A stretch of DNA of 63,561 bases, filler included, from Collodictyon triciliatum (lineage: Eukaryota), in NCBI GenBank assembly GCA_043381765.1. It is 13 parts of 13 records of this genome, joined end to end, with 100 filler letters (N's around TTAATTAATTAA, not from the genome) between each part and the next. Parts side by side here need not be neighbours in the genome. Positions count along the whole stretch, not along the records: positions 1 to 4,680 come from JBHJMP010005852.1; 12 more parts are not named here. The stretch is one strand, 5' to 3'. The notes beneath the pieces were generated by a model. That model saw nothing but the letters and a program-made list of their open reading frames with translations. It was not told the DNA's origin and searched no databases. This document shows, one piece after another, positions 1 through 63,561 of this stretch; the first letter of the stretch is position 1; the number at the start of each line of letters is the position of its first letter. Both the position numbers and the translations under genes were made by a program.

Positions 1-2
1 CG

Positions 3-458
3 ATGAATGAGTTTAGAATTACAGGTGTGTTTGTTTGGAATGGTGGGACTCCTTACTGGGTTGTTATTGACAGAGGTGTTTATAAACAAAGAGCAACGAA
101 TACAAAATTCACGGGTGGTACTTTAACTATAGACAGAAACACACCGGAAGATGTATTATTAACGCGTGCGACTGCTACGACTGTTGATTTTAAAAATCTG
201 GTTACTTTTGGTGGGAGTCAAGAGGACTATGATGGATTTAATTTTTGGCTTTCTTTTACAAACGCGACAAGTACTGCTGTTAGTTTTACAAATAGCACTA
301 GTGTATCATTGTTGATAATAGGAAACAGCGGTGTCCAGACTATTACAGCTGGGAGCACAGCAAGTGTTGTTGCTGCAGGTCAAACAAGTACATGTTTAAG
401 GTGTGTTTTTCGGGATACTGCTCCGGGCGGGTTTGGATGGTTTGTATATGGTCGCTGA
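3..458 (+). CDS. C-terminal part of an intronless Thr/Ser/Gly-rich, beta-strand-type protein; possible viral fibre/structural protein
   Basis: Open frame from the contig edge, no introns, composition unlike the host genes, next ORF only 20 nt downstream. Family not recognised. Confidence 0.4.
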   Translation: MNEFRITGVFVWNGGTPYWVVIDRGVYKQRATNTKFTGGTLTIDRNTPEDVLLTRATATTVDFKNLVTFGGSQEDYDGFNFWLSFTNATSTAVSFTNSTSVSLLIIGNSGVQTITAGSTASVVAAGQTSTCLRCVFRDTAPGGFGWFVYGR

Positions 459-478
459 CTTTATTTCTTTTTTATTGT

Positions 479-667
479 ATGGACCCGGTGTTAATTGAAT
501 CGTTGATTATTAACTTGTGTTTGATTGCTGAGCGTGCGATGAAGTATTATTTAAAACACGTTCAAAAGTCATCGTGTTGTGGTAGCGTGATGGAAACACG
601 TGAGCCTAGTCCTGAGATTGAGCTTGAAAAAAATAAATATTTAAGAATGTATGGGCTGACCAACTAA
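479..667 (+). CDS. Small 62-aa hypothetical protein (MDPVLIESL...SSCCG...), probably viral
   Basis: ATG at 479; hydrophobic N-terminus followed by an SSCCG motif; compact intronless arrangement. Confidence 0.4.
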   Translation: MDPVLIESLIINLCLIAERAMKYYLKHVQKSSCCGSVMETREPSPEIELEKNKYLRMYGLTN

Positions 668-686
668 CTAAAAAAAAGAGTTGAAG

Positions 687-848
687 GCTGGCCCATTTTT
701 TTTATTTTTTGGCCCATAAATCCCAAAAAAAAATGGGTAAATCATAAACTCCGCGTAGGCGTTTTTTTTTACACCGAATTAAAATTCAACATAGGCAAAG
801 AAGTTTTTCAGGCATTTTTTTTGGGATTTTTGGGCCAGGTGGGCCAGC
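687..848. repeat. Imperfect inverted repeat (687-735 vs 813-848)
   Basis: tggcccataaatcccaaaaaaaaatg (710-735) pairs with cattttttttgggatttttgggcca (813-837); gctggccca (687-695) pairs with tgggccagc (840-848). Confidence 0.85.
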
Positions 849-1040
849 GCAAAGATACCGCTTATGGTATCAGCAATATGTTTCAATTATTTATATTTAA
901 TTTAAATTATTTATATTCCACATTTGGTATAGCCGTATATGGGAATAGAAGCGTCTAGACGTGTCTAGAAGGTACCGTGCTCTCCGTATATGGTATGAAA
1001 GACTGTGAATAGGGGTATAAATAGGTCGAGATAAATAAAG

Positions 1041-1082
1041 TGACATCATTTATATATTAATATTAATATATAAATGATGTCA
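1041..1082. repeat. Perfect 42-bp AT-rich palindrome
   Basis: tgacatcatttatatattaatattaatatataaatgatgtca equals its own reverse complement. Confidence 0.95.
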
Positions 1083-2010
1083 TTATTTTCTGTGAGCAAT
1101 AATTTGCTATAGGAAATGTTGGCTTTGGTTCGCTAGCCATTGTTCGCATTGACGCTACTTGGTGACCGGGTGGCGGAGAAGTAGTCGGTAATCAGGAATT
1201 GCATCCTGTGGTTTGGCCTGTAGCCTGGGTCTTGTGCTTGCATGAGAGATACAAGGCGAGGTTTAATCTCCTTCTCAGCTTCTTTCCACATGTCTCTCCT
1301 CATAGTGTCGGAGTAGTAGTGAACGCGCAGGTGGCGAGGGAAGCTATTGAGAAAAGAGATTTGTGTGATGTCATCCAGCCTGTTATCAGGAATGGGTGGC
1401 TGGTTGTTGAGTCTTGCTTTACGTGAGTATATGTGCGCTATCCACATAGTCCATAGCAAATGGCCTCGCGTCACTGCCCAGAATGTTTTTGCATCTGGAC
1501 GCAGCTGTTGCAGAGGCCCAAAATATCTCATGGATTGGACCAACAGCCGCAGCCGTCTTGAGTGTCAGCTGAAGAATCTCGCCGGCTGTTTTGTGCAGGT
1601 TTTGAGCCAAGGAACATTGCACAAATGTGTGCTCAATGGATTCATCACCGTTGCTGCAAAGTGTGCATTGTTGGGAGACTTTGCCAGCTTTTGCCGCACG
1701 TGTTCCCATCCATGGCTCCCTATTGGTGATAGTAAGCATTAGAGAGCGGTGATTTGGAAGGACTTGCGGGGTTCGTGCTTGTCCCCAACTCGCGGTGAGC
1801 GGGGTGTGGGTGATGCCCAGTGTTTCTCCCCGTCGTTGATGTTTTGACTTTTTGTAGGATGTTGGCGGCGATATTTTGTATCGAAAGAATTTGGGGTAGG
1901 CAATAGCCATCGAGAACTGAGTAGACTGCGCACCGTTAGACGAGCGCTCGTTCTTGAGGCGGAAGAAGAATGGCGACGGGATGTCGTATGAGATTGGTCT
2001 GCCTGAGCGC
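1083..2010 (-). mobile_element. 5'-truncated non-LTR retrotransposon, family A (L1/Tx1-like ORF2 C-terminus with zf-RVT-type zinc knuckle), frameshifted
   Basis: CTLCSNGDESIEHTFVQC motif (1419..1910 frame), then after a frameshift LLWTMWIAH...LITDYFS...NG* (stop at 1133). Related copies at 18404 and 39480. Confidence 0.8.
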
Positions 2011-2074
2011 CATTTTTACTTTGCTCTTCAAATTCTTTTCATTTTCATTCTTCCATTACTGACTTTATATTTTT

Positions 2075-2186
2075 ATACTAGAATGGGTATACCAATCTTT
2101 CGACTGGCAAACTTCGTCCGCTAGTATCCAAGGTCTCACCAATTTTTTCACTATGGTCGTGTAGAGGTGAAGACTGCCAGGAAAGA
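2075..2186 (-). ncRNA. Putative Fanzor omegaRNA scaffold
   Basis: Immediately 3' of the Fanzor ORF. Nested stems 2096-2109/2175-2186 and 2133-2140/2166-2174; 7-bp pseudoknot-type pairing 2075-2081/2121-2127. Confidence 0.5.
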
Positions 2187-2242
2187 CTCGACAGCCTTTT
2201 TTTAAAGAAAGGTGTATGCATTTTTTGAAGGGTTAAAAGAAC

Positions 2243-3020
2243 TTAGTTGAGTATATTTTTAGCGCTGTTAAAGTCCCTTGTCAAGAATGCACTTTGTTTG
2301 CTTTCTCGGCGATTGCATTATTTAGATAAGTGACATCTATACAACTTTTTTTGAATCACCTTTCAGTTGCACACTTCAGTTTTTTTTTTTTTCGCAGATG
2401 CATCATATCTTGGAGTTATAAATTTATTTACGCTAACTATTTCAAAACGTTTGAATAGTATTTTTCGTAAACCTCTTCCGATTGTTGCCATAAAATGTTT
2501 AATCGGACAATTTCTGCCCCAGTCTCCATACGCCAGTACAACATCCTCGCCAGATGTCTTTTCGATTCGGTCCATAAACAATTCTTCACTTCCTTTTGTA
2601 TTAACATACTGTCTCCATCTCATCTTTCGAAAAGTCACTTGCTTCGTAAAATCTGAATAATTCCATCTGGTATCTTGATTTCATAGGTACATATTTTCGA
2701 AATTTTTCATAATCGACCGTGCATGAATTATATTAATCCAGTTCTGTCTCTAAATCCATTAAAAGATACTGTTAATGTCTCAAATCGCTGATTCTCTTCA
2801 AAAGTCCTGAAACCAAAAGAAACAGGATTTTGTAAACCTGTTGTCATGCATATCCTGAATAATTGTACTTTTCTTTCTCGCGCAAGAGTATTTTGTGATA
2901 TATAATATATTTGCTATCATGTCTTCTTGGTGTGCCGCGTAACGTAATTTCTTACCTGTCTCATCCACCATATAAACCAAATTTAAACTTACCTGCGTCC
3001 ACTCCAACTATTTTTTGTCG
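2243..3020 (-). pseudogene. Fanzor1-type (TnpB-family) RNA-guided endonuclease, degraded
   Basis: Minus-strand fragments in the expected order: KIVGVDAGK (RuvC-I), NLVYMVDETGKKLRY, ETELD*YNSCTVDYEKF, FRKMRWRQYVN, VVLAYGDW, TIGRGLRK, VSVNKFIT (RuvC-II, E>K), eroded Cys motif, FLTRDFNSAKNI (RuvC-III). Several stops and frameshifts. Confidence 0.85.
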
Positions 3021-3042
3021 CTAATAAAGATAACAGCTCTTC

Positions 3043-3338
3043 ACAGCCTGCTGAAACACGCTCGCATTCTTCGCTACTCTGACCGCAAGCGAAGAGAGAT
3101 GTGGGAATGTGTCGTGCGATATCTCCCACAGCATATCCAACCCCTGCTACCCACACAACCAATCAAGCAGTTGGGTCGCCCTCCTGACCAGCTCGCTATC
3201 ACTGACTTCTTTCCAGTGCTACCCTCTCCACGGTAGTGTCTTCCCCTACTCGCGTTTGCTCTCTCCCCTGCGCTCCCATCCCGCCCCTTTGTATGGCATA
3301 ACCTTGCTACACTTTGAATCGAATAAAGGTAAAAAAAA
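3043..3338 (+). mobile_element. 5'-truncated non-LTR retrotransposon, family B (ORF2 C-terminus, 3'UTR, A-tail)
   Basis: Encodes ILRYSDRKRREMWECVV...LAITDFF, nearly identical to 18920-19247 (-). Ends ctttgaatcgaataaaggt(A)n. A second diverged tail lies at 3361-3385. Confidence 0.85.
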
Positions 3339-4521
3339 TAATCTAAAAACCCTTTCTTCCCTTGAATCTAATTAAGGGAAAAAAAGTATTTTGTGACCTT
3401 TTTATTTACCTATTATACTATTATATCATTCAAGGAGCTTCTTGGAAACATCAAAGCTCTTGAGTATATCGATTCTAATATTTGGTGTCATAATATCGTA
3501 ATAATTAGTGCCTTAATTGTATATTATGGTGCCATCATAATTGTTAAATTATTATCCACATATATACATGATGCAGACATAATTTCCAAAACGAAGGGAG
3601 CCACAGAAAACTCCACATATAGAAAATTGAATACTTTGGACTTTTCATGTGTGGCGAATTTCTTTCGCCACACCCACCACATATTCATAGAAAATAAAGA
3701 AACTATCACCTAATGCGGATTATTTTTTTACCCTGAAATCAATTGGCCTTGTAGTAAAAAGAGAATCGGCCAAACCATTAAATTTTCTCTTTCAAGAATA
3801 ACAAATATGTAGAAAATTTCCTAATAAATGAAATATGAAAGAATGATTCATTCGCACTCAAGTTATTCTGTCACCAAGGTCTGGAGGTTTTTTTTTTCTA
3901 GTCCATGCCTCCCAGCTCCCTCACAAGAGAACAAAAGGAAGTTTTCTCAGCCGGGGCAATTTCGTCTTGTTCGCCTTGGAGAATATATATAGCCCCCAGG
4001 AAGAGATTTCCTCCACAATTATTTAAAATTTCAAAATCGGGGTCGAAGAGCACGTAATATATGTTGGTTCGTATAAGACGCCAAGCGCGCCTCTCTTGGA
4101 CTATTATTTGGGCTATTTAAAATATAATCAATAGGCAGAATATGGCAATGAAAACCAATGAGTGGGAGAGAAACAAAGGCCTCGGGCCAAAGGATGGGGA
4201 GGGAGAGGAGTGGACACAAAGACACGCAACAAAAAGGGTTTGTGGCGTAACTTGGGGGACAAGGTGCCGAGGGGCGGGGCTTGGTGGTTATAACCCCTGC
4301 TCTCATTCATGCTTTGTCCTATACTTGTGCAAGCTACATTTCGATCATTCCCAAGACGCGACACAAAAACTCCCCCGTCCCTATTGAAAAAAGAGAAAAT
4401 AGTGAAGAGAGAGAGGGAGAGAGATGGGACAGCCGCAAGAGGACGAACCTTTGCAAGACAAATGGTGGCACTAATAAACACCGCAGTGTGCAGCCCCTTC
4501 CTTAGACCCACTCCAACCAGC

Positions 4522-4680
4522 CACAAACACAAACACAAACACAAACACAAAGACAAACACAAAGACAAACACAAACACAAACACAAAGACAAAGACAAAG
4601 ACAAAGACAAAGACAAAGACAAAGACAAAGACAAAGACAAAGACAAAGACAAAGACAAAGACAAAGACAAAGACAAAGAC
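4522..4680. repeat. (CACAAA)n/(GACAAA)n microsatellite at contig end
   Basis: Direct inspection. Confidence 0.95.
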
Positions 4681-4780
4681 NNNNNNNNNNNNNNNNNNNN
4701 NNNNNNNNNNNNNNNNNNNNNNNNTTAATTAATTAANNNNNNNNNNNNNNNNNNNNNNNNNNNNNNNNNNNNNNNNNNNN
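4681..4780. other. Artificial contig spacer (N44-TTAATTAATTAA-N44); also at 9458, 15846, 20623, 25398, 30173, 34948, 39720, 44491, 49260, 54028, 58795; internal N gap at 11149-11169
   Basis: Identical 100-nt linker with stops in all six frames; contigs are ordered by decreasing length (~4.68 to ~4.67 kb). Confidence 0.98.
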
Positions 4781-5131
4781 AATCATAACAAATACACAAA
4801 AAAGTGACATCTCCTATTTCCGGTCGCACCAAGGAATCAGCAAACACGAGTCTTTCTTTGCACCCCATCTCTTGTGTGCTGCGGTGCGATGTCATAATAA
4901 AGCTCTTGGCATGTACTATGCGAATATACATTCTGTTGCGATGCAATATGAGGGACATGCACAAGCGTGCGGTTCGACGCACTTGCGATTGCTCTTTGCT
5001 TTATTGTTGGAGAATGGGTGAAGGCTACCCATGAAGATTATAGGCCTGGTGGGATGCCTGTCTTTTTTTTCTTTTTTTTTTGGAGGGTTCTTTCTTTTCT
5101 TTGTGTGTAAATGCGTCCGTCTGCGCTTTTC

Positions 5132-9340
<4,209 letters not shown>

Positions 9341-10771
9341 TGAATGAGTCAATGTATGTATGTATGTATGTATGTATGTATGTATGTATGTATGTATGTA
9401 TGTATGTATGTATGTATGTATGTATGTATGTATGTATGTATGTATGTATGTATGTATNNNNNNNNNNNNNNNNNNNNNNNNNNNNNNNNNNNNNNNNNNN
9501 NTTAATTAATTAANNNNNNNNNNNNNNNNNNNNNNNNNNNNNNNNNNNNNNNNNNNNTCTTTTTTTTTTTTTTTTTTTTTTTTTTTCTTTTTTCTTTTTT
9601 CTTTTTTCTTTTTTCTTTTTTCTTTTTTCTTTTTTTTCCTTTTTCCTTTTTCCTTTTTTCTGAAGGAATGAAGGAATGAAGGAATGAAGGAATAAGGAAT
9701 GAAGGAAGGATCCACCGGAGGCTATGTGTTTTAAAAATAAAACGGAGATGCCAGCAACCACCCTTTGGTTGGTCTGAATGCTGCCCTTCTCTCGGCAGAA
9801 GCAGACAACGCGGTGCATTTCTTTCGCCATAGCCCCCTTTCTCTTGTCTTTCCTCTTTTTTAGTTGCCTGCTTTGAACGTGCCACTGTTCCTTTTATTTT
9901 CTTATACATGGCTAGTGTGACACAATCATCACCAGTGCGTTCGCAAACACCACTCGTGCCATATGGTTTGCCCGTGGGTTTTGACAGGTTGTTGGAGCGA
10001 AACCCCGATTCGTGCGTAGAAGCTTCCCTATTTTTCATTGAGATCAATTTTCCCAACAGTCTTACCGCATAAGGAAAAGAAAAATCGCACTGGCCTAATT
10101 AACGCGTTTTCGGTCCTGATCGGTTGCGTTTGTGTGGCTGTGTGGGACGCCCTTAGTAATTTAACTCTCCCTTTTTCCTGGAATTAACCCTACATTAGTC
10201 AATTACACATGAATCGAGAAACAAATAAGTTGCAGGAATACCTGATGCGCAGCTGAACATGGTGATTTATGAGCAATTACATACATTAACATTATTTCAT
10301 ATTAAATTGTGAGATATTTTATCCAATTTTACTGATAATGGATTCAAAAATGGTAATTATACATAAATTCCACATTAAAAACCGTTGAAAACGGCCATCA
10401 TTTGATCATCGTTGCCCTCGATTTGATCCTGGTCGGTTGGAGTTCACGATCCAGGATATTTCCTTCCGCAACACACAAGCCGGCAATAGTTGAGTCGCAG
10501 TCTGCCAAGTTGCGGACAACCCGGGATTTCTACGAGTTCATGCTTAACTGCTTCCTTTTTCCCCCCTTTTCTCTTCTTCTTCCCTTCTTCTTCCCTTCTT
10601 CTTCCCTTCTTTTTCCCTTCTTTTTCCCTTCTTTTTCCCTACTTTTCCCCTTTTTTTCCTTCTTTTTTTTGATGCTACCGTGCTAATTTGAAAACAGCAG
10701 CGCAAGAACCACAGTGCTTTTGTCCCACACTCCTTAACGCAAGGCATAGTTGCGGTGAAAGAGGCGTGCAA

Positions 10772-13700
10772 ATGAGCGGGCGTGTGAAGCTTCCGGTGGC
10801 CGAGTGGCTTTGTGAGTTGGGCTTTATCGATCAAGTGTTTGATTTGGATGCCGAGCACAACACGGTTGCCTTCGATCGCAGCGACCTTGAACTCCTGGCC
10901 AACGGCATTCTGGTGGCAAAGTCGGCGGAAAAGGTGTTTTCTGTCACAAAGAAAACAGACAAGAAGATCGATCTTGTGGTGGGGAGCAATTCACAGTCGA
11001 CCAGAAAGTATTCATTCTTTTCTTTTCTCTTTCTCTTTCTCTTTCTCTTTCTCTTTCTCTTTCTCTTTCTCTTTCTCTTTCTCTTTCTCTTTCTCTTTCT
11101 CTTTCTCTTTCTCTTTCTCTTTCTCTTTCTCTTTCTCTTTCTCTTCTANNNNNNNNNNNNNNNNNNNNNTTTCTTTTCTTTTCTTTTCTTTTCTTTTCTT
11201 TTCTTTTCTTTTCTTTTCTTTTCTTTTCTTTTCTTTTCTTTTCTTTTCTTTTCTTTTCTTTTCTATTCTTTTCTTTTCTTTCTCTTTCTCTTTCTCTTTC
11301 TCTTTCTCATCTTACTCATCTCATCTTTCTGTGTGTCTGTTGCTTTCCCTGCAATATAACCCATTTAACTATGTCTGTCTCAATGACTTTTGCTGAACAC
11401 CGATTTTTTATTACAAAAAACTTACCCGCTTTATTCAAGCTTTAATTGGAACCTTCTGGCTAAGGAGGTAAAAGCGCTTGGAATTAGCATCCCTGATGAA
11501 GTGAAATCCTTGTTGAAATCAGGAGGTTCGCTACCGTTTTTCTCGCTGTTTTGGCCCTTCATAGTCATAAGAATAACTATTATAAATCGGTACTTTATGT
11601 GCTTATAAACCCGTACTGTTGTATAATTTATGAGATCTGCAAATAGGCTTGTTGTGTAGAGTTTGCTGATTAATAATTTCTTATCATAATCTTACTATGA
11701 ATCTTTTAAAAAAAGATGTCGATGTTGCTATCGATATCATCCATCAATTATTTGAGGTGCAGGAAAAATACTACGCGTCAGTTAAGGGTATGATAATAGT
11801 TACGGATATATTGGATGTGGGAAATATATACAAATGCATGAATTTTGTTTGAAATTGTAACGAAAATAAACGCAAAATCAGCCGAGAAGGCCCTCCGAAA
11901 AGAAAGGAAGTCGAAGTCGACAGTGAATGGGAATGTTGAAAAAGAATCAGGGACAGAACCCTACATCAACCATGTCAATGTTACGAGAGAAGGTATCAAT
12001 GAATTGGAAACTAACTTAGCCCCAATAACCGATGCCCGTCTAGAATTGAAGGAGATATCCCAAGCACCAAAAGATGCTAATAATCTTCCTTACAACAAAC
12101 AAGCACAAAAATATGGTTATTTTATTTTCATGACACTAGTAAAAGAAAACATTCCTGAGCGACTGAATTTATGTGGTGATGAATGTCACATGCCACTCAA
12201 GAAAGTCTTTGACAAACAAACATTTCCTCTAAAATAGAAAAAGGAGATGAGTTTGGTACAGAGTTATACAGAGCTCAACATATATCAGAATCACACAATC
12301 CTATCGAATTTTTTATGTTCATAGCGAGTGATATCCTTGGAATAAGGCTTCAGCAAGTACGCCGCACTATTTAAAATTTGATGCGAAAAAAGAACTTTTC
12401 CTTTCCATTCTACACTATCTCTATAGTAAAAATTCGATTATAGTTTGAAACCTTATATGCATTTTTTTTTCACAGTCTTATGCCCTGGTGACGACAAACC
12501 AGTCAAGGTTGAAAGACTTGCTCGTCGATGGGTTCCGTGATGACTTTACTGATTCTATTCGTCTATTACAGGATGTATTGGCCAAGGTATGAATCAAAGC
12601 AAACGTTTTATACTCACACTACCTCCTTTTTACATATTTGCTTAATGAAGTGATTGACTGGTGTCGTTTATCCAGATGGTGTTATTGGTCCGCGTTGTTG
12701 ATGAATCTGAATCTCCATCAAAAAGCTTTCTGTACATAATTTCTCTCATATCTTGCGGATTACATTCCCAAAGCGCGGATGTATGTGTCATCACTGGGCG
12801 CATACTGGGAAAACTGTGTCAAATGACGAAGGACCCGACTGTGGCAGAGGCTGGTTGGCAATGGTATAATCCTATAATAATAATAATAATAATAATCACA
12901 TACTAGTAAAATTTTGCATGGCTTTACCCATTTGTACTTACGATGAAATAAGGGAAAATAGACATTAATTACAATATAGATAACATAACAAATGCAGCAA
13001 TGCGAACTCTCTAATTTTTCACATCTTATATAATACATAAATTCGATGCTATAGGTTTGAGAACGAAGGTTATCGCCATGTTGTGCAGTCATACAATAAG
13101 AATCCACAAGCGGTATCCGTTATGCTCCCGATGATTGATGGTCTCTGTCGACGGCATTACAAAGTATTTTGTTTTACGAATCAGTATTTATGTCTGGGCT
13201 ATTTATTCGATTGAGTTATGCAAATATTCACAAAAAAAAATACAGAAATTCTTTGGAAAAATTTTGGCCACAGAAATGAGCGCCCTGGATTATCTGTGCA
13301 TTTGCCATGATATAATCGTATGCTATATTTGGACTATATAAACTCTAATTTTTTTTAATAAAAAATGTTGATATTATGACTAAACTTTGGCATCAACAAA
13401 GCCTGTACTTGTGAGTCAATATAGTGCCGCAGATGCATTTTTGACATCAGGGACTGTCGCTTCATTGATTGAGTCCTGTTTTCAACATTTAAGTAAATGA
13501 AGGGAACTTTATTTACCAAACAATAATTAATTATCATTAATTTTTTTTAACTATTCATGGTTTGAATGTGCCCAAATTAATGCTTGAGATAATCTCGAAA
13601 GCCCCTTTTTCTCAAATATTTTAATGTCTTGTAGAAGCTGACCAAAATGAGGACGAAAGACTTGCATCACTAACTCTAGTTACAGTGCTTTGGATTGAGT

Positions 13701-15505
13701 TCCAACCTTTTGTGGAAACTAGGAGTCTAGGAAAGAAGATCTTATCATCACTCAGAAAGGTGAATATCTTACTCTTAAAATGCAGAACAATTTGCATCCT
13801 TTAGAATTATAATTTTTAAATTAAATGGATAATTTTTTTCCTTTATTCGATTCAAAGAATAAAATGTACAGAGTTATTCATCGCTCAAAGATTCTCACAC
13901 TCATTTTTGCATACTAATTTTTTTTTATTTCATCTATACCAAGGGTTGCCGCAGTTCCTCTTTAAACTCACAGATAGTCTCACTTGGCTGCCTGTTTGAA
14001 CTTTTAGGAGCTCTGTCGGTTACAAAGGTTCGTAAATCCCATCTAGCTAATTTTTTTCTTTTTTTTTGCTGTGTTCACGAAATATAATTACCGATGATAT
14101 CATTTTCTTAATCTAAATATTTATGTAACACTCAGGACACATTCTGCCCAATCATTTACAAATCGATTATATTTTCATTGATTGAAACTCAACCTGGAGA
14201 TACTGTGAGACAATACATTTTGAGGTAGACCATTTACATTCTGTTCTATCATGTGGATATGGCTGTTTACTATATGGGATTTGGTGTAATTCATCTTCCC
14301 TATTTTTTCTTCTAAAAAATAAAATAAAAAACCCAGCAATATCCAGCTTTTGATTGATTCAATTCAAGATTTGCCAGTAGGATTTCTCGTTGAGCCTTTA
14401 GTCAAGTAAATTTTTATTCTCCCCGAAAAAAAAGAAACTCGACATCATGAAGAGGACATTTCGTACTTAAGTTGATGGATTTACGTTTTTTTTTTTTGAT
14501 TTTTTATTTATTTATTGGAAAGAGATTTTCGCAAGTTGTTTGAAAGCTAAGAAAGTTATATTTTCTCAATTTTGGACAAAAAAGACAAGTCGCATTGCAA
14601 GGCTACGACAACTCGGAATTTGATTTATTCATCTCAATATCGAGGCATCCCACTCTCAGTAACTATATTCTCATGGAATAATTATAGATTGTTACGAGAA
14701 GAAAGCAGCGTGTTTACTATAAATAAATATATTACATCCTTTCTAGTATCGAATTTAAACAATGGACACCTAGATGCAAGACTGGCCACGCAGTTAATTG
14801 ACTTTTTCAGCAAGATTGCTGTCAACGATGCTCTTTACGGAAGACTGGCTACTGTCCCGATGCTAGTTATCGTGAACAGATACTTGAATAACGTATGAAA
14901 TTTGCACTTGAACTTTTTCAAAGTCTGTTTTATTTTTGAATTCTGAATTCGAAATCATTTGGGAAGAGTTCACTTCTAGTATAGTAGATTTCTGCAAAAC
15001 AGGGCTCACTTTACTATTCAAGGTGGAGGAAATGAGAGGAAATATGATTGAGGGAAACTCAGGTACATAAACAAACAAACAAACAAACAAACAAACAAAC
15101 AAACAAACAAACAAACAAACTGAATACCCACAAAAGTTAAATATCGGAATACATTCAAAACCTTTTCACATGCCCAAGCAACTAAATTCAATAAAGATGT
15201 TGAGCCAGAACAAGTCATGGACAGCTATCACGTTCGAAAAACACTTATACTTGAGTGTCTTGCCAAGATAGTCACAATTCGAAACGTACAGATAACTTCT
15301 TTTTTTTTAAATAGCTATCTAAGTTCCTTATAATCGTGAGAATTCAGTGAATCATATCTCTTATACTTTGTTGTAGGATAACCTTAATAGGCTATTACAT
15401 CCTTTATTCACAGCGACCCAAGTTGCCTTCCAAGAAGCCTTTGATGACGAATCAACACCAATAGACCCACTAGTCCGATTCTTTATACAGGTTGCAGATT
15501 TGTGA
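10772..15505 (+). CDS. Multi-exon hypothetical protein, N-terminal calponin-homology-like region followed by helical/ARM-like sequence (may continue past the contig)
   Basis: Exons encoding LLANGILVAK...FNWNLLAKEVKALGISI...DIIHQLFE resemble a CH-type fold; many short GT-AG exons through 15505. Confidence 0.55.
13833..13857 (-). mobile_element. Family B LINE 3'-tail micro-insertion (intronic)
   Basis: tttttttcctttattcgattcaaag matches the family B terminus; TSD is only degenerate. Confidence 0.65.
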
Positions 15506-15510
15506 TATCT

Positions 15511-15539
15511 ATTTTTTCCCCTTATTCGATTCAAGGCAC
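15511..15539 (-). mobile_element. Family B LINE 3'-tail micro-insertion, 29 bp, 11-bp TSD
   Basis: ttgtgatatct at 15500-15510 and 15540-15550 flanks attttttccccttattcgattcaaggcac. Confidence 0.8.
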
Positions 15540-15947
15540 TTGTGATATCTGTTTAATACAGTTTGAACGTTCCAAAACCGAGATATGACGCTTTATTTTC
15601 TTCGAAGTTGATCTCTTTTCCAGTATTTTTAAATAGCCGGTTTATTTATTTACTATTTTTTAACTATTTTAACTTTTTTTTACTATTTTTTTTAATATTT
15701 TTTTTAATATTTTTTTACTTTTTTACTTTTTTTTACTTTTTTTTTACTATTTTTTTTACTATTTTTTTTACTATTTTTTTTACTATTTTTTTTACTATTT
15801 TTTTTTACTATTTTTTTTTACTATTTTTTTTTACTATTTTTTTTTNNNNNNNNNNNNNNNNNNNNNNNNNNNNNNNNNNNNNNNNNNNNTTAATTAATTA
15901 ANNNNNNNNNNNNNNNNNNNNNNNNNNNNNNNNNNNNNNNNNNNNCA

Positions 15948-16545
15948 AAAATGGGGTCGGGCAAAAGGATGTTGATAGCAAATTTGCTTAGGAAAAAAGA
16001 ATTATATTACAAGTATTATGCAAGGTGTTTTTTTGTTCCATAGTATGGTTGATGGTAAAATGTCGGACGTGATTAGCAATGAACCAGGTTTGCACATGCT
16101 CGTAGCTTTGATAATTTTACTGATGAGATATTTGACACAATTCTTCAAGATATAACCAAGGATGACGACCTGAAGGAGGAGCAGTATCTTTTAGTTCTCG
16201 ACGACTTGTCCACCGTCTTTGAACGTCAGACCAAACAGATGCTTAAGAACTTTCTCAAGCTCAGGCATTACAATCTCAGCATCATAATTGTGAGCCAGGC
16301 CATATGACTGATGAATCCGGAGCCGCTTTAGAATGCAACTCACCTGATTTTGTTTTACACCAGCAACCAGCGGTAACAGGAGGCGCTCAAAGGGTTGACG
16401 AATCTCTCGCAATCTAAATTCGATGAAATCCTGGAATATTGCACGGACGAAACTTTTGTTTCATATTTATCGATTTGCAAGCAGCACTCAGAAAGCCGAA
16501 GATATACAAGAACTTAAGCTCTGAGATCGTTTACTATCTCAAATA
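15948..16545 (+). pseudogene. A32-like (FtsK/HerA family) virion packaging ATPase
   Basis: KMGSGKRMLIANLL (Walker A), YLLVLDD (Walker B), KLRHYNLSIIIVSQ (Arg finger + Q), *NATHLILF; in-frame stops and frameshifts. Confidence 0.85.
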
Positions 16546-16562
16546 AACATGTCTGAACTATT

Positions 16563-16736
16563 ATGTTCAAACTAATTATCGATGATGTGACTTATGAATT
16601 AGATTCGTGGGAGGACCTGCAGCTTTACTTGTATTCTCTGGACAAAATCAATAGAAACGGGCCAAAGAAAAAGACTATGGATGCAATCTATAAGGTGATA
16701 ACCGATCTGTCTTTTGTTATCAAGTTTGAGGACTGA
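16563..16736 (+). CDS. 57-aa hypothetical viral protein (MFKLIIDDVTYELDSWEDL...)
   Basis: Intact short ORF directly after the ATPase. Confidence 0.4.
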   Translation: MFKLIIDDVTYELDSWEDLQLYLYSLDKINRNGPKKKTMDAIYKVITDLSFVIKFED

Positions 16737-18403
16737 CGACCCACCCTCTCCAGACGCTTGCCACGCGCTTTATCTTTTGCTGGGGTTGGAGATTATTATT
16801 AAGCTTTATTTCCCTTCAATTTTTTTATATTAATGTGTTTTTTATAAAAAAAATTTTAAAAATAAAATGATTATTTAGAAGATTGGGCCTCGAAAAACAG
16901 CTCGTGCCATACCCTCAGGCTGGCGTGGGGTGAAGCGGGCGGCAAGTTTAAGGAGGGAAGGTAATACAAAAAATTGCAACTTAAAACCATCCCTAAAAAT
17001 AAGCATATGAACGAGCTAGAAAAGATGAACGCAAAGACCATTATTAGTAAGAACGACATTCCGTCAGCCTATCCCTGGTATTATGTAACCAATGAGGGCA
17101 AAAAATTAAAGTAATAAAAGAAATAGTGTGAAAGGAACTTATTTAGATGAATGGAAGGAAACATCAATTTCATGTTTAGAGAAAACTGCAGTGGGCTAAA
17201 GAGATATCTGAAAATAGAGGAAAAGAGAGACTGTATGAGCGATGTCATTGTTTTTGAGATAAGATCCAGACATTGTGCGCATCGACTATGGAGATAAAAA
17301 TATACAAGACCCGGACGAACTGGGCAAAATATGGGGTTTGCCAGCAAATAAAAATTCGTTGTGCTTGGACAGAGGGTAACACGAAGGGGTTTCACATGTG
17401 TGTGTGAGATCCTAAATTTTATTGCTGAATATGAGGGTTTAAATGCATTTGTTCCAAAGATTCCTGCCAATATTATAAGATTCAAGAGGAATGTGAGGGA
17501 TCATCCAGACAAGATATTTCACAATAGATATCAGAATTTAAGTCAGCAGATGTCTTTCATTTGTATGAAAATAAAAAGCGCAAGATGATTGAAGAATTTC
17601 AGGAAGAAATAAAACATAAAACATTTGAAAATAAAAATGAACAACGAGTTCAGCCGGAATTCCACATATGAGATTATATAGTACCTGATTTTTTTTTGGC
17701 GCTGGAAGATTTACATTGTAGTGAGTTGTCTGGCGACTACGACGGGCGGCTCAAGATGGGATTTGTCTTGGTAAATGAAAAGATACGCTATCTAGAGGCA
17801 ACGTGGCTATCCATAAGCGCGATGGTTCCAGACAACAGTAACTCGAATGCCACTGAACAGCTTGAAACGCTAGAGAATATCCAGGGGAATCAATAGACAA
17901 AAAAAAATTACGTAAAAGTCTTTGTTGCTTTAAAAAGTATTTGTTGAGTTGAACATTCAGCGAGGTTCTTAATAGATTGGAAGAACAGCATGGAGATACA
18001 TTACAAGAAAACGAAAGAGGGGTTTGAAATGGATAGCTTTCAGTTCTATGGCAGACTGGCGCTGGTGATGGATAATTACACACTCAAGTTTTGCAATGAA
18101 ACTGATACTGAGTGCCAGTATGCACATTTAAAGCTCATGCATCGCGACAAATGTTTTAATGTATTGAATAAGTGGGCGGAGTACCAACAAAAGAGACAAA
18201 TACTATGTCTGGTGCTGCGTCCAGATTGGCCCGAGACATTGCCTGCTACTACGTACAATACCTTTTGAGGATACGTGATTGAGAAGGTGGGTAAAATTCG
18301 TGAAATGCTAAGTGACGAGGAGATCACTGATTAACTGTATAACAATCGAATTCATCAACTGATGACAAAGTTAAGCGGGTTTAATACCAAGGTGTTAAAC
18401 GAT

Positions 18404-18465
18404 GGCTAGCGAACCAAATCCAACATCTCCACCATCCTACATAAAATTGAAAGGAAGAATAAAAA
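18404..18465 (+). mobile_element. Family A LINE 3'UTR insertion, 62 bp, 18-bp TSD
   Basis: accaag[g/c]tgttaaacgat at 18386-18403 and 18466-18483. The insert starts ggctagcgaaccaaa (as at the ORF2 stop near 1133) and ends ttgaaaggaagaat(A)n. Confidence 0.85.
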
Positions 18466-18919
18466 ACCAAGCTGTTAAACGATATGGTTCAGTGGTTGGT
18501 GCATCTGATATTTGAACCGCACGATATGGGCAGCTTCCACACGGCGATGGTATTGTATTCGCAGACCGAGGACACAGGTAAGTCTTTGTTTGTGCAAATA
18601 TTTTTTTACTAAAAAGAATTATTGGAACGTGCTATGGATCAAAGACGTCCAAGATGGAGGAATTGTTTGGAACATTAAATGGTATTATTGAAAACAGAAT
18701 TTATATGTTGATGGAGGAATATAAGAGAAAAGATGGTGTAGAATTTGCGGACGTAATGAAAGATACACTTGTGTCAGATAATGTTGTGATTCATAAAAGG
18801 GATGCATAATTATACAACTAATAATTGCATGTATATTATTATGAATACAAAAAATGAGACGCTTGTATCTGTGATGAATTCAAACAGAAGATTTTTTGAT
18901 TCACACAGACGAAAACAAA

Positions 18920-19247
18920 AAAATTCCTTTATTCGATTCAAAGTGCAGCGAGGTTATGCCACACAAAGGAGCGAGATAGGTGCGCATGGTAGAGACCAAA
19001 CGCGAGTAGGAGAAGAAAATACTGTGGAGAGGCTAGCACCGGAAAGAAATCAGTGATAGCAAGTTGGTCAGATGGGCGATCCAACCGGTCGATTGGTTGC
19101 GCGGGTAGCAGGGGTTGGATATGCTGTGGGAGATATCGCACGACACATTCCCACATCTCTCTTCGCTTGCGGTCAGAGTAGCGAAGAATGCGGGTGTGCT
19201 CCAGCAGGCTGTTCACGAAGCTGTATTGCACGAGGCTTTCAAGCCTG
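18920..19247 (-). mobile_element. Family B LINE 5'-truncated insertion, 328 bp, 14-bp TSD
   Basis: cagacgaaaacaaa at 18906-18919 and 19248-19261; homologous to 3043-3338. Confidence 0.9.
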
Positions 19248-19898
19248 CAGACGAAAACAAATTATTAATCATTCCATCTTTGTTGCGAGTTGTGCTGAAA
19301 GATTTATCGAGTCCTGAGAAATGTTTACAGTTTTTGAGATACTTTTACACAAAATTGAATATAAACTGGAATAGTGAAACATATATTATAATCGAGCAAA
19401 CCGAGCGTGAGCATTTCAAGTCTCATTTACAAGACCAGATTACACAAACTGACCAGTTTTTATTACTGATTTGCGAAGACGAAGCATTGAGAAACGGTAA
19501 TGAATTACATTAGTCAATAAAAGCTTTCCAGTTGTATAGGGCATTTTGCATTGTGATGCACCAGGCAAATCGACCAAATATTTGGTCAATGCAAAAGTTT
19601 GGATGCGAAATAAATAAAAAAGATTCCTGGTGTGAATAGAAAAGACTGTTAAGACTATCGCGAATTCAAACTGGAATTTGACAAGATTCCCAAATAACTG
19701 ATAAAACAAAATCTACTTGAATGATTGGTGGGAGTACATCACTCATTAATGTAAATAGATGCCATCAGTTCTCTGAGTCTGCGAACTCGTTGAACCAATT
19801 GATCTTTCTGAGCCGGATTTAAAATTGAATAAAGCACATTGTTTCACTACAATATACATTATGCGTTTGTTTTTAAATAATAACATAAATATAAAAAT

Positions 19899-20435
19899 AT
19901 GCTGGAAATCCCAGAAAATATTTAAAAGGAATTGCCCAAAGATTTTGATGAAGTTTGGGACGTTGTTGAAATCGAGGACATTGAAAAGAATGATAATGTC
20001 TCGTATTTATCCAAGCCTCGCAAGTATAAATCGCACGACTCAGAAACAGAGCCCCAGCTGATGACAGGCGGAATGCTAAATTTGTGCCACCAGATGAGAA
20101 AAAAGAAATTCGCGGCACAAAGGAAAATGTAATTGGGCGCGCAGTTTTAAATCAAAGTGGTCTGTCCCGTGTGGGTGTCTATTTCTTCTGCAGGTTCAAG
20201 AAAGACTCGAAAGAGATTTTGAAAAAAAGGAATCGAGAAAGCCAATGAGACAAAGACTCAACTACGCAAGCGCAAGGCCGAGATTCTCAAGGACGAAATC
20301 AAGGAGGCTGAAAAGATGAGTGTCAACAAAGATGCCGTCAAGGAGGCGGTGAAGGAGGCTGAATACCCAAGTGAAGATTCGGAGCATGTCCCTCCGATTA
20401 AAAAAAAAAGGGGGAGACCAAAGAAGAAAGTCTAA
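19899..20435 (+). pseudogene. Decayed viral ORF, charged, with C-terminal AT-hook-like motif (KKRGRPKK)
   Basis: MLEIPENI*KELPKDFDEVW... fragments ending in KKKRGRPKKKV*. Confidence 0.45.
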
Positions 20436-20622
20436 GTTTTATTTCTTCTGGCCGTGCGTTCCGCGCGAGACTGATTCTGAGCAGCTTTCATCGTCTCATT
20501 AAACTTGAATAAATCTTTCTCCTCTAAACCAGAGGCCCCTTTCATTTTTCGAGGCTTTGCTTCTTTTAAAAATTCATCCAAGTCGTCTTGCTCTTCAAAT
20601 TCTTTGACGAGTTGTTTTTTGG
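20432..20622 (-). CDS. C-terminal fragment of a charged viral ORF; stop overlaps the stop of the convergent gene
   Basis: Open frame PKKQLVKEFEEQDD...RRNKT* from the contig edge. Confidence 0.4.
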
Positions 20623-22512
20623 NNNNNNNNNNNNNNNNNNNNNNNNNNNNNNNNNNNNNNNNNNNNTTAATTAATTAANNNNNNNNNNNNNNNNNNNNNN
20701 NNNNNNNNNNNNNNNNNNNNNNAAATAATAATAAATAATAATAAATAATAATAAATAATAATAAATAATAATAAATAATAATAAATAATAATAAATAATA
20801 ATAAATAATAATAAATAATAACAAAATAATAATAAAAAAATTCATAAATTCTGAATAAAAATTAGCGTCAACCTAAAAAGATGGCATTTCTCATCCTAAT
20901 TTAGTTTCATGACGGAGTCCTCACATTTACAATTAATAAATACCGGCGCCAATTCTCCTTATGGGACCCAAAAGAGCGGTTCTGCATTCCTTTTCGCAAC
21001 TCAAGTTTTGATCATATTGCACGACGTCTTCGATTGACCGAGGCGTCAAAAAAGAACTCCATCGAGGTGAGTCACCAAATTGAAGGTTCCTTAAAAAAGG
21101 TTGATTTTGTTGTATATGTATGAATACATAACCATCCCACAAATGTGCGTCGCATCATAGTTTGTGTCAGCAATTTGATGAAATTTCAATAAAAAGGTCT
21201 GAATAATAGTAACCATTCATACATATATCGCAGGAAATACTGAATTACACCACCAAAATCCGCTTTGAGATTACGAATAGAAATGGGGTTTGCATGGTAG
21301 CCATTTCGAACCAAAATATTCTTATTCTGGCCCACAAGAAGCACCTGTCCCGACTTTCGTTAACAACAAAACAAGATATCCACTCCAAAGAGAGACTGGT
21401 TCTGATGGTAATTCAAATATTCCAATTATCACTCATAACGCTCTAATTCTCTTACAGCTCCCAAAAGGCCCACACATAAATGTTTTTTTTTTTTGAATTT
21501 ATCAATTTAATAATTATACTTGCCGCTCCTCTCCCAATTTTCGAAGTGGCCTATCTTTTTCTTTTCTTTTGGTGCGGACATAAAATCCATTTATTATCTA
21601 AAGCATGGTCATACAATCATGCAGCCAAACAACCTGTTGTCTCCTGCACAATCTTTTGTGGAGTAGGATAGACATATCGCCTGGTTCTAGCATCGATATG
21701 AGGGTTTACTCGAGTCGTCGCATCAAGCAAATAGTTAACCGGCTCACCACCCCAGATTTTGAATTGTTTGTCACCAACGCTATCAAATTAATTTCCCCTT
21801 CTTTTCATACAAAACAAACACATTTCACTTGAATATATCTGCAAATATACCCGACTTTTTTTTTTGTACCCATCCCTCTACTTTCGTTTTTCTAAAGAAC
21901 ACTCAACTGCGAGCGATGCATCCCAATCAAATCCGTCAACACCCAAAACCAATCCAAAAACAACACAACACAACACAACACAACACAACACAACACAACA
22001 CAACACAACACAACACAACACAACACAACACAACAAACAAAAACAAACAAAAAAGAAGACAAACATATTCACCTCTGAAGAATTTGTTTCCCCATTACTT
22101 GCTTATAGTACAGACACGTATCTCTCACCTTAGTCCATCTCTTTTCAATAATCTCTTCCCATCATATTGGGTTGGGACAGAGAAGCAAGATAAAATAAAA
22201 ACAATGGTGCAAAAAATAGGGGACATCATAGTTTCGAATATATGTTATTTGTTCTTTTCGTTTTAATAAAATATTACAGGACATGAACTATTCCGAGAAA
22301 TTAAAGAGTCAACGCGAGCCAAATTCTTACATCGACGTATACATGAAAAAATAGACTCGAACATATAAAAAGGGGTAAGGTTCTTACACATTCTTCAAGA
22401 AACTTTTTATTTTCTGGTGAATGTTGTTGTCTTGTCAGCAAAGATTAGATACGCACAGAACAGTTACTATCATGTCTATGCGCATGCCCCAAATGAGGGC
22501 AGAGCACGTTTC

Positions 22513-25047
<2,535 letters not shown>

Positions 25048-25687
25048 GTTGATAGCTACATGACTGATGGTGAGTATTCTCAAGCGGGGAGAATGAAAAC
25101 TAGCGCGTCGCTCTCAATGACAAAGGGGCTTGATCGGAAATATTTATATGTTATGGTCACTTTGCACTTTAATGTGGTTAAAATCAGTGGGACACGACTC
25201 AGCTCCTACAAAATGATACAGCAACACACGATCGTCCATTTATTGGCAAAAAGAGAGAAAAGAGAGAAAAGAGAGAAAAGAGAGAAAAGAGAGAAAAGAG
25301 AGAAAAGAGAGAAAAGAGAGAAAAGAGAGAAAAGAGAGAAAAGAGAGAAAATAGAGAAAATAGAGAAAATAGAGAAAATAGAGAAAATAGAGAAAATNNN
25401 NNNNNNNNNNNNNNNNNNNNNNNNNNNNNNNNNNNNNNNNNTTAATTAATTAANNNNNNNNNNNNNNNNNNNNNNNNNNNNNNNNNNNNNNNNNNNNTCT
25501 TTTTTTTTTTTTAAAAAAAAAAAAAAGAATAATTGAGGATGAGTGAAAAATTTAAACCTAATCATTCGAAGCATCGATTATCGCCACGCGGCCGCCATGC
25601 AGAAAGGTAATTAGTGCCAAATCATGTGGACTTTGTTGTTTATCGATCATTGGGATTTATGCACATTACGGCGATTGATTCACATAC

Positions 25688-26761
25688 CTTGTTCTGGCTG
25701 ATATCGATGAAGCTCAGATTCGCCAGGAGGGAGATGTTGGCTGGAAGCACAGAGATGTTTCTTCCCGTGAAATTCAGCGAGTGGAGCTGGATATATACCT
25801 CGCTTGGTGTCCATCCCGGCTTCGTAATTTCGTCTTCCTGTTTTTTTTTTATGTTTTAGGATACATTTTTGTTATTTATTTTTTATCTTTGTGTGCTTAC
25901 GGGGTCGTAGAGCTGCAGAGCGCGGATGTGTTGGTAGTCACCGTATCCTCGATCTGTGTTGTTCCACACTGGAAGGGCTGTGATGCCACGCGGTGCTCTC
26001 TTTATGGTTTGTGTCGCTCCGAGATTTATATAGAGTTTTTTCAGATTTGTGAGTGCTGTGATCTGTGGTGGAAGCTCTTCCATCTGCATGTTTCGTTGTC
26101 AGTCATTTTTCTTCTAAACATAAATAATAACATAATATATGAATAAAAACATACCGGATTGTTGAATACACGAAGATCTGTGAGACCAGTCAAACACGAT
26201 ATTTGTGCAGGTAGTGATGACAGCTTATTGTTATGAACACGAAGATCTGTGAGACCAGTCAAACACGATATTTGTGCAGGTAGCGATGACAACTGATTGT
26301 CACCAACACCAAGATATCCGAGACCAGTCAAACACGATATTTCTAGAGGAAGCTCCTCCATCTGCATGTTTCGTTGTCAGCGACTTTCTTTTAAACATAA
26401 ATAGTAATATAATATATGAATAAAAGCATACCGGGTTGTCACATACAACAAGATATGTGAGACCAGTCAAACAGGATATTTGTGCAGGTAATGATGACAA
26501 CTGATTTCCATTAACATTAAGTACACTGAGACCAGTCAAACACGATATTTGTGCAGGTAGCGATGACAGCTGATTGCCATAAAGATACAATTCTTTCAGA
26601 CCAGTCAACAAAAAAACACCAGGTGGCACAGATGATAGATTCCTGCAATTGAGGTTCAGATTTGTGGAGCTTTTAAGACTGGCAATATCAGGTTTCCCAG
26701 AGAGTTTCCGGACTTCTTCCAACAGTGCATCCACTTGGGCAGGTGTGAGATAGTCGGACAT
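25688..26761 (-). CDS. Leucine-rich repeat protein (23-aa LRRs), exons 26761-26432, 26361-26155, 26083-25901, 25837-25688; continues toward the contig edge
   Basis: LxxLxVxxNQLSSLPAQISCLTG repeats; phase-0 GT-AG introns keep the frame. Confidence 0.85.
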
Positions 26762-27499
26762 CTGGACAGATTCTGGTGTATATATGGGTAGACTGGCTGT
26801 GTGTCAATACAATACACATCATTTATTTGTTTTATGAGCGGACTTAGCAATCACACAGGACAGGATTACTCGAGTCAGGATGGTAGGGTTGTGCACACAG
26901 AGGTCAGAAAGTACTGTGTGAGTAAAAAAGAGGAGCAAGATTTCGACAAGACGAGGTTAAATATCCCGCAAAGGCCGGCGGATTTTTCAGAGAAGACGAC
27001 TTGTGCAGAACTTGTGTGCTTGTGCTTCCTTGGAAATTCACCGGTTCGGGGTTGGCCACAGACAAGGTTGACCTCTTGCATCGAAAGTCTTGGGAATAGC
27101 CGGGTGCTTGTCGCGTGCGTCACCGGGCGTCACCAAAGACCTGGGAATTGCCATATGGTTGGGAATACTGGGGGTGGCCACATGAGTCGCGTTGGTGCGG
27201 AGGAGTTGCTGCATGTTCGTGGGTTTCCTGAATCACCTGCACGGATGCGTCTCTTTGTGCTAAGTCCGGCGTCGCTGCGGTTGGAGAGTGGCCGAAATTC
27301 TGCAATCAGAAACTGGAGAATGCACATTGGAAAATAGATTGTCGAGAATTTATTATGGGTTCTTTGATTATCGAAAAGCTGAAAAAAATGCTCAAGTGTT
27401 TCGAATTGTTGTAATGATAATGGAGAAAATAAGAAATTCTCTTAATGATAAAAAATGTTTGTGTATGGGATACTCACCCGAAGTCCTTCGCGTCTGAAC

Positions 27500-28303
27500 A
27501 TGGACGGGAATGTTTTGTGTCTCGTGTCCGCGATTCGACTTCGTTGCTCGATAAATAGGATATTGAGCTCCGAATGTTCACATAGCTGGCACACAATTTG
27601 CACTATTTACACATGGGAAATTCAATTTTTATGCTCTATGCATGAATAAACCTTCCTTTATGTATTATAACAAAAACATCGACTAATTGTGTGCTTGCGC
27701 AAAACAAAGTGCTAAAAGCGAAAGATAAAATAAAGTAACTGATTGCACAGGACTTACGGTTTTCGTATTCCGGCATAGTGGAAAGCCTTTGCAAATTGTG
27801 TGTGAAGCAGACTTTGTTGCTCAATAAACAGGGTATTGGGCTTCGAATGTTCCACATAACTAACACACGTTGCTCTATTTTCACAAAGGAGATTCAATTT
27901 TTGTGCTCTATGCATGAATAAGCCTTCCTTTATGTATTATAATAAAAACATCGGCTAATGTATGCACTTGCCCAAAGTGCTCATTGTGAAGAGCATAAGA
28001 ATATCTGATTGCTAAAGACTTACGGCTTTCGTATTCCGGCATAGTGGAGAGCCTTAGAGTTCTTCGTGTCCACGATTCGACTTTGTTGCTCAATAAACAT
28101 GGAATTGGGCTTCGAATGTTCACATAGACTCACATATTTCACTATTTTCACAAAGGAAATTCAATTTTTGTGCTCTATGCATAAATAAACCTTTCTGTAT
28201 GAATTATATATATATATATATATCAAAAACATCGACTAATTGTGTGCTTGCGCAAAACAAAGTGCTAAAAGCGAAAGGCAAAATAGAATATCTGATTGTT
28301 TAG
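27500..28303. repeat. About three tandem copies of a ~270-290-bp repeat, each containing a derivative of the 54-bp unit
   Basis: gacttacggYtttcgtat at 27751, 28017, 28304; tgctctatgcat near 27632, 27904, 28171. Confidence 0.85.
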
Positions 28304-30050
28304 GACTTACGGCTTTCGTATCCGGGCATAATGCAGAGCCTTTGCGGGTCTTTGTGTGTGAAGCAGGCATCGTCGTATTCGGGCATAACGCACAGCCTTT
28401 GTGGGTCTTGTGTGTGTGAAGCATACATCGTCGACGTTCGGCATAGTGGAGAGCCTTTGCGGATGTTGCGTGTGTGAAGCAGACTTCGTCGTATTCCGGC
28501 ATAGTGGAGAGCCTTTGCGGGTCTTGCATGAGGCAGACTTCGTCAACGTTCGGCATAGTGCAGAGCCTTTGCGGGTCTTGCGTGTGAAGCAGACTTCGTC
28601 GACGTTCGGCATAGTGGAAAGCCTTTGCGGGTCTTGTGTGAAGCAGGCATCGTCGTATTCGGGCATAGTGGAGAGCCTTCGTGGGTCTTGAGCGGAGAAG
28701 ATCTCGTCGTATTCCGGCGTAGTGGAGAGCCTTTGCGGGTCTTGTGTGGAGCGGACTTCGTCGACGTTCGGCATAGTGGAGATCCTTTGCGGATGTTGCG
28801 TGTGTGAAGCAGACTTCGTCGACGTTCGGCATAGTGGAGATCCTTTGTGGGTCTTGTGTGGAGCAGACTTCGTCGACGTTCGGCATAGTGGAGAGCCTTT
28901 GTGGGTCTTGTGTGGAGCAGACTTCGTCACATTCCAGCATAGTGGAGCCTTTGTGGGTCTTGTGTGGAGCAGACTGCGTCGTATTCCGGCACAGTGCAGA
29001 GCCTTTGCAGCCTTCGTGTGTGAAGCAGACTTCGTCGCAGTCCGGCATAGTGGAGAGCCTTTGCGGGTCTTGTGTGGAGCAGACTGCGTCGTATTCCGGC
29101 ATAGTGGAGAGCCTTCGTGGGTCTTGTGTGAAGCAGACTTCGTCGACGTTCTGGCATAGTGCAGAGCCTTTGCGGGTCTTGTGTGAAGCAGACTTCGTCG
29201 ACGTTCGGCATAGCGGAGAGCCTTTGCGGGTCTTGTGTGGAGCGGACTTCGTCGACGTTCGGCATAGTGGAGATCCTTTGCGGGTCTTGTGTGAGGCAGC
29301 CAGCGTCGTATTCCGGCATAGTGGAGAGCCTTTGTGGGTCTTGTGTGAAGCAGATTTCGTCGTATTCCGGCATAGTGGACAGCCTTCGCGGGTCTTGTGC
29401 GAGGCAGACTTCGTCGACGTTCGGCATAGTGGAGATCCTTTGCGGGTCTTGTGTGGAGCAGACTGCGTCGACGTTCGGCATAGTGGAGATCCTTTGCGGG
29501 TCTTGTGTGAGGCAGCCAGCGTCGTATTCCGGCATAGTGGAGAGCCTTCGTGGGTCTTGAGCGGAGAAGATCTCGTCGTATTCCGGCGTAGTGGAGAGCC
29601 TTTGCGGGTCTTGTGTGAAGCAGACTTCGTCGCAGTCCGGCGTAGTGCAGATCCTTTGAGGGTCTTGCGTGTGTGAAGCAGACTGCGTCGACGTTCGGCA
29701 TAGTGGAGAGCCTTAGCGGGTCTTGTGTGAAGCAGACTGCGTCGTATTCCGGCATAGTGGAGAGCCTTTGCGGGTCTTGTGTGAAGCAGACTTCGTCGAA
29801 GTTCGGCATAGTGCAGAGCCTTTGCGGGTCTTGTGTGAGTAAAGCAGACTGCGTCGAATTCCGGCACAGTGCAGAGCCTTTGCAGTCTTCGTGTGTGAAG
29901 CAGACTGCGTCGACGTTCGGCGTGGTGGAGAGCCTTTGCGGGTCTTGTGTGAAGCAGACTGCGTCGACGTTCGGCATAATGGAGATCCTTTGCGGGTCTT
30001 GTGTGAGGCAGACTTCGTCGACGTTCGGCATAGTGCAGATCCTTTACGGT
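28304..30050. repeat. GC/CpG-rich tandem array, ~54-bp unit, roughly 32 copies
   Basis: Consensus gtgtgaagcagacttcgtcgacgttcggcatagtggagagcctttgcgggtctt; 18-aa periodicity in the ORF track. Confidence 0.95.
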
Positions 30051-44693: not shown

Positions 44694-44845
44694 AAAAAGT
44701 AAAAAAAAAGTAAAAAAAAAGTAAAAAAAAAGTAAAAAAAGGTAAAAAAAAAGTAAAAAAGTCAGGAATAAGTCGATACCTAGTTAGTAATCAATATAGG
44801 GTATATAAACAACACTTATAACCATTATGCATTAATTATCCTCAG

Positions 44846-46877
44846 GAAAATAGTCGTCGCCACAAACATTGCTGCGGCATCCATCACAATCGAAGGAGTT
44901 CGTTATGTTATAGATAGTGGTTTAGTAAAACAAAAGCAGTTGAGTTTATTCAAGATTATTTTAAGTATAAAATTACTTTTAAGGTGCAAAAAGTGATATA
45001 TACCTTTGGAAATTATGAAAAATGAATAATAATCATATCTATTAAGCTATATCTTTATTCACATCATTGTATGTAAATATCAAGATTCAACCAACGCACT
45101 GGGGTTGAATCTTTGATTACTGTTCCTATATCCAAATTTGAAGCCATTCAAAGAGCCGGTCGTGCTGGACGAACATGTGATGGGTACTGCATTCGTCTTT
45201 ATGACAAGGAGATATTTGAATTATTGAACGAAGGTAAACGACAATTTTTTTTATTATACATATTCAATTTTCCTTTCTAACACCACAATAAAAATATCAT
45301 ACAATAATACCGTTGTTATTATTGATTTTTGAGTCTACTTCTTTACTACAGTATGAATACAAGGGAAAATAACATGCTGTATCTTCATTATACATTCCCT
45401 TTCAAACAATTCTATCTTCTGAATAACAAATTCCTCGTTAGAGAGTACACCTGAAATACAGCGAACAGAGTTGAGTAGCGTCGTTTTGAATCTAAAGTGT
45501 GCAGGCATTAATGACGCAGAAAAATTTTCATATGTTGATAGACCAGAAACATGGAGAATCAAAGATGCAGAGAAACAAGTCAGGGTGTTAGGCGCCGCAG
45601 ATGAAACAGGACGAGTGACACCGCTTGGAAGACAACTTGGCCGGTTGCCATTGAGTCTACCACTTGGTCTTTCCCTTCTCGAGGCAACCAAAGTCGGATG
45701 CGTTCAAGAGATTTTGACGATAATAGCCATGCTTTCAGTTGAGAACATATTTCTTCCTAAAGCGTATTCTTTGCGCGCTCATGCAAAATCCGATTTGAAC
45801 TCCAAAATCCGTAGTGAGTTGGATTACCTTCAATCCAGATCTCACCTGAACCACATTTCTGGAGGCAACGATTTCATCATGATGCTCGTAGTATTCAACC
45901 AGTGGGAGAATGCACACTCAAGGCTGGAATGGTGCCAAGATCACCACGTAAACCATCGATCCATGGAAACAGTTCGCAAGATTCGACTTCATCTTTCCGA
46001 TCTGCTGCAACATATTTGCTCTCTATCACATCGCCATTCAGAAAGCAAAGCAGAAAGCGAGGATAAGGTAAACCTAGCGCCCTGCTTGGATCCAAACCTG
46101 CCAATCGACTCGCCCATCCCGCCTCCTATATCACAGGCTATCATGCGTTGCTTATGCGCAGGCATGTTTCGCTCGGTCGCTCGTCGCGATTCTACCAAGC
46201 TGCACCTCTTCCGGACCATGGATGGACATGGAACAGTGGCGCACATCCAACCATCTTCATCATTATTCTATGCTCAACCGTACCTCCTTTGGCCAGAAAG
46301 ATTTAGTTATCAGCAACCTGAGTCAGAGCAGCGCAATGATGCCGATGGCCATTCTATAGCAAGATCTCATATCCGGCTTGAAAAGGACCTTCCTGGCTGG
46401 GTTGACTGGGTCTTGTACATGGACATTGTACAAACATCCACAAAGACGCACCTGTCGACAGTCGCACCTATCCGCTACGATTGGGTCTCTGATTTGCTTC
46501 CACGACTGCATGATGCCGGGGCGGATCAAAGACAAAAAAGTGAGTCTGGACATAGTGCGGAGACGCAGCCCCAGAGAGCAGGAGAAGCTCTGCCCGAGGT
46601 GAGCAGTAACAGCAGCTGTTCGGAGGGAGAGATTGCGGCTGTGCGCGAAGGAATACCTCGAAAGAAAGAAAGCCCGACAAGAGATGGCTGCTCCCAGGCC
46701 GCCCAAGCAAGGCTCTGCGCACAAGAAGAAAGCCTAGTGCCTGGAAACACTCCCGATAAGTGGCGTTGGGATAAGAATGTCGCTTTTGCTCTGTCTGCTG
46801 TTGCATCGCCCTCTTTTCTTTTCTTTTCTTTTCTTTTCTTCTCTCTTCTTTTTTCCCTCACAAGATACTCTGGCTAA
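44846..46877 (+). CDS. DEAH-box RNA helicase, C-terminal half (DHX40-like)
   Basis: [39 protein letters not shown]2 region ([12 protein letters not shown]), [16 protein letters not shown]. Confidence 0.88.
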
Positions 46878-47311
46878 ATAAAACCGACCACCGCAAGGTG
46901 TGACCTCGGGCGTTGCTTATGTGATCGGGGATTGCTGCTGCTTATCGGGTCACTCTTGCTTAGAGAGAAGGCAGGATTCTTTTTTGCCTTTTTCTTTTCT
47001 TTTTCATTTTTATCTCAAGGTAATAGCCTCTTTGTTCATGGTGTTGGACACAGAAAACAAGAGAAAACAAGAAAAAAACAAGAAAAACAAGAAAAAAACA
47101 AGAAAAAAACAAGAAAAACAAGAAAAACAAGAAAAACAAGAAAAACAAGAAAAACAAGAAAAATAAAAAAAAAAGGGAAAAGAAAGAAGGTACAAGATGC
47201 TTACTACTGATTTATAATCCTTAAACCCTCATCAAACAATATCTATGCCAGATTCTTGGTATTCTTTATGTTTTCTATCTTTTCTTTCACTTATTTTTTT
47301 CCCCAACAGAC

Positions 47312-49250
47312 AGGTGCTTAGCTTGGTGACATATCGAACGCATTCCCCTCTTCCCCAATGTTCAATACTACCTGAGCACCCAAGCGGTCCGTCTATTTTG
47401 ACAAACGAACATGAGCCACTCACCATCGTGCTAGAAGCAGCAGAGAATGCTTTACTGCCCGATAATTTGTCTGCATTTCTTAGTGTCGTCGATTCATATG
47501 GCAATACAGTGGGTAAAGGGGTTCGACATCAAAATATACCTGTAAGCGGATACCTGAGTTCTTCAAAGATATAGATTAAGATGCCTATTCTATATATGAT
47601 AGGATTCACCTGTGAGCACATAACATCCTTGACCTATTAATATACTATATATTCGAGTTTTGATACTTTTTTTTTCCTTTTTCATTTCTTTTTCTAAAGA
47701 GAAAAAAGCAACTGTTTACCCAACAGAAATATAACTTCAAATACTCCAGCACGACAAAGTTGAAATGAATCGAACAAAGAATTACTTCAAGATTCGAGCA
47801 GGAGTTCATACAACATCATGCTCACATTATGGAGTTGACCTGTCTCATTTGGACTCGGAACATGGTGGTTTTCTGTTTTATAGCATAAAGGTGGTAGATA
47901 AAGATACAAAAGTAGAGCTTGGGGAATTTACCCTTCCTCCGATGTGGGTGGTGAGCAAAGCTCCAGCATGTCGGTTCCAGCAAAATAGTGTTTTCCACAA
48001 AATCGTGTCTCAAAACGGTGTTTGGACTCGTTCATGGCGCTTAGTACCTGGAAACAAGTCCTATAGTGGCCGGCATGTGAATGGAAAGCTGCAACTACGC
48101 TCTACTTTGCACGCATATGGACCAGGTTTCCTTGCTGAAGCAATTTTCATCGTGCATATTTTCATCCATCTAATATTCAATAAGGTCCTGAATTCATTCT
48201 AGAGTGTATTTTATTTTATTTTATTTTATTTTATTTTATTTTATTTTATTTTATTTTATTTTATTTTATTTTGCTATTTCCTTCAGAAAATGCTGATTTT
48301 CTTTCCCTACTTGATAAAGTGAACAGGGTGGCATATGATGAATATCTTTCCACAAGAACTACGCTTCAATTATCGGACCATTGCGACGGGTTTATGTTTC
48401 AGTTCGAGTTGTCTCCGATACCAGAGCTCGATATTCATGCTATAACAGCAACGAATTTTGATGGCAGCAAACAACCTGACGAATCAAAGGTAGGAAAAGT
48501 TACAGAGCCGGTGATAAAGACAAATGTTTGTCAACAAAAACAACCATGAAACAAAAGGGGCATTAAGTTCCCCGTACAACGTAAGTTAAACGGCATAATT
48601 ATTATCTTTGATACCAGGCTTTACAAAAGCAATATTATATCGAAAAGGAATGTCCAGAGTCGAAGCCAAAAAGTGTTGACCAGGGTCGATTCAGTTAAAA
48701 AAAAAAAAAGAAAGAATAAACGCGACCAAAAGTAAATAATAATATTAGAAACAATTTTTATTTGTATTTCCCGCTTAATCCATTCAATTTTAAAACCAAA
48801 AGGAGTATATATTAGTTTGTGGGTGATGTTGAGATATGATTTATTTTTTTCCTGTATTCGATTCTAAGTGGTGATGTTGAGGTATATAAGTCAGTAGATA
48901 TAGCAATCCGACCAAGACTAAAGAATATGATGCATGTGAAACTTCGTATCAGAACAATGTCAGGTAAGATGCGCTCACGGTATTTTCGTATTAAAAATGT
49001 TCTTTGATGAGGTTAAGTATCACAAGTCCTGAGAGCTGCGAATATGGATTCGCGCATGCAAACCTGATGGAAACGGTCAACAAAAGGCGGGAATGGGTTT
49101 CTGCGCGCATTGCATGCCTGTAATATGTACTTTAAGGGGAAAAGAAGGCAACAAGGAGAAAATGCTGCAGGTGGAGGACTCAGGCACGGATATTGTCTAG
49201 ATTGTATTCAACACTGACGAATGGGAGAAACTATGGCGATGTAGATTGCG
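47312..49250 (+). CDS. Multi-exon hypothetical protein (possible Ig-fold DNA-binding domain)
   Basis: Exon-like frames at 47312-47541, 47728-48124, 48288-48489 and later, with GT-AG boundaries; family uncertain. Confidence 0.4.
48838..48869 (-). mobile_element. Family B LINE 3'-tail micro-insertion, 32 bp, 16-bp TSD
   Basis: ggtgatgttgag[a/g]tat at 48822-48837 and 48870-48885 flanks gatttatttttttcctgtattcgattctaagt. Confidence 0.8.
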
Positions 49251-49445
49251 TTGTAATGGNNNNNNNNNNNNNNNNNNNNNNNNNNNNNNNNNNNNNNNNN
49301 NNNTTAATTAATTAANNNNNNNNNNNNNNNNNNNNNNNNNNNNNNNNNNNNNNNNNNNNTTTTTTTTTTTTTTTTTTTTCTTCTTTTTTTTTTCTATTTC
49401 TAATCGCTGATATTATAATATCTGTTCTATATTGTCATTTTTAAG

Positions 49446-52905
<3,460 letters not shown>

Positions 52906-53574
52906 CTCATTGAAGGGAGAAAAAAAATGATGGCCTTAAGTTGAGAAATTCAAGGATGAAACTACCCATCTCGTGTCATCTACCAGTTCTTTTCATTCAC
53001 CTGCTTCCATATTCCCTTGATTAAACTTTCTGGCTGATACAGTTCTTCGCCTTTTTTATTATCTTTTTTTTTTTTTCCCTTTCAAAATGGAGCACTAAAT
53101 CGAAATCAAAGCAGGACATACTGACTTTAAGCAAAAGCCTTCTCGAATAAAGTCTATTGGATAATTTACAAGAAAATAAATGAGGCGATAAACAAAAATC
53201 GATAAATAATAGTCAAATAAATAGACACGCCCAGGGAAATTAAACAATCCTTCACCGCCACAGCCGCGTTGCTTCCTTGCTATTGTCGCAGCCACAAAGA
53301 CTATTTCTTCCTTATTTTTTTTCTTTGCACTAATAAATGGATACAAATAAACCCTTCACCATCTGACGAATGAGAAATGCTTCTTGCGCGGTTTATTGTT
53401 TTCTCGGTGGAGTATGGAATGAATCGTTGCTGACAAAATCTACTTGGAATGTACCCTCCAGAACAACACGAGCATTGAACATCCGACCGGGGTTGTACGC
53501 AGGACATGCCCGCGCTGGTATTTGCAGACATATACCTCAAGAGAGCCTAAACAAGGACTTTTCATTCATTTGTG

Positions 53575-53645
<71 letters not shown>

Positions 53646-54219
53646 TGATGATGATGATAATAATAATGATAAAGATAAAGATAAAGTAAACGGGAATTGT
53701 TATACTAAGATTGCAGTAAATAAAAAAAAATGAACGGGGAATATAGAGCCGGAGAGAGAAGCAAAGCTTTGTAAAGATAATAAAAGAAAAAAGGGAATGA
53801 AAAACAGAAAACTCGCGACCGAGAGTGGAGGACACCTTGGTTTTTTCCATGTGTCGTTCCGATTGAGTTTGTCAAACCTAAAATGAACACAGTAAGCTAT
53901 GCCACACTCAGTTAACTTTCGAGGCTCGTTTTGTTTTTGTTTTTTGTTTTTTGTTTTTTGTTTTTTGTTTTTTGTTTTTTGTTTTTTGTTTTTTGTTTTT
54001 TGTTTTTTGTTTTTTGTTTTTTGTTTTNNNNNNNNNNNNNNNNNNNNNNNNNNNNNNNNNNNNNNNNNNNNTTAATTAATTAANNNNNNNNNNNNNNNNN
54101 NNNNNNNNNNNNNNNNNNNNNNNNNNNTTTTTTTTTTCTTTTTTCTTTTTTCTTTTTTCTTTTTTCTTTTTTCTTTTTTCTTTTTTCTTTTTTCTTTTCT
54201 TGATGAAACGTAACCACAG

Positions 54220-56250
54220 AGAGAACCTGGAAGCGAAGTAAATTGGACAGTGACACCCCGCGGGGTACGTTATTTTACGCCCAGTCTTTAGATTCCATAC
54301 GTATCCATTTAATTACATCTAGAAAAGCAAAATAATATATCCTGATACTTTTAGAGAACAAATTATGCGATTAGAGTTCAGAGAGAAATTATATTGCCTT
54401 CTGAAGAGAGAGTTTTATTCTTGATTGACCCAGATTTGTCTGACCTTCAAGGTTATTAGTTTATCTAAAATAACAAATACGGTTTATGATGGTTAGAGAG
54501 TCGATAATGCTCGTCGTATTTCATCCCTTTCACTTACTATCAGTAACAATTATTTAAATGAAATGCCTATATTGCTCTCTTAAATTCATAGCAATGGTGC
54601 GATCAGTTTTAGAGTCATTTGAATCGCCTGTACATATTGTTCAGCTTCAAGCCAAAATGCATGAGGTATCTTCATTTACGACTCCCTTTTCTTTCACTCC
54701 TTTCCTGACACGGCAACTCGATTAGCTTTGGACTCGACTCAATAAGAAGGAATTCGCTGAAGGTACAAAAATTCCTGTTGAATGCAAGCGAGCTATAGAG
54801 CAAGTTCTTCGGTCAACACAAATATTTCAGGTTTACTTCAGCGTTCGTTATATCAGTTAAAAATTATAATGAATCGAAGAGATGAATAAGTCATTCATTC
54901 GGTGTTATTTTCACTCTGTTGTTCCCTGTCCATAAAATCTTTTTTTTTTAAAAAAAAAAAAAAAAAACAACTTTAGACTTGCGATTCGTTGGGAGAAAAC
55001 TATTGGAAATTGGTTAATAATAAAGAAAAGGTTTATAATTACCCGTGTTATCAACTTAAAGATGTTTTTTTTGTTAAGACCCATGTATAATCATCTTTGT
55101 ATGTGCTTGTGTTAACTGCCGTTCTTGTTAATTCCTTTTCCCAGAGATATCTTAGAACAACACCAGATAAGTAACCAATTAATGTCTCTATTAGGACTTA
55201 AAAAGAGTTGCAAATGAAGATTCGCGATGGTCGCTAACCGAATTACAAAGTAATACTGAGTCTGGTCTTGTGTTCGTCATGTATAAGTTGCAACATACCG
55301 TGTGTTTTTAATCTCATTGAAATCTCTACTAATTTATGCACGAAACAATACCTCATAAATATTTATGTGTCCAATCATTAGAGAATATTGCAAAAATATT
55401 GGTTCGGCATGCCAAGTCCCTTGATTTGGACACCATGGCAGAAGAATTACAAACAGTAAGAATTAATTTATACTTTTTTTTTTTATAAAAAAAAATGTTT
55501 GGGGTTTGGATATTGCAAACCAGCGAGTCGCATCCACTAAAGAACTGCTCATCCCAACTACAGGAATGGAAGGAAACCCGTAAGCGTGAGAGTCATTTAC
55601 CTCCAATAGACGTAAGGAAAGTGCTGGTGACAGGTCTCACGCGTGGCAGTCCAGCTCTTTTTAAGGTCTATATATAATACTCACTAAGATTTCCATTTGG
55701 ATGGTATACTATTGACAAACTTTTTAAAATAAACCATTTCTTTGCCTCATTTTTCTCTGTATAATTATGAACGAAAAGAGAGACCCAGAGAACGAAAAAA
55801 AGTGGATGCTTGCAAACAAGGAGGTACGATTATTCTTTGGCGACATATTGATGGAGACTCCCGCAACTTTTTTTATCATTTTTTTTGATGAATTTCATCA
55901 GATTGCAGCGTATGCGGCATCCAGGCTGTTGAAACAACCGGATGCAATAGAGCAGAAGGAGCCGCAGGGCGACTCATCAAATGAATTGAAAGAAAGTGAA
56001 AGTGAGTATTTAAATCGATAAAAAAAAAATAAAAGTGGAGAAATATGATAATCATATAATAGGTAAGTAAGTATCTTAAATGAAGGAAGAGGAAAGAAAT
56101 GACAGTCTTACATATCAATTGTGTATTATTTGAAATTAAACCGGAAACTTGGTCAAAGAACTAGCATCGGATGAGGAGACAAATATAGGTTCGATTTCCT
56201 CTGACTCAAAAATGAGAAACGGCAAGCGTCGCAAAAGAGAAACGAATTGA
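54220..56250 (+). CDS. Multi-exon hypothetical helical protein (partial)
   Basis: Many short exon-like segments between GT-AG introns; no family recognised. Confidence 0.4.
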
Positions 56251-56488
56251 GTCACTGTTGCTCAACCGATAATAGAAACCATAATTCCAATATTATCACT
56301 TCACATCGCAGTAAAATCAAAGCACTTTGGAAATCACCTGCCTCACCCAAGTCAACACCATACGATGTATCAGTATACCCTTGTTTTCCCTCCCTTCTAT
56401 GAAAGAATAAATGAATTTCAAACAAACCCTCCAAAACTCATACTTTCCAACTGGTTGGGTTTTGTTATTATTATTATTTTTATTTTTA

Positions 56489-56580
<92 letters not shown>

Positions 56581-56806
56581 TTATCAATTCTCACATAAGG
56601 CAGACCAAGTCGAGATTTTCTGGGCCGATTGACGCTCTTTTATCTTTTTTTTTTCTTTTTTTCTTTTTTTCTTTTTGAGCAATATGATTATGACAGATAA
56701 TTCATTTCATTCGTTTATTTGAATGTGAGCCGGCGCCTCGTCGCACTGATACCCCTCTAGCCTATATTGTATAGTCTGGTGCATTTAGAATATATATGGT
56801 ACAATA

Positions 56807-56829
56807 TTTTACCTTTATTCGATTCACAG
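56807..56829 (-). mobile_element. Family B LINE 3'-tail remnant
   Basis: ttttacctttattcgattcacag matches the 3312-3334 tail; no TSD seen. Confidence 0.55.
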
Positions 56830-57789
56830 AGAAGGAATGGCTCATGAATCGGATGTGTATATGATTAATATTATATTTTCCAGATGTGACCGATGACGAC
56901 CCAGGAAATCGCGGGTTGAAAATAACAGCGCATCACTGATGCGGAGCCGAGTGACGGGAACAAAGCGGGTTTTGTCAGATTGCTTCGTCTGAGTTGCGCG
57001 GCCGAGTGCCAAACTTACTCTGTCCCAGAGTCTGACGTGGGTGTTGACGTTTCGATCCTTTCTTCCTCGCTGATTCTGTTGTGCATCGCTTAGCCTTTGT
57101 TTATCTTTGTAGCCTCTCAACCCCTTATCTTTAATGCCGATCGTGTTTGTGGAGCGGTTGTGAATTGCGTAAGGGAAGGGCGTGTTGAAGAAGTAGTCCT
57201 CTCCTTCTGCGATCCTTTCTTTCTCCCATTCTCGCCTCGACTTTGAAGCGAATCATAAATACATAATCCAATTAATATGACTGAACGAAGGAAAGAAGGA
57301 AAGAAGGAAAGAAGGAAAGAAGGAAAGAAGGAAAGAAGGAAAGAAGAAAAGAAGGAAAGAAGAAAAGAAAGAAAGAAATGAAAGAAAGAAATGAAAGAAA
57401 GGAAGAAAAGAAAGGAAGAAAAGAAAGGAAGAAAAGAAAGGAAGAAAAGAAAGGAAGAAAAGAAAGGAAGAAAAGAAAGAAATGTTTACCTGCTGCTACT
57501 CCCCTTATTACTCGAAAACAATATGTTAGAGTGGCCCATCAGGTTGACCCAACAAGTGAATGTCCAGTGAAGAGCAACTGCCCATTGTGGGCGAAGATCA
57601 AAGTATGTTTCTGCTCTTCAGTTCCTATATGTGGTTCATTTGAGTTGTATACTTATCTTTACGACGATATCATTCTTTCTTTTCGTTTCCTTTCGCTTCC
57701 TTATGTTTCTTTTCTTGACTCGAAGAAAATTGTTGACAGCCTTGAGAGTAGAATTGACGGAAAATAATCAAGAATAACAATACTATCAG

Positions 57790-58555
57790 AGAGCAGCCCG
57801 ATGAGTAACAAGATGAAGATTCATCGCCAAGTTTTCAATGAACTTGACTACCGCGACGAACAAGGGAGCTTGCGAAGGGCCACAGAACTGAAGAAAATGG
57901 ATGAATATCTTAGCCAAATATATCCTCAGAGATCGCTCGCTGACGCAAAGACCATGATTGATTCGGTAGATACTTGAATCAATTATAATTTTCTTTTGTA
58001 TCTTTGCTGCTATTATTGCCATTTCCATCAATATTATCACTCAATACATCACCATTACTACGATTAGTGTTGTTTACTCAGAACACGAAAAAAAAAAAAG
58101 GCTCTAAAATATTTGTATCATTCCAACGAAAAGATCACGGTGGAACCCACATACGCCGGTCCGCGTCTCCCAAGACCCTTGACTCTGAAAAGCATTCACA
58201 TTTTACTAAATCACTTTCGAAAAGGAGGTGTTTTGCACAAAAAGTTTGCCCTCCAAATATTATTTGATTGTCGCCTTTTGTTAGAAAAAATCCCGAATGT
58301 TCAAGAGGTTTGCTGGCTTTATTTGCCCATCTGAACCAAAAAAAAAGCAAAGAAAAGCAAAGAAAAGAAAAGAAAGATAGAATTCTTGTAAAATTGCTAC
58401 TCATCATCATTCAGTTTGAAAGCCTTTTTACACTATTTTCACTAAAGTATTCCGCATATTTTTTTTTTGTAAGTCTCAAACCAATTTCTCTGATACTGCA
58501 GATACCAATAAGCGAGAAAATTACTGTGTGCGGAGATTTACACGGCCAGCTTGAT
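57790..58555 (+). CDS. PPP-family Ser/Thr phosphatase, PPEF/RdgC (PP7)/PP5-like, N-terminal exons
   Basis: VFNELDYRDEQ, VEPTYAGPRL, LHKKFALQIL, ITVCGDLHGQLD. Confidence 0.8.
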
Positions 58556-59292
58556 GTTTGTAACGCAACTTTATTCTTTATCACTTTCTCATCCAAAATG
58601 TTAAAGATCAGGCTTGAAATTATCATCATATCATTCTTTTCTTCTTTTCTTCTTTTCTTCTTTTCTTCTTTTCTTCTTTTCTTCTTTTCTTCTTTTCTTC
58701 TTTTCTTCTTTTCTTCTTTTCTTCTTTTCTTCTTTTCTTCTTTTCTTCTTTTCTTCTTTTCTTCTTTTCTTCTTTTCTTCTTTTCTTCTTTTATNNNNNN
58801 NNNNNNNNNNNNNNNNNNNNNNNNNNNNNNNNNNNNNNTTAATTAATTAANNNNNNNNNNNNNNNNNNNNNNNNNNNNNNNNNNNNNNNNNNNNTTTTAT
58901 TTTGTTTTATTTTGTTTTATTTTGTTTTATTTTGTTTTATTTTGTTTTATTTTGTTTTATTTTGTTTTATTTTGTTTTATTTTGTTTTATTTTTGTACAG
59001 GCCGGAGTAATATGTAGAAGAGTCTGATTTGGTTTAGCCGTATGAGAAGTCGGAGAGTTTTTTAGAATAACCCTCTGTATAACGTCAGAAAAAATATGCA
59101 TTTACTCCCACATTAATCACGGAGATGATAAACTTTAATTAAAATATAGAAAGATTGACTCTGAAGAAAATAAATCCACTAATTTTGTAATAATTATCTC
59201 ATCAAATAAACTTTATTTTATTTAAATTGTTTAAATAGGTCCGTGAAAGGTGCTATTTTTCAAAATATCAGGATGGATGATCAACTAATTGT

Positions 59293-61365
59293 TTACTTTG
59301 CATATGGCTCAACCCTCACATTTTCTGTGATGAATAGTATCCTCCTTTTGTTAATTCTGTAGGTCAAAAAGAATCGAAAGAGAAAAATGCTAATAGAAAA
59401 TGTTGAAGTCGAAAGCACTATTCTTGACGAGATGAATTTAAACCCAAGCACATGTAGCTCATCATCATGAGAAAATGTGTCTCCAATATTCAGTTTGCTT
59501 AGTACTGCTACAGCAAATGACCACACACAACCGAGAAGGGCAAAGTTTGACAGCTGCCTAGACTTTAAAGTAAGGGCGTCAATCATCACACACCAAATCA
59601 GGATTAGCATGCTTGCTATCCAAAATACCATTCTGTAATCCCATTCACACAAGACACCAGATGAAGCGATTACTTTGAGTATTAGGAATGCTACGTACCA
59701 AAAGTCAAATGATTGCGCCATGTGCTGAATCATAGTAAAATTCGATGTTGCGTACATTTGAGTCAGTAGAATTATTGTCCCACTCATGGCGAGTGCCATG
59801 GCAAGTAAATTCACATCTCTCCTGAAAGAACTCCATATAGAAAAAATGAAGGAAATAAGTGTTGAAATAATGCACATGACCAGACTCGCAAAATTGTAAT
59901 ATTTGGACTTTAACAATTTTGCTAAGATGGGGTATTTCTTCGATATTGTCTTATGAAAGAGAGTATTTCTCAAATCGTATTTGATCGTCTTACACTCTAG
60001 TATGCCAAATTTGAGATATTGTTCATTGTCGATGTATGCTTGCTTTCCATTTTCGTCGTTGATATGCCCCAACTCTTCATCATTCCTCTCAGAGCATAAA
60101 TCGTACTCTGAACGGTGTACAGAAATGCTTTTGTTTATACATAGTTCTTGTGTCATATTGGTATTGTTTGAGTTAGTTTTACTCACCAAGCCTGTGAAAA
60201 ATTCGCCGTTTACTTCTGATGTAGAACGATTTTCTTCTTTAGGAACTATATTTGCTTCAAATAGACGGTTGGATTGTTCAATGCGTTCTATTTCATAATA
60301 AGCGGATATGAAAGCGATATTTGTAGGTCTCTTCTTGATAATGTGGGTGAAGAATATGCGGAACAGGAAAACGAGTATTGTGCTGAGATTATCTGCAGCT
60401 TGAAGTCGGACATTGATAATCTCGATTTTGATTTCCTCGGAAAAAACCACCTCATTATCCGATTGTAATAAACGAAAAAGGAGTATTACCAGTACTGGGA
60501 AATATGCCATCATGCCTATTGATAATATAACATACATTTGCTTCATATGCCTAGCGGCGTGTGCATCGTATAGCAATAGTAAAAGAACCATACTGAAGAA
60601 AGAATGAATCATCGAAACCAACACCGATGGCGAAAACCCATATAAGTAGGCTATACACGAGTGAAACGACACAACATTGTAAACAGTGAACCAGAAGTTG
60701 AATGAAGTCGATAATTCCTTGATTACCGATATTCTTAGGAAAAGAGAATGATGCAAGATATAATTTAATGAGCATATTATTTGCAAAGGGATGTAAATAG
60801 CTGGAGGTATTAGCTGTTTTTGAAAACAAATAGATATCGTGTTGGTAGAGCAGACCAGCCAGACTAACGAAAGTAGTACAGACATCACCTTGTTCTTGTA
60901 TACCTTAGTATATACTTTCAAGTTTCTTTCGGTCTTTAGAAAGTATGAAGCTATAGTTTTTTTCCTTTCTATGGGTTTGGTATTTTCCTTCAAAACGAGA
61001 TTGATGAATTGTTCCTTCCCTTTTCCTTTTTTTAATTTGTCTGATTCATCCGTGGTCCCATCGTTGCCTGGGAACGGAACTGGAGACTCTCTTTGAGCTG
61101 GGTTGCCTACTCCAGAGCAGCCTTGTTCATTTTCTGTCTCATCAAACGAATAAATCCTGGGGCACCTTTCTTGTACAACTTCATCAGTGTCTGGCCGCAG
61201 CGACATCCTTGGTGTGTTCGTTGGGCTTTGTTCCTTGTTGATGTTGTTGTCTCCAGTGTCCTTGCTGGATTCGCCTTTCACAACATGGGGCAGAGTCCAT
61301 GCATCTCTGATTGGATTGTCCTCTTCGCTCTCATCGTCATTCCTGATCGCTCTGGCCTTCATCAC
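59293..61365 (-). CDS. Intronless 690-aa multi-pass membrane protein with two similar TM modules
   Basis: Long ORF; the motif SF[N/D]FW...DA occurs once in each hydrophobic half. Confidence 0.75.
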   Translation of the reverse strand: MMKARAIRNDDESEEDNPIRDAWTLPHVVKGESSKDTGDNNINKEQSPTNTPRMSLRPDTDEVVQERCPRIYSFDETENEQGCSGVGNPAQRESPVPFPGNDGTTDESDKLKKGKGKEQFINLVLKENTKPIERKKTIASYFLKTERNLKVYTKVYKNKVMSVLLSLVWLVCSTNTISICFQKQLIPPAIYIPLQIICSLNYILHHSLFLRISVIKELSTSFNFWFTVYNVVSFHSCIAYLYGFSPSVLVSMIHSFFSMVLLLLLYDAHAARHMKQMYVILSIGMMAYFPVLVILLFRLLQSDNEVVFSEEIKIEIINVRLQAADNLSTILVFLFRIFFTHIIKKRPTNIAFISAYYEIERIEQSNRLFEANIVPKEENRSTSEVNGEFFTGLVSKTNSNNTNMTQELCINKSISVHRSEYDLCSERNDEELGHINDENGKQAYIDNEQYLKFGILECKTIKYDLRNTLFHKTISKKYPILAKLLKSKYYNFASLVMCIISTLISFIFSIWSSFRRDVNLLAMALAMSGTIILLTQMYATSNFTMIQHMAQSFDFWYVAFLILKVIASSGVLCEWDYRMVFWIASMLILIWCVMIDALTLKSRQLSNFALLGCVWSFAVAVLSKLNIGDTFSHDDELHVLGFKFISSRIVLSTSTFSISIFLFRFFLTYRINKRRILFITENVRVEPYAK

Positions 61366-62186
61366 TAGGAAGTGTCCTTTAATACGGTCGGGTTTTCAGA
61401 TTTGATCTTTTTGTTTTCTGTGTTGCTTTGTGTGTCGGTTTGCGCGTTGGTTTGGGCGTCGCTTTGTGTGTCGCTTTGTGTCTGAAAAGAAATATGTCTT
61501 GGGCAGATCGAATGACTTTCAAATGTCCATAGTTCCTCTGTTCCTGGAATAATGCCAGATATAAGAAAGACAGAATATGGCAACTGGAATTTTATTTTCG
61601 TATAATTGCATATTATTATCATATTAAATCACAATATTGGAGAAGAAAAATTTATTGATAGCCTAATTTACTCAATGTGTTATAATTTCCAAAACTATAT
61701 AAACTATTCCTTTTGTGTCCATTCCCAAACGAATCGCAACAAACTACGAAACCCTAGTGGAATTAAGGAGGGTGAAAGCTACAGTATCTTGGAATCACGA
61801 GCGACACACCCATTTTATCGTATTTACATCTACCAAGGACGCGATGTAAAGCAAACTCTGGGATACTGGCTCATAGTTTTTTTTTTAAAAAAAAAAGGGG
61901 AGGGAGAGAGAAGGAAAAGAAGGAAAGAATGACAGTATTTGTCTGTATGTGCGCATTTTATACATATCCAGCTACCATACTACGGCATATTCCGAGCCCG
62001 AAGCGAAAGAGGGTGGCAGGGGAAGAAGAGGCGAAGAAGGGAGTCATTTTGCCGTTAATCCGCTGATGCGCACAAGCGCAGAAAAGAGGAACAAGAAGAA
62101 GAAAACGAAAGAGAGAAAGAGAAAAAGAAAAGAAAAGAAAAGAAAAGAGAAGGGACAAGAGAGCACAGAAGAAGACGAAAAAGATA

Positions 62187-63311
62187 TCATGGCTGCGACT
62201 GGACGGTTCTGTTGCGTGCAGCACCTGCATAGCCGTTGCAGAGGGCATCGACACGGCGGAGCGCGAGGGGGAAGGCGGGCCCCGCAGCAAGAATGCGCCA
62301 GCGCACCAGACCGCGGGCGAAGTTGTAGAGGGCGGCATCATGGATGTCGTGGATGCCGTGGATGCCGCGGATGTCGGGGGCAGCAGCAGGGCAGAGGGGG
62401 CGGACGGCGGCGTATCCGTAGCGCAGCAGCATGAGGGCGGCGTAGTGGCGCAGGTGCGAGGCGAGGCCGACGACGGGGAAGTCGCGCAGCAGAGTCCTCT
62501 TTGCAAGCTGCACGTGGGCCCAGGACGGCGGGCCGGGCGCCACATCGCAGCCGTGCAGCGCGCGCAGGCAGAGGCGGTGCCCGTGCACGTGGTCCGCAAA
62601 GCCGTCGCCCGACAGCAGGCGCGTCTGCATGGCCGCCGCCGCTGCTGCTGCCCCGTACGCAGGGTCCCGCAGCACCGTGGTGTATGAGCATCCGCCCCCC
62701 AGGAAGCTGCACAGCCCCACCGGCTGCCCAGCGCGTCCACGCCCGCCCACGTACCGTACCCGCGCCCCTTCCTCCACGACCCCCGCGACCAGCGCCTCCG
62801 CATCCATCGCCGCCGCAATGCACGGGCCCCCGCCCTGGCCGCTCCTCTGCAGCTCCGCAACGCCCGTCCACTCCGCCTCCCGCTCCACAAGCCTGCATCC
62901 CGCTTCGTCCACCCAGTTCGCCTCAAGGTACCGCCACACCGCCGCCCCGCCCGCCTCCGGCATCTCCACAAAGACCAGCGGCCCGTCCTGCTCGCTGCGC
63001 CCCGCCCTCCCGCCAGGCGCGCCCCCGCCGTGCTGCTCGATGGCCCGCCGGTCCCACGCAGACAGATTCAGCCCCGCCCACCACTCCGCCCCGCTCATCC
63101 GCTCCTCGTCCCAGTCCTCTTCCTTCTTCGCATCCCCACGGCCGAGAACACTCGCTCCCTCCGGCTTTGCGTGCTTTGCCAGCAGCGTCTCGCAGTCGAC
63201 CCGCGCGTGGGTTTGCAGCAGGTATAGCTGGTGCGACCAGAAGAACGACATCCCGAGGATGAGCACGGCAAGAATGACCAGCAGGTACCGTATCATCGCC
63301 GATAAGGGCAT
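62187..63311 (-). CDS. Type II membrane sulfotransferase-like protein, very GC-rich
   Basis: N-terminal signal anchor; LVFVEMPEAGG (degenerate FxHIPKTAG), YTTVLRDP, AKRTL..FPVVGL, D.ALYNFAR. Confidence 0.6.
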   Translation of the reverse strand: MPLSAMIRYLLVILAVLILGMSFFWSHQLYLLQTHARVDCETLLAKHAKPEGASVLGRGDAKKEEDWDEERMSGAEWWAGLNLSAWDRRAIEQHGGGAPGGRAGRSEQDGPLVFVEMPEAGGAAVWRYLEANWVDEAGCRLVEREAEWTGVAELQRSGQGGGPCIAAAMDAEALVAGVVEEGARVRYVGGRGRAGQPVGLCSFLGGGCSYTTVLRDPAYGAAAAAAAMQTRLLSGDGFADHVHGHRLCLRALHGCDVAPGPPSWAHVQLAKRTLLRDFPVVGLASHLRHYAALMLLRYGYAAVRPLCPAAAPDIRGIHGIHDIHDAALYNFARGLVRWRILAAGPAFPLALRRVDALCNGYAGAARNRTVQSQP

Positions 63312-63375
63312 CTGGGGGGTTGGGCTCCTCCTGTTCCTTTCTCGATGAGTGTGTTTTGCTTTTGTTTGTTTTATC

Positions 63376-63561
63376 TGTGTGTATTTTATGTGTGTATTTT
63401 ATGTGTGTATTTTATGTGTGTATTTTATGTGTGTATTTTATGTGTGTATTTTATGTGTGTATTTTATGTGTGTATTTTATGTGTGTATTTTATGTGTGTA
63501 TTTTATGTGTGTATTTTATGTGTGTATTTTATGTGTGTATTTTATGTGTGTATTTTATGTG
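63376..63561. repeat. 13-bp minisatellite (tgtgtgtatttta)n
   Basis: Direct inspection. Confidence 0.95.

Follow-up and report, generated by a model that had tools for sequence, protein, structure and literature searches.

The 3' end of a broken Fanzor1 gene in the genome of Collodictyon triciliatum probably holds the template for the ~120-nt scaffold of a Fanzor1 omegaRNA, running on the minus strand from 2197 to ~2077. It would form the right-hand terminus of a non-autonomous, now dead element of the Helitron type and would belong to a cassette derived from mariner elements. Positions refer to the window, the whole stretch of 63,561 nt that was analysed. The window consists of contigs joined at 4681-4780 and at 12 similar gaps, which are N runs with a short linker, and sequences on the two sides of a joint need not be linked.

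The Fanzor1 gene remnant and the right end of the element

The window contains one end of a Fanzor1-carrying element, with the following features:

2078..3042, minus strand: 3' part of the element, 965 bp; the 5' part is absent from this copy
2078..2081, minus strand: CTAG, where the element ends on the right, found unaltered in 71 of 99 genomic ends; conservation falls off beyond it
2148..3042, minus strand: broken 3' half of a Fanzor1 gene with several stops and frameshifts
3043..3345, plus strand: retroposon 3' fragment with an A tail, which interrupts the Fanzor copy; the same repeat occurs elsewhere with 13-16-nt duplications
3384..3462, minus strand: remnant of the upstream body of the element (body positions 169-248, 81% identity, E 2e-12)

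The element belongs to a large family. An exact 16-mer from the 3' region occurs at least 127 times in the genome (reversed control, 0), and a search of the same genome with window positions 2000-2330 gave 344 candidates, of which 40 were scored and all 40 matched. These copy numbers are lower bounds, and a surplus of 3' ends among the copies is partly due to the queries used and was not counted as evidence. The family body is ~2.7 kb and the entire element, in copies with paired ends, is ~3.4-3.7 kb. The segment at 2078-3042 corresponds to body positions 1757-2726, with 88.9% identity. Identity to the family majority is 87-95% among 96 copies, and the window copy, at 89%, is among the more decayed.

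Judged by its sequence, the protein of the family is a Fanzor1. The majority frame has the WED TDG motif, the rearranged RuvC D-E-D, and the C4 zinc finger. The best PDB matches of a natural 311-aa open stretch in one copy (L016) are three Fanzor1 proteins, namely PpFz1 (E 2e-12), SpuFz1 (5e-5), and GtFz1 (6e-5). No intact copy was present among the loci fetched, and the longest open stretch in L001-L190 was 311 aa. The window copy retains the RuvC-I Asp at 2999-2997 and the RuvC-III Asp at 2275-2273; its RuvC-II Glu has become Lys (2425-2423) and its zinc finger is disrupted. The window element is a dead, truncated copy that has lost its 5' part and is cut by the retroposon fragment.

Other repeats and genes lie nearby. 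The ~300-bp retroposon 3' end has a second copy near 18924-19247 and has landed in several Fanzor copies. Just past the element end, a fragment of a non-LTR retrotransposon occupies 1133-2015 on the minus strand (zf-RVT, E 1.3e-7), and related pieces adjoin or interrupt several Fanzor copies. Two leucine-rich-repeat genes lie on the minus strand, one at 6718-8013, which matches LRR families (LRR_ComC below cut-off), and one at ~26150-26750, which was judged by eye.

Where does the element end? CTAG was kept in 47 of the 60 distinct ends examined, and the next base was a host T in 45 of these 47. Matches stopped between window positions 2042 and 2088 in the first 30 loci compared. The Fanzor element terminates at 2078, with the drop in conservation at 2078/2077. 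The initial annotation had proposed an end near 2075 and an alignment of all genomic copies to find the conservation drop; the copies compared showed it directly after CTAG (2081-2078), so that the proposed end was within 3 nt of the true boundary. In other words, the stretch between the ORF end and the right end is conserved and then gives way to variable flank, the arrangement by which a Fanzor1 omegaRNA is recognized. A search for empty sites via the 3' flanks found none among the loci compared.

Fold of the predicted omegaRNA and its relatives in giant viruses

The 3' end of the family majority is predicted to fold into SL1 (11 bp), SL2 (8+5 bp), and a terminal stem around a GAAA hairpin, with most pair probabilities >0.9. 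The window copy folded from 2198 gives the same three stems:

2171..2197, minus strand: SL1, an 11-bp stem with loop UCUUU that overlaps the last codons; paired in 93% of cells across the 99 ends
2136..2170, minus strand: SL2, with an outer stem, an A-rich internal loop, and an inner hairpin; 91% paired in the 99 ends
2121..2127, minus strand: AUACUAG, the 5' strand of the terminal stem; pair probabilities 0.57-0.98
2090..2109, minus strand: GAAA-loop hairpin of 8 bp, 12 nt from the end, the inner part of SL3; 88% paired in the 99 ends

AUACUAG forms a nested stem with CUAG and the 1-3 host bases directly after it. The folding energy of the window copy is slightly better than that of shuffled sequences (z -1.99 for the 112 nt from 2186 to 2075; z -1.95 from 2198). 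An Rfam scan of 1900-2500 gave nothing above chance. The scaffold starts at 2197, ~11 nt further 5' than had been drawn at first, and SL1 lies mostly outside the range drawn. The RNA had been placed directly downstream of the gene. Its position at the 3' end of the Fanzor element holds, but the gene frame continues across SL1 and into the middle of SL2, where it meets its stops at 2153-2148. The EKVGQSVDFT tail motif common to many relatives (C-termini of P0157-P0193) is probably a read-through into the conserved RNA and not a protein motif.

The initial annotation drew a different fold, in which a long outer stem encloses AUACUAG and this loop forms a TnpB-like pseudoknot with the 3' end. All complementary strings listed for it exist in the window copy (minus strand, 2186-2075), the UCUUUC/GAAAGA half of its outer stem is fully paired in 55 of the 99 distinct genomic ends, and, according to one report, secondary-structure prediction may miss pseudoknots (PMC11832414). 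However, the outer stem needs strands of SL1 and of the GAAA hairpin. Its 12 pairs have a probability of 0.02 in the 124-nt fold, and its CUGGCA/UGCCAG half is fully paired in 4 of 99 ends (66% of cells). The small UGG/CCA hairpin has a probability of 0.00 and is fully paired in 4 of 99 ends (57% of cells), and GUCU/AGAC is fully paired in 17 of 99 (74% of cells). The inner-stem pairs reach probabilities of 0.22-0.93 in the 124-nt fold, and SL2 includes the CACC/GGUG portion of that stem. The nested helices as drawn amount to -21.2 kcal/mol, versus -30.0 kcal/mol for the minimum-energy fold of the same 112 nt of the window copy. Across 29 equal-length copies (a subset of the 99), 88.0% of cells are paired in the three-stem structure versus 75.7% in the drawn one.

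The pairing that had been taken for a pseudoknot, AUACUAG/CUAGU, is the nested closing stem of the conserved fold. Each of the five inner pairs of AUACUAG/CUAGUAU forms in 82-89 of 99 ends; the two outer ones draw on host flank and form in 66 and 36. Much of the perfect outer stem and of the 7-bp match comes from changes present in the window copy or in a few others, and from its flank. The enclosing outer stem is not conserved; without it AUACUAG/CUAGU crosses nothing and is therefore not a pseudoknot. The nested terminal stem of viral relatives, described below, also goes against the drawn structure. So do reports that Fanzor1 RNAs lack the pseudoknot of TnpB and Fanzor2 and have a double-stranded stem at the end instead (PMC10711439, PMC11832414, PMC13565253). 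The TnpB-like pseudoknot is largely refuted, and we regard it as highly improbable.

A tertiary knot of another kind, added to the three stems, is doubtful but deserves more weight than the drawn one. It could join UCUUUC/UUUC of the SL1 loop to GAAA in the A-rich loop of SL2 or in the last hairpin, or it could be an H-type pseudoknot in which a weak CUUGG/CCARG hairpin would present AUACUAG to the 3' end. UUUC occurs in the SL1 loop of the host and of three viral loci (L239-L241), a hairpin is found at the matching place in many viral relatives, and contacts between SL2 and SL4 are described for the GtFz1 RNA (PMC11423790). CUUGG/CCARG is 93% paired, its common G/A variant still pairing with U (97 of 99), and GGGUCU/AGACCU is 96% paired in the 99 ends. 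However, high pairing among near-identical copies is not covariation, and none of these helices appears in the minimum-energy folds.

Is the fold under selection? The pairings had been said to persist although the ORF has decayed; they do not do so through selection on the window copy, as this more decayed copy (89% identical to the majority) has mismatches in SL2. Conservation among the Fanzor copies was found, but covariation in the 29 copies was not above shuffles for either structure (158/500 and 111/500). A lack of covariation within the family is expected because the copies are dead descendants of near-identical masters.

More informative are the relatives outside the genome. Fanzor1 relatives in freshwater metagenomes and viral contigs sit among giant-virus-like genes, and the two closest that were checked (L239 and L240) have a DDE_3 transposase and 32-33-nt TIRs. 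A covariance model built from the 29 host copies alone was searched over 16 chosen viral loci (98 kb). It matched at the end of the Fanzor ORF in L240 (E 2.3e-5), L239 (2.9e-5), and L241 (5e-3). Matches at E<0.01 were confined to the post-ORF region of these three loci, and the other 13 of the 16 had nothing under E 0.8. SL1 in L239-L241 has the same stem length, with most letters changed and pairing kept, and SL2 is in register with their UGACC/GGUCA stems in the model alignment. These matches cover only SL1 and SL2; SL3 is left unaligned to the true viral end.

The terminal stem was therefore not part of the model matches and was seen in the viral ends themselves. After 3 of 75 were dropped as cut short, 72 ends were left, and in 70 of these, folded singly, the strand after a TTGA-TTT linker forms a nested stem with the right TIR and first flank bases. 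Several pair types occur at three positions of this stem (62 ends aligned without gaps). In the host counterpart, the strand after TTGGA pairs with CTAG and T. We read the host terminal stem as the viral terminal stem re-fitted to a new end, a proposed homology by position. Secondary structure is conserved with compensatory change across families in SL1 and SL2, and in the viral terminal stem. Three viral relatives (L200, L205, and L206) have extra hairpin insertions of ~50 nt in the terminal stem region of the omegaRNA.

The tree joins the host copies and P0001 (support 100) within the viral Fanzor1 radiation; it is a quick tree with a midpoint root, and the direction is not fixed by it. P0001 is the closest protein, at 59% identity, and no coding locus for it was found in the viral contigs. 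Taken from its sequence and fold, the stretch is most likely the template of a Fanzor1 omegaRNA scaffold. The original proposal of a structured, omegaRNA-like scaffold at the Fanzor 3' end thus stands in the form of a three-stem fold whose SL1 and SL2 are conserved with outside relatives.

Probable Helitron-derived carrier, target duplications, and predicted guide

Ahead of the body, most full copies show a GTTT tract followed by ~550 bp, a TAA tract followed by ~100 bp, and a CTTTT tract. The link to Helitrons comes from a RepHel ORF on contig C6377 (L114) with STPRs, Helitron_like_N, and PIF1. Pieces of 150-285 bp that resemble the 5' part of this RepHel (72-80% identity) occur in four Fanzor copies, three of them with a whole Fanzor body (L118, L330, and L331) and one with a deleted body (L184). 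The remnants occupy the same place and orientation in several Fanzor copies. The connection to RepHel runs through relatives that share element parts; in the C6377 ORF the catalytic HUH region is N in the assembly and both ends are off the contig. With an open frame of ~1190 codons, including the N gap, the C6377 copy may be a young autonomous Helitron. Helitron_like_N matches on C3197 and C1290 had no arm in common with the element.

A second link comes from siblings that lack the Fanzor:

L122, L155-L160 (C178, C535, C2357, C2700, C5006, C7635), and L329 (C1887): Helitron siblings without a Fanzor, ~0.8 kb long, that end in a C-GAA-G hairpin

Six siblings have their own hairpin and a CTAG-like end after the CTTTT tract, and the same tract is found, with hairpin and CTAG/T, at the end of a decayed helicase on C1887 (here and below, the slash in an end marks the junction with the host). 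Three of the six sibling ends continue directly into the interior of the Fanzor body, which is what a 3' bypass would give. The Fanzor body starts exactly where the sibling hairpin would start. This fits read-through capture as in Helraiser, for which a hairpin 11 nt ahead of CTAG/T and read-through capture have been described (PMC4778049).

The ends of the element were compared with this model. The right end has the Helitron1-type arrangement of a 3' hairpin ~11 nt before CTRR followed by a host T. The last hairpin folds as DNA too. Its GAAA loop is inverted in 14 of 99 copies, whose mutual identity is 0.871 versus 0.875 to the rest; inversion in copies that form no subfamily suggests that the hairpin forms repeatedly in DNA. 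The hairpin at 2090-2109 is a probable Helitron terminator. The 22 left ends, picked by eye, begin with TT (14), TC (5), or CT (3) and are preceded by A in 18; a canonical Helitron1 begins with TC after A. Some left ends (TTTCCAAGG in L032 and L039) are complementary to the linker at 2133-2125, which is ~50 nt away from the end, and the target is not the TTTT after which Helitron2 elements insert. Among the five longest inverted repeats of L164 and L033, none runs end to end in the manner of Tc1/mariner TIRs, and a search of the 717 nt before the Fanzor start found no mariner transposase remnant (best E 0.002, short matches). Three very short derivatives (L058, L066, and L069 on C469, C924, and C1085) retain no more than the final 63-75 nt, which begin inside SL2 and run to CTAG, and two of them are fused to the element left end. 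They look like transposon ends and not 'ghost' guide RNAs because SL1 is absent.

Of the 22 paired ends, at least 7 show target duplications of 11-14 nt that end in ATAAA. The match between paired ends exceeds that of shuffled pairs in blind, rule-based windows (p 7e-4; 23 rows, including one duplicate and one mis-anchored, with 4 dropped) and also with fixed left ends (p 2e-4; 7 of 22 strong versus 4.8% of wrong pairs). The duplications are therefore real in part of the family. No duplications were found at 5'-truncation points. ATAAA is present at +4..+16 in 50 of 98 right flanks versus 4 of 98 at +26..+38, left flanks finish in ATAAA-like letters, and the Fanzor-less siblings carry the same T...ATAAA flank. 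Because of these duplications, the carrier is classed as Helitron-derived and not as a canonical Helitron1, which leaves none. Precedents for target duplications are CRe-1/2/3 and MCi-2 (PMC3627910).

The proposal that the guide is drawn from flanking DNA agrees with the loss of conservation into variable host flank at 2078/2077:

2060..2077, minus strand: host flank, the predicted guide; start at 2076-2074, depending on the number of flank bases in the stem

Positions 2077-2064 show the T...ATAAA pattern of the duplicated target, and the left end of the window copy is missing. Because the pattern is that of the family target, most of the guide proposed at first may be duplicated target.

Two other readings bear on the carrier. 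One keeps the RNA and assigns it to an unclassified element without TIRs and with 11-14-nt duplications, in which the Helitron pieces are passengers. It draws on the two duplication tests (p 7e-4 blind; p 2e-4), on the rarity of the TC start, and on MCi-2A/2D, described with 11-12-bp TSDs and no TIRs (PMC3627910). It must contend with RepHel remnants that recur at one place and orientation in several copies and with a pyrimidine tract and hairpin-CTAG/T end common to the siblings and the helicase-coding copy. Moreover, the Helitron2-borne CRe-1/2/3 are also reported with TSDs in 10-70% of copies (PMC3627910). We consider this reading unlikely. The second takes the hairpins as DNA signals of a transposon end, with no guide RNA made. 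The folding of the last hairpin as DNA and its loop inversion in 14 of 99 copies speak for it, but cut-and-paste relatives, which have no use for a terminator, retain SL1 and SL2 with compensatory change, and the common polymorphisms are mostly G-U-type variants. There is very little chance that it is correct. A guide RNA scaffold within a Helitron-derived carrier is the reading retained here.

Proposed origin and comparison with known systems

How might the scaffold have worked and come to its present place? In an active ancestor, a transcript would have run through the gene end into host DNA and been trimmed to the scaffold plus ~15 nt of flank, and the Fanzor1 protein would have used this flank as guide, as in SpuFz1 and others. 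Trimming of Fanzor RNAs with ~15 nt of flank for a guided nuclease is described in PMC10432273, PMC11423790, and PMC10530073. The scaffold would consist of SL1, SL2, and a terminal stem formed around the GAAA hairpin by the internal strand, the last bases of the element, and the first target base, without a guide-adjacent pseudoknot. The cassette would have come from a Fanzor1 radiation present in Tc1/mariner elements of giant viruses. A Helitron would have taken it up, with its own terminator replaced or bypassed, and the inner hairpin of the RNA together with CTAG would then have acted as the new rolling-circle end. The internal strand would have altered such that pairing with the new end continued. 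From these observations we infer expression, binding, the direction of transfer, the dual use of the last hairpin, and the guide start at 2076-2074.

On balance, we favour somewhat the view that, once the cassette had jumped from a giant-virus mariner into a Helitron, one short sequence served both as the last guide-RNA stem and as the rolling-circle terminator. To add to dual use and jump that the ATAAA-ended duplications are a footprint of the Fanzor in insertion, with ATAAA as the TAM, would be a long shot. This is much less likely because the Fanzor-less siblings share the T...ATAAA flank, although the protein could act in trans. If true, it would mean Helitron transposition assisted by an RNA-guided nuclease. 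A homing model with an 11-14-nt duplication would have either the first 11-14 nt of the guide also matching the left junction, or the TAM preceding the target at the filled right junction.

Both Fanzor1 omegaRNAs and Fanzors carried by Helitrons are already known. The omegaRNA/reRNA of Fanzor1 systems (SpuFz1, GtFz1, PpFz1, and SfAV Fanzor1) occupies the same site, between gene end and right end (PMC10432273, PMC11423790, PMC10711439). Like these RNAs, the predicted one has a stem-loop scaffold within the 75-150-nt range, terminal bases that are double-stranded with no pseudoknot, target-derived bases that enter the scaffold, and a guide that would come from the flank. Unlike them, it has no TIR, overlaps the last ~16 codons, and finishes in a hairpin-CTAG/T end; all Collodictyon copies seen are dead, and the RNA is a prediction from sequence.

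CRe-1/2/3 (CrFNuc), of the Chlamydomonas Helitron2 type, are also non-autonomous Helitrons with only a Fanzor1 and a structured 3' RNA (PMC3627910, PMC10530073). They share many shortened copies with intact 3' ends and variable target duplications in some copies (PMC3627910). The ends differ, A/T...CTAG/T in the Collodictyon family versus TTTT/T in CRe-1/2/3. Unlike in CRe-1/2/3, the duplications here occur in copies whose left end is intact and have ATAAA as their last letters, next to that end, there is no clear asymmetric TIR, and no introns were seen in the majority frame. The right end is like that of Helraiser, with a ~20-nt palindrome 11-12 nt before CTAG/T, CTTG-type variants, and 3' end bypass with capture (PMC4778049). 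Unlike in Helraiser, the left end is mostly TT rather than TC and target duplications are present (PMC4778049).

The Tc1/mariner Fanzor1 elements of giant viruses (PGv-1 type, PMC3627910; L239 and L240) have the same SL1 and SL2 and a terminal stem that includes their last bases. Their protein is 35-37% identical to the host stretch and 38-47% to P0001. They differ in their DDE_3 transposase, 32-33-nt TIRs, and intact ORFs, and their terminal stem has 15-27 pairs versus 5-7 in the host family. Searches of the open literature yielded no report of an omegaRNA that switched from a mariner to a Helitron, and Repbase entries may already hold such families. The Collodictyon family offers a near-direct before-and-after view of one scaffold in two transposon classes, in which SL1 and SL2 were kept and the terminal stem appears to have been re-fitted from a mariner TIR end to a CTAG/T end. 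This refit is the kind of adaptation proposed in PMC10711439, and it is now testable.

Follow-up and report, generated by a model that had tools for sequence, protein, structure and literature searches.

A broken Fanzor1 gene tail and its flanks

The stretch of Collodictyon triciliatum DNA analysed here (the window, 63,561 nucleotides with filler) consists of one contig at positions 1-4680 and of other contigs joined by N-TTAATTAATTAA-N linkers, across which no linkage is implied. The minus strand of 2243..3042 holds the C-terminal third of a Fanzor1 pseudogene, from RuvC-I to RuvC-III, as identified by six-frame translation, HMM and PDB matches, and the indels that set it apart from sister copies; it is broken by several frameshifts and stops. 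A dead Fanzor1-type gene had been proposed at 2243..3020 by the sequence-only reading, with the motifs VGVDAGK (Asp at 2997-2999), YGDW, GRGLRK and TRDFNSAKNI. All of them were recovered by six-frame translation, the minus-strand motifs IVGVDAGKF, LAYGDWG, IGRGLRKIL, VSVNKFIT and FLTRDFNSAKNI lying over two frames interrupted by stops. An HMM of 83 full-length relatives matched the window frames with 125.3 bits (E 7e-40, 2983-2186) and 39.8 bits (E 5e-14, 3026-2592), and none of the four remaining frames gave a match anywhere in the 63.5 kb. The motif set is not the product of chance. An alignment with 18 sisters gives the window copy about eight indel sites, one of them common to its closest sister.

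The RuvC-I Asp, in the triplet D-A-G, was placed at 2997..2999 on the minus strand by six-frame translation and sister alignment, and the RuvC-III Asp, in the TRDFN of the stretch TRDFNSAKNI, at 2273..2275 on the same strand, where 53 of 55 copies have Asp. At the RuvC-II alternative-Glu site (2423..2425, minus strand) the suspected change from Glu to Lys is borne out by a comparison of 54 copies: the residues are Glu in 44, Lys in 5, Asp in 3 and Gly in 2, and the window copy has Lys, its triad being D-K-D. A stop codon (2403..2405, minus strand) replaces the first zinc-finger Cys, which is kept in 44/54 copies. The HMM and the family alignment also delimit a segment of about 33 codons (2765..2862, minus strand) that is missing from the intact relatives and in frame across the family, and which is either a coding insert or an intron.

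On the N-terminal side, homology to the sister copies stops at 3042, and a 5'-truncated 3' fragment of LINE A, an abundant LINE family, abuts the break (3043..3335, plus strand, 89% identical to 18926-19212), with loose ends at 3043; the gene does halt at a LINE, as had been noted. About 1.5 kb of the element is missing between 3042 and a short relic (about 80 bp) of its upstream non-coding part, at 3384..3462 on the minus strand, which is 77-84% identical to L033, L036 and L042. Targeting of Fanzor by LINEs was considered and rejected: the first six cases were all antisense, and all cases within elements together are 6 antisense to 4 sense for LINE A and 1 to 3 for LINE B. Behind RuvC-III, a candidate relic of an omega-RNA scaffold occupies 2078..2197 on the minus strand (stem A at 2171-2197, stem B at 2136-2170, then a terminal hairpin), and its last part is a Helitron1-type 3' end (2078..2108, minus strand) with a hairpin at 2091-2108, a 9-nt spacer, CTAG at 2078-2081 and T at 2077. 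Beginning 48 bp past this end, 1119..2030 on the minus strand is the 3' part of another LINE family, LINE B (zf-RVT E 1e-7; 91% identical to L048), and is a neighbour outside the element.

A separate repeat family covers window positions 1-1095 (40 of 61 candidates scored, 74 matches) with an open frame at 3-458. A sister of this frame in L260 has at least 380 aa and is beta-rich, and its nearest proteins in the Atlas are unnamed phage proteins (0.94, with recognition below threshold); the DNA behind the frame is conserved and non-coding and includes, at 1033-1088, a 56-bp palindrome found again on many contigs. This family could be a virus-like or Polinton-like element. Elsewhere in the window, 28236-30216 is a long tandem array that is open in several frames on both strands, and loci L045 and L046 have unexplained frames beside their Fanzor copies.

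Identity of the nuclease and decay of its family

The natural 311-aa frame of a sister copy matched only PpFz1, SpuFz1 and GtFz1 in PDB (from Parasitella, Spizellomyces and Guillardia; E 2e-12 to 6e-5), and the same three Fanzor1 chains were the top, weak matches of the window's own 146-aa frame (E 0.01-0.08). A profile of 12 near relatives found these chains at 1e-51 to 1e-76 and no others below E 0.05; the Fanzor2, TnpB and Cas12 chains in PDB gave no significant match to it. Judged from its sequence, the nuclease is a Fanzor1. The sequence-only reading had staked its claim on a match to TnpB/Fanzor profiles, and here the outcome was divided: Pfam was silent on the window's frames and PF07282 matched none of 16 genome candidates, while the HMM of relatives (125 bits) and the Fanzor1 structures were matched. 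Since only one of five intact relatives of the clade passes the Pfam cut-off, Pfam is weak for this clade and its silence is uninformative.

The fingerprints of Fanzor proteins have been defined as an alternative Glu, DPG at RuvC-I, a TDG motif and a split RuvC D-E-D (PMC10711439). The family has the split triad, with Asp in 43/50, Glu in 44/54 and Asp in 53/55 copies, and all three residues together in 33/47, and the alternative Glu stands six residues ahead of the first CxxC (DEFRTSKMCCNC in sister frames). The TDG motif of the WED domain is found in sisters (Thr 47/49, Asp 38/49, Gly 35/47), in a region lost from the window copy. At RuvC-I the family departs from the rule, with Ala in 50 of 51 copies, whereas 70 of 83 relatives have DPG and 13 have other triplets; DPG is described as near-exclusive, not absolute, in Fanzor (PMC10711439). 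On the sequences compared, DAG is a derived deviation within a DPG clade. The copies match, piecewise, residues 2-616 of a 634-aa intact relative, which fits a Fanzor1 of 600-700 aa with a long N-terminal part. PpFz1, SpuFz1 and GtFz1 (9cf0, 8gkh and 9cer; SpuFz1 in PMC10432273) share with the family the split RuvC, the alternative Glu before the zinc finger and the RNA expected at the right end; they differ in being intact, with activity shown, and Spu-1 carries inverted repeats of 30 nt, with a CA motif on its upstream side (PMC10432273). The 33-codon segment is in frame in the family, and matches to P0004 split at residues 413-418 with the frame unchanged; no GT-AG joint skipping the insert was found in contigs of 4 public runs, whose status as RNA is a guess, so that this result speaks neither for nor against an intron. 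A protein of an ENA metagenome, P0003, is 53% identical to the family and has a corresponding insert before LETEL, and its likeness and its insert therefore point to a related family in another organism.

That this genome carries a Fanzor family, as the sequence-only reading had supposed, is now established. A 105-aa piece searched against the 75-Mb genome matched all 150 scored loci of 391 candidates (59-76% identity, excluding itself), and searches with the 3' end and with the 5' part of the element gave 300 and 168 candidates. The family has at least 150 copies, a figure given as a floor because some loci are duplicates, and 300-400 are likely. Two locus pairs have 220-250 nt of common 3' flank at 96% (duplicated loci or haplotypes). 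The flanks of L002/L012, L003/L013 and L071/L077 are likewise common at about 96%; the assembly therefore contains duplicated regions or haplotypes, which may have raised the copy counts. Inside the element L002 and L012 are 92% alike and L003 and L012 94%, a hint of exchange between copies.

The tree of 54 copies is a star, each copy being 4.8-9.3% (about 7%) from the majority state, with divergences at codon positions 1, 2 and 3 of 0.066, 0.071 and 0.069. Rare alleles have a pN/pS ratio of 0.9 and shared alleles one of 0.71, with no bias among codon positions in the latter (46/52/46), and the majority frame is open, with no stop in 285 codons. Because the tree is a star, divergence is equal over codon positions, the majority frame is open and D-E-D is kept in 33/47 copies, we take a single coding source to have been copied in a burst and its copies to have decayed afterwards. 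This decay has been neutral. Going by its sequence, with D-E-D and an open majority frame, the source probably had the gene of a complete RNA-guided DNase. The window copy and its sister L004 have 26 derived changes in common, including a 1-nt deletion, at different genomic sites; damaged copies were thus duplicated too.

The suggestion that intact copies may exist found no support in the assembly. In 63 rows no stop-free stretch is longer than 311 aa, and in 16 more loci none is longer than 210 aa, against 634 aa in the nearest intact relative (40 additional stretches served the analysis of ends only), and with that relative as query no stop-free match exceeded about 193 residues in the best 70 of 1,146 candidates. 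None of the copies examined works today. A young copy may have been collapsed in this assembly of 14,576 contigs.

A probable carrier of Helitron1 type

On the 3' side the copies end sharply and alike, with a 7-bp hairpin followed after about 9 nt by CTAG and then T, as in Helitron1. Among 109 ends CTAG is exact in 57, with T next in 56 of these 57 and in 88 of all 109. The 3' flank is A-rich to about +13, and it is so also behind the RepHel-linked Helitrons of the genome, where T is next in 8 of 8. In Helraiser, a canonical Helitron1, the hairpin similarly stands about 10 nt before CTAG, T is next and the 3' flank is rich in A and T (PMC4778049); Helraiser differs in being autonomous and in starting sharply with TC after A (PMC4778049), whereas the Collodictyon element has no RepHel and a blurred start. 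Its full-length copies measure 3.3-4.2 kb, and their 5' end dissolves into a (GTTT)n tract, the start lying just upstream of the tract; TC or TT after A is seen in some copies only, where Helitron1 would lead one to expect A followed by TC. In seven copies (L005, L012, L031, L035, L045, L073 and L098) the terminal hairpin shows its loop in reverse-complement form, as expected from a stem-mediated micro-inversion. L023 and L042, only 86% alike inside, have CTAA for CTAG, and their next 26 nt are identical before they diverge; terminator read-through is possible there.

The RepHel remnant and the shared subterminal segment are the strongest evidence for a Helitron carrier. The long copy L076 has about 630 extra bases, which are shared by a subfamily (58 candidates, of which 40 were scored); in 6 of 18 fetched places of this segment a Fanzor lies downstream on the same strand, and the 5 of these with a recorded end finish like the family. 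With L076, seven loci have a RepHel 5' remnant and a Fanzor on one strand. Aligned over 458 columns with a decayed RepHel-PIF1 Helitron, the segment shows 76% identity to that element's 5' UTR and first codons. Fanzor-less Helitrons have the same segment, the following 140 bp or so (72-75%) and a T-rich tract, and then at once a hairpin and CTAG or a decayed form of them. In the short and common Fanzor form some 100 bp of that stretch survive together with the T-rich tract, and the Fanzor cassette begins where the terminator of the Fanzor-less Helitrons would stand. The sharing of sequence up to the place of the terminator thus points to capture by end bypass, and terminator bypass giving new 3' ends has been shown for Helraiser (PMC4778049). 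Copies with the long RepHel remnant are a minority (1 of 24 chosen regardless of it) and are of the same age in their Fanzor part. As part of the best explanation as a whole, we consider it highly probable that the carrier is a non-autonomous Helitron1 derived from a RepHel element. The exact mobilising partner, a RepHel element with the terminal hairpin of the Fanzor element, was not found among the RepHel Helitrons of this genome that were examined.

The genome holds RepHel Helitrons, including an intact-looking RepHel frame. At 627-4208 of L094 (G000:C6377) lies a RepHel frame with STPR repeats, Helitron_like_N and the start of PIF1; it spans at least 1,194 codons and contains no stop in its readable part (it is partly masked and cut by the contig end), and is possibly a recently active Helitron. 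Loci L101-L114 and L225-L231 belong to a non-autonomous Helitron1 family that starts with TCTATAC, contains a long GGATTATGACAC-type minisatellite and forms head-to-tail tandem junctions (CTAG-TCTATAC). The four loci L280-L283 match one another at 90-93% through some 2.5 kb and represent a larger repeat unit that encloses a short Helitron.

The closest parallel in structure is offered by CRe-1, -2 and -3 of Chlamydomonas reinhardtii, which are non-autonomous Helitron2 elements (PMC3627910; CrFNuc in PMC10530073). They too have a Fanzor1 as sole cargo, intact 3' ends, many 5'-truncated copies and high copy numbers (150, 70 and 35 loci; PMC3627910). Unlike them, the Collodictyon family has a Helitron1-type end (CTAG followed by T), no family-wide target site duplication and no demonstrated intron, and all its examined copies are dead, about 7% from the majority. 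Helitron2 of the CRe type is marked by asymmetric terminal inverted repeats (ATIRs), a 5' hairpin and insertion behind TTTT. In the Collodictyon family inverted matches between the ends are at most 8 nt and the 3' end is CTAG followed by T; ATIRs can be of 8 nt, and the 5' end is blurred.

Origin, rival explanations and significance

The nearest full-length relative is 46% identical. It and its own 80-88% relatives sit in 3.3-kb elements with terminal inverted repeats (TIRs) of about 33 bp and a DDE_3 transposase, several of them in long giant-virus contigs. Within the fetched flanks of 103 viral or metagenome loci, a Mariner transposase was present in 17 and RepHel in none. The phylogeny called for by the sequence-only reading was built as a quick tree of 55 rows, with no named Fanzor, and it places the family and two metagenome fragments beside the clade of Mariner-borne giant-virus proteins (SH-aLRT 89). 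These viral Fanzor1 (PGv-1 type, PMC3627910; L122-L128) are the closest intact proteins and are homologous over their full length, and a similar TTCACC...A5G...AGACC motif stands just behind their RuvC-III. They differ in their TIRs, their TA ends, their frequent DDE transposase, their DPG and their lack of the 33-codon insert; the Collodictyon family, for its part, combines DAG with the insert and a Helitron end. The placement in the tree suggests, and does not prove, a transfer from virus to nucleus.

The two stems behind RuvC-III resemble a motif kept in the giant-virus 3' ends, with weak statistics: in a profile of 20 viral 3' motifs, 31 of 44 weak matches fall on stem B of the copies (best E 0.17), and the z scores of the scaffold stems are -1.6 in the window copy and -1.7, -2.0 and -4.8 in three sisters. 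We read the stems as a candidate relic of the omega-RNA scaffold, in which the Mariner end would have been swapped for the Helitron end.

We interpret the pseudogene stretch, with a probability of about 0.82, as the last 965 bp or so of a single dead copy of a non-autonomous Helitron1, 3.3-4.2 kb long, that has a Fanzor1 as cargo. Inverted repeats and target duplications, by which the sequence-only reading had hoped to name the carrier, do not lead to it: the longest inverted match between the ends of 13 full-length copies is 5-8 nt, which leaves no TIR, and a family-wide target duplication is rejected. Both TIRs and the TA duplication of Tc1/Mariner are absent from the family and present in its viral relatives. 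It is these relatives on Mariner elements, together with near-duplications in single copies (L270 with 9/10, L071 and L080 with 7/9), that would speak for a Fanzor1 on an unclassified or cut-and-paste element with 9-10-bp target duplications, whose Helitron-like end would be a coincidence. An ungapped test lends this a weak excess of flank matches (9 of 22 copies with a 9-nt match of at least 7/9, against 20% of cross pairs; p 0.01-0.03, the best of nine settings). However, no excess of flank duplications was seen in 13 full-length and 20 truncated copies, and in a gapped test of 19 full-length copies, from which 21 loci were dropped because their end was unrecognisable or a GTTT block or flank was lacking, 2 exceeded the 90th percentile of cross pairs (p 0.16-0.36); a universal 10-nt duplication, when simulated, brings 70% above that mark. 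No empty sites were present among the fetched loci. Eroded duplications may exist in a minority of copies; they are no argument against a Helitron, because 10-70% of Chlamydomonas CRe copies have one (PMC3627910). With the RepHel remnant and the shared subterminal segment also against it, an unclassified or cut-and-paste carrier of this kind is improbable. Still more so, to the point of being hardly credible, is the idea that the copies are remains of integrated giant-virus DNA and not a transposon: their nearest relatives do sit in giant-virus contigs, and the frame at 3-458 is phage-tail-like, but the copies have sharp common 3' ends and unrelated host flanks, and that frame is absent beside other copies.

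Given a Helitron carrier, the question is what the nuclease did for it. If active, the Fanzor would, as in TnpB/Fanzor biology (PMC10432273), take its guide from RNA that extends beyond CTAG into the flank, and would cut empty alleles. On the same carrier the Helitron end would then have been the 3' end of the omega-RNA and the 3' flank the guide, with repair of the cut alleles restoring the element. The open majority frame with D-E-D, the scaffold-like stems kept up to the terminus and the lower pN/pS of shared alleles agree with such a role, as does the report that in Chlamydomonas Fanzor-bearing Helitrons have target site duplications and Fanzor-less ones do not (PMC3627910). Against it, codon positions are unbiased even for shared alleles, damaged copies such as the window copy and L004 were duplicated, no conserved TAM can be seen on the 5' side of the element, and the scaffold end of the viral relatives has been replaced. 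We therefore regard active homing by the Fanzor as unlikely, if still worth considering. Its most explicit form is the more doubtful: a giant-virus Mariner Fanzor1 would have been captured by a Helitron1 through terminator bypass while still functional, the hairpin and CTAG would have doubled as the 3' end of the omega-RNA, each rolling-circle insertion would have written a new guide, and the DAG nuclease with its 33-residue insert would have driven homing-like retention while the burst raised the copies to several hundred. Because RepHel alone explains the spread, we take the Fanzor mainly as a passenger, which on a Helitron carrier seems somewhat the better guess than a helper.

For the Helitron1 with Fanzor1 cargo, the following history may be proposed. 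A Fanzor1 cassette of the giant-virus lineage that rides on Mariner would have reached the nuclear genome, where a short upstream Helitron may have lost or bypassed its terminator and read through the cassette, and a new hairpin and CTAG at the close of the omega-RNA region would have been adopted as the Helitron end. RepHel acting in trans would then have copied the composite to hundreds of A-T-type sites. The copies would have died, and the window copy would have been cut further by the LINE insertion and a deletion.

Helitron-borne Fanzor1 genes are already known (PMC3627910; PMC10530073; PMC13565253), in the searchable papers so far as Helitron2. No Helitron1-borne Fanzor is described in the searchable Fanzor and Helitron literature; Repbase, which contains further Helitron cases of Fanzor (PMC13565253), and supplements may hold such cases. 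With at least 150 copies the family exceeds the 122 per genome reported previously (PMC10530073) and is similar to CRe-1. The role of Fanzor for Helitrons has been called open (PMC13565253), and the family would bear on it only if an intact copy appears.

The window copy is of no value as a source of an editing enzyme, and the family is of interest as a well-preserved record of gene capture. Fanzor1 genes hop between transposon types, and the swap is rarely traceable. Here one genome holds RepHel Helitrons, their Fanzor-less derivatives, a Fanzor subfamily with a RepHel stump and the shorter main form, with the Mariner-borne viral relatives outside it. Collodictyon would thus offer a concrete case of transfer from virus to nucleus followed by capture by a Helitron.
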